From Blastocatellia bacterium NZW_1522 (lineage in GTDB: Bacteria > Acidobacteriota > Blastocatellia > Chloracidobacteriales > Chloracidobacteriaceae), in the NCBI GenBank assembly GCA_039793685.1, contig JBDRAL010000032.1:46193-110192 (forward strand): 64,000 bases of DNA. The letters run 5' to 3'. The translations under genes were made by a program, and so were the position numbers. Every line of letters starts with the position of its first letter. The first letter of the stretch is position 1. The notes under the pieces were generated by a model that was not told the origin of the DNA, searched no databases, and was given only the letters and a program-made list of their open reading frames with translations. Of the stretch, positions 1-64,000 are shown piece by piece.

Positions 1-1387
1 CTGCTTCACGCAGAAATGTGGTGACCCGAGGCTTGTAAATCAAATCGTAAACCCATTGCAAGCCGACCAACTTCTCTGGCGAGACGGGGGATTCCTCTGA
101 AAACCCGCGCATCCCGACGGGCGTCGTGTTGACCAGTCCGTCAAAGCCGCCGCCGTCGAACGTTTCCTGTTGAAAAACGTCCACGCCGAATTTTTCGCCG
201 AATGATTTCGCCTTTTCCACATCACGGACAAACGCCGTCACCCGCGCGCCGCGTTCGGTCAGCCCGCGGACGACCGAATGCGCCGCGCCGCCCGCGCCCA
301 GTACGGCCACGCGCGCACCCGCGAGTGTTGTCATTGATTCGAGCGGAATCATCGCGCCGTCGATGTCGGTGTTGTGGCCGACGAGTTCGTCGCCTTCGAC
401 GATGATCGTGTTCACCGCGCCGACCGCCTCCGCCGTCGGCGTCAGCCGGTCGAGAAACTTCATCACCGAAATCTTGTGTGGAATCGTCACGCTGTACCCG
501 CCGACGCGCCACGGAACACATTTCGTTTTCGGATGGACGAAATCGCGGATGAAGGTTTCGAGGTCCGCGCCGTCGGATTGAACTTCCACCGGGACGTACA
601 CCCAGTCCAGCCCGGTCGCCCGAAAGGCCGCGTTGTGGATGAACTTTGAAATCGAATGATTGACCGGATTGCCGATGATGCCCGCGACGGTCGTTGCGGG
701 TGACGTGGCCCCTACCCGAAAGAGGTTTCGCAGTTCATCGGCGGAAAACTGGCCCGGCGCGGAGGGCGTGCCGTCCATCGCGGCTGAGTAGGTGAGCGTC
801 GCGCGGTGGGCCGGCCCCAGCGTACGCGTCAGCGACCCCGGCATGCCCATGCCGATGACGATCGGTTCGCGGCCTTCGGTTTTGAACCGTTCAAGTTGTT
901 CGAACAGCCGCCGCGTGTCGCTTGTATTGTTGACCCTGGTGGCGAGCTTTACCCGCCGCGCGTCGGCGGGGAAGGTATCTCGGCAGAAATCGGCGAGATG
1001 GTCCGGGGTTTTTTCGAAATCGTGGCGTGAAACGATGATTTTTTCCCGCGCGGGATGATCGTCGGGAAGCGCGGCGATGATGGAGGGATACAGATCGAAT
1101 TCGATGTCGAACGCCCACGCGTCGAGATTGACCGCCGCGCGCCAGAACGCCTCGCGCGTTTCAATCGACAGTTCGCGCGCTCCGCCCTGTTCCTTCGGAC
1201 GAAACGTCAGCAACACCGGCTTGGGCGCGGCGGCCAGTACCGGCGCGAGCGCGGGCAGGGGATTGTGCGGGTCGAGGTCGGCGAGATGGTCGAGCCGGAG
1301 TTCAATCCGGTCGGCGACCTCGGCGGCGGCAACCATCGAGGGAATCAGTTCGGCTGTAAGGGGGGAGAGTACGGGGGTGCAGATCAT
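1..1387 (-). CDS. aroDE: Bifunctional type I 3-dehydroquinate dehydratase / shikimate 5-dehydrogenase; 3' end runs off the window
   Basis: Absent from ORF track because it is open at the window edge. Own translation from ATG 1387-1385 gives MICTPVLSPLTAELIPSMVAAAEVADRIELRLDHL (DHQase-I N-terminus). Later motifs are GIIGNPVNHSISKFIHNAAFRATGLDWVYVPVEV (AroE) and VAVLGAGGAAHSVV (Rossmann). Confidence 0.85.
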   Translation of the reverse strand, partial: MICTPVLSPLTAELIPSMVAAAEVADRIELRLDHLADLDPHNPLPALAPVLAAAPKPVLLTFRPKEQGGARELSIETREAFWRAAVNLDAWAFDIEFDLYPSIIAALPDDHPAREKIIVSRHDFEKTPDHLADFCRDTFPADARRVKLATRVNNTSDTRRLFEQLERFKTEGREPIVIGMGMPGSLTRTLGPAHRATLTYSAAMDGTPSAPGQFSADELRNLFRVGATSPATTVAGIIGNPVNHSISKFIHNAAFRATGLDWVYVPVEVQSDGADLETFIRDFVHPKTKCVPWRVGGYSVTIPHKISVMKFLDRLTPTAEAVGAVNTIIVEGDELVGHNTDIDGAMIPLESMTTLAGARVAVLGAGGAAHSVVRGLTERGARVTAFVRDVEKAKSFGEKFGVDVFQQETFDGGGFDGLVNTTPVGMRGFSEESPVSPEKLVGLQWVYDLIYKPRVTTFLREA

Positions 1388-2184
1388 TAGGTGATCTTAT
1401 ATTTTCTAGATCTTACGTATTCAATTGAATTGTAGTCTTCTGTTTTGTTGAATCGGTACTCTAGGATATTATAGGTACCATTCCTGAAGTAGAAAAAAAC
1501 TGAATGGATTGTTTTTTTATTTTTTGTTTTAGAAAGCCAAAGGCGAAATGGGTAGTAAAGCTGTCGGATTAAGAAGTTATTTTGATGCTGGCTTTTTGCT
1601 TCAACTAATATAATTCTTTCCTCTCCTTCAAAACCAGCATCAACCTCAGTTTGGACTCCAGAAGCATTTAAAATTACTTCACCTACTTTAAATTTAAATT
1701 CACTTGTTCTTTTTTTTCCTCTGAAAGTGAGCATTAAAGAATTATCACCGAAAAAATCAGAAAGAGCCCCAGAGTGAAAAAAATAATCCAAGTGTTCCGA
1801 TTCAGTTTTTCGATCTTTCAAGGTTAATAAATCAAAAGGTATTTTTGAAGTATGTTCTACTACTGGTTCATCCTTATTTTCTTCTATTGGGAAATATCCT
1901 TGCCCTTGGACTAAAGCATATTTTCCGTTTTCAATAGGTAAAATAAATAAATTATACTTAGCCAGTATCTTTGGTAGCTTAGTTGAATTATCCAAATAGC
2001 AAACTAAGCGTGGCTCGAGTTTGTTTCCCTCCTTCTCCGTAATACTTTTGATTTCATTGGCATCTATAATAAAAGGCTTACTTTTGAAGTCATGCTTTCT
2101 CAGTTCGAATTTTTCAAAAATAATATTCCAAGCCCAGTTAGTTAGGGTTTCTTCTGACTTTTCCATAAACATTACCATTCTCAA
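1387..2184 (-). CDS. Hypothetical PD-(D/E)XK-like protein, putative restriction endonuclease or subunit
   Basis: 265-aa ORF, last gene of the R-M operon. VDAGFEGEERIILVEAK fits a D...E-x-K nuclease core. About 35 % GC. The track start 2184 is TTG; in-frame ATGs lie at 2178, 2172 and 2166. Confidence 0.45.
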   Translation of the reverse strand: MRMVMFMEKSEETLTNWAWNIIFEKFELRKHDFKSKPFIIDANEIKSITEKEGNKLEPRLVCYLDNSTKLPKILAKYNLFILPIENGKYALVQGQGYFPIEENKDEPVVEHTSKIPFDLLTLKDRKTESEHLDYFFHSGALSDFFGDNSLMLTFRGKKRTSEFKFKVGEVILNASGVQTEVDAGFEGEERIILVEAKSQHQNNFLIRQLYYPFRLWLSKTKNKKTIHSVFFYFRNGTYNILEYRFNKTEDYNSIEYVRSRKYKIT

Positions 2185-2187
2185 TCT

Positions 2188-2721
2188 TTATTCTGGTAAC
2201 CCTAGCCAAGAGAGTGGTAGAGAGTTAAATCTGTAATGACAGTTCATGCTGTTAATGTAGTCCAAAACATCTTTGTATTTTGGATCTTTGAACCAATCAT
2301 TCAGGACATAAACATACTCGACTTTAATTCCAAGCAAGGCAACTAGCTTTGAGTATTGTTTCCTTTTGAAATCGCAAGTCTGGAGTTTTTCATCTACTGA
2401 GCCTTCGACTTCCTGGTATTTCACCTCGATGATGAAAAGCGTTTCTCTGACAATGACCAACAGGGCGTCGTCGGGAAGTAGTCTTCTTGAGATGATGCTT
2501 TGCCAGTGAACGCCTTCTTCCTCAAGAAATCCGTAAAACTCGCTTTTCCGAAAGCATCTGGCCACGCAGTCACCATGGAAGAAGATGCCCAGTCCCGCCT
2601 TGCCGAAAATTGGTTTCAGCGAATACCCCGGTATGGCTTCGAGAAGTTTTCGAAGGTCGGTCTTTTTTTCAAAAGCCAATCCGGTCAGCGTATTGGCCCC
2701 TCCGGTTCCGCCTGCTTTCAT
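2188..2721 (-). CDS. Small PD-(D/E)XK nuclease, possibly related to the catalytic half of DpnII/MboI-family endonucleases
   Basis: 177-aa ORF. GGANTLTGLAFEKK, LPDDALLV and LFIIEVKYQEVEGSVDEK resemble, from memory, the NRTGxxxE and IEV-x-FY-x-GSGSK-x-x-E blocks of R.DpnII. Its ATG overlaps the upstream methylase stop (ATGA). Confidence 0.45.
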   Translation of the reverse strand: MKAGGTGGANTLTGLAFEKKTDLRKLLEAIPGYSLKPIFGKAGLGIFFHGDCVARCFRKSEFYGFLEEEGVHWQSIISRRLLPDDALLVIVRETLFIIEVKYQEVEGSVDEKLQTCDFKRKQYSKLVALLGIKVEYVYVLNDWFKDPKYKDVLDYINSMNCHYRFNSLPLSWLGLPE

Positions 2722-3632
2722 TCTTGTGCCTCGCTTTGAAGTAAGGGTTGTTTCGCCGTTTCTCCTCGGAGCCGGTCAACAGCAAGTTTCAAAAATTCCC
2801 TTTCCAGATCAAATCCGACGAACCTCCGGCCCAGTCTGGCGCAGACGACGCCGGTCGTACCGCTGCCGCAAAACGGGTCGAGGACCAAATCATTCGGTTG
2901 CGAAGAAGCGAGCAGAATTCGTTCCAGAACCGCTTCCGGTTTCTGCGTCGGATGTTTCCCGAAACGTTTTTCGTCCTGACCTGCCGGTTTGATGTGCCAC
3001 AATGATTGCATCTGCTTGCCGTTGTTCAGCCGTTTCATTTCCTCATAGTCGAAGTAATGGCGTCCTTTGGCGTCACGCTTGGCCCAGATGATTGTCTCGG
3101 TCGCGTGCGTAAAGTAGCGGCATGACAAATTCGGCGGCGGGTTGACCTTAAACCACGCAATGTCGTTCAACACCTTGAATTCGAGCGACTGGAGGGCGAA
3201 TCCGACGCTGTAAATGTTGTGCGATGTGCCGCTAATCCAGATCGTCCCGTTCGGTTTGAGAAGCCGTTTGCATTCCTTCAGCCATTTCAGATTGAAAGCG
3301 TGCATTTCTTCAAAACTCGCGGCTTTGTCCCAATCGCCCTTGTTGACGCTGACCATTTTCCCGGCTTGGCAGGTGATTCCGCCGTTGGAAAGGAAATACG
3401 GCGGGTCGGCGAAAATCAGATCGAAGGATTCTGACTTTGCCTGCGGAAGAAGTTCGAGTGAATCTCCGTGGTAAAGCCGGATGCCGCGGGATGGGTCGGC
3501 GAAAAACGGTTCGGGTTTGGACGGCGCTTGGGCCAGACCGGTTTCCGACATGGCGTTGATGCCCTCGTCAAAATCAGGATCGGAAAAGTCGAAGAACCCT
3601 TCCTGTTTTGAGTTGAGCAATTCGCGGGCCAA
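2718..3632 (-). CDS. Beta-class DNA N6-adenine methyltransferase, DpnA / M.MboIB-like
   Basis: IFADPPYFLSNGG...VSVNKGDWDK...NLSCRYFTHATETIIWA...GKHPTQKPEAVLERIL...LDPFCGSGTTGVV is collinear with DpnA as I recall it. TTG start is preceded by AGGAA 7 nt upstream. Confidence 0.85.
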   Translation of the reverse strand: MARELLNSKQEGFFDFSDPDFDEGINAMSETGLAQAPSKPEPFFADPSRGIRLYHGDSLELLPQAKSESFDLIFADPPYFLSNGGITCQAGKMVSVNKGDWDKAASFEEMHAFNLKWLKECKRLLKPNGTIWISGTSHNIYSVGFALQSLEFKVLNDIAWFKVNPPPNLSCRYFTHATETIIWAKRDAKGRHYFDYEEMKRLNNGKQMQSLWHIKPAGQDEKRFGKHPTQKPEAVLERILLASSQPNDLVLDPFCGSGTTGVVCARLGRRFVGFDLEREFLKLAVDRLRGETAKQPLLQSEAQE

Positions 3633-3641
3633 AGTTGTTTC

Positions 3642-4511
3642 CTATTCGAGTCCCTTTGTCGCCAGAACCTCGCGCGCGGCGGATCGATCCCCCGTGCAAC
3701 TGATTCGGCGCGGTGCGTCGAAATATTCGAGATGAAATCCGAGATCGCCGTAAAGCTTTATGATTCTTTCAGTTGCCTGATTTGAAAGAACCACCGGTCC
3801 GTTATGACGACTGAGCCATTCAGCGGCGCGTACTTGAGCTTCCCACGAAAAACCACCGGCGGAATATGACGTGAAATCCACGTCGTAGGGTGGGTCGGCG
3901 TAGATGAAGTCGTCCGGCTCTACGGGAATTTTCTCGAAATCGCCCTGTGTGAACGTCCATTCCTTCAGGACAGAGCGGTAACTATAAAATTCTTTAACGT
4001 AATTTATCGTTTTATAACGTCCGAAGGGGACGTTGAATTCTCCGCTCCGGTTGAAACGACACAGGCCGTTAAAGCAGGTCCGATTGAGGTAGTAGAAAAG
4101 TTGCGCCGCCTCGGGGGTCTGAAAGTTCCCGGTTCGAATCAGTTCATTGAACCGGTCTCGGTTTTCGCCGAAGGCGGTTACATCATTTTTTAGCTCCAGC
4201 GTGATTTCCAAGCCCTGCTGCAACTGTTTGTAGAAATTGATCAGATGCGGGTTGAAGTCGTTCAACAGGGCATTCGTTGGACGAAGCCCGAGTGCAACGC
4301 CGAGTCCGCCGCAAAAAGGTTCCACCAGTCTCCGGTTTGAAAACGGCTCCCAGATTTTGAGGAGCGTTGGAACGAGCCAGCGCTTCCCGCCCGCCCATTT
4401 AAGGGGCGGCGTGAGCGTTGTCTTTTCTTCCACCCGCTTTTGAATTGGCTCGAAAGCAAAAAGCGGAATCTGGACTTTCGGTTGTGACCGACGGAGAGCG
4501 GTTTGGGGCAT
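3642..4511 (-). CDS. dam: Dam-family (alpha-class) DNA adenine methyltransferase, DpnM-like, probably GATC-specific
   Basis: LKWAGGKRWL, EPFCGGLGV, NDFNPHLINFYKQL, FNGLCRFN...FNVPFGRYK and DFIYADPPYD are all present. Confidence 0.88.
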   Translation of the reverse strand: MPQTALRRSQPKVQIPLFAFEPIQKRVEEKTTLTPPLKWAGGKRWLVPTLLKIWEPFSNRRLVEPFCGGLGVALGLRPTNALLNDFNPHLINFYKQLQQGLEITLELKNDVTAFGENRDRFNELIRTGNFQTPEAAQLFYYLNRTCFNGLCRFNRSGEFNVPFGRYKTINYVKEFYSYRSVLKEWTFTQGDFEKIPVEPDDFIYADPPYDVDFTSYSAGGFSWEAQVRAAEWLSRHNGPVVLSNQATERIIKLYGDLGFHLEYFDAPRRISCTGDRSAAREVLATKGLE

Positions 4512-4516
4512 TGGGC

Positions 4517-4750
4517 CTACTTTTGAGTTTCTTCGTTCTCTGGAACTCGTCGAAAGAGTTCGCTCGCATCCACATCAAGAACCGTACAGAGCTTGTCTAT
4601 CGTTTCAATGGAGATTTGTTTGAAGGTCCCATTGAAAAGGCGAGAGGCAACGGACGGGTAGAGGTCCAAAGCCTTTTGAAGTTGGTACGCAGTTGTGATG
4701 CCGCGCGATTCTGCTACTTCCCGGATTCGAACTTCAATCATTTGGCGCAC
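4517..4750 (-). CDS. XRE-family helix-turn-helix protein, candidate R-M controller (C) protein
   Basis: 77 aa. AESRGITTAYQLQKALDLYPSVASRLFNG is a typical HTH_3. First gene of the operon, 5 nt before dam. Start is GTG 4750 or ATG 4741. Confidence 0.7.
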   Translation of the reverse strand: MRQMIEVRIREVAESRGITTAYQLQKALDLYPSVASRLFNGTFKQISIETIDKLCTVLDVDASELFRRVPENEETQK

Positions 4751-4832
4751 CAGTTAGGAAATTATTACTTTAAAAATAATAACAATGAAGGTAGAATCGG
4801 ATTGACGGAACAAAAAGAAGGGCACAAAAAAT

Positions 4833-5183
4833 ATGTCCGACAAGACTCCCTTTTACCTTACCCAAGCTTTCGCCGAAAGACTCCGGTTTCACGAGGAAAA
4901 CCGACAATCTCAAAAAAAGGTTGAATCAGACTCGCGGGAGGACTGGATAAACCGACTTCGGGCAATTTCACTCGAATTGGAAGACCCCGCTCGGACTTTT
5001 CCAGAAAATATTCTTTGTCCAGGATGGGACTGGATCGAAGCAAATGATTGCACCCAAGGAAAACTGATTCGCGAGGCGGCTGGCGCAATCAACAATGATC
5101 TTCCGCCCGATGAAGGTGTCTGGATTTCTCGGAAAGCTGTGGCTGCACTGCTTCACTATGTTGCCGATATGTACGACGAGTAA
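4833..5183 (+). CDS. Hypothetical protein, divergent from the R-M operon
   Basis: 116-aa ATG ORF with GAAGGG upstream and intermediate GC. No motif recognised. Confidence 0.5.
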   Translation: MSDKTPFYLTQAFAERLRFHEENRQSQKKVESDSREDWINRLRAISLELEDPARTFPENILCPGWDWIEANDCTQGKLIREAAGAINNDLPPDEGVWISRKAVAALLHYVADMYDE

Positions 5184-5239
5184 AAAATTCACCGAAAGAA
5201 ACTTTCGTGATTGTTTGTCGTCCCAACCCCGTCATATCT

Positions 5240-5590
5240 GATCCCAAGGGCGTTGAATCCGGTTCCAGGGTCGGCAAATCCGGTTCCAGGGCCGTTGAAT
5301 TTGGTTCCAAGGTCGTTGAATGTCACTCAAGGTCCGCTCAATGCCACCCATAACCCGTTCAAACTCACTCATTGGGTTCTCAAACTCACTCATCGCCCGC
5401 TCAAAGTCACTCATTGGGTTCTCAAAGTCACTCATAACCTGTTCAAACTTACTCAGGACCCGTTCAGCGTCACTCATTGGTCGTTCAACATCACTCAGGA
5501 CCCGCTCAAACTCACTCATCGGGTTCTCAAACCGACTCAGGAGCCGATTTGGGGCACGCATTGACCGTTCAAACTCGCTCAGCGAATGCA
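5240..5590. repeat. Tandem array of 16 full plus 1 partial 21-bp units
   Basis: Units are phased exactly at 5240, 5261, 5282 ... 5555, 5576. Four are ggttccagggNcgttgaatNN-type units, followed by cactcatNNNNcgYtcaaact-type units. Three reading frames are open (5211..5564 +, 5320..5604 +, 5232..5591 -). The longest ORFs start with TTG or GTG and lack a Shine-Dalgarno. Confidence 0.9.
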
Positions 5591-5610
5591 CAGGCGGACG
5601 TTGAGGCCGT

Positions 5611-6504
5611 TTACGTCTTCTTCATAAAGGCCGTGACGACTTCCGCGAGTTCTTCGCCCTTGTCTTCTTGGAGAAAGTGTCCGCCGCCGATGATGGTCGT
5701 ATGTTCCACGTCGCGCGCGCCGGGAATCAGCTTCTGAAAGATGGCGTCGCCGCCCCGCGTAATCGGGTCGCTGTCGCTGAAGGCCGTCAAAAACGGCTTT
5801 TCCCACCGTTTCAGCACTTCCCACGCGCGCCGGTTGGCTTCCGAAGCGGGGTCCGTTGGTTCGACCGGGACGAGCGTCGGAAAGGCCCGCGCGCCCGCCT
5901 TGTAGGATTCGTCGGGATAGGGCGCGTCGTACGCCGCGACCACGTCCGGCGGAAGTTCCGTCACCGTCGCGCGCTGGAGAATCAGCCCCGTCGGGAATTC
6001 CGGGACGGTTTGCGAAAACTCACGCCATTTGAAAAAGGCGTCCGGGGGCCGGAAATCGCCGGTTGGCAGGAAGGTGTTCGCCGCCGCGATGCGGGCGAAG
6101 CGGTCGGGGACTTCGCAGGCGAGCCGGATGCCGAGGAGTCCGCCCCAGTCCTGGCAGACGAGGGTGAGGTTTTTCAAATCGAGTTTTTCGACGAAGGCAT
6201 GGAGCGTGTCCATGTGGAACTGGTAGCTGTAATCGCCGCGATTGACCGGTTTGTCGGAGCGTCCGAAGCCGATCAGGTCGGGGGCGACGGCGCGGAAGCC
6301 TTCGCGGACGAATACCGGAATCATCTTTCGGTACAAAAAGCTCCACGACGGCTCGCCGTGCAGCATCAGGACGGTTTCTGGCGCGTCACACGGGCCAGCG
6401 TCAACGTAGTGCATCCGCAAGCCGTTCACGTTGAGGTAGTTGGGTTCGAAAGGGAAGTCGGGAAGGTTGGCGAAGCGGTCGTCGGACGTCCGGAGAAATT
6501 CCAT
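5611..6504 (-). CDS. Haloalkane dehalogenase (DhlA-like alpha/beta hydrolase)
   Basis: DDRFANLPDFPFEPNYL...MHYVDAGP...LHGEPSWSFLYRKMIPVF...DLIGFGRSDKP...CQDWGG is closely collinear with Xanthobacter DhlA as recalled. Confidence 0.85.
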   Translation of the reverse strand: MEFLRTSDDRFANLPDFPFEPNYLNVNGLRMHYVDAGPCDAPETVLMLHGEPSWSFLYRKMIPVFVREGFRAVAPDLIGFGRSDKPVNRGDYSYQFHMDTLHAFVEKLDLKNLTLVCQDWGGLLGIRLACEVPDRFARIAAANTFLPTGDFRPPDAFFKWREFSQTVPEFPTGLILQRATVTELPPDVVAAYDAPYPDESYKAGARAFPTLVPVEPTDPASEANRRAWEVLKRWEKPFLTAFSDSDPITRGGDAIFQKLIPGARDVEHTTIIGGGHFLQEDKGEELAEVVTAFMKKT

Positions 6505-6548
6505 GATGGCCTCACGTCGGAAAATGGGGTTGAGCGGCGCGTGTGGTT

Positions 6549-6597
6549 ATAAAACAAAAGCGGCGACGCCCGTATTCCAAATACGTCGCGTCGCCGC
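6549..6597 (-). terminator. Rho-independent terminator after the PG-binding gene
   Basis: Perfect 10-bp stem GCGGCGACGC / GCGTCGCCGC (6560-6569 / 6588-6597). T-rich tracts on both sides: TTTTGTTTTAT on the minus strand and AATTTTTT on the plus strand. Confidence 0.55.
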
Positions 6598-6630
6598 AAT
6601 TTTTTCCGCCGGGGCGGGTGACTCTGAACG

Positions 6631-7428
6631 TTACTGGTTGGGCGTTCCGTCCGGCTGGCTCGGCGGGGGAGGCGTCACGCTCGGCGCGGAGGTGTCGCCC
6701 GCTTCCGATTTGTGCTTGGTCAGCCCCAGTTTGAGCAGCGCGGGCGCGGTCGGCATGCCGGTGTCCTTGATGCCGTTGGCGCGTTGGAAACTCCGCATCG
6801 CCTCGCGGGTGGCGTCATCGTAATTGCCGGTGACTTCGCCCTGATAGTAGCCCGCGTTCTTTAGCGCGGCCTGGATTTCACGGGCGCGTTCCTCGGGAAT
6901 GACCGGCCTTCCAATCGGCTTGCGCGGAATTGGGGCTGAGGCCACCGCACCGGTTGAGCCGGTGGAAGTACGGGATGGGGTGTAGGTGTCGCGACGAGTC
7001 CGGCGTCCGCCGCGATGATGGCGACGGCTACCGCCAACGACGATCCGGCGCTTGTAAATCCGGCCGTTGCGGCCCCGGACCTTCTTGATGATCACGCGGC
7101 GACGTCCACCGCGACCACTTCGTCCGTGACGTCCGCGCCGCCCGTGGCGTCCACCGCGAACATGGCCCCGCCGTCCGTGACGGCCGCCGCGCACGACGCG
7201 GCCGCGATTGCGACCGCGTCGGCCGCGGGCGGATTTTCCGCGATTGCGTCCGCGTCCGCGTTTCCGGGCCGCTTTTCCTCGCTTGACCTTCCGTTTCTGA
7301 GCGCTCCGGCCCCGACGTGGTTTGGCTTCCGCCTCCATTGCGCCGAATTCGGGCAAACCCGCGAACAACACCAGCGCAATGACAACCAAGGCCACCTTCG
7401 CGCCGAACATTCGGAACAAACGATTCAT
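6631..7428 (-). CDS. Secreted peptidoglycan-binding-domain protein with a very long Arg/Gly-rich region
   Basis: Signal-like N-terminus MNRLFRMFGAKVALVVIALVLFAG. About 110 aa of RGR/RGG/GRHGRR low complexity. C-terminal PG_binding_1-like AALKNAGYYQGEVTGNYDDATREAMRSFQRANGIKDTG. Confidence 0.7.
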   Translation of the reverse strand: MNRLFRMFGAKVALVVIALVLFAGLPEFGAMEAEAKPRRGRSAQKRKVKRGKAARKRGRGRNRGKSARGRRGRNRGRVVRGGRHGRRGHVRGGRHGRRGRHGRSGRGGRRRVIIKKVRGRNGRIYKRRIVVGGSRRHHRGGRRTRRDTYTPSRTSTGSTGAVASAPIPRKPIGRPVIPEERAREIQAALKNAGYYQGEVTGNYDDATREAMRSFQRANGIKDTGMPTAPALLKLGLTKHKSEAGDTSAPSVTPPPPSQPDGTPNQ

Positions 7429-7448
7429 AAAAATCCTCCAACGATGAT

Positions 7449-7580
7449 GTTTCGACGGGAAGCGGTTAGTCGTTAGCAGTTAGTAGTTAGTCATTGGTGG
7501 TTAGTAAAAATGCTGAAATTCCCACTAACACCACTATCTACTAACTGCTATCTACTAACTACTTCCCCCAAGGTCGAACG
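7449..7580. repeat. Imperfect palindrome with arms made of tandem heptamers (GTTAGTN)
   Basis: Left arm 7465-7506 is GTTAGTC GTTAGCA GTTAGTA GTTAGTC ATTGGTG GTTAGTA. Right arm 7524-7563 is the near reverse complement. Outer ttcgacgggaag / cttccccc..gtcgaa also pair. Confidence 0.8.
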
Positions 7581-7633
7581 CCTGACTTTATCGCATTTCC
7601 GCCGCATTTTGGAATCCGGCGGTTTCTTCTGAT

Positions 7634-9448
7634 TCAGCAACGTTTCAAAACGATGGCCGTAATGTCGTCGTCGGGCAGACAGCCGGCGGTAAACTTGAGC
7701 GCCGATTCGACGAGAAATTCACAGGCTTCGCGGGCCGGGCGGTGAGCCTGCCGGAGAAAGAGCGTTTCGAGGTGCTGGTAGCCGAACAGTTCCTTGCGGG
7801 CGTTGGACGCCTCGACGATGCCGTCGCTGTAGAGCAGCAGCGAATCGCCGGGGTGCATGACGAAATGTTCGACCGGAAAATTGACCGTTGCCCGGGCGCC
7901 GAGCGGATAGGACCCGATTTCGATGCCGGAAACCACCCCATCCACGGCGCGGAAAAGGTACGGGAAGGGATGTCCCGCGTTCGACAGCGTGACCGCGCCG
8001 GTCTGGAAGTCGATGAGGGCGTAACAGAACGTCATCAGGTTGCGGCGCGAACCGTTTTCGTAAATCAGCGAGTTCATGGCGTTCATCACGCTCTGGACCT
8101 CGCTCGATGCGCCGAGCTGGTTGAGCAGGCCGCCTTTGGCGAGGGCCATCATGAGCCCCGATGAAATGCCGTGGCCGGTCACATCCCCGATGACGACGGC
8201 CATTTTGTTCGTCCCGACGCGGATGAAATCGTAGTAGTCGCCGCCGACGCCCGCCGCCGGACGCGACAGTCCGGCAATTTCGAATCCGGGGACCGTCGGG
8301 TCGCTGCGCGGCAGCATCGACGCCTGAATCCGCGCGGCCACGGCAATTTCTTCTTCGAGCCGCTGACGCTGGAGGCGTTCTTCGAGGAGACGGGCATTTT
8401 CAATCTTGATGGCTGCTACGCTGGAAATCGTCGTCAGCACTTCCAGGTCGGCGGGGGTGAAGCGACGGTCGTACGGATTTTCGATGTAAATCAGCCCGTG
8501 CAGATTTTCGCCGAGCGCCAGCGGTACGGCCATGACCGACCGCATGCCGCTCAACACGATGGATGCCTGACCGGCAAAGCGCGGGTCCTGCTGCGCGTTG
8601 GTCGTCAGCACCGCCGTCCGGGTCGTCAAAACCTGCTCGGTGATGTGGCGGCTGACCATCACGTCTTCCGGTTGGGTCATGCCCTTTTTGGTCCGGGCGA
8701 CCTTGCAGACCAGTTCAGGTTTTTCGCTTTCTTCACCGGCAACGCAGAGCATGAGGTAGCCGCGTTCGACCGGTAATGCCTCGAAGATGAGCGTCATGAC
8801 TTCTTCGAGAACGTCATCGAGTTCCGAGTTCGAAAGGAGCGCCACGCCCACCTTGCTGACGAGCGCCAGCAGATCGCGTTTCCCTTCGTGGATATTCGAA
8901 TTCGAGCCGAGTTCGGTGACTTCGCCGGGAGCGATACTGGACGCATTCGACGCGCTCGACCGGGCGAATTCCTGTGCCCGATTGAGAATTTCGTCGGTCG
9001 TCCGGACAAACCCCATCCCGATGGTCGCTTCCGGGACGGTTGCGGGGGAAGCATTGGAAAACGTGACGGCCTTGATTGGCGGGAGGTTCTGGCTCGGTTC
9101 GTCGGTGAGAAATTCGAGGTCGGTTTCCCCGATGCGAATGACGTCGCCCGATTTGAGATGAACCGGAGTCACCACGAGCGTGCCGTTGTGGTACGTCCCG
9201 TTGGCGCTTTTCAGGTCTTCGAGAATGTAGCCGTGGCGGTCGGCCTTGAGCGCGATGTGCAGCCGGGACGCGAAGGAATCCGGAATGGCAATGTCCGCAC
9301 GGACGCTGCGCCCGACCGTGCATTGCTGCCGGACGAGCATCACTTTTTGCGGCGGATAGCCGGGTGAGCGAATGATGAGCGAGTACATTGTTTCGACAGC
9401 CGTTCGAACCGTTCCGGTTTTCTGAAAATCCCCCGAGCGGGAATCCAC
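7634..9448 (-). CDS. FHA - GAF - PP2C (SpoIIE/RsbU-type) serine phosphatase
   Basis: FHA: CTVGRSVRADIAIPDSFASRLHIAL...LEDLKSANGTYHNG. Central GAF-like region. C-terminal GGDYYDF...GDVTGHG...LLLYSDG PP2C motifs. Start is GTG 9448 or ATG 9388. Confidence 0.85.
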   Translation of the reverse strand: MDSRSGDFQKTGTVRTAVETMYSLIIRSPGYPPQKVMLVRQQCTVGRSVRADIAIPDSFASRLHIALKADRHGYILEDLKSANGTYHNGTLVVTPVHLKSGDVIRIGETDLEFLTDEPSQNLPPIKAVTFSNASPATVPEATIGMGFVRTTDEILNRAQEFARSSASNASSIAPGEVTELGSNSNIHEGKRDLLALVSKVGVALLSNSELDDVLEEVMTLIFEALPVERGYLMLCVAGEESEKPELVCKVARTKKGMTQPEDVMVSRHITEQVLTTRTAVLTTNAQQDPRFAGQASIVLSGMRSVMAVPLALGENLHGLIYIENPYDRRFTPADLEVLTTISSVAAIKIENARLLEERLQRQRLEEEIAVAARIQASMLPRSDPTVPGFEIAGLSRPAAGVGGDYYDFIRVGTNKMAVVIGDVTGHGISSGLMMALAKGGLLNQLGASSEVQSVMNAMNSLIYENGSRRNLMTFCYALIDFQTGAVTLSNAGHPFPYLFRAVDGVVSGIEIGSYPLGARATVNFPVEHFVMHPGDSLLLYSDGIVEASNARKELFGYQHLETLFLRQAHRPAREACEFLVESALKFTAGCLPDDDITAIVLKRC

Positions 9449-9571
9449 GGCAGGGTAGCGAAAAACCGCCCCGACCGGAAGACGGTCACTCCTTCTTCCC
9501 CCTCTGTTTCAACCCGTTCCGAATTGGGACGAGGGGTTGCTTACGTTCCCGAACCGGATTGCGTTCGATTT

Positions 9572-10876
9572 TCAGTTCGCCGGTTTGTATGCCCAGACCC
9601 CTGAGCGACCTTCCTTCATTTCGGACAGGGTACAGACGAAGACGATGCCTTTGCTTTCGGCGATGGCCGAGCAATCCGTGGCCGGGAAAACTTCCGATTG
9701 CCGGACGATCTTCTGCCCCCGATAGTCAATGCCGACCAGCGAACTGTAGGAGATTGAATTCGGGAAGCCGGCCTGAACTTTCGAGCCCGAGCGGTCACCG
9801 TCGTAAACCTTGCGAAAATCGGGTCTCGTTTCGCGATAGGACGTCCACACGAGCGACCCGACCGGGATGTGCCCTTCGCGGCAATACGGGCCGAGTACCC
9901 CCTCCGCGCGCCAGATTTCCTTTCCCGAAAGTACGTCGAGTCCGAGAAAGGCGTAAAGCGTTTTGCCTTTCGCATCCTTGCCGGTGGCGGCGGCAATCAG
10001 GACGCCCTCCTGCATCGCAATGGCCTGACTGCACGGGGAGGCGGTCCATCTGACCGCGCCGGTTTTCAAATCGAGCGAGTACAGGGAATCGACCGCGAAG
10101 GTGGCCTTGCCGCTTCCTTCGGCGATGGTCGTCAGTTCCGAAACGACGAGATAGACGGCGTCTTTTTCAATCCGGCTCAATTTGACGGAATCATTCCGGT
10201 CGAAGGTCCAGAGCTGTTTGCCGGTGCTCCGGTCGTACCCGACGATGACGGTTCGCGTCGCGGTACCGTCGAGCCGCTGCGTTTTCAGAAGAACGACGGA
10301 ATCGTTGGCCCCGATGAGCGTTGCATTCTGGCGCGGGCCGAGTTGCGGGAGCGGCGTTGACCAGCGTTTTTTGCCGGTGGCGGCGTCCACCGCCGTGACG
10401 GTCGTTTTTTCGGTGACGAGGAACTTTTCAATACCGGAAATGACGAAGACGTCGTTTTCAAAGGAAACGAAATCGTCGGTCATTTCGGAAACGTCGAAGC
10501 CGGAGGTTTCCGCACCCGTCTTCGGGTCGGCGACGTGGACTTTTTTATTGAAATCGAGGGTAAAGAGTTTCCCGCCGGAAACGGCGAGGATGCGGGCATC
10601 CGATGAAGTCCGCGACCAGCGTTCCTTTCCCGTGGCGGCATCGAGTGCGTAGGTTTTGTATTCCGAATCCGGTTTTCCGGCGGTAAAACCGGCCAGAAAA
10701 AGTGTTCCGTCGGAAACGAGCGGTTGAGTGACCGAGGCAATCGGAGCAGTCCAGATCGGTTTGATTTCCTCGCCGACCCGGACAGGTTTGGAGAGCGTGC
10801 CGCCGCCGAGGCTACAGGCGGTCAAGCCAAAGGCCGCCGACAACGCGACGGCGAAATTCCGCAGGAATGAAGTCAT
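9572..10876 (-). CDS. PQQ-like beta-propeller lipoprotein (BamB-like fold), paralog A
   Basis: Lipobox LTAC. Repeated ...DAATGKERW / ...TGKKRW / ...TGKQLW / ...TGAVRW propeller blades. About 60 % identical by eye to the next ORF. Confidence 0.7.
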   Translation of the reverse strand: MTSFLRNFAVALSAAFGLTACSLGGGTLSKPVRVGEEIKPIWTAPIASVTQPLVSDGTLFLAGFTAGKPDSEYKTYALDAATGKERWSRTSSDARILAVSGGKLFTLDFNKKVHVADPKTGAETSGFDVSEMTDDFVSFENDVFVISGIEKFLVTEKTTVTAVDAATGKKRWSTPLPQLGPRQNATLIGANDSVVLLKTQRLDGTATRTVIVGYDRSTGKQLWTFDRNDSVKLSRIEKDAVYLVVSELTTIAEGSGKATFAVDSLYSLDLKTGAVRWTASPCSQAIAMQEGVLIAAATGKDAKGKTLYAFLGLDVLSGKEIWRAEGVLGPYCREGHIPVGSLVWTSYRETRPDFRKVYDGDRSGSKVQAGFPNSISYSSLVGIDYRGQKIVRQSEVFPATDCSAIAESKGIVFVCTLSEMKEGRSGVWAYKPAN

Positions 10877-11020
10877 TCCCTGTACTCCAGTTGAATGCGT
10901 GGTGGCCCGGGCGTCTGGAAGGCCCGGGCGTGGTCCGGATGGGCTTCCCTTATCATGAATAATAGATGTTCTTTCCGGATTTTTCGAAATTTGAATTCGA
11001 GGTGGGACTGGCGGTTGGGG

Positions 11021-12313
11021 TCAGCCCGCAATCCTGAAGGCCCAGACACCCGATCGCCCCTCTTTCATTTCGGCTCTGGTGCAGAAATAGATGATGCCGC
11101 CGCTTTCACGGATTTCCGAGCATTGGGTTGCGGGGAACAATTCGGATTGAAACACGATCTTCTTTTCCTTGAGGTTGGAACAGGTGAGGGAACTGAAGGT
11201 TACCGGGAGGGGAAATCCGCCCTCGACTTTCGACCCGGTTCGGTCGCCATCGTAAAATTTCCGGGTATCGCCGTGCCGTTCCCGCGAGGCTTCCCAGACC
11301 AGCGAATTGACGATTACCCGTTCCTGACCGGGAAGTGATCCGGTGGAACCTTCGGATTTCCAGATTTCCTTGCCGGTGGCCGGATCAAGTCCGAAGGTTT
11401 CGCTCAGGTCCTTTCCTTTTTCGTCCCTCCCGAACGCGGATGCCACAAGTACCCCGTCGAGGATTGCGACCGCGTTGTTGCAGGGGGACCGAGTCCATTT
11501 GACGGTTCCGGTCTTCAAATCGACGGCCGAAAGGGTGCCAACCGAAAAGGTGATGGTTCCGCTTCCTTCGGGGAGGCTTTTCGCTTCCGTGCCGATCAGA
11601 TAGGCGGTGTCCTTTTCGAGCCGGCTGAGCGACACCGAAAAATCCCGGTTATGAATCCAGAGCTGTTTGCCGGTGGCCCGGTCGTACGCCACGATGGCGG
11701 ACCGGGTCAACGTATCCACGTTGCGATGAAACTCCAGCATCACGACGCTCGGGTTGGCTCCGACCAGCCTCCCGTATTGCCCCGATCCGATTTTCGGGAT
11801 GGCTGCCGACCACCGTTTTTTGCCGGTGACCGTGTCAATTGCCGCGACCTGCGACGTGCCGGTTATCTGATATTTCTGGATGGCAGTGAGAACGAAGACG
11901 TCGTTTTCAAGGGAAACGAAATCCTCGGTCATCTCCGAAACATCGACACCGGTGACGTCGGCCCCGGTTTTGGCGTCCACGGCATGCACTTTTTTCTCGA
12001 AGTCGAGCGTGAACAGCTTTCCGCCGGAAATGGCGAGAATGCGCCAGTCCGACGATTTTCGCGACCAGCGCTCCTTACCCGTGGCGGCGTCGAGCGCGTA
12101 GGTTTTGTAGGGTGATTCGAGATTTCCGGCGGTGAATCCGGCGAGATAAACGAGGCCGTCCGAAACGAGCGGCTGCGTGAAGGAAGCGATCGGGACGTTC
12201 CAGAGCGGTTTGATTTCCTGACCGACCCGGACCGGTTTCCCGATACTGTTGCAGGCGGTCAGCCCGAGGGCGGCGGAAAGGATGAAGACGAAAGGGCGGA
12301 GGAATGCGTTCAT
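11021..12313 (-). CDS. PQQ-like beta-propeller lipoprotein, paralog B
   Basis: Lipobox LTAC and the same blade motifs, collinear with 9572..10876 over its full length. Confidence 0.7.
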   Translation of the reverse strand: MNAFLRPFVFILSAALGLTACNSIGKPVRVGQEIKPLWNVPIASFTQPLVSDGLVYLAGFTAGNLESPYKTYALDAATGKERWSRKSSDWRILAISGGKLFTLDFEKKVHAVDAKTGADVTGVDVSEMTEDFVSLENDVFVLTAIQKYQITGTSQVAAIDTVTGKKRWSAAIPKIGSGQYGRLVGANPSVVMLEFHRNVDTLTRSAIVAYDRATGKQLWIHNRDFSVSLSRLEKDTAYLIGTEAKSLPEGSGTITFSVGTLSAVDLKTGTVKWTRSPCNNAVAILDGVLVASAFGRDEKGKDLSETFGLDPATGKEIWKSEGSTGSLPGQERVIVNSLVWEASRERHGDTRKFYDGDRTGSKVEGGFPLPVTFSSLTCSNLKEKKIVFQSELFPATQCSEIRESGGIIYFCTRAEMKEGRSGVWAFRIAG

Positions 12314-12348
12314 TCCCGTTCTCCGATAAAGGCGTAGTGACCTGGGTG

Positions 12349-12927
12349 CTATTTCATCACCTCAAGTATCGCCCGGATTTCCCGTCCCCTGATGATGAAT
12401 GACAGATGCTCTTCCCAAAATTTCCGAAAAATCCGCCAGCGACGATTTTTATTGACGGCGTTGACGAGCCATTGAAAACCGATCTTCCTCCACGGGTTGA
12501 GCAGGCTGACTTCGACCGAGACGAGGCGGAAGCGGCTCGTGCCGGTGTAATGCGCTCCCGGATGAGCTTCGGCGAAGTAGTCGAAGCTCGCCGTACTCAA
12601 ATGCCAGCGGTGCGTCGGGTCGTGCCACGATCCTGAGTAGGAATAATGCGGCGTCCGGATGAAGACCTTCGCGCCCGGTCGGGCGACGCGGTGCAGTTCG
12701 CCGAGGAAGGTTTCAATGGCCGCGATATGTTCAATGACGTGGTTGGCGTGGATTTCGTCGAAGGAATCCGGCTCGAACGGGTAGGGAATCGTGTCGAGAT
12801 CGTGAACCACGTCCACGCCGGGAACGGCATGGCGGTCGAGGCCGACCGCGCCCGGCGTTTTGTTCAGACCGCAACCCACGTCGAGAATCGTTCGGTCGCG
12901 AAGTTGCAGGGACGAAGAATCATTCAT
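12349..12927 (-). CDS. Class I SAM-dependent methyltransferase
   Basis: ILDVGCGLNKTPGAVGLD (motif I) and FDEIHANHVIEHI (Methyltransf_11-like). Confidence 0.75.
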   Translation of the reverse strand: MNDSSSLQLRDRTILDVGCGLNKTPGAVGLDRHAVPGVDVVHDLDTIPYPFEPDSFDEIHANHVIEHIAAIETFLGELHRVARPGAKVFIRTPHYSYSGSWHDPTHRWHLSTASFDYFAEAHPGAHYTGTSRFRLVSVEVSLLNPWRKIGFQWLVNAVNKNRRWRIFRKFWEEHLSFIIRGREIRAILEVMK

Positions 12928-12964
12928 GACCGGAGAGGGTTACGCGCCACGCCGCCGGGAAGGT

Positions 12965-14701
12965 TTACTTGTCCGCAAATCCCGTGAAGACGCTTCGCTC
13001 GCGGCCGAGGTCGCGCGCCGCCGGAGTGATGATCGTGTTCCGGTCGGTGTGAATCTTTCGGTTTTCCGTAATCGCCCGCCGAACGTCGTCTTCGCAAACG
13101 AATTCAACCGCCGGTTCGGCTTTTTCAGCCGCCGGAGCGGGAGCCACCGGCGGTATGGGCGCAACCGGGGCTGGCGACGGATGTGAAACCGAAGCGCTCA
13201 ACGCCTGTTCGACGATGGGTTTGCGCTCGGAAAGAAACTGATCGACCAGCGCGGCAATGGCGTTGCGGTCGGGGATGACCGAAGACGCGACGGGGTGCGC
13301 GGACATCCTGTCCGCCAGCGGTTTGTCGGCGGGTGGTGTTTTGCCCGCTTTCGTCACCGGGAAGGTTTCGAAGGCGACGCGCTTGATGTCGAGCAGGTGA
13401 AGCGGGGAAATGTTGTCGGACGTGACGTTGCCGCCCCAGCTTCCGCAGCCGAGCGTCATGCTCGGCGCGAGGTCGGTTGAAAAACCGATGGCCCCGTGCG
13501 TCGTGGGCGTGTTCACGAGGACGCGCGACGCAGGTTGAAGTAGACCGAATTCGCGGATTTTGGCGCGATCCTGCGAATGGATGCCGACCGAATGGCCCAT
13601 TCCGCCGAAGCGGAGAATCTGGGCGCAAAGTTCCGCGCCGGTCTTGAAATCCGGCACGACGTAGTAGGCGAGAATCGGCGAAAGTTTTTCCACCGAAAGC
13701 GGAAAATCACGGCCCACGCCGTCGAGCTTCACCATCATTGCCCGGGTCGTTGCCGGTACGCTGATGCCCGCCATCTGCGCGATGGTTTGAACCGACCGGC
13801 CGACGATTTTGGGATTCAGGCCGCGCGTCGGGGTGACGACCACGCGCGCGAGTTTGGCCGCGTCCTCGTCGTTCAGAAAATATCCGCCCTGCGCTTCAAA
13901 TTCGCGGCGCGCAGTCGCGTCGGACACCGATTCGACCACCACGGCCTGTTCTGACGCGCAGACCGTGCCGTTGTCGAAGGTTTTTCCGGCGAGAATGTCG
14001 GCCACGGCTTTTGAAATGTCGGCCGAACGCTCGATCAGTACCGGTACGTTGCCCGGACCGACGCCGAAGGCCGGTTTGCCCGAACTGTAAGCCGCCCGGA
14101 CCAGCCCGATGCCGCCGGTGGCGAGAATCACGGCGGTGCGCTCGTGCTTCATCAGCGCTTCCGTGCCGCCGAGCGTCGAAATCGTGAGGCAGGAAATCGC
14201 GCCGGGCGGAAGGCCCGCCGCTTCCGCGGCTTCCCGGACGATGCGGACCGTTTCCGTGATGCAACCGGCCGCCGACGGGTGCGGACTCATCACCACCGCG
14301 TTGCGCGACTTGATCGAAATGATCGCCTTGAAGATGGCCGTCGAGGTCGGATTGGTGGACGGAATGATGGCCGCCACCACGCCGCGCGGCGAAGCGATTT
14401 CCATCAGCGTTTCGGTTTCCCGGATGACGCCGACGGTTTTCGTGTGCTTGAAAAACTCGTACACGTCCTTGGCCGCGAACGTGTTCTTGGTGTGTTTGTC
14501 CGCCGCGACGCCGAAGCCGGTTTCCTCGACCGCGAGTTGCGCGAGGCGTTCCGACTGCGCGAGCGCGGCGCGCGACATGGCCTCCACGATGGCGTCGATT
14601 CTGGCCTGATCGAACGTGGCCAGAATCTGCTGCGCGTGATGGGCGTTGACGACGAGGTCGCGGGCCTGTTGGATGGATTGAAGATCGCGGTCCAGCACCA
14701 T
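12965..14701 (-). CDS. CoA-acylating aldehyde dehydrogenase (EutE/PduP/AdhE-N type) with about 100-aa C-terminal extension
   Basis: Catalytic [17 protein letters not shown] fold covers about 470 aa. The tail has an amphipathic [17 protein letters not shown] segment, a Pro/Ala linker and [12 protein letters not shown]...[10 protein letters not shown]. Confidence 0.8.
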
Positions 14702-14781
14702 GCGGACTCCCGGTGGGGGATTCGTGGGCGGAATCAGGCGTCAGAAAGGAAGAAAACGGGCGACGCTTCTCCGCCGCGCGT

Positions 14782-15111
14782 TTACTTCTTCTTGTTGTTG
14801 GCGGCGTCGGCCGCGAGGATCTTGTTCAGTCCCCAGCCGTTATCCTCGAACGCCTTTTCGACTTCGGCATGCGGACGGGGAATGACGTGAACGCCGATGA
14901 GTTCGCCAACCCGGCGGGCCGCCGCAGCGCCTGCGTCCGTCGCGGCCTTCACCGCGCCGACATCGCCGCGCACGAACACGGTCACATAGCCCGAGCCGAT
15001 GTACTCCTTGCCGACGAGGACGACGTTGGCCGCCTTCACCATCGCGTCGGAGGCTTCGACGGCACCGACGAATCCTTTCGTTTCAATCATTCCGAGAGCT
15101 TCGTAAGACAT
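14782..15111 (-). CDS. Bacterial microcompartment shell protein, BMC-H (PduA/EutM/CcmK family)
   Basis: [61 protein letters not shown] is a canonical BMC domain. Confidence 0.9.
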
Positions 15112-15198
15112 CGCGGGAAATCCTTACCATTGGGAAATTTGAGTGAAGCAGGAGAGAACCAGCATTCAACCGGTTTCGATGAAGCGTGTCAAGAACTG

Positions 15199-15371
15199 AG
15201 GTGTCGGGTTTCGGGCGAGAACCCGAATTATGAATTATGAATAATGAATGCGTGATGTCGTTTTTCAAAAATTCACACCAGACCCACAACTCGGGATTTC
15301 GTGAAATTCATCATCATTCAAAATTCATAATTCAACATTGGTTTGCGCCTGACACCCGAAACCAGACACCT
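15199..15371. repeat. Imperfect palindrome with heptamer-repeat arms (GAATTAT)
   Basis: Left: aGGTGTCGGGtttcggg...GAATTAT GAATTAT GAATAAT GAATGCG (15225-15252). Right: ATTCATC ATCATTC AAAATTC ATAATTC (15306-15333) ...cccgaaaccagacacct. About 55-nt centre. Confidence 0.8.
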
Positions 15372-15374
15372 TTT

Positions 15375-16793
15375 TTAGAGACTGACCAGCTTGTACACAT
15401 CAAGGTATCGCCGGGCGGAACGCTCCCACGAGAAGTCGGCGGCCATGCCGTTGCGCATGAGGGTCGTCCAGCGGTCCTTGTCGCGGTAGAGCAGCAGGGC
15501 TTCGTAAATCTTTTCGAGAAACCGGTCGGCGCGGTAGGTCGTGAACTTGAACCCGTTGCCAGTGCGCGTCACGCGGTCGAAATCCTGAATCGTGTCTTCG
15601 AGGCCACCGGTAGCCCGGACAATCGGCACCGTTCCGTATTTCAAACTGTAAATCTGGTTTAGCCCGCAGGGTTCATAGGCCGACGGCATCAGGAAGATGT
15701 CGCCGCCCGCTTCCATCTTGTGCGCCAGCTTTTCATTGAGGCCGAAATAGACGCCGACCCGATGCGGAAACTGGTCGCGCAGGTGCTGGAAGAACACTTC
15801 ATACCGCGCGTCGCCTGAACCGAGCAGCATGAAGAACGCTCCGGCGCGCAGCGTCTGCCAGACGGTGTCGCGGATGAGGTCGAAGCCTTTCTGGTCCGAA
15901 ATGCGTGAAACGACGACCACCGCCGGGCGGTCGAGTTCGTGAGGCAGGCCGAACTGGTCGAGCAGGTCGCGCTTGCACTCGCGTTTGCCGGAAAGGTCGT
16001 TCGGGCCGTAATTCGCCGCGATGTGCGGGTCCTTTTCGGGATTCCATTCGTCGTAATCGACGCCGTTGAGGATGCCGAGCAGGTCGTACCGGCGCAGGCG
16101 CAGGAGGCTGTCCATCTTGAAGCCGAACTCTGGTGTTTGAATTTCCTTGGCGTATTGTTCGCTGACCGTCGTGACGCAGTCGGTGGCGAGAATGCCGCCC
16201 TTGAGCGTACTTCCGGCGCCGCCGAACTCCAGTCCGTCGTGGCCGCTTTGCAAATCCCACGGAAGGCCCAGCCGGTCGAGATCGCGAAGGCTGAAAAAGC
16301 CCTGAAACGCGAGGTTGTGAATGCTCAGGATGGTCGCGGTCTTGGAGAAAAACGGATCGTTGGCGAGGGTTGTCCGCAGGTAGACGGGAATCAGGCCGGT
16401 CATCCAGTCGTTGCAGTGAATGACGTCGGGCGGCGTGCCGAGATAACGCGCCACTTCCAGCACGGCGCGGCTGAAGAAGGCGAAACGTTCCACGTCGTCG
16501 CCGTCACCGTAGACCTTGTTGCCGCGATAAAAGTAGTGGAGTTCATCCACGAAGTAGATCGGGACGCCGTTGCGGTATTCCCGAAACAATCCCGCCTCGC
16601 GGACGATTCCGCCAAAGGGAACGGAAATGTTGCCGAGGTATTCGCCCGCCTTGATGAACCCGTATTTCGGGGTTACCACCGTGATGTTCTCACCGAGCGC
16701 GGCGATGGCTTTCGGAAGTGCCCCTGCCACGTCGGCGAGGCCCCCGGTTTTCGAGTACGGCGTGACTTCAGAGGCGGCGAAAATGATGTTCAT
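15375..16793 (-). CDS. glgA: Glycogen synthase (ADP-glucose type)
   Basis: MNIIFAASEVTPYSKTGGLADV N-terminus. ATG 16793 is preceded by GGGAG. The track start 16829 is an upstream GTG. Confidence 0.9.
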   Translation of the reverse strand: MNIIFAASEVTPYSKTGGLADVAGALPKAIAALGENITVVTPKYGFIKAGEYLGNISVPFGGIVREAGLFREYRNGVPIYFVDELHYFYRGNKVYGDGDDVERFAFFSRAVLEVARYLGTPPDVIHCNDWMTGLIPVYLRTTLANDPFFSKTATILSIHNLAFQGFFSLRDLDRLGLPWDLQSGHDGLEFGGAGSTLKGGILATDCVTTVSEQYAKEIQTPEFGFKMDSLLRLRRYDLLGILNGVDYDEWNPEKDPHIAANYGPNDLSGKRECKRDLLDQFGLPHELDRPAVVVVSRISDQKGFDLIRDTVWQTLRAGAFFMLLGSGDARYEVFFQHLRDQFPHRVGVYFGLNEKLAHKMEAGGDIFLMPSAYEPCGLNQIYSLKYGTVPIVRATGGLEDTIQDFDRVTRTGNGFKFTTYRADRFLEKIYEALLLYRDKDRWTTLMRNGMAADFSWERSARRYLDVYKLVSL

Positions 16794-16849
16794 GAAAAGA
16801 CTCCCGGCGGGGCATTTTTTTCTTCCCACGGAGGTACGGCGGAAACGCC

Positions 16850-16885
16850 GAGAACCACGGAGTTTTGAAAAGCTCTGTGGTTCTC
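16850..16885 (-). other. Stem-loop between rho and glgA (possible terminator without U-tract)
   Basis: GAGAACCACGGAG (16850-16862) pairs with CTCTGTGGTTCTC (16873-16885), 12/13 plus a G-U pair. Confidence 0.3.
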
Positions 16886-16914
16886 TTTCTGCGTCTCTGT
16901 GGTGAGAAAAACGT

Positions 16915-18201
<1,287 letters not shown>

Positions 18202-18345
18202 GGTTGTCTGAGTACCTTTCGCCGGACCGGCGACGTGGGATGGGTGCGAGAGATCGGTTCAAGCGTGATGTGACGCAGGATGGAAGCACGCGTCGTGTCA
18301 CAAATTCGGGTTTGTCATGGAACGGTGGGGCGTTCACCTTATGGT

Positions 18346-18945
18346 TCAGCGAGGGGAGGTCGGATTCCTGAAGGATTCGACTCCCATCCGGATGGCCTTC
18401 CAGACTTCGTTGTCTCCCTGCCGGGTGATGGCGGAATAGGGAATGACCGCCGGACCGTAGACCGCCTTGAGTTTGGCGAGCTGGGAAGACAACTGGTTTT
18501 TCGACAACTTGTCGGCTTTGGTCGCGACCACGCAATACTCGCGGCCCGTGGCGACCAGCCACTCATGCATCTGCTTGTCGAGCCGTTGCGGTTCGTGGCG
18601 AGCATCCACGATAAGAATGCAAAACGTCAGCGACTCGCGTTCGTTCAAATACTGTTCGATCATCGGGCCCCACTGCTCGCGAACGGCCAGCGGGACCTTG
18701 GCGAATCCATAACCCGGCAAATCAACGAAGTAGAACGCTTCCTCGATGAGGAAGAAGTTGATGTGCTGGGTTCGTCCCGGCGTACTGCTTGTCCGTGCCA
18801 ATCCCCGTACTTGGAGCAGGGAATTGATCAGGCTGGACTTGCCCACGTTGGACCGGCCGAGAAACGCGATTTCTGGCCGGTTGGGCGCCGGGTAATGATT
18901 CGGCGCCGTGGCGCTCAGAACAAATTTCGCCGATGTGATTTTCAT
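18346..18945 (-). CDS. engB: Ribosome biogenesis GTPase EngB/YihA/YsxC
   Basis: MKITSAKFV...EIAFLGRSNVGKSSLINSL...DLPGYG. ATG 18945 chosen; the track start 18990 adds 15 aa. Confidence 0.85.
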   Translation of the reverse strand: MKITSAKFVLSATAPNHYPAPNRPEIAFLGRSNVGKSSLINSLLQVRGLARTSSTPGRTQHINFFLIEEAFYFVDLPGYGFAKVPLAVREQWGPMIEQYLNERESLTFCILIVDARHEPQRLDKQMHEWLVATGREYCVVATKADKLSKNQLSSQLAKLKAVYGPAVIPYSAITRQGDNEVWKAIRMGVESFRNPTSPR

Positions 18946-19003
18946 GTCCGCGGTTTCGGTCGAAGCGTCGCATCGGCCGGGCCGTCGCACACCTCAGTCG
19001 GGT

Positions 19004-21430
<2,427 letters not shown>

Positions 21431-21490
21431 AAACGCCTTGCTTGAGCCTCCGGTACGACTGGGGAAAAAAAGGACCCGGCGCGTGGCGGG

Positions 21491-22708
21491 TCAGGCTGCC
21501 TTTTCAGGCAGCGGCAGGGTAACGCGCCGGTTTTCGACCATTTCGCGGGTAATCGTGAATTCCCGAATTTTCTTCTGGCCCGGAAGGAAGTACATCGCTT
21601 CGAGCATCAGTTCTTCGAGAATCATGCGCAGGCCGCGTGCGCCGACCTTGCGCTGGTGCGCCATGCGGGCAATCGCCCGGAGGGCATCGTCGGTGAAACG
21701 CAACCGGACGTTGTCCCATTCGAACTGGCGCTGGTACTGCTTGATGATCGCGTTCTTCGGTTTGGTAAGAATCTCGATGAGCGCTTCCTCGTCAAGCTCG
21801 TGGAGGGTGCCCACGACCGGCAGACGACCGACGAATTCGGGAATCAGGCCGTACTTGATGAGGTCTTCCGGCTGCACCAGATTGTAAACCCCGGTTTCAC
21901 GCGCCGACGGACGGCCTTCGAGCTTGGCGTTGAAGCCGAGCGCTTTCTTGCCGATCCGGCGTTCGATGACTTTTTCGAGGCCGACGAACGCACCGCCGCA
22001 GATGAACAGAATGTTCGTCGTGTCGATGGGGTAGAACTCTTGGTGCGGATGCTTGCGACCGCCCTGCGGCGGAACGTTGGCAACCGTGCCTTCGAGTATT
22101 TTCAAAAGCGCCTGCTGGACGCCCTCACCCGACACATCGCGGGTAATCGAGGGGTTGTCGTCCTTGCGGCAGATCTTGTCGACTTCGTCAACGTAGATGA
22201 TGCCCTGCTGAGCACGTTCGATATCCCCATTGGCTGCCTGAAGCAGCTTGAGGATGATGTTCTCGACGTCTTCGCCGACGTAGCCCGCTTCGGTGAGCGT
22301 GGTGGCGTCGACGATGGTGAAGGGAACATTGAGAATCCGCGCGAGCGTCTGGGCGAGTAGCGTCTTGCCGGTCCCCGTCGGGCCGATGAGCAGGATGTTG
22401 CTCTTTTGAATCTCGACGTCGCCGGCCGAGCGGTTGCGCATCATGTCCATGCGCTTGTAATGCTGGTACACGGCGACGGCGAGTTTCTTTTTGGTTTCGT
22501 CCTGACCGATGACGTAATCGTCGAGGAACGCTTTCACCTCGGTCGGTTTGGGCAGGTAGGGCCGTTGTGACACGGCCTCCTGATGGGCATCGTCGGTGAT
22601 GATTTCGTTGCAGATGTCGATGCACTCATTGCAGATATAGACCGTCGGCCCGGCAATGAGCTTCTTGACTTCGTTCTGGCTCTTTCCACAGAAAGAGCAG
22701 CGCAACAT
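21491..22708 (-). CDS. clpX: ATP-dependent Clp protease ATP-binding subunit ClpX
   Basis: [21 protein letters not shown]...YICNECI zinc finger. [11 protein letters not shown] 22708 has GAGAGGA 9 nt upstream. The track start 22726 is GTG. Confidence 0.93.
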
Positions 22709-22755
22709 TTCGTCTCGTCCTCTCACGAATCGGCTCCAGTCACGAAAGTTACCGC

Positions 22756-23355
22756 TTAGGCGCGGCTGGAAAGTACCTGGTCAACGATACCGTATTCGAC
22801 GGCCTGATGCGCGGACAGGATGTAATCGCGTTCCACATCCTTTTCGATCTCGTCGAACGGCTTGCCGGTATGCTTGGCGAGAATGTTCGACGTGATTTCG
22901 CGGATGCGCTTGATTTCCTCGGCCTGAATCAGGATGTCGGTCGCCTGACCCTGCGCGCCGCCCGAAGGCTGGTGAATCAGGATGCGCGAGTGGGGCAGGG
23001 CATAACGCTTGCCCTTGGTTCCCGCCGTCAGCAACAACGCGCCCATCGAGGCGCACTGGCCGATGCAGAAGGTGACGATGTCGGGTTTCACGAACTGCAT
23101 GGTGTCGTAGATCGCCATGCCCGCCGTGACCGAACCGCCGGGGCTGTTGATGTAGATGGAGATGTCGCGTTCGGGGTCTTCCGATTCGAGAAAGAGAAGC
23201 TGGGCGACGACAAGGCTAGCAATGGTGTCGTCAATCGGAGTGCCGATGAAAATGATGTTGTCCTTGAGCAGCCGCGAGTAGATGTCGTAGGCGCGTTCGC
23301 CGCGACTGGTCTGCTCGACGACCATCGGAACCAAAGCTGATGTCGGATGGATCAT
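22756..23355 (-). CDS. clpP: ATP-dependent Clp protease proteolytic subunit
   Basis: [27 protein letters not shown]...[11 protein letters not shown]...RILIHQP. Confidence 0.95.
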
Positions 23356-23431
23356 GGTTCGGGTACTACCTGAAATTTTTGGATTTCCGCTGTGATGCCG
23401 GAAATGCGTTCCTGGATTGCTTGGACCGTGA

Positions 23432-24838
23432 TTACTCGCTCGGCGACGACGCCGAAGCTTCCTGCGCCGCCATGGTGGGAGACACGACTTCGGTGTCGAT
23501 GTGGGCGGCTTCCCGAAGCAATTGCAGCGCTTTTTGATTGCGAAGAACGGCGCGGATGCTATCCAGCCGTTTTTCGCTTGTCAAGCGCGCCTTCACGGCC
23601 GCCATCGGTTGATTGGACTGTTTCGCGAGGATCTCGATTTCGCGATCGACCTCGCCTTCGGAAACTTCAATTTTGGCCTCCTCGCCGATCTGTTCAAGGA
23701 CGAGGGACCGCTGAATGTCGCGGACTGCGGCGGGTTTCAGGCTGTCGCCGAGGCTCTGCCAGTCGAGTTGGGCCGAACGGGGGTCAATCCCCTGCTCGTA
23801 AAAGTTCATGGCCATTTCGCGCAGGCGCTCGTTGATCCGCTCACGGACCAGCAGATCCGGCACTTCGAGATTGAACCGGTCCACGAGCTGGTCGAGCAGT
23901 TCGGTGTCCACGCGGTCGGTCGCTTCCCGGTCGGCTTCCTTCTCGAAACGATCCTTGAGCTTGGCCTTGAGGTCGTCGAGGCCCTCGAAATCTCCCGGCA
24001 GTCCCTTGACGAATTCATCGTCGAGTTCGGGAAGTTCCTTCTTCTTGAGGCCGTCGAGCGTTGCCTTGAAACTGACCCGCTTGCCCTTGAGATCTTCAGG
24101 GACGCGTTCGTCACCGAAAACGGTTTCAAACACTTTGGTTTCGCCGACTTTCATGCCGACGAGGTTTTCATTGAACACCGCCAGCACGGTCGGCTTGCCG
24201 AGTTCAACGTCTTCAGGATGTTCGGGGATGTCGGGCGTTGCGTCCTCGGCCGGGGCTTCCGCGCCTTCTTCGAGAATGTATCCGCTGAGCGTGATCTCGG
24301 CGACGTCGCCTTCGGCCGCCGCGCGGTCTTCTTCGATCGGCGTCAGCGTCGCCTTCGCTTCGCGCGCGCCGTTGATGGCGGTTTCAACCGTTTCGTCCGT
24401 CACTTCACGCAGTTTCTTGGTGACCTTCAGGCCGCTGAAGTCGCCGACTTCGAATTCGGGAAGAACTTCGACCGAAACCTTGACCTTCATCGGAAGGCCG
24501 TCGTTCAACAGGACGTCGTCCACCGACGGTTCGCCGATGACCTTGAGCTTGCTTTCCTCGATGGCGGAATAAATGGCTTCGGGCAGGAGCAGGCGCATCA
24601 CGCGATCGCGCGCTTCGCCGCCGTACCGGGTGCGGACCATCGAAAGCGGGGCCTTGCCGGGGCGAAAGCCGGGAACCGGCGCGTTCTTGGAAAACTGGGC
24701 ATAGACCATGTTGAAGGACTGGACGACGCGTTCGACCGGAACTTCAATGTTGAATTCTTTTTTGACGGATGAGGTATGGGAAATTTCGACTTTCAACGGA
24801 GTGCCTCGAAATGATTGTGACTGGGATGATTGCGGCAT
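23432..24838 (-). CDS. tig: Trigger factor
   Basis: Position upstream of clpP-clp[18 protein letters not shown] ribosome-binding motif. 468 aa and acidic. Confidence 0.9.
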
Positions 24839-25044
24839 CGAAAAGGAAGCTGGAATTCGACGCTCGATTGGAACTCTCCATTATAGTCACGCATTTTTTT
24901 CAATATCAAACGCCAGTTCCGCCCAGGTTTTCATTCAGGCGGGGAAGCGGCATTTGGGGACCGGCTTCAGGATTGGTTCGGGACTGCCTTTTCGGTCCGG
25001 GCCAGATCCATCGCGGGAAGATTTGAGTGGGCCGAAACCGGCAT

Positions 25045-28000
25045 TCAAAGGACGTCCTTGCTACGAAGAATGATGGCGGTCGTCATCAGAAGAAAAAGGA
25101 AGAAGACGCCCAAAACACCGAAATTCAACGGAATCGTGCCGAAGTCGTTGACGAATCCGACGAACTTGCTCTTGTCTTCGGGCGGATATTCGACCTTCGG
25201 CGCTTCCGGTTCGGGATCGAGTTGGGGAATGTCGGGCTTTGAGCCGGTGCTCTTGAGCGAATCCTCGAAATCCCGCTTGAAGTCCTCGATCTTGCGCTGC
25301 TGCCGTTTGCGGTACTCGGTGAGTTCTTCCTTGAAATCGTCGATTTTCTTCGTGTTGTCCCGTTTGATGCGTCCGATTTCGCCGGCCGGGTCGTCTTCGC
25401 TGTCATGGCCGCGAAGTTGTTTCATTCCGTTTTCTTCGAGGCCTACCCGTTTCATCAGGTCATATGACCACATGGCCGGCATGACCATTCCGATCCCTTT
25501 GGAAATCCCCTTGTTCGGCAGCAGTAATCCGCCGAACAGAATTTGGGGAATCAGGATGAGTGGAACGAGGCTGGTCGCCATTTCCGAGGTTTTCACCGCC
25601 GATGAAACGAGCAGGCCGGTGGTGATGCCGACCATGTTCGACAGAATCAATCCCGACAACAGAAGCAGGGGATTCCCCGGAAGGGATTCGAGCGGCGCGG
25701 TCACTCCGTACATCAGGCCGCACTGAATCACTCCGATGATCATCAGAATGAACAGCTTTGAGGCGAGGTAGGGCAGGATGCCGAGGTTCACCATGCGCTC
25801 GCGGTTATACACGCTGGATTCCTTGACCACTTCGCGGGCGGCATTCGAGCAACCGAACCAGATGGAGGAGAGCGCGAGGATGAAGTACGGGAAATCGCGC
25901 GTCCAGTCAGACCCCACCGCCAGCGCGGTCAGCAGGGCGATGACCGGGGCCTGGCCGAGGAGAATGCCGAGGTTGAGTTTGTCGGCAAGCAGGACCTGCG
26001 CGTACCGGCGCGACAGCGTGAAGGTCTGCCGGATGCTCTGGAAGATCGAGTTGTCGTTGGAAGCCTTGCGAACCGGCTGGGCGGTCTGCTGTTTCAACTC
26101 GCCGAGCGGCTGGGCAATGTATTTCCGATACGCCGGTGACTGCTCGTATTTCTGCTGCCAGCCGACGGCGACCTGATCGCTGTTCGGATCGCCGAGGGTG
26201 TCGAACAGGTCCTTGATGCTTTTGATGCCGAAGTAATCGAGCGCCTCAAGAGGAGGCCCGAACCAGACCAGTCGTCCGCGCATCATCACCACGATCTTGT
26301 CGAACAGCTTGACGTTCTCCATCGCATGGGTGGTCAGGATGACCGAGTGGCCGCTTTCCGAAATCTGTCGGAAAAGCTGCATGATCTTTTCCTCGGTGCC
26401 GGGGTCGAGGCCGGAGGTCGGCTCGTCGAGGTAGATGATGCCGGGCTTGGTGATGAGTTCGACGGCGATGGAGACGCGTTTGCGCTGTCCGCCCGACAAC
26501 TGGCCGATGGGGACGTTCCGGCGCGTGGTCAGGCCGGTCACGTCCATCACTTCATTGATGATGTGGTCGATTTCGTCGCTCGTCGTGTCGGAGGACAGCC
26601 GCATTTTGGCGACGTAATAAAGCGTGCGGTAGACGGTCAGTTCGCGGTGGATGATGTCGTCCTGCGGAACGTACCCGATGGATTGCTTGAAGCTGTTGAT
26701 GTTGTCGTACAGGTTCAGACCGTTGACCAGCACAAACCCCTTGTCCGCCGGACGCATGCCGTTGAGGGCATCCATCAGCGTGGATTTGCCCGCGCCCGAC
26801 GGCCCGAGCAGGCCGACGAATTCATTGGCCGGAATGGAAAGTCGCACCCGGTCGAGCAGTTTGATCATTCCCGACCCGTCGCGGTTTTTGACTTCTTTCG
26901 TAATGTCGAGGATGTCGATGCGGGCCTTGCTGCGCGTATCGAAGACGGTCACGCCCTGACCGTCGAGGGCGAACATGTACGGTCCGATCTGGACGACGTC
27001 CTGCGGCGATACCTGGCAACGGCTGACGCGCTGGCCGTTGACGTAGACGCCATTGGTGCTTCCCAGATCCTCGATGGCCGTGGTGGAACCCTGAAGCACG
27101 AATTTGGCGTGGTTTTTCGAAATCTGGAGGACATCGAGCTGGATGTCGTTGTCGTCGGTTCGTCCGACCGTCAGGACATTGGGCTGCCGGCCGGTCCCGA
27201 AGTTGCGTCGGATGAGAAAATTCCGTGACTCGCCACCCATCGAGGCCGAGGCTCCGGCCTTCATCACCATCGTGCCGCCCGAATCGTCCGCGGGAAGTGC
27301 CGCCGAAACGTCGGCGGGATTGATGAACCGGAGTTCGGGACCGCCAAGCCCGATTTGAATCAGGTTGCCGTGTTTGAGGGGCGTCGGCGCGGCAATTCGC
27401 TGGCCGTTGACGAGCGTTCCGTTGAACGACCCCAAATCGGCGACCGAAAAACTTCCGCCTTCATTGAGGATCTGGGCATGACGACGGGAAACGGTCGGAA
27501 AATAAGCCGGGTCGAGCTGAATCTGGTTGCCGGGTTCGCGACCGATGCCGGTGGTCCCGTTTGAAAGCGAAAACCGTTCGGGACGGGGGCCGTTCGTCAG
27601 CTCCAGAAAGACCGCGCCGCCGTTGCCGGTTGCCGAGGGCGGGCCGGATTGCGGGGCGATGTCCTTGAGGGAAGGCGTGTAGTTCGGGGGAGGCTGGGCG
27701 GCGCTTTCTCCGGTGATGGGCTGGCTGACCGGCCGGGGCATCGGGGGCGCTGCCTGCGCCGGTGCTTCCCAGTCGATGGCGTCAATCCGGATGGTCGGTC
27801 CGCCCTGTCCGAACTGAATCAGGACGCCCACGCCAAGCTGGACCGGCTGCGTCATCTGGACATTGTTGACGAACGTTCCGTATGTGCTTTGGAGATCGGT
27901 CAGTACCAGCAGGCCGTTCCGGACGCTGATTTCCGCGTGGCGACGTGAAACGCCACGATCGCCTTCGGAAAATGCCAGCCGGCACTGCGACGGGTCGCGA

Positions 28001-28080
28001 CCGACGTAGAAAGTCGTGTCGGTAATTTCCAGGCGATGACCGGCCTGCGCGCCGTTGAGATGGGTGATGACGAGTTTCAT
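25045..28080 (-). CDS. Triple-FHA / ABC ATPase / ABC-2 permease fusion (Rv1747-like architecture)
   Basis: Three FHA cores: FYVGRD...SRRHAEI...STYGTFVN; TGIGRE...SRRHAQI...SFNGTLVNG; LTVGRT...SKNHAKF...STNGVYVNG. Then GPSGAGKST, LSGGQRKRVSIA, IIYLDEPTSGLD, then TM helices. Confidence 0.88.
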   Translation of the reverse strand: MKLVITHLNGAQAGHRLEITDTTFYVGRDPSQCRLAFSEGDRGVSRRHAEISVRNGLLVLTDLQSTYGTFVNNVQMTQPVQLGVGVLIQFGQGGPTIRIDAIDWEAPAQAAPPMPRPVSQPITGESAAQPPPNYTPSLKDIAPQSGPPSATGNGGAVFLELTNGPRPERFSLSNGTTGIGREPGNQIQLDPAYFPTVSRRHAQILNEGGSFSVADLGSFNGTLVNGQRIAAPTPLKHGNLIQIGLGGPELRFINPADVSAALPADDSGGTMVMKAGASASMGGESRNFLIRRNFGTGRQPNVLTVGRTDDNDIQLDVLQISKNHAKFVLQGSTTAIEDLGSTNGVYVNGQRVSRCQVSPQDVVQIGPYMFALDGQGVTVFDTRSKARIDILDITKEVKNRDGSGMIKLLDRVRLSIPANEFVGLLGPSGAGKSTLMDALNGMRPADKGFVLVNGLNLYDNINSFKQSIGYVPQDDIIHRELTVYRTLYYVAKMRLSSDTTSDEIDHIINEVMDVTGLTTRRNVPIGQLSGGQRKRVSIAVELITKPGIIYLDEPTSGLDPGTEEKIMQLFRQISESGHSVILTTHAMENVKLFDKIVVMMRGRLVWFGPPLEALDYFGIKSIKDLFDTLGDPNSDQVAVGWQQKYEQSPAYRKYIAQPLGELKQQTAQPVRKASNDNSIFQSIRQTFTLSRRYAQVLLADKLNLGILLGQAPVIALLTALAVGSDWTRDFPYFILALSSIWFGCSNAAREVVKESSVYNRERMVNLGILPYLASKLFILMIIGVIQCGLMYGVTAPLESLPGNPLLLLSGLILSNMVGITTGLLVSSAVKTSEMATSLVPLILIPQILFGGLLLPNKGISKGIGMVMPAMWSYDLMKRVGLEENGMKQLRGHDSEDDPAGEIGRIKRDNTKKIDDFKEELTEYRKRQQRKIEDFKRDFEDSLKSTGSKPDIPQLDPEPEAPKVEYPPEDKSKFVGFVNDFGTIPLNFGVLGVFFLFLLMTTAIILRSKDVL

Positions 28081-28094
28081 AGTCGGTTGAATCT

Positions 28095-28838
28095 TTATCC
28101 GAAGGGCCAGAACCTGCGTTTGGCGACGTTGCGGCGTCCGGGTTCGACCAGGTCCGTCACGCCGTGTTTCCGGAATCGGGAAACCAGTTCATCGACACCC
28201 TTTTCGAGTTTGAAGTCCATTTCCTCAAGGTAGACCGGGATGACCGAGTAGAAATACACCGTTTTTTCTTCATCGAGACGGCAAACGTGAAACCCCGGCG
28301 GAAGTGCGAGCGGGGGAATGATGAGCGCGCAAACGAACCCCACCGAATTGTCGAGCGGCGCCGGGGGATCGCCGTTCGGAACGGTGTGTCCGGGACCGAG
28401 CCAGGTATTGTAAAGGTGCGGAAAACGGGCGAGGAATTTCAAAAGGCGAATCGGCCAGTAATTCCGCTCATCCTGAAAGGCATCCTCGGTCAAGGGCCAG
28501 TTGGCCGGAAGATGGATGGCCAGTTCGGCATGCCGATACCGTTCCGCGCCGGGAACGACGTTCATCGGCAGATCCGACATCCCGGTCGTGACCATGACGT
28601 GAGAGGAATTCGCTCCGTTCGGTTTGGTCCAGTGGACGTCGATGTGAACCTTGTCCGAAATGAGTTCGTGGAAAACCATCTCGACCGGCCCGAGATGGCG
28701 CGAGATGTGATCTTCAAGGAAGGGCAAGTCCTCGGAAGGGGGCGGGAGGGTTAAGGGGCCTTCCGCCACGTCTTCTTCATAGCGATAAATTCGCGAACCG
28801 CCGGGAGAATATTCGGCGTCATCGTCGAAATCGTTCAT
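28095..28838 (-). CDS. Suppressor-of-fused (SUFU)-like domain protein
   Basis: VMVTTGMSDLPMNV...AELAIHLPANWPL...WPIRLLKFLARFPHLYNTWLGPGHTVPNG matches the bacterial SUFU-like family as recalled. Confidence 0.6.
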   Translation of the reverse strand: MNDFDDDAEYSPGGSRIYRYEEDVAEGPLTLPPPSEDLPFLEDHISRHLGPVEMVFHELISDKVHIDVHWTKPNGANSSHVMVTTGMSDLPMNVVPGAERYRHAELAIHLPANWPLTEDAFQDERNYWPIRLLKFLARFPHLYNTWLGPGHTVPNGDPPAPLDNSVGFVCALIIPPLALPPGFHVCRLDEEKTVYFYSVIPVYLEEMDFKLEKGVDELVSRFRKHGVTDLVEPGRRNVAKRRFWPFG

Positions 28839-28871
28839 GAACGTCTCCCTTTCCCGAAACGTGGTCCGACC

Positions 28872-30098
28872 TTACCTGATCGACCGCAGCGCGTATTCAA
28901 AATAGACCCTCAAGCCATACTCGCCGAAAAACACGCCCAGCAGGGTCGCGATGCCAAGCAGGACACCGAAGGGAATCGCCGTCTGCATGGCGGTTCGCCC
29001 CTGGAGGAGAACTTTCGGAATGGCGATCAGTCCGCCGAGAATCGAGGCCGTCACGAGTACCAGAAAGGTGACGCCGCCTCCCAGAAACGCCCCGACAAAC
29101 AGCATCATCTTGACGTCGCCGAGTCCCATTCCTTCGAGATTTCCCGAGAAAATCACATCGCCCGGAGCAAGGCTTCCTTCCTCGATTTCCAGACCCTCCG
29201 GGGCCTCCGTGACGGTGACGCCGGCATCGCCCTTTTCAACCGTCAGGCCCGAAAGAACCGTCATGTGAAGGCTGTCTGAGCCGCCCGGCGGTGGGTTGAA
29301 TTCCGCCTCGGCAAGCTCCTTTTCGCTGAGTTGGCCGAGATCTCCGCCGATGACGAAGATCGCCCTCGTTCCGGTTTCGTTTCTGACCTTGAGGCGGGCC
29401 AGCGTCCCGAGAACACACCGGTTTTTGAGGAAATTGGCGAGATCCTCCGGTGTTCGCAACCGGAAGGAGCGCAACCGGAAATAGGCCACGCCAATGAGCC
29501 AGAGCGAACCGCCGCCGATGACGGCCCCCGAAACGGCGTTGATGAGCGATCCGGCGAGGCCGGTTTCCGGGATCTTTTTGAACGTCGCGCCTTCGACGAG
29601 CAGGCCGAGCCAGTCCATCCCGACGAGGTTGTAATCGACGCACCGCAGAAGAAGGGCGAGAATCAGACCGGGAATCGTAATCGCATCCGGCAGGATCTGT
29701 TCGTTGAAGTCGGTGAAAATGAGGGCCACGAGCGCGGCGAGGAACAACAGGATGGCCGGAAGCTGCCATCCGACGCCGAGCCGGTATACGGCAAAGAAGA
29801 AAAGCAGGCCGGTCAGGAATTCGACAATCGGATACTGCCAGGAGATTTTGAGTCCGCAGTTCCGGCATCGGCCGCGCAGAATCAGGAAGCTCAGAACCGG
29901 AATATTGTCGTATCCCGCGATGGTTTTCTTGCAGTTCGGGCAATAGGACCGGGCCGGACTCGCCACCGATCCGCCTTTTGGAAGCCGGTAGATGACCACA
30001 TTGAGGAAACTGCCGATACAGCATCCGAAAAGGAACGCGAAGGCCCCTTTGAACCAGAGCGGGACGAGGGCGTTCAGGTCTGAGAGAAAAGAAAGCAT
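28872..30098 (-). CDS. pilD: Prepilin peptidase / N-methyltransferase (A24 family) with a large cytoplasmic insertion
   Basis: CIGSFLNVVIYRLP. CPNC...CRNC. Catalytic LPD and GMGLGDVKMM. ATG 30098 chosen; the track start 30455 overlaps the upstream permease gene by 110 nt. Confidence 0.85.
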   Translation of the reverse strand: MLSFLSDLNALVPLWFKGAFAFLFGCCIGSFLNVVIYRLPKGGSVASPARSYCPNCKKTIAGYDNIPVLSFLILRGRCRNCGLKISWQYPIVEFLTGLLFFFAVYRLGVGWQLPAILLFLAALVALIFTDFNEQILPDAITIPGLILALLLRCVDYNLVGMDWLGLLVEGATFKKIPETGLAGSLINAVSGAVIGGGSLWLIGVAYFRLRSFRLRTPEDLANFLKNRCVLGTLARLKVRNETGTRAIFVIGGDLGQLSEKELAEAEFNPPPGGSDSLHMTVLSGLTVEKGDAGVTVTEAPEGLEIEEGSLAPGDVIFSGNLEGMGLGDVKMMLFVGAFLGGGVTFLVLVTASILGGLIAIPKVLLQGRTAMQTAIPFGVLLGIATLLGVFFGEYGLRVYFEYALRSIR

Positions 30099-30345
30099 GA
30101 AGATCTTGAAGGGCTGCCGGACGCGCCCGCGGGCAATCGCTTCCTCAAGTTCTAAGGAGGCGCGGGCGCGGTGTGACGGGCGTTCGGCGATGAGATTGAT
30201 TCGCCACGCTTTTACGTCGAATCGGGGCGAAAAACAAGCCTGCGAGGTTTTTCCGGGAAATGAAGGACGGCGCGAAACCGGTCGGGAGAAGCCGTGACGA
30301 CTGCTCCCGACGCGAATTTCGCGCCGCTTCCGATGACGTTGGGGG

Positions 30346-31569
30346 CTATGACCGGAAAATGATTTCTTCCCGGTTGAACAGGGCCACGCACAAAACCAGG
30401 GCCAGTCCCGCGTAAAGCGTTGATGAACCGAGCGAAAGCGCGAGAAAGGCGACATCGGTGGCGTTGGTCATGACCTGCTTGATGACCAGCGCGCAATTGA
30501 GAATCGGCACGAGGCTCAGTCCGATGGGACTTTCCGCGCCGAGGGCGAACGACATCATCGCCGGAAGGATGACCACGATCATGAACGGCAGGACGTAGGC
30601 CTGGGCCTCCTTCTGGTTTCTCGCGAAAGCCGAAACCACCAGCAGAAGAGCCGAGGTGAGCAGCGTCAGCGGAATGACCATCAGGGTCATAATCGCCACC
30701 GAGCCGTAGGAAATCGCGATTTTCCCCCGTGTCGCCTCGCCGAAATAGGCGAGGCCGAAGGAAAAGGTCGCGACGATGCCGATAATCGAAAACAGGGCCG
30801 ACAGAACGCTGATGGTTTCAATGGTCAGCAGCTTGCCGAGGATGATTTCCGTTCGGGAAGCCGGAGAAACGAGGAGCGTCTCCATCGTTCCGCGTTCCTT
30901 TTCCCCCGCGCCGAGGTCAAAGGCGCTCGTCATCCCGCCGAACGCTCCGGTCAGGACGATGACGTAGGGCAGAATGGTGCTGAGAATCAGCCCCCCGACC
31001 GATTTTTCCGAAGCGACGCTCTTGCTCTCGACTTCGGTGGGTTTCAGGAGGGTTTCGCTGAGGCCGCGTTTTACGAGGCGTTGGGTAAGCGTTTTCTGGT
31101 TGAACTGTTTGAAGGCGTCCTGAATGCGTTTGAGCGCGGTGGACGACTTTTCATTCGACGGATCGAAATAGGCTTCCAGCTTGACGGTTTCGCCGCGGTC
31201 GAGTTGTTCCCGCGCGCCCGCCGGAACGGCCAGCGCGGCCCGGTAGGTTCGTTCCCGAATTCCTTTCCGGGCGGCCTCCGCGTCCGGCACGTCGATGATT
31301 TTCAGGGTGGCGTCGCCGCCGATGGCTTCCCGGAAGGCCGCCGCCTCGGGGCTTTGGACGACCGCCACCGTGAGCGTTTCGGCCTTGTCCTGAACCGCCT
31401 TCTGACTGAAGAAATAGCCCATGACGAAAAACAGCAGGGGCGTGATGATGAGGGGAGAAATGAAAACGCCGAACAGAACCCGCCGGTCCCGCATCGTTTC
31501 CTTCATTTCCTTTCGATAGACGACGAAAACCCGGCCCAGATTGGCCCTTTTCTGATTGGTGTTACTCAT
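30346..31569 (-). CDS. ABC-2 type transporter permease (NatB-like)
   Basis: N-terminal TM, large extracytoplasmic loop and five C-terminal TM helices. Overlaps the ATPase gene stop by 8 nt. Confidence 0.75.
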   Translation of the reverse strand: MSNTNQKRANLGRVFVVYRKEMKETMRDRRVLFGVFISPLIITPLLFFVMGYFFSQKAVQDKAETLTVAVVQSPEAAAFREAIGGDATLKIIDVPDAEAARKGIRERTYRAALAVPAGAREQLDRGETVKLEAYFDPSNEKSSTALKRIQDAFKQFNQKTLTQRLVKRGLSETLLKPTEVESKSVASEKSVGGLILSTILPYVIVLTGAFGGMTSAFDLGAGEKERGTMETLLVSPASRTEIILGKLLTIETISVLSALFSIIGIVATFSFGLAYFGEATRGKIAISYGSVAIMTLMVIPLTLLTSALLLVVSAFARNQKEAQAYVLPFMIVVILPAMMSFALGAESPIGLSLVPILNCALVIKQVMTNATDVAFLALSLGSSTLYAGLALVLCVALFNREEIIFRS

Positions 31570-32323
31570 CTTCTTCGACTCCGGCGAGTTTCAGGAAAAC
31601 CGACTCCAGATGTTGACGACCCGTGCGTTCGCGCAATTCCTCGACCGTGCCCTCGGCGACGAGGCGGCCGCCGTGGATGACGCCGAGCCGGTCACAGAGC
31701 CGCTCGGCCTCGCTCATGATGTGCGTCGAGAAAATGACGGTCCGCCCCTGTTCGCGGCATCGCCGGATGAAACCGATGATGGTCCGCGAGGTCATGACGT
31801 CGAGGCCGGTGGTCGGCTCGTCGAAAATCATGACGGGCGGTTCATGCACGATGGACCGGGCAATGGAGGTGCGCTGCTTCTGTCCCGTGGAAAGCTTGTC
31901 GCACCGGGCCTTGGCGAAGTCATGCATGTCGAGGGTGGTGAAAATGTCGTCAACCCGTTTCGATAGCGTGGCTTCCGGAATTCCGTTGAGCCGTCCGAAG
32001 TATTCGACCATTTCGCGGACGCTGAGCCGTCCGTAAAGGGCCGTGCTGGTGGAGAGGAACCCGATGTTGGCGCGAACCCGCTCGGGGTGAAGCCGTGCGT
32101 CATGACCGGCGACTTCGGCCTCGCCGGAGGTCGGTTCGAGCAGGGTGCCGAGAATGCGGAGGGTGGAGGTTTTTCCCGCGCCGTTGGCGCCGAGCAATCC
32201 GTAGATTTCGCCGGGACGGACGGAAAAACTCACGTTGTCGACCGCGCGTACGTCGCCGCGCTTGCGGTCACGAAAGACTTTGACCAGATTTTTGGCGGTT
32301 ATCATCGAGGAAAAATGGTTCAA
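31562..32323 (-). CDS. ABC transporter ATP-binding protein (NatA-like)
   Basis: GLLGANGAGKTSTL, LSTGQKQRTSIA, VMIFDEPTTGLD. The track start is TTG 32323; alternative ATG at 32305 (MITAKNL). Confidence 0.88.
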   Translation of the reverse strand: MNHFSSMITAKNLVKVFRDRKRGDVRAVDNVSFSVRPGEIYGLLGANGAGKTSTLRILGTLLEPTSGEAEVAGHDARLHPERVRANIGFLSTSTALYGRLSVREMVEYFGRLNGIPEATLSKRVDDIFTTLDMHDFAKARCDKLSTGQKQRTSIARSIVHEPPVMIFDEPTTGLDVMTSRTIIGFIRRCREQGRTVIFSTHIMSEAERLCDRLGVIHGGRLVAEGTVEELRERTGRQHLESVFLKLAGVEEDE

Positions 32324-32405
32324 ACCGTGAGAAGTGGTTGCGTGGTGTGTTTCGTTCTACGTTGCAACCCTCCCCCGCGGTTCTGGAAATCGGTCGGCGC
32401 GGGCC

Positions 32406-33410
32406 TTATCCCTTCCCGAGACGCTGGATGACCCGAACGGGGACAGCCTTGGTCTTCCCCCGGTCGAACATCAGTGCCTGGTATTTTTGATAATTGGCCC
32501 TTGCTTCGTCGAAGAAGCCGAATTCCCACTGGGAGTCGGCCAGATTCAGATAGGTGACGATTCGTCCGGGCGACAGACGCAGGACTTCCTTGAAAATCGG
32601 GATGGCCGCGCCGTGTTCCTTCGATTGTTGTAGGTAAAACCCGTAGTCGTTGAACGGTCCGATGTAGTTTTTCACCGGAATCTTCATCGCCGACCACAGG
32701 TTGAGCCAGCGGCCGGGCGTGTCCTCGGGGGAATCGCCACCGCCCGCGATCCGGTTGCCGAGAAAAACCGTGGCGTCGAACATCAGGGCGAGGCGGTCGG
32801 CGGCTTCCTTCGGTTTTCCCGCCTTCCCGAGCGCGGCGGCGGCTTTCTGGCCGCGGGCCAGCGCGGCGGCCAGCACGTTTCCGTTGATGTAGTTCTGGGG
32901 ATAGAAAATATCCCCTGTTTCGTTCTCGATGGCGTTTTCATAGCCTTCCCGGTCACCGGTTTCCGCCAGTCGGATGATTTTCTCGACCGCTTCCGCCGAC
33001 GGGTCCCGGGTCGTGTTCGCGGTCAGCGAAAAGGTGTCTCCGTTCCAGTTCACCGTGTAGACGTGGGTAAAGGTCGATCCGGGAAACTGCGAAGAGAACG
33101 TGATGTTCGCACCGTCACATGCGACGGTCGTTTTGGGCGTGTTGACGGTGTCGGGCAGAGGAATTTTCTTTCGCCAGATGACCTTGTCCCCGACGAGACC
33201 GCGCAGAAAGGCATTCCCCTCCTGATCGAGCTGGACATCCACCGTCCCGGCTCCGTTGTGGGGCAATCCCTGGCAGGCAAGGACAAAAACAAAAGGGTCT
33301 TCGGTCGGGGATTCCTGGGCCACGGCGGGCGTGGAAGAAAGGAACGTCAAAAGAATGGCCAGCCCCCAGCCGAGAACGGCTCCGCGAGTCAGATTCCGGG
33401 TGATTTTCAT
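32406..33410 (-). CDS. Secreted hypothetical protein with C-terminal TPR-like repeats
   Basis: Signal peptide ...LSSTPAVAQE. C-terminal FYLQQSKEHGAAIPIFKEVLRLSPGRIVTYLNLADSQWEFGFFDEARANYQKYQ. ATGA overlap with the kinase stop. Confidence 0.55.
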   Translation of the reverse strand: MKITRNLTRGAVLGWGLAILLTFLSSTPAVAQESPTEDPFVFVLACQGLPHNGAGTVDVQLDQEGNAFLRGLVGDKVIWRKKIPLPDTVNTPKTTVACDGANITFSSQFPGSTFTHVYTVNWNGDTFSLTANTTRDPSAEAVEKIIRLAETGDREGYENAIENETGDIFYPQNYINGNVLAAALARGQKAAAALGKAGKPKEAADRLALMFDATVFLGNRIAGGGDSPEDTPGRWLNLWSAMKIPVKNYIGPFNDYGFYLQQSKEHGAAIPIFKEVLRLSPGRIVTYLNLADSQWEFGFFDEARANYQKYQALMFDRGKTKAVPVRVIQRLGKG

Positions 33411-36400
33411 AGGGATCCGCCTTTTCCGTCGGTAACTTCTTTTTTTCCGCTGCTTCCAATGAGGGTCGGGGCCGAGGAAAAGGTGTCGATCAGATGCGAA
33501 CCCGAGGTTCGGGGAGCGGTGACGACTGGCAGGCTTTCCTGTGAACGCTCGGCCAGCGTAAACGGCTCCAGCAAACCGGCCAGTTCGCGTGCCGTGGGCC
33601 GGTCCTCCGGCGTCTTCGAAAGGGCCCGCATGACGATTTCATCAAGTTCAACCGGAATATCGATGAACATTGACCGTGGAGGGGTTGCAGCCTGTGTGAC
33701 GTGCATCAGGGCCACGCTGATAAAGGTGCTCCCGGAGGCGAAGGGAAGTTTTCCGGTCAGCATCTGGTACAGCGTGACGCCGAGGCTGTACACGTCGGAT
33801 TTCCCGTCGTACGGCAAGGCGTTAATCCGTTCGGGGGCAAGGTAGAACGCCGTCCCGACGATTGAACCGACGCCCGAAAGCGTGCCGTTGACGACCGATG
33901 CGCTTTCGCCCATGAGTTTGGCGACTCCGAAATCCACCACATTGACGACTTCGCCCTCCTTGGTCTGATGAAGGAAGATGTTGTCCGGCTTGATGTCGCG
34001 GTGAATGATTCCTTCCTCGTGGGCGATCTGGAGCACTTCGCAGACCGGGATGAGGATTTCCGCGCACCGGCGGGGCGACACCCGGTCGCGTCGGTGGAGT
34101 TCGTCGGCCAGCGAATAGCCCCGCAGGAGTTCCATCACGAGGTAGGCGATACCGTCGGTCGAAACCCCTGAATCGAGAATGGCCACGGCGTTCGGGTGAT
34201 TGATGCGGCAGGCTGAAATCCCTTCCTGGCGGAATCGTTCCAGTGCTTCCACCGAATCGTTCCCGGCGGCCGGCCGGAATACCTTGACCGCCACTTTCCG
34301 GTTCAGATTCAACTGGGTGGCTTCAAACACCGCCCCGAAGCCGCCCGCCCCGATTTTCAGGTCCAGCCGATATTTGTTGTCGAGAACCGTTCCCGGCAGT
34401 GCTTCGGCAAGGGCGCCGAAGACGAGGTCGGTTCGCCGCTGAGCTTCCGCAAGTTCGTTGTTCTTGCGGTTGAGTTCATTGTTCTTGACGTTGAGTTCGC
34501 TGATTTTCCGATCGAGCTGCTCGTTTTTCTCGGCCAGTTCGGTGGTCCGGTTCAGAACCTTTTCCTCAAGTTCGAGGTTGCGCTGTTCAAGAACCTTGAG
34601 TCGCCAACGGAATATTCCATAGGCCACGGCGCACAGGACGATGAGGTACAGCATGTACGCCCACCAGGTCGCCCAGACGGCGGGGTGAATCCGAAAACGC
34701 AACACGCCGGCCGGCTTTTCATTTCCGTTGAAGTCACGACTCCAGACCCGAAATTCGTAATCTCCCCTGGGGAGGTTGGTAAAAATCCGCTTGGTGTCGG
34801 CCCCCCACGGTGTGGGATTCGGGTCGTAACCTACCAACTGTGTGGAAAACCGGGTTTCCTCGCCCCTGAAGTAGCTGAGCAGCATGTACTCGATAATGAG
34901 ATTGTTCTGGTCATGAGACAGGGAGAGGTCGTTGCCGGTGATTTCGGTCCCATTGACCGATACTTTCTGGATGAATGGCGTTCCGGGATTGAAAACGGTG
35001 CTTTCCCGGGTTGTGTCGAGGACCGTCAACCCGGCGATGGTCCCGGTCCAGATTCTCCCGAAGCTGTCTGAAAGGGCTGCCCCGCCGTTGCATTCGTTGC
35101 TCGGAAGACCTTCCTCGATGTTGAAAACCTCAAGAAGCGGGACGTTCCAGTCGCCATTTTCATCCGCGGTCAGGCGGACGACGCCGCGATTGGTGAAAAG
35201 GTAAATCCTTTTTTGCGGGTCTTCGCGAATTTCGTAAATGACGTTGTTCGGAAGGGCGGGCGTGCTGGTGTCGGAAATGGAAATCCACTTGCGCTCCGGC
35301 CCGTCGAGGTACCGGTAAACCACCCCGCCATACGTTCCCGCCCAGAGAATTCGGTGTCCCTGCTTGTCGGTGGTCATTGTCAGGGCCCGAACCACGTTGT
35401 TCGGAAACGTCCCGCGCGTCACCGAAAGGACTTCCCAGGAACCGTTGTGGAGTTTGGCCAGTCCTCCTCCGAACGTTCCGACCCAGAGGTTTTTGGTCCC
35501 GTCCGGTTCGATGGTTTCCGCCAGTGCCGCGGCGTAGTTATGGGGTAATCCGGAATTGGCCGTCGTGAAGGTGGTCCAGGTCCCGTTCCTGAACTTGACC
35601 AGTCCGCCTTCCGTCCCCACCCAGAGGATGGGTGTCCCGTCGGAATCCGTCGTTTCCAGAAAAGCCCAGACATTGTTGTCCGGAAGCTGCCCCTGGTCCT
35701 TGTTGTAGACGGTCTGTTTCCCATTCTGGAAAACGACGATGCCTCCACCCCCGGTCCCGGCCCAGATGGCTTCACCCCCGGTGACTGCCTTCGTCCGGTA
35801 GAGGCTCCCGCACAGGCGGTGCGGGAAATTGCCCTTTTCCGGGGCGAAAACCTCCCACCGATCATTTTCGAGCTTGCCGAGGCCGTTGGCTCGAGTTCCG
35901 AACCAGTAGGTCCGGCGGCCGTCGGGACCGGTGGTTTCAAGCAGTGATTTGATGCCGATAAGCGGAATGGTATCGGGGGGGCTGACGACCCGCTGCCACT
36001 TTCCGAGCCGCAGACGCGCCAGTCCGCCGCTGTTGGTTCCGACCCAGAGCAACTGCGGACCGTTCCCGACCTTGGTTTCCAGCAGGCAGGTGACTTCATT
36101 GTTCGGCAATACGCCGGAAGCCAGGTTGTAGATGGTCCAGGTCCCGTTTTGAAGAAAAGCCAGCCCGCCGCTGTTCGTTCCGACCCAGAGAATCTTTTCC
36201 CGCTGGGGGCCGAGGGTCTGGTAGATGGTTCGGATGAAGCTGGCGCCCCCGATGGTGGCTGCTTCCCATCGGAAAACCCCATGCCGAAGCGTTCCCAGCC
36301 CACCCTTATACATGCCGATCCAGAGAATCCGTTCGCCCGTTTCCGATTCAGTCTCATAGAGGCAACGGACCTGCGGGTCGGGAAGCCCCTCGGCAGTTCC

Positions 36401-37099
36401 GTAAATTTTCCAGGAACCGTTTTGAAACCGGGCCAGACCGTTCAGGGTTCCGACCCAGACGATCTGGGTGTTGTCCGAATCGCGTGTGGCAAGCAGGCAC
36501 CGGGTTCCGTCATCCGGGAGACCGCTGTTCTGCCGATTGAAGAACACCCATTTCTCATCCTCGAATTTTCCCAGTCCTCCGCCGAAGGTGGCGGCCCAGA
36601 TCTGTGTCCGCCCGTTTTCCTCGGTTTCGACCAGGTCGTAGACGCTGTTGACCGGGAAATTGTCGCTTCCTTTTCGGTAGTGAGCGATGAAGCTGCCCTT
36701 CGAATAGACAAAGATGCCGCCCGATTCAGTTCCGAACCACAGATCGCCGTTTTTGCGAACCAGAATTGCCCGAATCCAGTTGGAGGTGATTCGTTCGGGC
36801 ATGTTGACGGTCGTCCAGGTCCGTCCATCGAAACGAGCCGCGCCATCCTGGGTTCCAACCCAGAGAAAGCCGTCGTGGTCGGTGACGACGGCGGTCAGGG
36901 AGTTTTGAGGAAGCCCGCTCTGATCGGTGAATACCTTGGCGGCGGGGAGGAACCGAAGGGAAGAAACCGCCGGGGCCGTGATGTCGGGTACGCCGGGGTG
37001 GGGCAGCGAGGTGGGCGCGGTTTGGCCGGAGGCGGCCAGCGGGGCCGCCAGGACCAGCAAGAACACAAAAAGAAACACCCGCAGGCTGCCCGGAAACAT
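33407..37099 (-). CDS. Transmembrane Ser/Thr protein kinase with double beta-propeller (Reg_prop) plus Y_Y_Y-type ectodomain
   Basis: Many ...LWVGT/IWAGT...GGL..F..G.W propeller repeats. DYEFRVWSRDFNG (Y_Y_Y). TM WWAYMLYLIVLCAVAYGIF. Coiled coil. Kinase GAGGFGAV...VAVKVF...HRDIKPDNIFL...DFGVAK. ATG 37099 (MFPGSLRVFLFVF) avoids the overlap with gatC. Confidence 0.85.
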   Translation of the reverse strand: MFPGSLRVFLFVFLLVLAAPLAASGQTAPTSLPHPGVPDITAPAVSSLRFLPAAKVFTDQSGLPQNSLTAVVTDHDGFLWVGTQDGAARFDGRTWTTVNMPERITSNWIRAILVRKNGDLWFGTESGGIFVYSKGSFIAHYRKGSDNFPVNSVYDLVETEENGRTQIWAATFGGGLGKFEDEKWVFFNRQNSGLPDDGTRCLLATRDSDNTQIVWVGTLNGLARFQNGSWKIYGTAEGLPDPQVRCLYETESETGERILWIGMYKGGLGTLRHGVFRWEAATIGGASFIRTIYQTLGPQREKILWVGTNSGGLAFLQNGTWTIYNLASGVLPNNEVTCLLETKVGNGPQLLWVGTNSGGLARLRLGKWQRVVSPPDTIPLIGIKSLLETTGPDGRRTYWFGTRANGLGKLENDRWEVFAPEKGNFPHRLCGSLYRTKAVTGGEAIWAGTGGGGIVVFQNGKQTVYNKDQGQLPDNNVWAFLETTDSDGTPILWVGTEGGLVKFRNGTWTTFTTANSGLPHNYAAALAETIEPDGTKNLWVGTFGGGLAKLHNGSWEVLSVTRGTFPNNVVRALTMTTDKQGHRILWAGTYGGVVYRYLDGPERKWISISDTSTPALPNNVIYEIREDPQKRIYLFTNRGVVRLTADENGDWNVPLLEVFNIEEGLPSNECNGGAALSDSFGRIWTGTIAGLTVLDTTRESTVFNPGTPFIQKVSVNGTEITGNDLSLSHDQNNLIIEYMLLSYFRGEETRFSTQLVGYDPNPTPWGADTKRIFTNLPRGDYEFRVWSRDFNGNEKPAGVLRFRIHPAVWATWWAYMLYLIVLCAVAYGIFRWRLKVLEQRNLELEEKVLNRTTELAEKNEQLDRKISELNVKNNELNRKNNELAEAQRRTDLVFGALAEALPGTVLDNKYRLDLKIGAGGFGAVFEATQLNLNRKVAVKVFRPAAGNDSVEALERFRQEGISACRINHPNAVAILDSGVSTDGIAYLVMELLRGYSLADELHRRDRVSPRRCAEILIPVCEVLQIAHEEGIIHRDIKPDNIFLHQTKEGEVVNVVDFGVAKLMGESASVVNGTLSGVGSIVGTAFYLAPERINALPYDGKSDVYSLGVTLYQMLTGKLPFASGSTFISVALMHVTQAATPPRSMFIDIPVELDEIVMRALSKTPEDRPTARELAGLLEPFTLAERSQESLPVVTAPRTSGSHLIDTFSSAPTLIGSSGKKEVTDGKGGSL

Positions 37100-37175
37100 T
37101 GGGTAACGTCGTTGAGGAAAAAGGTTGTTGTGAAACGCCCTTTTATTGCACCGGCGAGGCTGGGTTTCAACCTTT

Positions 37176-37460
37176 TTACAGAACCCGTGGGACCCGGAAA
37201 TGACCTTCGGCTGCGCTTGGAGCGTTTGAAAGGGCCACTTCCTGACCCGGACAGTCATGCGGCTCGTCCGGCCGGTTGGCGGCCTCCGGGTCGCCGCTCA
37301 GGGTACTGTGCATCATTGGCTCGGTGGCGGTCGTGTCGAGTTCGTTCAGCTTGTCGAAATAACTCACGATGGCGCCCATCTGACCGCTGAATCGTTCGGT
37401 TTCTTCCGCGGTGAGTTCAAGGTTCGCCAGCTTGGCGATTTTGGCAACGTCAATGGCCAT
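37176..37460 (-). CDS. gatC: Asp/Glu-tRNA amidotransferase subunit C
   Basis: MAIDVAKIAKLANLELTAEETERFSGQMGAIVSYFDKLNELDT. Confidence 0.88.
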   Translation of the reverse strand: MAIDVAKIAKLANLELTAEETERFSGQMGAIVSYFDKLNELDTTATEPMMHSTLSGDPEAANRPDEPHDCPGQEVALSNAPSAAEGHFRVPRVL

Positions 37461-37493
37461 TGGTTTTCCTCTTTCCGGCGAAGGTTCGGCGGC

Positions 37494-38510
37494 TTACTCG
37501 ACCGCCTTCGCTCCGTAGTGCTTTTGATAGAAATTTCGATACTCGCCCGTTTTGGCCCGTTCCACCCAGACCGGGTTGTCCCGATACCATTGAATGGTTT
37601 CGGTCAGTCCCTCGCGGAAGCCGGTCCGGGGCTTCCAGCCCAGTTCGCGTTCAATTTTCGAGCAGTCAACGGCATACCGTCGATCGTGACCGAGACGGTC
37701 GGTGACCTGAGTCAGCAGTGTCTCGGGTTTTCCCAGAATATCGAGCAGCAGGGAAAGGACCTGCCGATTCGGCAGCGGGTTGCGGCCACCGATGTGGTAC
37801 GTCTCGCCGGGTTTCCCGCTTTCAAGTACGGCCAGCAGAGCCTCGCAATTGTCGGCGACGTGAATCCAGTCCCTGACCTGAAGGCCGTCCCCGTAAACCG
37901 GAATCGGTTTTTCTTCAAGGGCATTGGAAATCGCCAGCGGGAGGAGTTTTTCGGGGAACTGGAAGGGACCGTAGTTGTTGCTGGTTCGGGTCACCACGGT
38001 ATTCATTCCGAACGTGTGGTGGGCCGCCCGGACGAGATGTTCCGCCGCAGCCTTGCTCGCCGCGTACGGGCTGTTCGGAGCGAACGGTCCGTCTTCCGCG
38101 AAAAACTCGTTTTCCCCCATGCTTCCGCCCACTTCGTCGGTCGAAATATGCAGAAACCGCCGGACGTTTTTCTCTCTCGCGACATCGAGCAGAACCTGCG
38201 TCCCGAGAACGTTGGTTTGAATGAACTCCGATGCGCTGTGGATGCTCCGGTCAACGTGCGATTCCGCCGCGAAGTGAACGACGGCATCGCAGTTGTCCGG
38301 AATGGCGGCCCGAACCGCCTCACGGTCGCAAATGTCTCCCTGAATGAAGACATAGCCGGGGGATTGGGCCACGCTGGCGAGGTTGTCCAGGTTTCCGGCG
38401 TAAGTCAGTTTGTCAAAATTGAGGAGAACCTGATCGGGAAATCGTTTGACCCACTCCCGAACGAACTGGGAGCCGATAAAACCGGCTCCTCCGGTAATGA
38501 AAATAGACAT
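37494..38510 (-). CDS. rfbB: dTDP-glucose 4,6-dehydratase
   Basis: IFITGGAGFIGSQFV...YAASKAA...DYAVDCSKIERELGWKP. Confidence 0.88.
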   Translation of the reverse strand: MSIFITGGAGFIGSQFVREWVKRFPDQVLLNFDKLTYAGNLDNLASVAQSPGYVFIQGDICDREAVRAAIPDNCDAVVHFAAESHVDRSIHSASEFIQTNVLGTQVLLDVAREKNVRRFLHISTDEVGGSMGENEFFAEDGPFAPNSPYAASKAAAEHLVRAAHHTFGMNTVVTRTSNNYGPFQFPEKLLPLAISNALEEKPIPVYGDGLQVRDWIHVADNCEALLAVLESGKPGETYHIGGRNPLPNRQVLSLLLDILGKPETLLTQVTDRLGHDRRYAVDCSKIERELGWKPRTGFREGLTETIQWYRDNPVWVERAKTGEYRNFYQKHYGAKAVE

Positions 38511-38544
38511 GGTCGTTTGGAGGAACTCAGGGAATTCAGGGGCT

Positions 38545-39735
38545 TTACTCGGTCAGCAGTCTTGAAAATTCATTCACCGCGTTTCCAGCCCAGCTCACGC
38601 CGACGCGAAGTGCGTGCGCGGGGGAAGGAAGTGAGAGCAGGTAAATGAATTTCCTGACGAAATTGCCGGTCGATCCATCAAACTTTACTCCGAAGAGGTT
38701 CGCTGCCGCTACCCCTCGACCCAACGAAAGCATCTCCCCGAGGGCCGCGTGGTGGTATTCCCGATAAGGACGTCCCGCCAGCCAGGCCTGAAGGTTGTTT
38801 GCCGCGACCTGGGCTTGGCGGACCGCGACCTGGGCCGTGGCCGGAATTTCATCGCCCGCGTTGGCATCATCCCCAAGGGCGAACATTCCGGGATGTCCCG
38901 GGACTTCAAGGGAGGGGCCGACGGGAATGCGCCCGCGGCGGTCAAGAAGGCATCCGACGGTTTGAAGAACCGTGGAAGGGGAAGAGCCGGCTGTCCAGAT
39001 GTTGAGAGTCGATGGAAGTTGGGTACCGTCGGCAAGTTCAATCGAATCGGCCGTGATTTTTTGAACGGCAGCCCCAAGCCGGAATTCCACTCCCAGATTT
39101 TTAAGGCGTGTCCAGGCATGCTCGCGGAGTTCACCGGCATACCCCGGAAGGATGTCCCGGCTCCGGTCAATCAATCTGAGGCGGCGGGAGCGGCGGCCGG
39201 TTTCCAGAAGAAAATCCGAAATTTTGGCAGCCAGTTCCACCCCGCTCGGACCGGCCCCAAGAATTGAAACGGGACCGTCTGTGCCGTTGGAAAGTTTTTT
39301 CAGCCGACAGTCAAGTTCGCATGCGTCGGAAATGGTTCGAAACGGAATGGAATTGTCCGCGGCACCTTCAATTCCCAGGTAGGCATTGTTCGAACCGAGA
39401 GACAGAACCAACCCGTCAAAAGAAATTGACCCGGAGTTGGAAAACCGGACTTCTCTTGCAACGGTGTCAACCGATTCGACTTCGCCCTGAACAAAATCAA
39501 TGGTGGTGGGGAGAATTTCACGGAACTCGGGTGCAATTTGCCACTGATCAACCTCCCCCGTCAGGAGTTCATATAAAAGGGGAGTGAAGAGAAAGTGGGA
39601 TTCCCGGTCGACAAGTGTAATGTCGGCGGACAGGCAGGCCCCGCGCCAGTAAAGCGCAAGGGCTGTGTAGAGGCCGCCAAAGCCTCCGCCAAGAATGACG
39701 ATTCGGGGTTTCCGGTTTACCTTCGGGATTGCCAT
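38545..39735 (-). CDS. ndh: Type II NADH dehydrogenase (NDH-2) family FAD oxidoreductase
   Basis: PRIVILGGGFGGLYTA, a second Rossmann motif ILGAGPSGVELA, and ALGD. ATG 39735 chosen; the track start 39756 is a TTG inside the upstream hairpin. Confidence 0.8.
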   Translation of the reverse strand: MAIPKVNRKPRIVILGGGFGGLYTALALYWRGACLSADITLVDRESHFLFTPLLYELLTGEVDQWQIAPEFREILPTTIDFVQGEVESVDTVAREVRFSNSGSISFDGLVLSLGSNNAYLGIEGAADNSIPFRTISDACELDCRLKKLSNGTDGPVSILGAGPSGVELAAKISDFLLETGRRSRRLRLIDRSRDILPGYAGELREHAWTRLKNLGVEFRLGAAVQKITADSIELADGTQLPSTLNIWTAGSSPSTVLQTVGCLLDRRGRIPVGPSLEVPGHPGMFALGDDANAGDEIPATAQVAVRQAQVAANNLQAWLAGRPYREYHHAALGEMLSLGRGVAAANLFGVKFDGSTGNFVRKFIYLLSLPSPAHALRVGVSWAGNAVNEFSRLLTE

Positions 39736-39772
39736 AAAGGAAAAGCGCCGCCTCAAGTTGTGGAGGCGGCGC
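39736..39772 (-). terminator. Rho-independent terminator downstream of rpsA
   Basis: Perfect 10-bp stem GCGCCGCCTC / GAGGCGGCGC (39745-39754 / 39763-39772). On the minus strand it is followed by TTTTCCTTT. Confidence 0.6.
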
Positions 39773-39805
39773 GTATCTAACGAAACGGCGGACGAAAATC
39801 AGTGA

Positions 39806-41608
39806 TTAACGAGACTCTTTGTCATCGGTAAAGAAATTCGCCAGTTCGCCAAGGCTGGTCATCGACTCGTTGTTGATGTAGTTGCTGATGTCGCCCGGAT
39901 CGTTTTCCTTGCCAACCGCGCGGGCGGAGAGACCGATCTTCCGGGTTCCTTCGTCAAGCTTCAGAATCTTGAACTGCAACTGCTGTCCGACGGAAACGAC
40001 GGACTCGGGCTTTTCAATGCGCTGGTCGGCCAGTTCCGAAATGTGGCAGAGACCTTCGATCCCTTCTTCGAGTTCCACGAAGGCTCCGAAGCCAGCCAGA
40101 CGGACGATCTTGCCGGTAACGACATCACCCGGCTTGTGTTCATGGAAGAAGCGATCCCAGGCGTTCGGTTCGAGGTCCTTGATTGAAAGGCTCAGGCGGC
40201 GGTTGACCGTGTCGATATTGGTAATGACCGCTTCGACATTCTGACCCTTCTTGAGAACTTCCGACGGATGCTTGATGCGCTTGGTCCACGACATGTCGGA
40301 GACGTGGATGAGGCCGTCGATGCCGTCCTCGATTTCGATAAAGGCACCGAATTCAGTCAGATTGCGGACCTTGCCCGAAACCCGGGTGCCAGCGGTGTAG
40401 CGTTCGGCGACCGAATCCCACGGATTGGCCAGCGTCTGCTTCATGCCGAGGCTGATGCGGCGGTTTGCCTGATCAACTTCAAGCACGACCGCCTGGACTT
40501 CTTCGTTCATGCCGACGACCTTCGAGGGGTGCTTGATGCGCTTCGACCAGGTCATTTCGGAGACGTGAACGAGACCTTCAACGCCTTCTTCAAGTTCGAC
40601 AAACGCGCCGTAGTCGGTCACCGAAGCAACCTTGCCCTTGACGAGGTCGCCCTTGTGGTAGCGCTCGGCAACCGTATCCCATGGATCGGGAAGGAGTTGC
40701 TTGTAACCGAGGCTGACCCGTTCCTTGTCGCGGTCGAACTTCAGAACCTTGACCTGAACCGTATCGCCAACCTTGAAGACGTCGGAAGGCTTCGGCAGAC
40801 GACCCCAGGAAATATCGGTGACGTGAAGGAGGCCGTCGATGCCGCCGAGATCGACGAACACGCCGTAATCGGTGATGTTCTTGATCTGGCCGCTGAGAAT
40901 GACGTTTTCGTCAAGCATCTTCAGCGTTTCAACCTTCCGAACACTCACTTCTTCCTCAATGAGCGCCTTCCGGGACAAAACGATGTTGTTCCGCTTCTTG
41001 TTGAGCTTGAGAATGCGGAATTCCATTTCCTTGCCGCGCAGCGATTCGAGATTCCGAACCGGGCGAACGTCAACCTGGCTGCCCGGCAGGAAGGCCGTGA
41101 TTCCACCCAGTTCCACCTGGAGGCCGCCCTTGATGCGATCGAGAATCTTGCCCATGACTGCCTGATTTTCAGTAAAGGCTTTCTCGATGACATCCCACAT
41201 GTGGTGGCGAATGGCATCCGCGCGGGAAAGTTCGACGTAACCGTCGGAACCTTCGATCTGCTTGACCATCACTTCGACGGTATCGCCTTTTTGAACGTTC
41301 AGCTCGCCTTCGGGGGAAGTGAATTCTTCCTTCGCAACGATGCCTTCCGATTTGAAGCCGATATCGATGACCACGCCGCGGTCGGAAATGTTGACCACAC
41401 GGCCGCTGACGATATCTCCATTGCTGATCGTCGATGCGGTCTGTTCGTAGTTATCCAGCATGGACGCGAAATCCGCGTCCTCGGCGCCGGTCATGGAGAC
41501 GTCGGCGTCGTCCTGAGCTTCAAGGGAAGGAATGTCGTTGATGATGTTCGGGCGAAGCGGCGAAATGGTCACGCCGTCAATGCCGGACTGCTGTACGTTG
41601 TCTGCCAT
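39806..41608 (-). CDS. rpsA: 30S ribosomal protein S1
   Basis: 600 aa with six S1 repeats (G.IV.G.V...GV.VD.G...G..H.S). Confidence 0.95.
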   Translation of the reverse strand: MADNVQQSGIDGVTISPLRPNIINDIPSLEAQDDADVSMTGAEDADFASMLDNYEQTASTISNGDIVSGRVVNISDRGVVIDIGFKSEGIVAKEEFTSPEGELNVQKGDTVEVMVKQIEGSDGYVELSRADAIRHHMWDVIEKAFTENQAVMGKILDRIKGGLQVELGGITAFLPGSQVDVRPVRNLESLRGKEMEFRILKLNKKRNNIVLSRKALIEEEVSVRKVETLKMLDENVILSGQIKNITDYGVFVDLGGIDGLLHVTDISWGRLPKPSDVFKVGDTVQVKVLKFDRDKERVSLGYKQLLPDPWDTVAERYHKGDLVKGKVASVTDYGAFVELEEGVEGLVHVSEMTWSKRIKHPSKVVGMNEEVQAVVLEVDQANRRISLGMKQTLANPWDSVAERYTAGTRVSGKVRNLTEFGAFIEIEDGIDGLIHVSDMSWTKRIKHPSEVLKKGQNVEAVITNIDTVNRRLSLSIKDLEPNAWDRFFHEHKPGDVVTGKIVRLAGFGAFVELEEGIEGLCHISELADQRIEKPESVVSVGQQLQFKILKLDEGTRKIGLSARAVGKENDPGDISNYINNESMTSLGELANFFTDDKESR

Positions 41609-41655
41609 GGGTTTGGAAATCTCTTCGACTTAAGATGATTGAACGGAAGTTTTTG

Positions 41656-41685
41656 AGTCTACACTCGCATTTTTCGACATGTCAA
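41656..41685 (-). promoter_or_regulatory. Candidate sigma-70 promoter for rpsA
   Basis: Minus strand: TTGACA (41685-41680), 18-nt spacer, TAGACT (41661-41656). About 48 nt upstream of the ATG. Confidence 0.4.
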
Positions 41686-41705
41686 GAATGACACATCGTT
41701 AGAAA

Positions 41706-41743
41706 CACGAAAACGGGCGAAGCAAGGTTCGCCCGTTTTCGTG
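41706..41743 (-). terminator. Hairpin terminator following tRNA-Gly
   Basis: Perfect 16-bp stem CACGAAAACGGGCGAA / TTCGCCCGTTTTCGTG with a 6-nt loop. Only a short TTTCT tract follows on the minus strand. Confidence 0.5.
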
Positions 41744-41759
41744 TAGGTCATTTGCATTT

Positions 41760-41836
<77 letters not shown>

Positions 41837-41869
41837 AAGTTCTCAATCGCAGTGCGTTTGAGGACGCAA

Positions 41870-41898
41870 AGATTAGCTATCGAGGCAGGTTCTGTCAA
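41870..41898 (-). promoter_or_regulatory. Candidate sigma-70 promoter for tRNA-Gly
   Basis: Minus strand: TTGACA (41898-41893), 17-nt spacer, TAATCT (41875-41870). About 35 nt upstream of the mature 5' end. Confidence 0.5.
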
Positions 41899-42058
41899 CC
41901 ACTTTGTTCAAAAAAAATTGTTTTGATTGCGCGAACATCCCTCGTCACGGCCGTGGAAGGGCTTTTAACTTGAGTTCTGGGTTCAAGTGTTAGAAAATGT
42001 ACAAAGAGTAGAAGGGGCGTCAACCGCGCATCCCTGAGTTACGGGCGAAATTCTTCCC

Positions 42059-42655
42059 ATGCACGTCCAAATCCCGGTCACGCAAAATCTCATGGTCGAG
42101 ACAATCGATAAAACCTTTGACACCATCCTCCACCATCTGGACGCCCGGGCGGTCGGAGAGGGCGGTGAGGGCCATGGAATGACCGAGGCGGACACTTTCC
42201 GGACGCTCAACTTTTCCCTGATGCTGAGTATTTCCCACTACATCGAGGATCGGTTTGTGGAAAAACGGCTGACCGGAATGTTTTTGGCGTCGTTTCAGAA
42301 ACTGTCGTTCTTCGTCGAGCAGCAGGCCCGATACTTGAACCTTGCCAAAACCGGCTCAAAGGTTATGGTCTTTGCCGAACCCGATATTCCGCCCCCGGTG
42401 TCCGCCGAACGGCTGACCTTTTACCGCCCCGCCCATGAGGATCTCGGCAAATTCTGGATCGTCCTGAGTGACGACCCGGAATTCAGAATCGCCCTCGCGG
42501 CCCGCGAGACGACCCCGGTTCGGGTATCCGGTGGCGGCGAGGGCAGTCGAAAAAGAAGTTTCGAGGGATTCTGGACCTATCGCGACGAGTATATCGACGC
42601 GATTCGTGACAGTATCTGCGGTTTTTACGTCGATCGGGCGTTCGAAATTTCCTGA
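42059..42655 (+). CDS. Stand-alone DICT-like sensory domain protein (tentative)
   Basis: FLASFQKLSFFVEQQARYLNLAKTGSKVMVFAEPD and WIVLSDDPEFRIALAARE resemble the DICT domain pattern as recalled. Converges on the Ubl gene. Confidence 0.45.
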   Translation: MHVQIPVTQNLMVETIDKTFDTILHHLDARAVGEGGEGHGMTEADTFRTLNFSLMLSISHYIEDRFVEKRLTGMFLASFQKLSFFVEQQARYLNLAKTGSKVMVFAEPDIPPPVSAERLTFYRPAHEDLGKFWIVLSDDPEFRIALAARETTPVRVSGGGEGSRKRSFEGFWTYRDEYIDAIRDSICGFYVDRAFEIS

Positions 42656-42670
42656 GTCGGGACAGGGCGT

Positions 42671-42922
42671 TCAGTCCCGACCACCCCGCGTATTGAGGAA
42701 AATGCTGATCGTGTCGCCGGAAACGATCCCGGCCTGGGCCAGCGTCTGTGCCGGGCGAAGTTGAAGATTCCGGAAGACGAGGGTTGTCCCCGGAACATTC
42801 GGAATCAAACCGGCATCGGCCAGATTCCGCAAAATGGCATCCGAGGTCATGTCGTCGGAAACCGTGACTTCGACTTCTTTCCCGTTGTTCTCGTTGCGAA
42901 AAGTGATATCGATGTCGGACAT
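42671..42922 (-). CDS. Ubiquitin-like beta-grasp protein with C-terminal ...RGG-RD
   Basis: 83 aa. Pattern is beta-beta-alpha-beta-beta: DIDITFRN / KEVEVTVSD / SDAILRNLADAGLI / TLVFRN / DTISIFLN. Codons checked by hand: ...I F L N T R G G R D stop. Lies next to the E1 gene. Confidence 0.65.
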   Translation of the reverse strand: MSDIDITFRNENNGKEVEVTVSDDMTSDAILRNLADAGLIPNVPGTTLVFRNLQLRPAQTLAQAGIVSGDTISIFLNTRGGRD

Positions 42923-42989
42923 CGTTGGTTCGTGCCAGGCCTCTCGTAAGGATTGGGGTCGGCGAATGCCGTGACTTCAAGAAAAATGT

Positions 42990-43304
42990 TCAGGCCGTCG
43001 TGTGATTGCACCGTCGGCAGAAACCGCTACCGCCATCGAAGCAATCCGCCTGATGGCAGATCTCGCAGCGGGCGGCGCGTTGCTCGCGTCTCACCATGAA
43101 AAGACCGGGCGAGGTGGATGTGGGCAGGAGCGGATAACTTTCCTGATGAAGCTGTTGGTACCGCCGCCGGGGAAGGAGAAAGTAGTCATCCCGGCCTTCC
43201 TCCTTGTCGCGGCGCGCCCGGTGCAGGTCGTAAAACTCGGTCGCGAATGAAACCGCGACCACGAGCATGAAAAATCCTGCCCCGAGAATTCCCAAAGCTT
43301 CCAT
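42990..43304 (-). CDS. Small membrane-anchored Cys/His-rich protein
   Basis: 104 aa. N-terminal TM ALGILGAGFFMLVVAVSFA. C-terminal CEICHQADCFDGGSGFCRRCNH. Strong GGAGGA 6 nt before the ATG, immediately after the E1 stop. Confidence 0.6.
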   Translation of the reverse strand: MEALGILGAGFFMLVVAVSFATEFYDLHRARRDKEEGRDDYFLLPRRRYQQLHQESYPLLPTSTSPGLFMVRREQRAARCEICHQADCFDGGSGFCRRCNHTTA

Positions 43305-43322
43305 CGGTTTCCTCCGCGTCGT

Positions 43323-44591
43323 TCAGGAAGTGGGTGAAAGTTCCCAGTCCTTCGAAAAAACCCCGTTAATGTCGTTCGACAGCTCGCAGGCAAAACGGTT
43401 TCCACCAGTGTCCGCGATGGTCAATATCTGCAAAGGCGGAATCCCGAGGTCACACAATCGTTTGGCGGCGATTTCATTTGAAACCGGTTCGCCGCCGAAG
43501 TTCCCCCGTGAAAATCCGGTGACGGCCTCAACGTAATCCGAACCGGCCACTTCCGGCAATCCTTCGCTGCCGTCGGGCCGCTGGTGACACTGCCCGCAAT
43601 TCAGTTCGTCATCGAAAATCCGGTGCGCGGGACGATCGAACGCAATCCAGTTTCCGCAATTTCGGCACCGGATGCGCCGGATGAAACGTGACCCAAGTTC
43701 CACCCGGACACCTTTTCCGAAACGACGTTCCAGTGTGTCGAGCAGTTCGCCGACCGTTGTTTCCCGCGCCGAGCAATCCAGTTCGACGATGTCCTCGAAT
43801 CGGCCGTGGGCAAGGCAGTGATCATCGGGGGGCAGGGTAATCCGGTGAAATCCATGAGTTGCGCCATTGTAGGCAAGCCGCACGCCGTACGCCACGGCCT
43901 CCCCGTGCAAAATTTTGACCGCCTCCTGCGCCTGAAGCGCCGAAACCAGCGCCGACGTGACCTGGACGGTTGGCATTCGCTCCTCCGCCACATACCGTTT
44001 TTTGACCTGTTCGCACGAATCGTACCGCGACTGGGCATCGGCGATCTGGTCCGCCGTCACCGTGCATTCGAAACAGGCCCCGGTATCGCCGTAGGTCGTG
44101 ACGCTTCCCGAGAGTTCGAAAATTCCGCCGTTGATCCAGGGTTTTCCGACCGACCGGGCCGCCCGGTTCATCGAAAGGCGGGCTTCGTCGTTGTCCACGC
44201 AGCCGAGAATCACGTCCATCCGGCGGTAAATGCCGAGGCCGAGTTCCCAGACGATATCGGCGTCGAGCGCGGTCACGACCGACGTCGTTTCAAGGGCCAT
44301 TTCGGTCGCGCGGGCGGCGGCGACCGAGGCTTTGCGCTTTCCGATGTCTTCCGGACGAAACAGGACCGTCCGGCTCAGGTTGGAAATCGAAATCGTGTCG
44401 AAATCGACCACCAGAATCCGCCCGACGCCGAGCAGGACGAGATTCTTTAAAACTTCATTGCCCAGCGCGCCCGCGCCGATGACCATCACGCGGGCGTTCC
44501 GAAGAACATCCTGTCGCCACCAGCCGATACGCGCCTGCCGGTCGAACGGCGTTTCGACGGCTTCGGCTTTCTCCCTGAATTCAAAAGACAT
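43323..44591 (-). CDS. E1-like ThiF/MoeB-superfamily adenylyltransferase with about 160-aa C-terminal extension
   Basis: VMVIGAGALGNEVLKNLVLLGVGRILVVDFDTISISNLSR (nucleotide site). CFEC at 173-176. Candidate catalytic Cys193 (YDSCEQ). Extra CRNC...CGQC pairs. Tail is RLCDLGIPPLQILTIADTGG. Confidence 0.8.
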   Translation of the reverse strand: MSFEFREKAEAVETPFDRQARIGWWRQDVLRNARVMVIGAGALGNEVLKNLVLLGVGRILVVDFDTISISNLSRTVLFRPEDIGKRKASVAAARATEMALETTSVVTALDADIVWELGLGIYRRMDVILGCVDNDEARLSMNRAARSVGKPWINGGIFELSGSVTTYGDTGACFECTVTADQIADAQSRYDSCEQVKKRYVAEERMPTVQVTSALVSALQAQEAVKILHGEAVAYGVRLAYNGATHGFHRITLPPDDHCLAHGRFEDIVELDCSARETTVGELLDTLERRFGKGVRVELGSRFIRRIRCRNCGNWIAFDRPAHRIFDDELNCGQCHQRPDGSEGLPEVAGSDYVEAVTGFSRGNFGGEPVSNEIAAKRLCDLGIPPLQILTIADTGGNRFACELSNDINGVFSKDWELSPTS

Positions 44592-44610
44592 AGCGGTTCG
44601 AATACGGAGG

Positions 44611-45417
44611 TTACTTGTTCTGAACCGTCATCTGACGGGTCGGGGCGGGGAAACCGGCTTCGCCGAAGGTTTCCTTGATGAGTTTGTTGGTGTCGAAAAA
44701 CACCTGCCAGTAATGATCATTGTGGCAGAAGGGCCGCACCGCCAGCACCGGCCCGAATTCCGTGAAATTCAGGATTTCCACCACCGGCGCGGGCGTGCCC
44801 ACGACGTTCGGGACCCGCTTCAGGGCTTCCTTTAAAAGCTGGATGGCGTGGTTGTGGTCCACCGCGCCGCTGATCTGGGCCACCAGGTCCACCCGACGGA
44901 AGGGATTGGCTGAAAAATTCTGGATGTTGTCCGAAAAAATCTTGTTGTTTCCGACGAAGGTCCGGATGTTGTCGGCGGTGTTGAGCGTCGTGGCGAACAG
45001 CCCGATTTCCTCGACCACCCCGGTCACGCCGCCCGCGCTGATCATGTCTCCGACTTTGAAGGGCCGCAAGAACAAGAGAAAGATTCCGGCGGCGAAGTTG
45101 GCGAGCAGGCCGCTCCACGCCGTCCCGATGGCGAACCCGGCGGCGGCGAGCAGCGCGGCGAAGGTTGTCGTCTGGACCCCGAAGTATCCGAGCAGCGCGA
45201 CGATGAGCGAAATGTTCAACAGTACCGAAACGGCCGACGACAGATAATTGGCCACTGTCGGATCGACCGTCTTCTTGGAAAGCGCGCGGTGGATGATTTT
45301 GGCGGCGAACTTGATGAGCATGCGCCCGACGAGCCACAAGACGATGGCGCCGAGCAGTTTCAGGCCGAAGGAGATGCCGACGGCGAGCAGTTGCTGTCCG
45401 AGTTTCGCGAAATCCAT
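44611..45417 (-). CDS. mscS: Small-conductance mechanosensitive channel (MscS family)
   Basis: Three TM helices, then FKVGDMISAGGVTGVVEEIGLFATTLNTADNIRTFVGNNKIF. ATG 45417 has GGAG 10 nt upstream. The track start 45555 adds 46 aa. Confidence 0.85.
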   Translation of the reverse strand: MDFAKLGQQLLAVGISFGLKLLGAIVLWLVGRMLIKFAAKIIHRALSKKTVDPTVANYLSSAVSVLLNISLIVALLGYFGVQTTTFAALLAAAGFAIGTAWSGLLANFAAGIFLLFLRPFKVGDMISAGGVTGVVEEIGLFATTLNTADNIRTFVGNNKIFSDNIQNFSANPFRRVDLVAQISGAVDHNHAIQLLKEALKRVPNVVGTPAPVVEILNFTEFGPVLAVRPFCHNDHYWQVFFDTNKLIKETFGEAGFPAPTRQMTVQNK

Positions 45418-45461
45418 TGAAAGGTTCTCCTGAATGAACGCCGGGCGCGAAAAGCGCCGTT

Positions 45462-46760
45462 GTGGCGATTCGAAAGGTACGACAACGCTTGCGGAACGGG
45501 TGGATGCCCGGCAATGTAAGATGCCTTCGCAACCGGCTGTCAAGCGCGGCGTCAAATCCGGGTTGGGCGACGGTGGACAAATTCTTCGTTTCGGAGTTTG
45601 AAGTGGAAAAAATCCGCAAACCCTTTCGGCCCCGGCGGCTGGCGGTCATCGGCATCACCCTCGCGATTCTCGTCGCCGTCGCCTGCGGCCCGACGCTCAA
45701 CCACGTCCGGGCGACGGTTCTTTTAATGCGTTTCGGCGGCATGGCGGTTCAGGACGTGCCCGCCGTGTTCGGAAACCGGCCCCTCAAGCGGGAAGAAGTG
45801 TCGTTTGACGGCCCCGAAGGTCCGGTGAAGGCAAGAATTTACTGGCCGGAAGGCGTTTCCGACCCGCCGGGCGTGGTGATGCTCCACGGTATTCACAAGG
45901 ACGGCTACACCGAACCCCGCATGGTCGCCTTCGCCGAGGCAGTTGCGGGCGCGGGCATCGCCGTGATGACGCCGACCATTCAGGAACTGGCGGATTACCG
46001 CGTTGACGCCGCCTCGGTCGCGACCATCGGATCGGCCGCGAAGTACTTCCGGAAAAAACTCAACAATCGCCGCGTCGGGCTGATGGGCATGTGTTTCGGC
46101 GGCGGTTTGTGCCTGATGACCGCCGGAAATCCGAAATTCTCCGACGATGTGGGATTTGTCACTGCCATCGGTTCGCACGACGATCTGGCGCGCATCGCCC
46201 GGTTTTTCGTCACGAATGAAATCGAACGACCCGATGGTTCAAAGTTGAAGCTCAACGCCGACCCGTACGGCCCGATGGTCATCGTCTACTCGCGGGTGAA
46301 CGACTTTTTCACCCCCGCCGACGCGCCGGTCGCGCGCGACGCGCTCCGTTTGTGGCTGTGGGGCGAGTTCGACAACGCGCGCAAAATGGCCGAAAAGCTC
46401 TCGCCGGAAGGAAAAAGCCGTATCGGAATCATTTTCGACGGCAAGTATCCGCAACTCGCGCCCGAAATGTTGAAGGTCATCGAGCAAAAGTCGAAGGAGA
46501 TGGCCGCCGTGTCGCCGGACGGTTTTTTAAAAGATGTCAAAGTGCCGGTTTTTCTGCTCCACGGGGCGCACGACAACGTCGTTCCGCCCTCCGAATCGCT
46601 CTGGCTGGAACGCGGGTTAAAAGCGAACGGGAAGGTACACACGCTGGTCAGCCCGGCGGTCGGCCACGTCGAAATGGCCGCCGACACGACGGTTGGCGAC
46701 AAATGGGAGGTGATTCACTTCCTCGCGCAAATCGTGGACACGGCCAAAGGCGCGAAGTGA
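45462..46760 (+). CDS. Membrane-anchored dienelactone-hydrolase-family alpha/beta hydrolase
   Basis: TM LAVIGITLAILVAVACG. Nucleophile elbow GMCFGG. LLHGAHDNVVP. GHVEM. Start uncertain: GTG 45462, ATG 45504 or GTG 45573. Confidence 0.7.
   Translation: MAIRKVRQRLRNGWMPGNVRCLRNRLSSAASNPGWATVDKFFVSEFEVEKIRKPFRPRRLAVIGITLAILVAVACGPTLNHVRATVLLMRFGGMAVQDVPAVFGNRPLKREEVSFDGPEGPVKARIYWPEGVSDPPGVVMLHGIHKDGYTEPRMVAFAEAVAGAGIAVMTPTIQELADYRVDAASVATIGSAAKYFRKKLNNRRVGLMGMCFGGGLCLMTAGNPKFSDDVGFVTAIGSHDDLARIARFFVTNEIERPDGSKLKLNADPYGPMVIVYSRVNDFFTPADAPVARDALRLWLWGEFDNARKMAEKLSPEGKSRIGIIFDGKYPQLAPEMLKVIEQKSKEMAAVSPDGFLKDVKVPVFLLHGAHDNVVPPSESLWLERGLKANGKVHTLVSPAVGHVEMAADTTVGDKWEVIHFLAQIVDTAKGAK
45514..45543 (-). 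promoter_or_regulatory. Candidate promoter for the mscS-E1-Ubl operon
   Basis: Minus strand: TTGACA (45543-45538), 18-nt spacer, TTACAT (45519-45514). Confidence 0.3.
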
Positions 46761-46801
46761 TATGCTCGCGCCGCTTTCCTCGCAAAAATCACTCTTGAAC
46801 T

Positions 46802-46829
46802 GACCGGACCGAGTGAAAACGGTCCGGTC
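46802..46829 (+). other. Perfect 10-bp stem-loop 14 nt upstream of the ATE/Bpt-like start
   Basis: GACCGGACCG (46802-46811), 8-nt loop, CGGTCCGGTC (46820-46829). No U-tract. Confidence 0.4.
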
Positions 46830-46843
46830 GCGCGCGTCCGAAC

Positions 46844-47503
46844 ATGTCGCAGGGACAGTATTTCGAAGCCGATCACGTCACGCCGGAACAACTCGATACG
46901 CTCTGGGCGTTCGGCTGGCGTCATTTCGGCACCTATTTTTTTCGCTACTGGAGCAACTACACGCCGAAGGGGCTGTGCCACGTCATGCCTCTGCGTCTCA
47001 ATCTGTCGAGTTTTCAACCGTCCGACAGTCATCGGCGCATCTCAAGGAAAAACAAAGACTTACGGGTAGTAATCCGGGAAACCGACATTTCCGACGAAAT
47101 CGAGGCACTGTTTTTCCGTCACCGGCAGCGATTCACCCACAACGTTCCGGAGTCCATCCACACCTTCCTGTCGTTCTACCCGGCAACGATTCCCTGTGAA
47201 AACCGCGAGGTGGCGGTCTATGACGGCGACCGGCTGGTAGCCGTCAGTTTTCTCGACCTCGGCCACAAGGCCACGTCGAGCGTCTACGGCGTGTTCGACC
47301 CCGATTACTCGAAACGCAGCCTCGGGATTTTCACGATGCTTGAGGAAATCCGTTTCAGCCAGGAACGCGGCGGGACGTACTACTACCCCGGCTACGCCTA
47401 CCACGAACCCTCCCACTACGACTACAAAAAGCGCTTTCGCGGTCTGGAATACTTCGACTGGGAAGGCGGCTGGAATCCACTGACGGACGAAGGAAAATCG
47501 TAA
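46844..47503 (+). CDS. Arginyl/leucyl-tRNA--protein transferase family protein (ATE/Bpt-like)
   Basis: LDTLWAFGWRHFGTYFFRY, FQPSDSHRRISRKNKDL, SSVYGVFDPDYSKRSLGIFTMLEEIRFSQERGGTYYYPGYAYHEPSHYDYKKRFRGLEYFDW. Confidence 0.65.
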   Translation: MSQGQYFEADHVTPEQLDTLWAFGWRHFGTYFFRYWSNYTPKGLCHVMPLRLNLSSFQPSDSHRRISRKNKDLRVVIRETDISDEIEALFFRHRQRFTHNVPESIHTFLSFYPATIPCENREVAVYDGDRLVAVSFLDLGHKATSSVYGVFDPDYSKRSLGIFTMLEEIRFSQERGGTYYYPGYAYHEPSHYDYKKRFRGLEYFDWEGGWNPLTDEGKS

Positions 47504-47675
47504 CTTTCGGATTTACAGTGATTTCATGTGATTTCCGGAAAAGTCGCGTTGACACTGCTTCCGTTATTGTTTACATGTTGTCCATTATTATGACGGTCTA
47601 ATGAAACGGCCGTACGTGGCGATTTACGGTGACTTGCTCCACGTCAACAACTGCTAAAGAACCGCCGGGCACTCC

Positions 47676-47709
47676 CCGCGGTTGAAAACAACGCGGTTTT
47701 TCCTTTTTC
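47676..47709 (+). terminator. Rho-independent terminator in the bpt-TBDR spacer
   Basis: CCGCGGTTG (47676-47684), AAAA loop, CAACGCGG (47689-47696), then TTTTTCCTTTTTC. Confidence 0.55.
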
Positions 47710-47901
47710 GGAGTCCGGCAATGAATCTTCCGCAGCCCCTTTCCCCTGACTTCATCAAACGTGAACTCCGTAATTTCGCCGATCCCGGTCCGCGGATCGG
47801 GATCGAATACGAGTGTTGTTGTCGAATGCGTGCCCGGTTCTGACCGTCCCGCGCGGACGACAACCTTTTATCCGCTTTCCTGAAATTTTCGGAGGTTCAA
47901 C

Positions 47902-50900
47902 ATGCTCGCATCGTTCGGGCGGCGTTTCGGCGCCGTTCTTGTCCAGAGTGTTGTCTTTTTCCTGTTTTCCATCGCCGTTTTGGCGCAATCCGACGTTGAA
48001 ACCGCGACCTTGCGCGGGACCGTGACCGACCCGAACGGCGCGGTGGTGTCCGGCGCGGTCGTTTCCGCGAAAAATCTCGCGCGCGGGACGGTCCGCGAAG
48101 TCAAAACCGACGAACAGGGGGCGTTCAACCTGCCGTTTCTGCCGCCTGGCCGGTATGAACTCAAAATCACCGCCCCCGGATTCGCCGACCGGACGGTTCC
48201 CGACGTGGAACTGACCGTCGGCCTGATTGCGGAGCGAAAAATCGCGCTCGGCGTGGGCGAAGTCGATTCGGCGGTGGTGGACGTACTGGCCGACGCGCCA
48301 TCCATCGAGGTTTCCCGCACGCAGCAGTCCAACACGATCAACCGGCGGCAAATCGAGAATCTGCCGAATCTGGGGCGAAGTTTTACGTCCTACATTTTTA
48401 CCCTGCCCGGCGTGACTGATTCCAACGCCCCGCGCGCGCAGTTCGTGGGATTTGACGGTGCGTTCACGACCTCCGGCTTTTCAATTGGGGGAAGCAACGG
48501 GCGCAGCAACCTCGTGACCATCGACGGAGGGGAAAACGACGTGGGCTACGGCCAGCTTCGCATCCGCAACCTCAGCCCGGAGGCGGTCCAGGAATTTCAG
48601 GTCAACCGCAGTTCCTTCGCGGCGGAATTCGGTTTTACTTCCGGTTCGGCAGTCAACGTCGTCACCCGGAGCGGAACGAACGATTTTCACGGCAACGTCT
48701 ACGGCTTTTATCGTTCCCAGAAAACCAGCGCGCGCAACTACTTCAATTCGACCGCGAAAAAGCCCTTCGACCAGCGGATTTCGCCCGGTTTCACCTTCGG
48801 CGGGCCGATTTTCAAAAACAAGCTCTTTTTCTTTACCTCGTACGAAGCCCTGAAAGCCGATTCGGCGCGGTTTCGCAGTTACACGGGAAATACCGCCGCG
48901 TTCATCCCGACCGACGCGCAAAGTTCATATCTCGCCCGGCTCGACGGGGCCGCCGACCCGAACATCCGGCGCATCGGGGCCAGTCTCCGCGCGGCGCTGA
49001 CGACGGCGAATTACCCGACGACGCTGGCCTTGCTGCGGAGCGCGGAAGGGACGTTCAACGCCCCGACCCGGACGCACAATTCCACCACCCGGCTCGACTG
49101 GCAGATTTCCCCGAACGATTCGCTGACGGTACGGTTTTCTTTCGATCGAACCGAGGAAGATCAACTCGCCGGAAACAACGACCAGGCCCCGAGCGCGGCG
49201 ACGAAGCTGAACGTCTCCGACAACACGGTTCTGGGAACCTGGACGCACATTTTCGGACCGTCGCTCGTGAATCAGGTTCGCGTACAGGTCGCGCCGGGCT
49301 TTTTCGCCCGCACCGACAGCCGCGCGCCCGGCAGCACGGCGATCAACATCGTCGGCATCGCCACCTTCGGGCGAAACACCGCCACGCCGCTCAACATCGA
49401 AGCCGACCGCTACCAGTTCGAAGACATCGTGACGCTCAACCGGGGCGCGCACACGTTGAAATTCGGGGTCAGCTTTCGGCCCGTGAAGTACAACCTCGTC
49501 AATGAAATCTTTTTCGGCGGGTTGTGGACGTTCCCGTCCGGCGCGTTGCCGGTGTCGAACGCCGTCCCGACGGGTGACCGCGCGGCGCTGGCGGCGTTCA
49601 ACGCGGCCAACGGCCTTCCAGCGAACGGACCGGCGGCGGCGAACCTGAGTTCCATTCAGGGGTTCAACCTCGGACTGCCGACGCAATGGCAGCAGGGCTT
49701 CAACAATGCCGGTTTGAACACGCAGGTGAATCTTTTTGCGGCCTTCGCGCAGGATTCCTTCCGTCCGTTTCAGCGGCTGACGGTGGACGCGGGCGTCCGG
49801 CTCGACTACGACGGCCAGCCCGACCCGATTGGCGGTCATCTCTATGTTTCGCCCCGGCTCGGATTCGCGTGGGACGTGACCGGCGACCAGAAAACCGTCG
49901 TGCGCGGCGGGGGCGGCATCTTCATTTCGCCGATTTTCCTGATGATTCCGCTGCGCGGCATTCTTCAGGACGACTCGGGGCGCAACATCAACCAGTTGAT
50001 CACGACCACGGCGGACGGCGCGCGCGGCCCGGCGGCGCTCTGGGCCTACGGATTGAATCTCGGCCAGTTGCCGTTTACCTCGCTGTCGCAGGCGCAGGTG
50101 AACGCCTTCGGGCTGTCCACCGGGCCGGGTTCGCAAAACCGCCGAATCAATGAAATCAGCAAGGACTATCGCAACGGCTATTCGGTGCAGGCGAGTCTCG
50201 GAATTTCCCGGCAGATTGCCCGCGATCTGGTGGTCGAGGCGAACTACACGATGTATCGCGGCATTCATCTTCAGGTGTCGCACAACGTGAACTACCGCGA
50301 AACCGGGGAGGTGGACCCGATTTTCGGGCCGCGACTGGCGCGCATCGACCCGACGATTTCCCAGAAGAACCTCTACAGTTCAATCGGCAATTCGATTTAC
50401 CACGGACTTTCGCTGACGGCGGCGAAGCGGTTCAGTCGTAACTTTCAAATCGACGTGAATTACACCTGGAGCAAGTCGATTGACGACGTGACGGACTTCA
50501 ACGCGCTGTTTTTCGCCTACCTGCCGACCCGGCTGAACCTCGAACGCTCGGTTTCAACCTTCGACATTTCACACAACCTCGTCGCGAGCGCGGTCGTGAA
50601 GACGCCGTGGCACGCCGGACAGGGGAAAAACGTACTGACGCGGATTTTTTCCGATGTAACGGTGAGTCCGATTGTGACCATCCGGAGCGGCGTGCCGTTC
50701 ACCGGTCGGGCCGGACGCGACGTCAACGGCGACACGGCGGCGAATTACGACCGGCCCTTCGCCGAAGGGCGCAACACCGGGCGCGGGGCGAGTTTCGCAA
50801 CCGTCAACCTGCGGATTGAAAAGCAGTTTTACCTGCGGCGGGACGGTCGGCTGCGGATTGACGCCATCGCGGAAGCCTCGAACCTGTTCAACCGGACGAA

Positions 50901-51060
50901 TTTTCTTTCGGTGAACGATGTCATCGGCAACGATCCGCAACTGGTCCGGGGGCCGTTCAATTTTCGCGGAAACCGAAACCTCCCGGCGACGGCCCCGCTC
51001 GGGTTCACGAGCGCGGGGGACCCCCGACAGATTCAGTTCGGGGTGAAAATCGGCTTCTGA
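47902..51060 (+). CDS. TonB-dependent receptor with N-terminal carboxypeptidase-regulatory-like domain
   Basis: Signal peptide. TLRGTVTDPNGAVVSGAVVSAKN...GRYELKITAPGF. Plug and 22-strand barrel length. C-terminal ...QIQFGVKIGF. GGAGG 7 nt before the ATG. Confidence 0.88.
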   Translation: MLASFGRRFGAVLVQSVVFFLFSIAVLAQSDVETATLRGTVTDPNGAVVSGAVVSAKNLARGTVREVKTDEQGAFNLPFLPPGRYELKITAPGFADRTVPDVELTVGLIAERKIALGVGEVDSAVVDVLADAPSIEVSRTQQSNTINRRQIENLPNLGRSFTSYIFTLPGVTDSNAPRAQFVGFDGAFTTSGFSIGGSNGRSNLVTIDGGENDVGYGQLRIRNLSPEAVQEFQVNRSSFAAEFGFTSGSAVNVVTRSGTNDFHGNVYGFYRSQKTSARNYFNSTAKKPFDQRISPGFTFGGPIFKNKLFFFTSYEALKADSARFRSYTGNTAAFIPTDAQSSYLARLDGAADPNIRRIGASLRAALTTANYPTTLALLRSAEGTFNAPTRTHNSTTRLDWQISPNDSLTVRFSFDRTEEDQLAGNNDQAPSAATKLNVSDNTVLGTWTHIFGPSLVNQVRVQVAPGFFARTDSRAPGSTAINIVGIATFGRNTATPLNIEADRYQFEDIVTLNRGAHTLKFGVSFRPVKYNLVNEIFFGGLWTFPSGALPVSNAVPTGDRAALAAFNAANGLPANGPAAANLSSIQGFNLGLPTQWQQGFNNAGLNTQVNLFAAFAQDSFRPFQRLTVDAGVRLDYDGQPDPIGGHLYVSPRLGFAWDVTGDQKTVVRGGGGIFISPIFLMIPLRGILQDDSGRNINQLITTTADGARGPAALWAYGLNLGQLPFTSLSQAQVNAFGLSTGPGSQNRRINEISKDYRNGYSVQASLGISRQIARDLVVEANYTMYRGIHLQVSHNVNYRETGEVDPIFGPRLARIDPTISQKNLYSSIGNSIYHGLSLTAAKRFSRNFQIDVNYTWSKSIDDVTDFNALFFAYLPTRLNLERSVSTFDISHNLVASAVVKTPWHAGQGKNVLTRIFSDVTVSPIVTIRSGVPFTGRAGRDVNGDTAANYDRPFAEGRNTGRGASFATVNLRIEKQFYLRRDGRLRIDAIAEASNLFNRTNFLSVNDVIGNDPQLVRGPFNFRGNRNLPATAPLGFTSAGDPRQIQFGVKIGF

Positions 51061-51069
51061 TTGAATGTG

Positions 51070-51095
51070 GGCGTCCGGAATGATCGTCGGACGCC
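51070..51095 (+). terminator. Possible terminator after the TBDR gene
   Basis: GGCGTCCG / CGGACGCC 8-bp stem. The T-rich tract is not immediately adjacent. Confidence 0.35.
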
Positions 51096-51125
51096 TGCTT
51101 TCAACCGTTTTTTGGGAGAAAAACC

Positions 51126-52550
51126 TTGGAAACGCGACTTTCAGTGGTCGAAACGGTCGGACGTGACACCTCGGACGGCCACGGCGTGCCCTTCGCCGAA
51201 GCGTTCCGGTTCTGGTTGAAACTCGGCTTCATTTCCTTTGGCGGTCCAGCGGGTCAGATTGCGATCATGCACCGCGAACTGGTTGAACGGCGGCGGTGGG
51301 TCGGCGAGGCGCGATTTCTGCACGCGCTCAACTACTGCATGCTTTTGCCGGGGCCGGAGGCGCAGCAACTCGCGACCTATCTCGGCTGGTTGCTCCACCG
51401 GACGCCCGGCGGCCTCGTCGCCGGGGGGCTTTTTGTCCTGCCGTCGGTGTTTCTGCTGCTCATCCTCTCTTATTTATACGCGGCGTTCGGGACGCTGCCG
51501 CTGGTGGCGGGTGCGCTCGCCGGGTTCAAGCCGGTGGTGGTGGCAATTGTTATCGAGGCGGTGTTGAAAATCGGCGGACGGGCATTGAAGCGGGCAGTTC
51601 ATTACTGGATTGCAGGGCTGGCGTTTCTGCTGATGGCGGTGGCGGGGGTGCCGTTTCCGCTGGTCGTGTTCGGGGCGGGGCTGCTCGGACTGTTCGGAAG
51701 CCGGTTTTTTCCGAAGTTTTTCGCGCCGGTGGATTCAAAAACAACGGAAAAGAAACCTGAATCTGATAACGCCTCCGGGGGATTGGTGGAAAACCGGGGC
51801 GGGGGAGATTTGAGACGGGCGGGGATTTCGGATGACGCGCCACCGCCGGAACATACTCGTCCGAACTTCGCCCGGTCGGTCCGGGTCGCGGCGGTCGGGT
51901 TCATTCTCTGGATTCTGCCGCTGGTCGGGCTGGTTTTGTGGTTCGGCTGGAACAGTCTGCCGGTCGGGGAATACCGCTTCTTTTCGCTCGCGGCGCTGGT
52001 GACGTTTGGCGGAGCCTATTCCGTCCTTGCCTATGTCACGCAGGCGGCGGTCGCGGGGTACGGCTGGCTCACCCACGCGCAGGCGGTGGACGGCCTCGCC
52101 CTCGCCGAGACGACGCCCGGCCCGCTCATCATGGTTTTACAGTTCATCGGCTTCATGGCGGGCTGGAATCATCCGGTCGCCGGATTGAATCAGGTTTCAA
52201 GCGCACTTTTGTGCGGATTGGTTACAACCTACGTCACGTTTCTGCCTTCGTTTGTCTTCATTTTTCTGGGCGCGCCGTTCATCGAGGCGTTGCGCGGAAA
52301 CCGCTTCCTGACCGGCGCGCTCTCGGGCGTGACGGCGGCGGTGGTCGGCGTGGTCCTGAATCTGGCCCTCGTTTTCGGGAAAGCCGTCTTTTTTCCCGCC
52401 GGATGGACGGTCTTTTTGAACGTTCCCGCCCTTCTGGCGGCCGGGATGGCGTTTCTTGCGCTTTACCGGTGGAAGGTGGATGTTTTGTGGGTGGTTCTGG
52501 CGGGCGGGCTGCTCGGCATTCTGGGGCGGGCCTTCGGATTTGGTTTCTAA
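51126..52550 (+). CDS. chrA: Chromate transporter (CHR family, two-domain)
   Basis: [30 protein letters not shown] and a second half [16 protein letters not shown]...GWLT. TTG start with GGGAG 8 nt upstream. Confidence 0.85.
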
Positions 52551-52638
52551 TCCCCGCCGGGGCTGGAAATTTGTTTGAATTGCCGTTAGCGAGTTCCCAT
52601 AATGCGCCACTTTCTCATCCCAAGCGGTTCAAGAGGAA

Positions 52639-53214
52639 TTGGCGATGGCGAAAACCTGTCCGACGTGCGGAACGATGAACCCCGGCGAGGCGAATGTCTG
52701 CTTCAACTGCGGCACGGCGCTCGCCCCGCTTTCCCCGTGGACGGAATCCCCGACGGTACCGCAAAAGCCGTTTCAACAGCCTTCCTATCCCGCGCCGCCG
52801 TCACCATACCCGGCGAGTTACCCGAATCCGCCCCAGCCCTACCCGCAAGCCTACCCCCCGTCGGTCGCGCCGCAGCCTGCGCCCTACCAGCAGCCCTACC
52901 CGCCGCCCTACCCGCCGCCGGTCGCACCTCCGTCGTATTCCTATAATCAGTACCAGCAACAGGCACTGGTGGCGCCGCAACCCTACCCGATTTATCAGGT
53001 CGAGCCGAAAAGCCGGGTGGTGTTCATCCTGCTGGCGATTTTTCTCGGTGCGTTCGGCGTCCACAATTTTTACGCGGGCTACGTCGGGCGGGGGATTGCC
53101 CAGCTTCTGCTCACGTTTTTCACTTGCGGATACGGGGCGATTCTCGTCTTCATCTGGTCGATTATTGAAATCATCGCGGTGGACCGCGACACCAACGGCG
53201 TTCCGATGACCTGA
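52639..53214 (+). CDS. Zinc-ribbon / Pro-rich / TM2-domain membrane protein
   Basis: CPTCGTMNPGEANVCFNCG. PYPxxYP repeats. TM2-like FLGAFGVHNFYAGYVGRGIAQLLLTFFTCGYGAILVFIWS. Confidence 0.75.
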   Translation: MAMAKTCPTCGTMNPGEANVCFNCGTALAPLSPWTESPTVPQKPFQQPSYPAPPSPYPASYPNPPQPYPQAYPPSVAPQPAPYQQPYPPPYPPPVAPPSYSYNQYQQQALVAPQPYPIYQVEPKSRVVFILLAIFLGAFGVHNFYAGYVGRGIAQLLLTFFTCGYGAILVFIWSIIEIIAVDRDTNGVPMT

Positions 53215-53360
53215 TGGCCGTTCGCGGAAGCACTTCGGCTGGCCGGATGGTCGCGGCCCGAGTTTGCGTGCTACCTTGCCGGTAGTGTCCGAGTCGCCGA
53301 TTCCTCTTTCGGCCCCCTCTCGGCGAAAGTTCAACAAAACGAACGGAGGAATTCCCGAAT

Positions 53361-53813
53361 ATGATGTACGGATTCGATATGGAACGCGCGCTTCAGATCA
53401 TGCGCGAGGAACTGACCGCCAACGGCGTCAAGGAACTCAAAACCCCGGCCGAAGTTGATGCCGTGCTGGCCCCCGGCGAGGGGACGGCGCTTGTCGTCGT
53501 CAATTCGGTGTGCGGTTGCGCCGCCGGCGCGGCCCGTCCGGGCGTCGTGCAGGCCATCAAGTCCGCCGGCGTGCTGCCCGACCATGTCACGACCGTGTTC
53601 GCCGGTCAGGACAAGGACGCCACCACCCGCGCCCGCGAGTATTTCAAGGGCTTCGCGCCTTCCTCGCCGTCGGTCTGGCTGCTCAAGGACGGCGAAGTCG
53701 CTTTCAAGCTGGAACGGCATCAGATTGAACACCGCAGCGCCGCCGACATCGCCGCCGACATCAAGAACGCCATTGAAAAGTTCTGCGCGTCGGCCAACGC
53801 GGCCTCCAACTGA
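53361..53813 (+). CDS. Bacilliredoxin (BrxA/BrxB, YphP/YqiW, DUF1094 family)
   Basis: MREELTANGVKELKTPAEVDAVL...GTALVVVNSVCGCAAGAARP carries the family CGC redox motif. GGAGGAA lies upstream. Confidence 0.8.
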   Translation: MMYGFDMERALQIMREELTANGVKELKTPAEVDAVLAPGEGTALVVVNSVCGCAAGAARPGVVQAIKSAGVLPDHVTTVFAGQDKDATTRAREYFKGFAPSSPSVWLLKDGEVAFKLERHQIEHRSAADIAADIKNAIEKFCASANAASN

Positions 53814-53841
53814 ATCCAGAACGCCAGTTTCGCGAAAAAAC

Positions 53842-53873
53842 GGGGGGCGGCCCAGTGACGGGACGCCCCCCTT
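53842..53873 (+). terminator. Possible terminator after the bacilliredoxin gene
   Basis: GGGGGGCG / CGCCCCCC 8-bp stem with a 14-nt loop, followed by TTCGTCT. Confidence 0.4.
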
Positions 53874-53878
53874 CGTCT

Positions 53879-54067
53879 GGTGTCGGGAGTCCAAAGTCTG
53901 GAGTCGAGAGTCTGGAGTCTGGAGTCAGGGAAACGGATTGACGGAATAAATTCAGGTTGTCCGGGCCTTTCCGGTTCGAAGGTCGGATATTGTTCCTTCG
54001 GACCTCGGACTCAAGACGCTTGACTCCAGACTCCAGACTCAAGACTTTTTAATTTCGAGGTCCCGAC
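53879..54067. repeat. Imperfect palindrome with heptamer-repeat arms (GAGTCTG)
   Basis: Left 53887-53928: GAGTCCA AAGTCTG GAGTCGA GAGTCTG GAGTCTG GAGTCAG. Right 54008-54047: GACTCAA GACGCTT GACTCCA GACTCCA GACTCAA GACTT. Termini are GGTGTCGGGA ... TCCCGAC. Confidence 0.8.
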
Positions 54068-54112
54068 TGCTAGAATGCCGCCCTTCAACCATCCTGAGTT
54101 CCGTTCGGTCGT

Positions 54113-55411
54113 ATGAATCTCAACAATCAAAGCGAATCGTCCGTCCAGAAGGCTTCGACCTACGCGTGGTATGTACTTCTCATTCTGACGCTGACCCAGG
54201 TGGTCAACTACATCGACCGCCAGGTGCTTCCCCCGCTGCTCCCGCTCATCAAGGCGGATCTTCATCTTTCGGATACGTCGGTTGGTCTTCTTGGAACCGG
54301 CTTCATGATCGTGCACTCGGTCATGGCGATTCCGCTGGGAATTCTGGCTGACCGCTATGCCCGCCGAAAGGTCATCGCCTTCGGCCTGGGTTTCTGGAGC
54401 GTCGCCACGGTCTTTTCGGGGCTTTCCGGGACCTTCAATCACCTGATGATCGCCCGCGCGGCGGTCGGCGTCGGGGAAGCGGCCTACGCTCCGGCGGCCA
54501 CCTCGCTTTTAAGCGATTCCTTTCCGCGCAAGGACTGGGCCAAGGTCATCGGGATTTTCAACCTTGGGCTGGTCATCGGCGGCGGTCTCGGGCTGGCGCT
54601 CGGCGGCGTCCTCGGCGTCAACATCGGGTGGCGCGCCTGCTTTTTCGTGGTCGGTCTGCCCGGACTCCTTCTGACGATGGCCGCCTGGGCTTTCCGGGAG
54701 CCGAATCGCGGAGGCCAGAAAGAAAAGGAACGCCACGACTTTACGAGCGTTTTGTTTCTACCATCGCTCTGGATTGTCATTCTCGGAGCGGCGAGCGTGA
54801 CGTTCGCCGCCGGCGCGCTGATTCACTGGCTGCCGACTTTCGTGACCCGTTGTTACGGCGTGGATACGAAACACGCGGCCCTGAAACTCGCGCCCATCGC
54901 GCTGGCGGGGCTGTTCGGCGTCCTTTCCGGCGGATATGTGGCTGACTGGCTCTACAAGCGGCATCCGGCGGGACGCGCCATGTCGATGGCGATTGCCTTT
55001 CTGCTGGCTGCCCCGTTCCTGTTCTGGGGACTCTATGCCCCGACGCTGAACCAGTTCCTGTTCGCCGGGTTCTGTGCGACGTTCTTTTTAAGCTGGTATC
55101 ACGGACCGGTTGCCGCCATCGTCAGTGAACTCGTTCCGGCCTCGCTGCGCGGGACGGCGATCGCGTTCTACATGTTCTGTATCCACATCCTCGGCGACAC
55201 GCCGTCACCCTTCGCGGTCGGGTATCTTTCCGATTACATGGCCGCCGGGACGACCGATCCGGCCAAGCTGGCGGATGCCCTGCGTTCGGCGATGATGTTG
55301 TGCGTGGTGACGACGGCGCTGGCCGGAATCATTTTCGTGGGCGTGATACCGTTTCTGCGGCGGACTCCGAAGGAACCGACCAATCTGGTTCCCCAGACCG
55401 TCACGAATTGA
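54113..55411 (+). CDS. MFS transporter
   Basis: 12 predicted TM segments. ILADRYARRKV (motif A-like). Two six-helix halves. Confidence 0.85.
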   Translation: MNLNNQSESSVQKASTYAWYVLLILTLTQVVNYIDRQVLPPLLPLIKADLHLSDTSVGLLGTGFMIVHSVMAIPLGILADRYARRKVIAFGLGFWSVATVFSGLSGTFNHLMIARAAVGVGEAAYAPAATSLLSDSFPRKDWAKVIGIFNLGLVIGGGLGLALGGVLGVNIGWRACFFVVGLPGLLLTMAAWAFREPNRGGQKEKERHDFTSVLFLPSLWIVILGAASVTFAAGALIHWLPTFVTRCYGVDTKHAALKLAPIALAGLFGVLSGGYVADWLYKRHPAGRAMSMAIAFLLAAPFLFWGLYAPTLNQFLFAGFCATFFLSWYHGPVAAIVSELVPASLRGTAIAFYMFCIHILGDTPSPFAVGYLSDYMAAGTTDPAKLADALRSAMMLCVVTTALAGIIFVGVIPFLRRTPKEPTNLVPQTVTN

Positions 55412-55468
55412 CGAATGATTGTCAAACGCCCGAGAAATCTGGCATAAACCGTTCGATACGGTTCATTT

Positions 55469-57148
55469 ATGAGGTTTTACGCTATGAATACCTTCCGTTT
55501 GATCAAGCAGGGCTGCGCGCTGGCGCTGGCCGGCCTGATGCTTGCCTCGACCGGCACGAGTGCCTTCGCGTCCACCCAGGACGAAGAAAAGAAGGAAAAG
55601 AAGAAACAGCGGAAAAAGGTTGAAATCGACAAGATTTACCAGAACTGGCTGAATCAGGACGTCGATTACATCATTACGTCCGAAGAACGGGCCGCTTTCC
55701 GCAAACTTCAGACCGACGAAGAACGGGAAGAATTCATTGAGCAGTTCTGGCTCCGCCGCGACCCCGATCCGGACACCCCGGAGAACGAATATCGCGAGGA
55801 GTACTACCGGCGCATTGCCTACGCCAACGAAAAGTTCACCTCGGGCAAGCCCGGCTGGAAGACCGACCGCGGCCGCATCTACATCACCTGGGGACCGCCC
55901 GACAGCATCGAAGCCCACCCGGCTGGCGGACCGTACGAACGTCCCTACTATGAAGGCGGCGGTTCGACCTCAACCTATCCTTTTGAAATCTGGTTCTATC
56001 GCTATCTTGACGGCGTCGGCTCGGGGATCGAAATCGAATTCGTGGACCCGTCGGGAAGCGGCGAGTATCGCATCGCCCAAAGCCCTGATGAAAAGGACGC
56101 GCTGCTGTTCGTACCCGGCGCGGGCGCGACGCTTTCCGAGCAGCTCGGGCTGTCGAGCAAGGTGGACCGTCCGTTCTTCTCCCCCGGCAACCGCAACAAC
56201 AACCGGTTCTACACCGAGCGCGCCCAGGATTCGCAGTTCGAGCGCATCATCCGCAACGCCGCCCTTCAGCGCGCGCCTTCCGTGAACTTCCGCGGTCTCG
56301 CCGAAAAGGTTGACCAGCAGATTGAATTCGACGTGCTGCCGTTCGACGTCCGCACCGATTTCATGCGCGCGGGCGACTCGTCCATCGTTTCGACCTTCAC
56401 GCTGATGTTCAACAACGCGGACCTCAGCTTCAAGGACGAAGGCGGCATCCAGAAGGCCCAGTTGAACATTTACGCACGCATCACCGCCCTGACCGGCAAA
56501 CGCGCGGGGATGTTCGAGGAAGCGCCGATCATCACCTATCAGGCGTCGCAGTTCGAAATCGGCCGCAAGCAGAACTCGGTCTATCAGAAGCAGATCATTC
56601 TGCCCGCCGGGAACTACAAGATCGACTTCGTGGTTCGCGACACCGTCAGCGGTCACACCGGGATCGTGAAGCAGGGATTTGAAGTTCCGCGCTTCGTTTC
56701 GGATTCGATGTCCACCAGCTCGCTCATCATCGCCGACATCATCGAGCCGATTACCAAGGTTTCGGGCGGGGCGTTCATCATCGGTTCGAACAAGGTTCGT
56801 CCGAGCGTGACCCAGCGGTTCAGCCAGAACCAGAACCTCGGCATTTACATGCAGGTCTACAACGTCCAGATCGACCAGACAACGCTTCGTCCGGCGATTG
56901 ACGTCGAATACGTCATTACGAAATCCGGCAAGGAAGTGGCCCGAATCAAGGAGGATGGCAAGAACGGCGTTTCCGACCTGAGCGGCTACGGTCAGCAGAT
57001 TGTCCTCGGCCGTCAGTTTCCCCTGAAGGATATGGAACCCGGTCCGTATGAAATCACCGTCAACATCACTGACCGCGTGGCCCGCAAAACCGTTTCTCCC
57101 AAGACCTTCTTCACGGTCGAGCCGGCAAAAACCGCCGCCGCTCAATAG
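55469..57148 (+). CDS. GWxTD domain-containing secreted protein
   Basis: Signal peptide. FIEQFWLRRDP. GKPGWKTDRGRIYITWGPPDSIE. Confidence 0.8.
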   Translation: MRFYAMNTFRLIKQGCALALAGLMLASTGTSAFASTQDEEKKEKKKQRKKVEIDKIYQNWLNQDVDYIITSEERAAFRKLQTDEEREEFIEQFWLRRDPDPDTPENEYREEYYRRIAYANEKFTSGKPGWKTDRGRIYITWGPPDSIEAHPAGGPYERPYYEGGGSTSTYPFEIWFYRYLDGVGSGIEIEFVDPSGSGEYRIAQSPDEKDALLFVPGAGATLSEQLGLSSKVDRPFFSPGNRNNNRFYTERAQDSQFERIIRNAALQRAPSVNFRGLAEKVDQQIEFDVLPFDVRTDFMRAGDSSIVSTFTLMFNNADLSFKDEGGIQKAQLNIYARITALTGKRAGMFEEAPIITYQASQFEIGRKQNSVYQKQIILPAGNYKIDFVVRDTVSGHTGIVKQGFEVPRFVSDSMSTSSLIIADIIEPITKVSGGAFIIGSNKVRPSVTQRFSQNQNLGIYMQVYNVQIDQTTLRPAIDVEYVITKSGKEVARIKEDGKNGVSDLSGYGQQIVLGRQFPLKDMEPGPYEITVNITDRVARKTVSPKTFFTVEPAKTAAAQ

Positions 57149-57178
57149 TTCGAGGGGAATTTCCCCCCAATTTCTCAA

Positions 57179-57208
57179 AAGACGCGGTACCCTCCGCGTC
57201 TTTTTTTA
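57179..57208 (+). terminator. Rho-independent terminator after the GWxTD gene
   Basis: AAGACGCGG / CCGCGTCTT stem with a 6-nt loop, followed by TTTTTTATT. Confidence 0.7.
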
Positions 57209-57218
57209 TTGAAGGACC

Positions 57219-58316
57219 ATGAAAACCAGATCACTCATTTTCAGTATCGTTTTCGTTCTCGCCACCGTCGGGGCATCCGCCCAGAAATCAGGTCGCCCAT
57301 CGGGAACGGCCGGAGTGACCGGGGCCGGGTTCAAATATTTGGGAGTACCCCAGAAAACCACGGTTTCCGGTTACTTCGAAGCCCATGCGGTGACCGTTGA
57401 ACCCGGTTTCCGGATCATCAAGGGACGGACCGGGAACGCCGAAACATTCGGTGACGGGGATTTCCTTTTCGAGCGCAACGGCAAGGTGGAGGGAAAATGG
57501 TCCGGCGCGGCGTCGATTTACGCCAACACCGAAGGCTTCGAAGTCTTAAAGGGCGATCTTGACGGCAACGGAACGCCGGAACTGATCGTCACCGAACTCG
57601 AATCGGTCAGCAACGGGATGGGCGTCCGGATGAACGGCATCTTCATCTTTCCCGATGAGGCGCGGGGCGAGTTTCGCCAGCCGCTGTACTTTTCGGTTTA
57701 TGAATACGGGCGCAACGGGACGTTTGTCCGGGACGGCAGCGAAAATCTGATTCTGTCCTGCGAATGGCGGGATTTGACCATCGACGCCAAACGGGGGTCG
57801 GGGTTGTACCTGATCGGCCGGTTTTTCCGCTATCGCAATGGTGGACTGGTCCCGGCGCTCGACAAGCCGATTCTGGCCCGACGGTTTTTGAACAGTTTCG
57901 CCGACGAGCGGGCCAAAACCGAGGAATCACCGGCAATTCCGTTGCTCTGGTTTTCGGGAGGGAAGGCCCAAACCTTCACCGGCGAGCCGGGAGCCTTCGG
58001 AAAGGTGGTTTCCGAGCGTCCGGGAACGGTTCAAAAGGTCGAGGTCGTGCCGGTCAAGACCGAAACCGAGGCGACCAGTACCGACACGATGGTGACGATC
58101 CGTTTCGATGACGGAAAGGAAGAAACCCTCCGGATGGAATCAATTTTCAACGAAAACCAGATTCAGATGGTCGGTTTCGGCGGGAAATTTCTCGTTCCGG
58201 ACGGAATTTCGGTGAAAACGGTTCTCGGGCAAAAGGGCGCGCGGCGCATCCGGCTGGTGAAATACGATGGAGGCTTTCCGGAAATCGTCCTGTGGGTTGA
58301 ACCCGAAAAGCCGTAA
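57219..58316 (+). CDS. Secreted hypothetical protein
   Basis: Signal peptide MKTRSLIFSIVFVLATVGASA. One FG-GAP-like GDLDGNGTPELIV motif. Native GC. Confidence 0.6.
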   Translation: MKTRSLIFSIVFVLATVGASAQKSGRPSGTAGVTGAGFKYLGVPQKTTVSGYFEAHAVTVEPGFRIIKGRTGNAETFGDGDFLFERNGKVEGKWSGAASIYANTEGFEVLKGDLDGNGTPELIVTELESVSNGMGVRMNGIFIFPDEARGEFRQPLYFSVYEYGRNGTFVRDGSENLILSCEWRDLTIDAKRGSGLYLIGRFFRYRNGGLVPALDKPILARRFLNSFADERAKTEESPAIPLLWFSGGKAQTFTGEPGAFGKVVSERPGTVQKVEVVPVKTETEATSTDTMVTIRFDDGKEETLRMESIFNENQIQMVGFGGKFLVPDGISVKTVLGQKGARRIRLVKYDGGFPEIVLWVEPEKP

Positions 58317-58344
58317 GTCACTTTTTTAATGATGTTTGTGAGGG

Positions 58345-58375
58345 AAGCGCGGTTTCAGGCCGCGCTTTTCTTTTT
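58345..58375 (+). terminator. Terminator hairpin shared by convergent genes
   Basis: AAGCGCGG / CCGCGCTT stem followed by TTTTCTTTTT. Overlaps the last codons of the DUF808 gene. Confidence 0.5.
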
Positions 58376-59263
58376 GAACATTTTTCCAAGCACCGTCACG
58401 GCGATCAGGACGACAATTCCGGCCAGCACGCCGAAAACGCCGTCCAGCAGCATCGGCGTGACCTTCGCCAGCACTCCGCCGACGCCCGGAAGGCCGTGAA
58501 CCGCGTGTTCGGCGGCTTCGAACAGGTGATGCACTGGCGGCAGGTTGTGGGTCAGGATGCCGCCGCCGACCAGAAACATCGCCGCCGTCCCGGCCACGGA
58601 CAAAAACCGCATGAGCAGCGGCGCGGCGGCCAGAATCCCTTTTCCGAGGGTTTGCCGGAATCCCTCGCCCGTCCGGGTGAGGTAAAGGCCGAAATCGTCG
58701 AGTTTGACGATTCCCGCGACCAGGCCGTAGACCCCGATGGTCATAATCACGCCGATGGCACAAAGCACCGCCACCCGGGTCATGAAGGGGGCCTCTCCAA
58801 CCGTCCCGAGCGAGATGACGATGATTTCGGCGGAGAGAATGAAATCCGTCCGGACCGCGCCCTTGATCTTGTCCTTTTCGGACAGCGGTTCGGCGGGGGC
58901 GGCGTGTTCGTCGGCGTGATCGTCCGAATGGAGAAATTTGTGGGCGAGTTTCTCGACGCCTTCAAAACACAGAAACGCGCCGCCGATCATCAGCAACGGT
59001 TTGATGAGAAACGGCGCGACGGCGCTGATGGCGAGCGCGGACGGAACGAGAATCGCCTTGTTGACGAGCGATCCCTTGGCCACGCCCCAGACCACGGGCA
59101 GTTCGCGGTCGGCGTTGACGCCCGTGACCTGCTGCGCGTTGAGGGCGAGGTCGTCGCCGAGAACCCCGGCGGTTTTCTGGGTGGCGACTTTCGTCATGGT
59201 CGCCACGTCGTCAAGGACGGACGTGATGTCGTCGAGAAGTAAGAGAAGGCTGCCGCCGGGCAT
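58355..59263 (-). CDS. DUF808 (YedI) family inner-membrane protein
   Basis: MPGGSLLLLLDDITSVLDDVATMTKVATQKTAGVLGDDLALNAQQVTGV is collinear with E. coli YedI as recalled. ATG 59263 chosen. Confidence 0.8.
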   Translation of the reverse strand: MPGGSLLLLLDDITSVLDDVATMTKVATQKTAGVLGDDLALNAQQVTGVNADRELPVVWGVAKGSLVNKAILVPSALAISAVAPFLIKPLLMIGGAFLCFEGVEKLAHKFLHSDDHADEHAAPAEPLSEKDKIKGAVRTDFILSAEIIVISLGTVGEAPFMTRVAVLCAIGVIMTIGVYGLVAGIVKLDDFGLYLTRTGEGFRQTLGKGILAAAPLLMRFLSVAGTAAMFLVGGGILTHNLPPVHHLFEAAEHAVHGLPGVGGVLAKVTPMLLDGVFGVLAGIVVLIAVTVLGKMFKKKSAA

Positions 59264-59386
59264 TAAAGGGACTCCGTTCGATTGGCTTGGGTGATTTCGG
59301 TCAAGCGTATGAATAAAGACACAGGCGGGCAAAATGAAACGTCACGAAACGCACCCAATACGGGGTTGAAGGAAAAGAAAAGGCGG

Positions 59387-60190
59387 TCAGCGGCGGGCGA
59401 AGCGTCCGATGAGCGACGGAATCGAGGATGGCAGCGCCCGGACGGCAAGGTCGAGGACCACCGCCATCGTCCCCACGCGGACCCGGTAGCGGTTGCTTTT
59501 CACCGCCCGAACGACTTTTTCGGCCACGATTTCCGGCAGAATCCCGTTTTTTGAAAGAAATTTGGCTTCCTCGGCCTGCTGCTCGGGTGATTCGGCCATT
59601 CCCGATGAGACGATGTTGGTGGCGACCGGTCCCGGCAAAACGAGGGTCACGCCGAGGGTCGTCCCGGCCAACTCGGCGCGCAGGGCGTTTGAAAATCCCT
59701 GAAGGGCCGCTTTCGACGCGGCATAGGCGGTTTTTTCCGGCAAACCCGTGATTCCCAGAATGCTCCCGACGTTGACGATGTGCGCTTCCGGCGCTCTTTG
59801 AAGATGGGGAAGAAAGAATTTGCACCCGTGGACCGCGCCCCAGAAATTCACGTCGAAGACCCGCCGCGCTTCCTCGACGGTCATCGTCCCGAACTTTTTA
59901 TGAAGCGAAATTCCGGCGTTGTTGACCAGCAGGGAAATGTCGCCGAGTTTTTCCGCGATTTCTTCGGGCAGCGCGGTCATCCGGTCTGGGTCGGAAACAT
60001 CCGCGACGAACGGCGCAACCCATCCAGCGCGGCCCAGGGTAATGGTTTCGGCGGCTTTTTTTACGCCCGCCTCGTTGCGGTCCACCATCGCGACCCGGCA
60101 GCCGGACTGCGCCAGCCGGAACGCCAGCGCGCGTCCGATGCCGCTCGCCGCGCCGGTCACGACCGCCGTCTTTCCGCGTAAATCCTTCAT
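59387..60190 (-). CDS. SDR-family oxidoreductase
   Basis: VVTGAASGIGRALA, NNAG, YAASKAA. Confidence 0.85.
   Translation of the reverse strand: MKDLRGKTAVVTGAASGIGRALAFRLAQSGCRVAMVDRNEAGVKKAAETITLGRAGWVAPFVADVSDPDRMTALPEEIAEKLGDISLLVNNAGISLHKKFGTMTVEEARRVFDVNFWGAVHGCKFFLPHLQRAPEAHIVNVGSILGITGLPEKTAYAASKAALQGFSNALRAELAGTTLGVTLVLPGPVATNIVSSGMAESPEQQAEEAKFLSKNGILPEIVAEKVVRAVKSNRYRVRVGTMAVVLDLAVRALPSSIPSLIGRFARR

Positions 60191-64000: not shown

Follow-up and report, generated by a model that had tools for sequence, protein, structure and literature searches.

Which kind of pathway is served by a gene group that encodes an E1-type activating enzyme and a ubiquitin-like protein (Ubl), with neither an E2 nor a JAB peptidase at its side? 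The question is raised by four genes in a stretch of 64,000 nt from Blastocatellia bacterium NZW_1522, referred to as the window. A first-pass annotation had taken them for a candidate non-canonical ubiquitin-like system. The genes are as follows.

44611-45555, minus strand: MscS gene (open reading frame; start likely the ATG at 45417)
43323-44591, minus strand: E1 gene, 422 aa
42990-43304, minus strand: gene of the TM/Cys protein, 104 aa
42671-42922, minus strand: Ubl gene, 83 aa

Gene content of the locus

The order on the minus strand is MscS > ThiF-type E1 > 104-aa membrane zinc-finger protein > 83-aa Ubl. The open reading frames confirm the compact arrangement that had been noted, with gaps of 19 nt (MscS/E1), 18 nt (E1/104-aa) and 67 nt (104-aa/Ubl). 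The description of the module as bracketed by two membrane proteins is wrong, as the 104-aa protein sits between E1 and Ubl. Pfam indicates three MscS domains in the first product, starting from residue 57, in agreement with translation from the ATG at 45417. The G+C content of 0.577 at the module lies within the 0.53-0.63 seen over the window, in line with the native GC that had been claimed. In a terminator scan, terminator-like sites were rarer than in shuffled sequence, and none lay between the four genes. This is compatible with co-transcription of all four but proves nothing.

MscS had been counted as part of the module. Only the window and L005, a locus with an E1 91% identical to ours, have it next to the module, and it was rejected as a member. 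In Chloracidobacterium the upstream position is taken by ExbB/ExbD genes and a gene for a 286-aa protein, in other Blastocatellia loci by CinA. MscS is an incidental upstream neighbour, which may be co-transcribed with the module. On the other side lies the convergent gene of a DICT protein (42059-42655, plus strand). It is likewise convergent in L005 and Chloracidobacterium and missing from L094, L095 and L007, and was not retained as a core member. No ThiG, MoaE, CysM or tRNA-thiolation gene is adjacent to the module. A search at --max and an E limit of 50, with HMMs made from the E2 and JAB genes in related loci, detected neither gene in the window (best E = 0.95), and to this extent the first-pass annotation was right.

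The E1 enzyme

The following elements were assigned in the E1.

43815-44534, minus strand: single ThiF adenylation domain, aa 20-259 (Pfam ThiF, E = 4e-50)
43326-43802, minus strand: family-specific C-terminal domain, aa 264-422, conserved in an 89-sequence alignment
44460..44477, minus strand: nucleotide-binding loop G39-A-G41-A-L-G44; G39, G41 and G44 invariant (89 sequences)
44064..44075, minus strand: C173-x2-C176 pair, presumed structural zinc site with C259 and H262
44013..44015, minus strand: Cys193 in the crossover loop, motif R-Y-D-S-C, presumed catalytic thioester cysteine

The nucleotide site, CxxC pair and crossover-loop cysteine recognised at first pass are all invariant across the 89 sequences. 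The invariant positions comprise G39, G41, G44, D133/N134/R138, C173, C176 and Cys193. Since Cys193 is kept by all 89 family members from many phyla, we presume that it is the catalytic, thioester-forming residue. MoeB and ThiF carry a Cys4 zinc site. By analogy, C173 and C176 are presumed to form a structural zinc site together with C259, which is invariant, and H262, which is at least 90% conserved.

The AF2 model of the E1 has a pLDDT of 91.9 and a pTM of 0.90. Residues 190-210 (pLDDT ~70), which hold Cys193, are the sole flexible stretch of lower confidence in the adenylation domain. The C-terminal domain is modelled with confidence as an alpha/beta fold with an embedded zinc ribbon (C309-x2-C312 and C332-x2-C335; C309 and C332 invariant, C312 and C335 at least 90% conserved). 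It occupies the UFD position and is a candidate E2-docking domain. A profile of this domain yielded nothing significant in the PDB, only insignificant zinc-ribbon matches.

In Foldseek, the full-length model aligns to UBA3 over ~455 columns, a match dominated by the adenylation core, and ThiF and MoeB give the best superposition with its structural core. By sequence, the closest PDB entries are active adenylation domains from eukaryotic Uba1 (E = 8e-26, MoeB 1e-18). The NCBIfam equivalogs for ThiF, MoeB and UbaA all stay far below their cut-offs (TIGR02356: 120.9, cut-off 275.25; NF004281: 99.2, cut-off 266; NF047750 (UbaA): 90.6 bits, cut-off 450), and Pfam indicates no rhodanese domain. PADLOC returned partial, generic Rossmann-fold matches, among them BilD with E = 1.5e-8 over residues 34-144 (111 residues). 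The matches to PADLOC 'E1-E2' and NCBIfam cap2_3 cover the Rossmann part only, ~60-130 residues.

The ubiquitin-like modifier

42680-42685, minus strand: Gly-Gly codons of the Ubl core end L-N-T-R-G80-G81; RGG conserved in homologues
42674-42679, minus strand: two-residue precursor tail R-D after the Gly-Gly

The 83-aa product had been described as a beta-grasp protein ending in RGG plus two residues. This is well supported by its AF2 model, which shows a beta-grasp with a pLDDT of 88. Its best structural matches in Foldseek are ubiquitin (TM-scores 0.76-0.87) and also Caldiarchaeum Ub. The sequence scores 27.4 bits against Pfam Rad60-SLD (cut-off 23.8), and the profile of its family can be aligned to the C-terminal half of ubiquitin up to and including the RGG. 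The 25 homologues are 75-93% identical up to the RGG and then continue into unrelated tails of 1 to ~20 residues. Taken together, E1 and Ubl represent a true E1 with a ubiquitin-fold precursor modifier and not a sulfur carrier of the ThiS/MoaD type.

E2 and JAB in related loci and genomes

The E1 family is found in many phyla, and an E2 flanks the E1 in 70 of 84 related loci, a JAB in 67 of 84. In ~70 of these loci the operon company consists of a UBC-type E2, an Rpn11-like JAB, a Ubl and often a RING protein, with E1>Ubl>E2>JAB(>RING) and E1>TM-RING>Ubl-E2>Ubl>JAB as recurring orders. The full-length identity of our E1 to the E1s of loci with E2, JAB and RING genes is 36-46%. The idea of a non-canonical system without E2 and JAB is not supported by this comparison.

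Two acidobacterial loci (L007, L008) have all five genes in one uninterrupted operon, E1>TM/Zn>Ubl>E2>JAB. Where a genome has E1-TM/Zn-Ubl beside rpsA, as in the window, the E2 is found at a second conserved locus next to a ubiE-like methyltransferase, and in Blastocatellia MAGs a JAB adjoins it there. In GCA_019695185.1, for example, E1-TM/Zn-Ubl-rpsA is located on JAIBAN010000009.1 and E2-JAB on JAIBAN010000088.1. Chloracidobacterium thermophilum has E1 and E2 (WP_014099010.1, NCBI name 'ubiquitin-conjugating enzyme E2') on the same 2,704,697-bp replicon, and the CP2_5A MAG encodes E1 CFK52_10495 and E2 CFK52_07635. Relatives with the split layout thus carry the E2 elsewhere, again at odds with the first-pass reading. 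In Chloracidobacterium no JAB lies beside the E2; a MauE-like membrane protein is found there instead.

Aligned to UBE2D2, the E2 keeps an HPN-like motif (HPH) and the catalytic cysteine (IFHPHVWPDGK[V/I]CIG); UBE2T/UBE2A/UBC9 are its nearest solved relatives. The JAB of the relatives keeps H-x-H-x7-S-x2-D and is closest to Rpn11/CSN5 and the Caldiarchaeum Rpn11 homologue among solved structures. It adjoins the E2 with an intact JAMM motif in L007, L008, L086 and L088. The 21 kb covered in L005 contain neither E2 nor JAB, and ten Cytophagales-type loci with the same E1 family have no detectable partner nearby. For the genome of the window we infer an E2 from relatives with E1s up to 61% identical and from the 91% relative L005 with its 21 kb.

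A membrane-anchored zinc finger between E1 and Ubl

43230-43298, minus strand: N-terminal TM helix of the 104-aa protein, ~aa 3-25
43008-43067, minus strand: C-terminal zinc finger R79-C80-E-I-C83-H84-Q-x-D87...C96-R-R-C99

The 104-aa protein consists of a TM helix, a basic cytoplasmic linker and a zinc finger. The E1/TM-Zn/Ubl triad proposed at first pass is syntenic in all 13 acidobacterial loci, each with a homologue of the 104-aa protein between E1 and Ubl. Conservation across these 13 loci is limited to the four CxxC cysteines, H84, Q85 and D87. As the family keeps only four cysteines, a single zinc site is expected. The protein has no Pfam, NCBIfam or PADLOC match, including none to Prok-RING, and 43 distant relatives yielded nothing in Pfam beyond a few generic zinc ribbons.

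The protein occupies the slot after E1 where Chloroflexi operons have a TM-RING. Using hhalign, its finger aligns with the second half of this TM-RING (80.5% probability, E = 1.3e-5, 21 columns) by the Cys-rich motifs. The match is partial, and the 104-aa protein lacks the binuclear treble-clef of a RING. Based on gene position, topology and the 21-column profile match, one may speculate that it acts as an E3-like adaptor or localiser in place of the TM-RING. It is an unannotated domain and could be a minimal E3. Membrane proteins that are not encoded in a Ubl operon carry this zinc-finger motif, too. One distant zinc-finger relative is a stand-alone gene amid surface-protein genes.

Conservation of the two loci

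Synteny is conserved at both loci: the module keeps its place next to rpsA, in part of the clade also next to DICT, and the E2 locus keeps its place next to ubiE. Between two genomes the identities amount to 79% for Ubl, 71% for E2, 53% for E1, 46% for JAB and 35% for TM/Zn. Within the clade Ubl ranges from 79-93% and E2 is at ~70%, compared to 53-60% for E1. These identities point to very strong purifying selection on Ubl and E2. The pattern, with Ubl and E2 highest and E1 and DUB lower, mirrors that of eukaryotic ubiquitin.

Proposed system and alternative explanations

Our data suggest, with a probability of roughly 0.78, that the locus is the E1/membrane zinc-finger/Ubl half of a two-locus, eukaryote-like ubiquitin-type conjugation system, vertically inherited in Blastocatellia and Chloracidobacterium-type Acidobacteriota. 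In such a system the 83-aa precursor would be trimmed after Gly81 to a Gly-Gly end, likely by the Rpn11-like JAMM peptidase. Based on its invariant residues, the E1 would adenylate Gly81 and take the Ubl onto Cys193 as a thioester. With its single adenylation domain, it probably acts as a homodimer. The Ubl would then pass to the catalytic cysteine of the UBC-fold E2 from the second locus, a gene present in the related genomes and presumably in ours. Finally, target proteins would receive the Ubl on their lysines, a modification that the JAMM peptidase would undo. As a speculative E3-like adaptor or localiser, the 104-aa protein might keep its zinc finger on the inner side of the cytoplasmic membrane.

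A cofactor-biosynthesis sulfur carrier (ThiS/MoaD with ThiF/MoeB) would be in keeping with the superposition of the E1 core on ThiF and MoeB and with the JGI/NCBI pipelines, which label relatives 'molybdopterin-synthase adenylyltransferase' or 'ThiF family'. Such an identity is ruled out by equivalog scores and gene context and is effectively refuted: the E1 misses every ThiF/MoeB cut-off and in sequence matches Uba1 better than it does MoeB, the Ubl resembles ubiquitin and SUMO instead of ThiS/MoaD and has a tail after the Gly-Gly, and the genomic partners of the E1 family are E2, JAB and RING genes. That E2 and JAB were lost rather than moved in this lineage is unlikely as well. The E1 alone would then activate the Ubl for conjugation or sulfur carriage, as in E2-independent systems of the SAMP/UbaA, TtuB/TtuC or Urm1/Uba4 type. 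The 64-kb window and the 21 kb of L005 without E2 or JAB would fit, as would the ten Cytophagales-type loci and the partly eroded state in Chloracidobacterium with no JAB adjoining the E2. However, all split-layout genomes checked keep an E2 that is highly conserved and has its catalytic motif intact, and the E1 retains the C-terminal domain common to its E2-linked relatives. Moreover it misses the UbaA/MoeB/ThiF equivalogs widely, is devoid of a rhodanese domain and has no cofactor or tRNA-thiolation gene next to it, while the tail of the Ubl demands a processing peptidase.

An anti-phage module that tags phage proteins with the Ubl in a Bil/Bub-like manner appears distinctly improbable. In other phyla the same E1 family shares islands with TIR and WYL genes, as at the Kordia locus L012, and uncharacterised E1/E2/RING/DUB operons are predicted to be defensive (bioRxiv 10.1101/2023.09.26.559546). 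Against this, both loci of the acidobacterial clade lie in conserved core-genome synteny (rpsA, ubiE) with native G+C, and the very strong purifying selection on Ubl and E2 sets them apart from fast-evolving defence genes. Gene order, E1 architecture and E2 motif all differ from Bil, and the PADLOC matches are the partial, generic ones given above. The core-genome location rather suggests a physiological role of the two-locus conjugation system. A further step, which we put forward tentatively and consider doubtful as a whole, is that the system is vertically inherited and performs housekeeping ubiquitination, not defence, and is organised at the cytoplasmic membrane by a new minimal single-TM, four-Cys zinc-finger E3/adaptor that replaces the RING. 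Ubl and E2 would then be constrained as strongly as their eukaryotic counterparts, which would imply many interaction partners.

Bacterial systems with eukaryote-like E1, E2, RING, JAB and Ubl are already predicted, and the system is probably of this known kind. Distinctive in the clade are the split core-genome arrangement, the ubiquitin-like conservation and the unannotated membrane-anchored zinc finger in the TM-RING slot. Such bacterial operons have been predicted since 2011 and are still termed uncharacterised in the literature found, in which only CBASS, Bil, Bub and archaeal Caldiarchaeum systems were studied biochemically. For bacterial members of the E1 family the searchable literature holds no biochemical data. 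With its cultured, sequenced Chloracidobacterium species, the core-genome location of the system and the ubiquitin-like conservation of its parts, the clade would be useful as a model. For genome scans, an E2 or JAB missing from one locus, even within 64 kb, does not prove a Ubl system without them.

Comparison with known systems

With SAMP/UbaA, TtuB/TtuC and Urm1/Uba4 the locus shares a compact E1 and Ubl, no E2 at the locus and presumably a JAMM peptidase encoded elsewhere. It differs by the low UbaA score and the missing rhodanese domain, by a dedicated UBC-type E2 in the lineage and by a Ubl that resembles ubiquitin and not MoaD/Urm1. Membership in the SAMP/UbaA type was rejected on the NF047750 score and the retained E2 of the clade, membership in ThiF/MoeB-ThiS/MoaD on the missed equivalogs, the lack of a rhodanese domain and the lack of a ThiG, MoaE or CysM gene next to the module.

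Bil has the order Ubl-E2-DUB-E1, an E1 of inactive and active adenylation domains with a CYS insertion and without UFD, and a CEHH-type E2 (bioRxiv 10.1101/2023.09.26.559546). The component list of Ubl, E2, JAB DUB and E1 is the same, as is a Ubl whose conserved glycine precedes a non-conserved tail to be removed by a DUB. Unlike Bil, the system has an E1-first order, an E1 that combines one adenylation domain with a C-terminal domain, and a canonical, HPN-like E2 motif. Solved Bil structures are absent from the best 60 PDB matches for E1 and from the matches listed for E2 and JAB. BilABCD (Type I/II) was dismissed on order, single adenylation domain, the HPH...C E2 and the weak partial BilD match; CBASS Cap2, 6A-MBL and Bub, in which an E1 is fused to an E2 or a JAB and accompanied by a DUF6527 protease or a CD-NTase, on the unfused E1 and the 'E1-E2'/cap2_3 matches limited to the Rossmann part.

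The closest resemblance is to the eukaryote-like Ub operons of prokaryotes. Burroughs, Iyer and Aravind (2011, in Mol Biosyst) reportedly predicted these by comparative genomics, with an E1 carrying a C-terminal UFD, a UBC-type E2, a RING, a JAB/Rpn11-like protein and a Ubl. Our E1 belongs to a family found in E1-Ubl-E2-JAB(-RING) operons of many bacterial phyla and combines ThiF domain, crossover cysteine and C-terminal extension; the Ubl is a beta-grasp precursor with conserved glycine. The nearest solved relatives of E1, E2, JAB and Ubl are eukaryotic or Caldiarchaeum proteins. The archaeal operon of Caldiarchaeum subterraneum has been reconstituted (PMC5654768, PMC6043591), and its CsUb is likewise a precursor that extends beyond the terminal glycine. 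In contrast to the eukaryote-like Ub operons, the acidobacterial system is split into E1-TM/Zn-Ubl and E2(-JAB) loci, and a ~100-aa single-TM, four-Cys zinc finger of unannotated type is found instead of a binuclear RING. Moreover, both loci occupy conserved core-genome positions instead of sporadic islands, and their Ubl and E2 are unusually conserved.

Gene content of the window locus

The Ubl (ubiquitin-like modifier), the TM/Zn protein (a small membrane zinc-finger protein), the E1 and an MscS channel are encoded by four minus-strand genes separated by 67, 18 and 19 nt:

42671-42922, minus: Ubl, 83 aa; Rad60-SLD above the gathering score (Pfam)
42990-43304, minus: TM/Zn protein, 104 aa; no match in a Pfam scan
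43323-44591, minus: E1, 422 aa; ThiF at residues 20-259, E = 4e-50 (Pfam)
44611-45555, minus: MscS, three MscS domains (Pfam); start probably the ATG at 45417

The first-pass annotation described these genes as a compact module of native G+C with neither an E2 nor a JAB (Rpn11-like JAMM peptidase) within 64 kb. As a description of the locus this is factually correct, since ORFs, gaps, domains and G+C are as claimed and E2 and JAB HMMs from related loci, run with filters off, found no match within the 64-kb window. The module is however not bracketed by two membrane proteins, as had been stated: the 104-aa protein is located between E1 and Ubl. Nor does MscS hold as a module member, being common to the window and its closest relative (L005) only. 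No terminator-like sites were found between the four genes, and MscS may be co-transcribed with the E1, TM/Zn and Ubl genes.

Upstream of E1 by 2.3 kb, past MscS and an alpha/beta hydrolase, lies a gene whose 219-aa product has ATE_N and ATE_C domains (46844-47503, plus; arginyl/leucyl-tRNA-protein transferase, an N-end-rule enzyme). L005 (JAYRXR010000179.1) shares this MscS/hydrolase/ATE synteny, its E1 being 91% and its Ubl core 100% identical to those of the window. The ATE protein could be linked to the Ubl system, but conservation of its gene does not extend to other relatives. L005 is deposited as 'Actinomycetota bacterium', a label that is probably wrong because the gene order is of the Chloracidobacterium and Blastocatellia type. 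On the other side a DICT-domain sensory protein (42059-42655, plus) is encoded convergently, 15 nt past the Ubl stop codon. The DICT gene has the same position in L005 and all Chloracidobacterium loci and is absent from two other Blastocatellia (L094, L095) and from the acidobacterial locus L007. A tRNA-Gly(GCC) gene (41760-41834, minus) is found between rpsA and the DICT gene.

A ubiquitin-type Ubl and an E1 close to Uba1 in sequence

The 83-aa protein is the precursor of a ubiquitin-type modifier. Its AlphaFold2 model (pLDDT 88) bears out the beta-grasp fold suspected from the sequence, and the best PDB matches are ubiquitin with TM-scores of 0.76-0.87, the ubiquitin of Caldiarchaeum subterraneum among them. 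An alignment of the family profile with ubiquitin covers the C-terminal half and runs as far as RGG. Its 25 homologues in the database share 75-93% identity as far as LNTRGG, which is invariant; the tails beyond it are unrelated and range from 1 to about 20 residues, those of Chloracidobacterium being long. The Ubl has a single lysine, K15, which is invariant.

In sequence the E1 lies nearer to eukaryotic Uba1, in its active adenylation domain (8e-26), than to MoeB (1e-18). The GxGxxG loop and Mg/ATP residues, C173-x2-C176 with C259 and H262, the crossover-loop Cys193 and a further four-Cys site within the C-terminal domain are all invariant or nearly so across 89 aligned homologues, which come from Acidobacteriota, Bacteroidota, Gemmatimonadota, Planctomycetota and KSB1, among other groups. 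The structure model is confident (pLDDT 91.9, pTM 0.90). ThiF, MoeB and UBA5 superimpose on its core; with UBA3 the alignment spans the full length. The C-terminal domain is a candidate UFD-like domain for E2 docking; the profile of the domain alone gave no significant match against the PDB.

Related loci across phyla

A scan of species-representative genomes yielded 80 loci encoding this E1 family. The Kordia locus (L012), clean and low in GC, encodes E1, Ubl, a UQ_con E2, two JAB proteins and a Prok-RING_1-like protein (Pfam) between TIR and WYL genes. With iterated HMMs seeded from it, E2 was found adjoining E1 in 70 of 84 loci and JAB in 67.

Table. Gene orders of loci with this E1 family; the tally covers a larger locus set than the 84.
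E1 > TM-RING > Ubl-E2 fusion > Ubl > JAB: at least 32 loci, mostly Chloroflexota
E1 > Ubl > E2 > JAB (> E2-like+JAB > RING): about 20 loci, several phyla
E1 > TM/Zn > Ubl > E2 > JAB: 2 loci, the acidobacterial L007 and L008
E1 > TM/Zn > Ubl only: 11 loci, the window and its kin
E1 alone: 10 loci, mostly Cytophagales-type Bacteroidota

Six loci, mostly Cytophagales-type (Hugenholtzia, Bernardetia; L003, L004, L009, L010, L013, L024), encode a full-length E1 of the same family with catalytic Cys and no Ubl, E2 or JAB detectable in the flanks. These E1s may be orphans or have unrecognised partners; that of Hugenholtzia adjoins a SiaC-family gene.

In L042 (9584-15928) and about 30 other Chloroflexota loci, E1 is followed by a multi-TM Prok-RING_1-like protein, a Ubl-E2 fusion, a free Ubl ending TAG or ITAG without a tail, and JAB, 3' of which a TM-FHA and then a vWA protein are encoded. 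In all, 31-32 loci have these FHA and vWA genes. The L042 E1 carries an N-terminal GntR-like extension. Upstream of the L007 operon and divergent from it, at 7715-9853 (minus), are genes for an FHA and zinc-ribbon protein, a PP2C phosphatase and a histidine kinase, and downstream one for a 355-aa coiled-coil protein (domains assigned by eye from the sequences). Taken with the Chloroflexota FHA and vWA genes, these neighbours hint at a tie to phospho-signalling.

In related genomes E2, in part with JAB, is encoded at a second locus

L007 lies on a low-GC contig with unambiguous ORFs. Its five tightly packed genes encode E1 (422 aa), the TM/Zn protein (98 aa), a Ubl with LNTRGGA as its C-terminus, E2 (197 aa) and JAB (243 aa). 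The nearest solved relatives are UBE2T, UBE2A and UBC9 for the E2, and Rpn11, CSN5 and the Caldiarchaeum Rpn11 homologue for the JAB. A search with this E2 returned 21 homologues of 68-96% identity, including Blastocatellia and Chloracidobacterium proteins. There the E2 gene forms a second locus, divergent from a ubiE-like methyltransferase gene, and is followed by JAB in Blastocatellia MAGs (L086, L088) and by no JAB in Chloracidobacterium. In alignment with UBE2D2, the acidobacterial E2 motif IFHPHVWPDGK[V/I]CIG falls on the HPN motif and the catalytic Cys; the JABs retain H-x-H-x7-S-x2-D.

Both loci occur within single genomes. GCA_019695185.1 has E1-TM/Zn-Ubl-rpsA on JAIBAN010000009.1 and E2-JAB on JAIBAN010000088.1. 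The C. thermophilum E1 (L002) is on CP072632.1 (2,704,697 bp), and the E2 WP_014099010.1, named 'ubiquitin-conjugating enzyme E2' by NCBI, is recorded on a 2,704,697-bp contig. The CP2_5A MAG encodes E1 CFK52_10495 and E2 CFK52_07635. Hence the lack of E2 and JAB, taken in the first-pass annotation as a property of the system, is true of the locus, not of the lineage. The window's own genome presumably carries the second (E2) locus as well.

In two Chloracidobacterium loci (L099/L100, 6567-7520) the place of JAB in the Blastocatellia MAGs is taken by a MauE-family membrane-protein gene, whose start the E2 gene overlaps; no JAB was found in the 12 kb searched.

The E1-TM/Zn-Ubl order, for which a synteny check had been proposed, is the same in 13 of 13 acidobacterial loci, with rpsA next in the window, L005, Chloracidobacterium and L094. 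Relative to relatives other than L005, the window proteins reach identities of 54-61% (E1), 43-50% (TM/Zn) and 79-93% (Ubl core). Between the L007 genome and GCA_019695185.1 the values are 53% for E1, 35% for TM/Zn, 79% for the Ubl core, 71% for E2 and 46% for JAB. In these comparisons the strongest constraint falls on Ubl and E2, which matches the eukaryotic pattern.

The TM/Zn protein carries an unannotated finger

In the 104-aa protein a TM helix at the N-terminus is joined by a basic linker to the C-terminal motif RCE[IV]CHQxD-x8-CxRC. Only four Cys (two CxxC pairs), H84, Q85 and D87 are conserved. As there are only four such Cys, the sequence points to one zinc site and not a binuclear RING. 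The gene directly follows E1, the position of the multi-TM RING protein in Chloroflexi, and both proteins have N-terminal TM segments and a C-terminal cytoplasmic zinc domain. The finger matches the second half of the Chloroflexi RING in hhalign (probability 80.5%, E = 1.3e-5, 21 columns), which is no more than suggestive, as short motifs rich in Cys readily align.

An exhaustive HMMER search retrieved 61 finger relatives, most of which share only the 35 residues of the finger (F-x-V-[KR]-x5-RCE[IV]CHQxDxFDxxTGxCxRC), placed N- or C-terminal to TM segments. Hosts are diverse small membrane proteins (P0171, P0173, P0185, P0192, P0208 and others); there is one case of a tandem finger (P0171) and one of fusion to an AhpC/TSA domain. 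One finger protein (L101, 6001-6696) stands alone amid SLH and surface-protein genes, outside any Ubl operon. Since the relatives belong to no Pfam family, have the finger beside TM segments and include at least one outside a Ubl operon, the finger is an unannotated membrane-associated domain. Here the TM/Zn protein might act as an E3-like factor or adaptor.

Proposed mechanism and relation to known systems

The gene content, the motifs, the folds and the presence of both loci in single genomes are direct results of the analysis; the catalytic steps below are inferred. The precursor would be cut after Gly81, likely by an Rpn11-like JAMM peptidase, by analogy with CsRpn11 (PMC6043591) and BilC (bioRxiv 10.1101/2023.09.26.559546). 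The Ubl would then be adenylated by E1, form a thioester on Cys193 and move to the E2 cysteine. Its attachment to target lysines would follow, perhaps with the TM/Zn protein as organiser at the membrane, and JAB would undo the modification.

A sulfur-carrier pair of the ThiF/MoeB kind was rejected: the E1 misses the ThiF, MoeB, MoeZ and UbaA equivalog cut-offs by a wide margin, and the Ubl is of the ubiquitin type. Bil was rejected too, as it differs in gene order, E1 architecture and E2 motif, and so was Bub/CBASS, whose enzymes are fused. The window system most probably belongs to the eukaryote-like E1/E2/RING/JAB/Ubl class. This class was reportedly predicted by comparative genomics by Burroughs et al. 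in 2011. It has been termed uncharacterised (bioRxiv 10.1101/2023.09.26.559546; PMC5654768). In contrast to the class as described, the acidobacterial form is split over two conserved core-genome loci, has a minimal TM zinc-finger protein in place of the RING, and shows strong conservation of Ubl and E2. Taken together, it is a variant of an already predicted class with these three features of its own.

Follow-up and report, generated by a model that had tools for sequence, protein, structure and literature searches.

A ubiquitin-type modifier encoded as a precursor in Chloracidobacterium-type Acidobacteriota, with a candidate JAB peptidase at a separate locus

Results

We analysed a 64 kb stretch of acidobacterial DNA, hereafter the window, in which an 83-aa product (Ubl) is encoded at the end of a three-gene unit on the minus strand, together with an E1-like activating enzyme (E1) and a small zinc-ribbon protein (ZnR). 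By its sequence the product appears to be the precursor of a genuine ubiquitin-type modifier, ending in …RGG-RD. In our judgement it is probably the pro-Ubl of a eukaryote-like Ub/E1/E2/JAB system, trimmed by a JAB peptidase that is encoded elsewhere after the operon was split. New chemistry would then not be involved, the locus being a known bacterial ubiquitin system in rearranged form. The features that the analysis draws on are the following.

42671-42922, minus strand: Ubl precursor ORF, 83 aa, with the translated C-terminus LNTRGG-RD-stop
42680..42922, minus strand: mature Ubl, residues 1-81, a ubiquitin-type beta-grasp protein with the C-terminus LNTRGG
42671..42679, minus strand: C-terminal pro-peptide Arg82-Asp83 and the stop codon; its predicted removal exposes Gly81
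42990..43304, minus strand: ZnR, small membrane-anchored zinc-ribbon protein, 104 aa, conserved middle gene of the unit
43323..44591, minus strand: E1-like activating enzyme, 422 aa, Pfam ThiF 4e-50
42059-42655, plus strand: DICT-domain protein, 198 aa, converging on the Ubl stop with a 15-nt gap; rpsA is next
45462-46760, opposite strand to the unit: S9/DLH-like alpha/beta hydrolase, ~900 bp upstream of the unit, beyond the MscS gene

A ubiquitin-type protein with residues after the Gly-Gly

Translation of the minus strand yielded MSDIDITFRNENNGKEVEVTVSDDMTSDAILRNLADAGLIPNVPGTTLVFRNLQLRPAQTLAQAGIVSGDTISIFLNTRGGRD and a stop (83 codons), with the C-terminal end reading ISIFLNTRGGRD*. The codons at 42683-85 and 42680-82 specify Gly80 and Gly81, that at 42677-79 Arg82, that at 42674-76 Asp83 and that at 42671-73 the stop. 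This residue-by-residue check bears out the preliminary description of the locus, in which Ubl was said to be encoded as a precursor of the form …NTRGG-RD. The identical protein was predicted on independent JGI and Logan assemblies, and the codon-position GC pattern of the ORF is that of real genes in the window (58.5% GC).

The match of Ubl to Pfam Rad60-SLD reached 27.4 bits, above the gathering score of 23.8, and there were weaker Pfam matches to ubiquitin and YukD, the latter at 21 bits and under the cut-off of 27. No Pfam match to ThiS or MoaD was obtained, and the match to a ThiS sequence in PDB had an E-value of only 0.92; the sequence profile matches ubiquitin, not ThiS. Ubl is 28% identical to human ubiquitin in a BLASTP alignment that places RGG on RGG. 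An AlphaFold2 model (pLDDT 88.4) has a beta-grasp fold with a disordered C-terminal tail. Its best fold matches in PDB are ubiquitin (TM 0.82-0.87, 23-28% identity), and the Caldiarchaeum ubiquitin 6fj7 is among the matches.

Among 5.8 billion proteins searched, 25 relatives were found, 21 of them intact, and each of the 25 came from Chloracidobacterium-like Acidobacteriota. The motif LNTRGG was invariant in 21/21 intact orthologues (alignment A1), while the tails after the GG were 1-20 aa long and conserved in neither sequence nor length (examples: Y, Q, RA, RY, GRYQNHE, RQPLNSGNRIVVGYCS and SQSSRTVLAGKFSSSKFEKGA). The same combination of GG and a variable tail was present across the GTDB loci. 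Because an invariant LNTRGG followed by a freely varying tail is the signature of a pro-Ubl, the orthologues point to a precursor here as well, in agreement with the expectation of the preliminary description that the GG would be invariant and the tail variable. Ubl is also nearly invariant at the N-terminal hairpin DxTFRNENNGKEVEVTVSDDM, and a single lysine, Lys15, is invariant.

The E1-ZnR-Ubl unit and its surroundings

The unit is read from E1 through ZnR, after a gap of 18 nt, to Ubl, after a gap of 67 nt. A scan of the unit for consensus promoters and terminators gave nothing useful above the shuffled expectation. The E1 consists of a ThiF/MoeB adenylation domain, with the ATP-binding loop GAGALGNE at 39, and an extra C-terminal domain at ~350-410. 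Its cysteines include Cys193 in the crossover loop (RYDSC) and the pairs 173/176, 309/312 and 332/335. Cys193 was invariant across 17 diverse members of the E1 family (alignment A2), in which the ATP-binding loop and several of the Cys pairs were also kept. In PDB the closest sequences were from eukaryotic Uba1, namely its active adenylation domains (8e-26), followed by MoeB (1e-18) and ThiF (6e-17). The structural model (pLDDT 85.8) matched the fold of ThiF over the core and that of UBA3 over ~455 columns. Scores against the NCBIfam ThiF/MoeB models were far under the curated cut-offs (e.g. 121 vs 275 bits). Pfam annotation revealed no rhodanese domain in the E1 and no thiamin, Moco or cysteine-synthase genes near the unit. 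Features of eukaryote-like ubiquitin systems are thus found both in Ubl (fold, RGG, invariant GG) and in the adjacent E1 (ThiF domain, Cys193); a RING-type E3, which occurs only in the fullest prokaryotic ubiquitin systems, was not seen, ZnR having no RING match.

ZnR has an N-terminal TM helix and the C-terminal motif RCEICHQADCFx5GFCRRCNH (Cys80/83/88/96/99, His84/101), with ligands that suffice for about one zinc site. Across homologues the motif reads RCExCHQxDxFx5GxCxRC[NH]H. Homologous ORFs lie between E1 and Ubl at the locus of the Chloracidobacterium thermophilum type (L004) and at L015, L016, L017 and L018, and locus L007 has two tandem copies and a third of inverted architecture, in which the TM helices follow the motif. 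At L004 the gene had been missed by the gene caller, and an ORF on the opposite strand was predicted in its place. ZnR matched nothing in Pfam, NCBIfam or PADLOC, and no Prok-RING, RING or PHD profile even at E<=1, although a control protein from locus L010 does match Prok-RING_1; an assignment as a Prok-RING E3 was rejected for want of profile support. An exhaustive HMMER search of 1.84 billion proteins yielded only 61 representatives at E<=1e-3, most of which covered the ~35-aa Cys motif, located at either end of small membrane proteins. ZnR occurs in the acidobacterial clade only, and from its place in the operon and its anchoring in the membrane it may be an adaptor or an E3-like factor.

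The gene upstream of the unit, on the same strand, encodes an MscS channel. The convergent DICT gene adjoins the unit in 4/4 of the genomes with a split arrangement (the window, L015, L016 and L004) and is absent from the clade with linked genes; it may reflect simple synteny or be a functional partner. A gene for a Bpt/ATE-type aminoacyl-tRNA-protein transferase of the N-degron pathway is located at 46844-47503 (+), ~2 kb from the E1 gene. This proximity is probably a coincidence; at the C. thermophilum-type locus, ExbB/ExbD and SecDF are found on that side of E1 instead.

Search for a peptidase and an E2 in the window

A tblastn search of the 64 kb window with cognate JAB and E2 seeds gave no match, and Pfam annotation of about 45 window genes, which is essentially all of them, revealed no JAB/MPN, Ulp-like or papain-like domain. 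The earlier statement that no cognate peptidase is encoded nearby accordingly holds for the entire window. The only peptidases in it are the housekeeping Lon/ClpX/ClpP ~20 kb away, to which two generic alpha/beta hydrolases may be added. The Lon/ClpXP cluster (19-23 kb) was rejected as the processing enzyme, being of housekeeping type and not travelling with the unit in the other fetched loci. The S9-like hydrolase was rejected as not conserved with the unit, its place at L004 being taken by ExbB/ExbD.

With PADLOC, only generic partial matches to E1 domains were obtained for the unit (best 1.9e-16; BilD 1.5e-8), and none for Ubl or ZnR. Pfam annotation of the window identified no T7SS genes. 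There is no defence-island or mobile-element context at the unit, and the neighbours rpsA, MscS and DICT are conserved across genera.

Linked and split loci

For the comparative analysis, E1 loci were obtained by exact-protein look-up and by a scan of one genome per GTDB species, and were annotated with local HMMs for Ubl, ZnR, E2 and JAB. Upon iteration the Ubl HMM drifted into the E2 family, so the Ubl set was filtered by length and matches to E2 and JAB were removed. The loci compared all come from MAGs or metagenome contigs, and "unlinked" sometimes means outside the flank covered (about 3-10 kb a side).

The E1 family is widespread, with relatives that are 35-60% identical over the full length. 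A JAB gene was located within 10 kb in 67 of the 77 Ubl-bearing loci of this family, the window being counted among the 77. The usual order of the linked genes is E1-Ubl-E2-JAB(-JAB), and Prok-RING_1 proteins are present at some loci; linked loci with a UQ_con E2, one or two JABs and Prok-RING_1, such as L010, were found with the window's E1 as the query. A eukaryote-like Ub/E1/E2/JAB system is present in Acidobacteriota, and its linked version also occurs in Chloroflexota, in Planctomycetota and in further phyla.

A sister acidobacterial clade (L007, L017, L018), in which the E1 is 52-54% and the Ubl 78% identical to those of the window, has the gene order E1-ZnR(-ZnR)-Ubl-E2-JAB, with E2 and JAB directly after Ubl. 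The Ubls of this clade end in RGG+Y, RGG+A and RGG+S. Their E2-like protein (IFHPHVWPDGKVC) has a sub-threshold match to UQ_con (E=9e-5); the two such matches obtained for IFHPHVWPDGKVC proteins of relatives, both sub-threshold, had E-values of 5e-5 and 9e-5. The Rpn11-like JAB of 243 aa carries the full motif HTHPGFGVFMSGTD, which conforms to the JAB/MPN+ pattern HxHx7Sx2D.

The window's own clade comprises the window, L015 (a MAG with an E1 that is 91% identical), L016 (Chloracidobacterium sp. CP2_5A) and L004 (C. thermophilum type). All four loci have E1-ZnR-Ubl beside a convergent DICT gene, and in none of them was an E2 or a JAB found within the flank covered (roughly 3-10 kb a side). Since E1-ZnR-Ubl stands without the pair throughout this clade, the E2-JAB pair would have been split off in the clade ancestor. 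The record of L015 (JAYRXR010000179.1), the GTDB genome closest to the window, is titled 'Actinomycetota bacterium isolate EBPR_ori4bin.3'. The locus is clearly Chloracidobacterium-like in sequence, so it looks as if either the label is wrong or the bin is mixed.

At the Chloroflexota and Planctomycetota loci (L029-L094), most linked Ubls end exactly in ...TAG or ...VAG with no tail, and one or two JABs are still present; within Chloroflexota many Ubls end exactly in ...TAG and others have short tails. The presence of JAB even where Ubl would need no precursor processing is consistent with a role in deconjugation. Anaerolineae have their genes in the order E1-(gap)-E2-Ubl-JAB, with an E1 of about 550 aa as the longest ORF, a length for which the longest start was taken and the 5' end is possibly over-extended.

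Several versions of the E1 family, at L005/L022 (Longimicrobium) and L008, are located beside genes for a relaxase or a type IV secretion coupling protein. Their Ubls end in ...DAG plus a tail, and some of these loci encode E2-JAB fusion proteins. The acidobacterial unit, chromosomal and syntenic, differs in this respect from such copies on mobile elements.

JAB genes at other loci in the clade

With the JAB of L007 as the query we recovered a distinct tier of orthologues of 256-269 aa that were 43-50% identical to it, several of which are from Chloracidobacterium. In strain CP2_5A, the JAB (P0162) is on a contig of 118.6 kb and the E1 on another of 38.6 kb. For a genome of the C. thermophilum type, a longest contig of 2,507,150 nt is listed with JAB (P0283) as well as with E1 (P0036). 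At three loci of Chloracidobacterium sp. (L011, L012 and L095), the JAB gene lies beside RNase D and is preceded by a gene for a conserved 127-aa protein (L011 7621-8004, L012 7621-8004, L095 9621-10004), with a 4-nt overlap between its stop and the start of JAB. The 127-aa protein matches nothing in Pfam and lacks an E2 motif, and no E2 was found at the three loci. Because the neighbour of JAB is here a protein that is not E2-like, an E2 step cannot be taken for granted throughout the clade, and it may be missing or replaced in Chloracidobacterium sensu stricto. A UBC-like E2 does precede JAB in a Blastocatellia MAG (L013) and on contig L014.

The latter contig, 189 kb in size and from the window's JGI sample, was the only one with E2 and JAB found in that metagenome sample, and it was considered as the cassette of the window organism. 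Its raw tetranucleotide correlation with the window is 0.87, but the TETRA z-score r is 0.43, as compared to 0.78-0.86 within the window. The identity matrices of E1 and JAB have matching clade structures, in which L014 is paired with the lineage of E1 P0029. The contig was dropped on the basis of TETRA and the identity matrices, and is probably from a related organism, not from that of the window. Because the two matrices match in clade structure, the window's lineage is predicted to carry a JAB of the P0164/P0166/P0273 type. Of two scans of JGI metagenomes for the window's JAB, using JAB queries from the window's clade, one returned nothing and the other only the Chloracidobacterium-type locus L095; it is from the relatives that we infer an unlinked JAB gene in the window's own genome.

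The preliminary description had concluded that the lack of a neighbouring peptidase implied either an unlinked protease or a different chemistry. The adjacent JAB in the sister clade and the JABs at other loci in the window's clade favour the former, and the latter is not needed. Since the relatives show a split operon, the apparent anomaly dissolves.

Proposed mechanism and alternative explanations

In the scheme that we propose, an Rpn11-like zinc metallopeptidase of the JAB/MPN+ family would cut pro-Ubl after Gly81 and remove Arg-Asp. The adjacent E1 would adenylate Gly81 and then load Ubl on Cys193 as a thioester, from where it would move to a UBC-like E2 (HPH...C motif) and further to targets, possibly with the help of the membrane-anchored ZnR. 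The same JAB would probably also strip the modifier off targets. With regard to gene order, an ancestral operon E1-ZnR-Ubl-E2-JAB would have been split such that E1-ZnR-Ubl stayed beside the DICT gene and rpsA, while JAB, in some lineages with E2, was relocated to another locus. What this scheme says of cleavage, of activation and conjugation, of ZnR and of the JAB of the window's genome is predicted from comparative sequence data.

A tail of two amino acids could in principle be nibbled off by a carboxypeptidase, and the S9/DLH-like hydrolase gene is only ~900 bp upstream of the unit. It could accordingly be imagined that the tail is removed by a non-JAB peptidase, be it a carboxypeptidase, an aminoacyl hydrolase or the S9-like hydrolase (45462-46760), and that JAB serves only in deconjugation. 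We find this improbable since conservation of the unit does not extend to the hydrolase, the tails of the orthologues are up to 15-20 aa long with wholly different sequences, and a JAB gene directly adjoins in the sister clade. Because the tails are long and unrelated, an endopeptidase that recognises the Ubl body and the GG would be required, as is the case for JAB/Rpn11 (PMC6043591). It is very hard to believe that Ubl is never processed or conjugated and acts as a non-covalent ubiquitin-fold adaptor like YukD/EsaB of type VII secretion, despite the weak YukD match, the label 'YukD/EsaB family' given to relatives by some database sources and the lack of E2 and JAB in the window. The GG is invariant while everything beyond it drifts freely, Ubl is always co-transcribed with an E1 that retains the catalytic Cys, and orthologues are found in E1-E2-JAB operons. 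With these observations, a sub-cut-off score and no T7SS context in the window, membership in the YukD/EsaB family was rejected.

Some features of the locus also recall a sulfur carrier of the ThiS/MoaD/QbsE/CysO type, which after removal of the tail would form a thiocarboxylate for the biosynthesis of a cofactor or metabolite. The known C-terminally extended bacterial carriers, QbsE and CysO, are of this type, and the E1 does score against the NCBIfam ThiF/MoeB models. These scores are however far under the cut-offs, the E1 lacks a rhodanese domain and there are no cofactor genes near; Ubl has no Pfam match to ThiS or MoaD and is of ubiquitin type in both profile and fold. Moreover, the family is linked to UBC-like E2s, which are absent from sulfur-carrier systems. 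Membership in the ThiS/MoaD group was rejected on these grounds, and we attach hardly any probability to such a function. The preferred explanation is thus a pro-Ubl trimmed by an unlinked JAB.

Comparison with known systems

The ubiquitin system of Caldiarchaeum subterraneum consists of CsUb, E1, E2, a small RING E3 and CsRpn11 (PMC6043591, PMC5654768). CsUb is made as an 87-aa precursor from which nine residues are removed by CsRpn11, which cuts exactly after the GG and is also active in deconjugation (PMC6043591). The processing of a precursor by JAB is thus already established in an archaeal system, and related acidobacterial operons have already been noted. The system described here resembles that of Caldiarchaeum in having a ubiquitin-fold modifier with residues after the GG, an Rpn11-like JAB, a single E1 and a UBC-type E2, of which JAB and E2 are known from relatives. 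It differs in that the Caldiarchaeum system is encoded by five genes in one operon, whereas JAB and E2 are here located away from the E1-Ubl locus. There is no RING E3, and a single membrane-anchored zinc-ribbon protein takes its slot in the gene order. Finally, the host is a bacterium (Acidobacteriota) and the system is known here from sequences alone.

Operons related to that of Caldiarchaeum are carried by Actinobacteria, Planctomycetes and Acidobacteria according to a review (PMC4197634), and bacterial operons of this kind, including acidobacterial ones, are already in the literature (PMC4197634, PMC1779556, PMC3417536). Nothing relevant on ubiquitin in Chloracidobacterium was found in the literature searched. 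The component set and the E1 family are the same as in the bacterial Ub/E1/E2/JAB(/RING) operons that were reportedly predicted by comparative genomics by Iyer, Burroughs and Aravind in 2006 and by Burroughs and coworkers in 2011. Those operons are described as mobile and sporadic, whereas the Chloracidobacterium-type unit is syntenic with rpsA and the DICT gene across genera, is split from JAB and carries a ZnR gene.

C-terminally extended sulfur carriers are trimmed by JAMM peptidases prior to E1-type adenylation in the QbsE/QbsD and CysO/Mec pairs. Like QbsE and CysO, Ubl is a beta-grasp carrier with residues after the GG for removal by a JAMM/JAB peptidase. QbsE and CysO are, however, sulfur carriers of the ThiS/MoaD type encoded in biosynthetic clusters, whereas Ubl is of ubiquitin type and its family is linked to UBC-like E2s.

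A logic of E1-like, E2-like and peptidase components, in which the C-terminus of a Ubl or a target is adenylated, is described for type II CBASS Cap2/Cap3, Bil and Bub (PMC10557695, PMC10097602, PMC11601596). The system considered here shares this logic with the antiphage systems but differs from them in its gene context, which is neither a defence island nor mobile, and in that PADLOC detected only partial E1-domain matches. The E2 of the relatives retains its Cys, whereas Bub uses oxyester intermediates (PMC11601596). Membership in CBASS, Bil or Bub is supported neither by PADLOC nor by the gene context and was rejected.

Conservation of the modifier and significance

In comparison with the C. 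thermophilum-type orthologue, encoded at 9798-10091 of locus L004, the Ubl of the window is 89% identical. The corresponding values for other proteins are 77% for ribosomal protein S1, 62% for the DICT protein, 61% for the E1 and 44% for ZnR. The mature Ubl is thus very highly conserved, above S1 and far above its own E1 and ZnR. Along with this conservation, the particular features of the system are the split arrangement, the stable synteny across genera and ZnR as an undescribed zinc-ribbon partner.

We tentatively raise the idea, which is more speculative than likely, that the ubiquitin system of Chloracidobacterium-type Acidobacteria is not a mobile defence module but a chromosomal 'housekeeping' one that is inherited vertically. 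ZnR would then be a new kind of E3 or substrate adaptor that guides modification at the membrane. In Chloracidobacterium sensu stricto, the system could do without the canonical E2, or the 127-aa partner of JAB would take its place. If this were true, the mature modifier would be under extreme purifying selection of the kind seen for ubiquitin, as judged from its identity relative to S1 and E1.

Ubiquitin-type systems that resemble those of eukaryotes are rare in bacteria, hardly any of them has been characterised, and they are relevant to the origin of ubiquitin signalling. The case described here illustrates that a missing neighbour need not mean new chemistry: the pro-peptide and the invariant GG predict a JAB, and JABs are found elsewhere in related genomes. 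C. thermophilum, whose Ubl has a tail of 16 aa, is cultivable and has the E1-ZnR-Ubl unit, which makes it a tractable organism in which the function of a stably inherited bacterial ubiquitin, the reason for the conservation of the modifier and the purpose of the zinc-ribbon partner could be addressed.

Additional genes in the window

Two further regions of the window were recorded. A gene at 28095-28838 (-) encodes a 247-aa protein that matches Pfam SUFU (Suppressor of fused) with an E-value of 5e-44 and adjoins a large FHA-domain ABC transporter (25045-28080). At 2188-4511 (-), adjacent DNA methyltransferases of the N6_N4_Mtase and D12 classes are located beside a weak match to a PD-(D/E)XK nuclease, and this region is likely a restriction-modification module.
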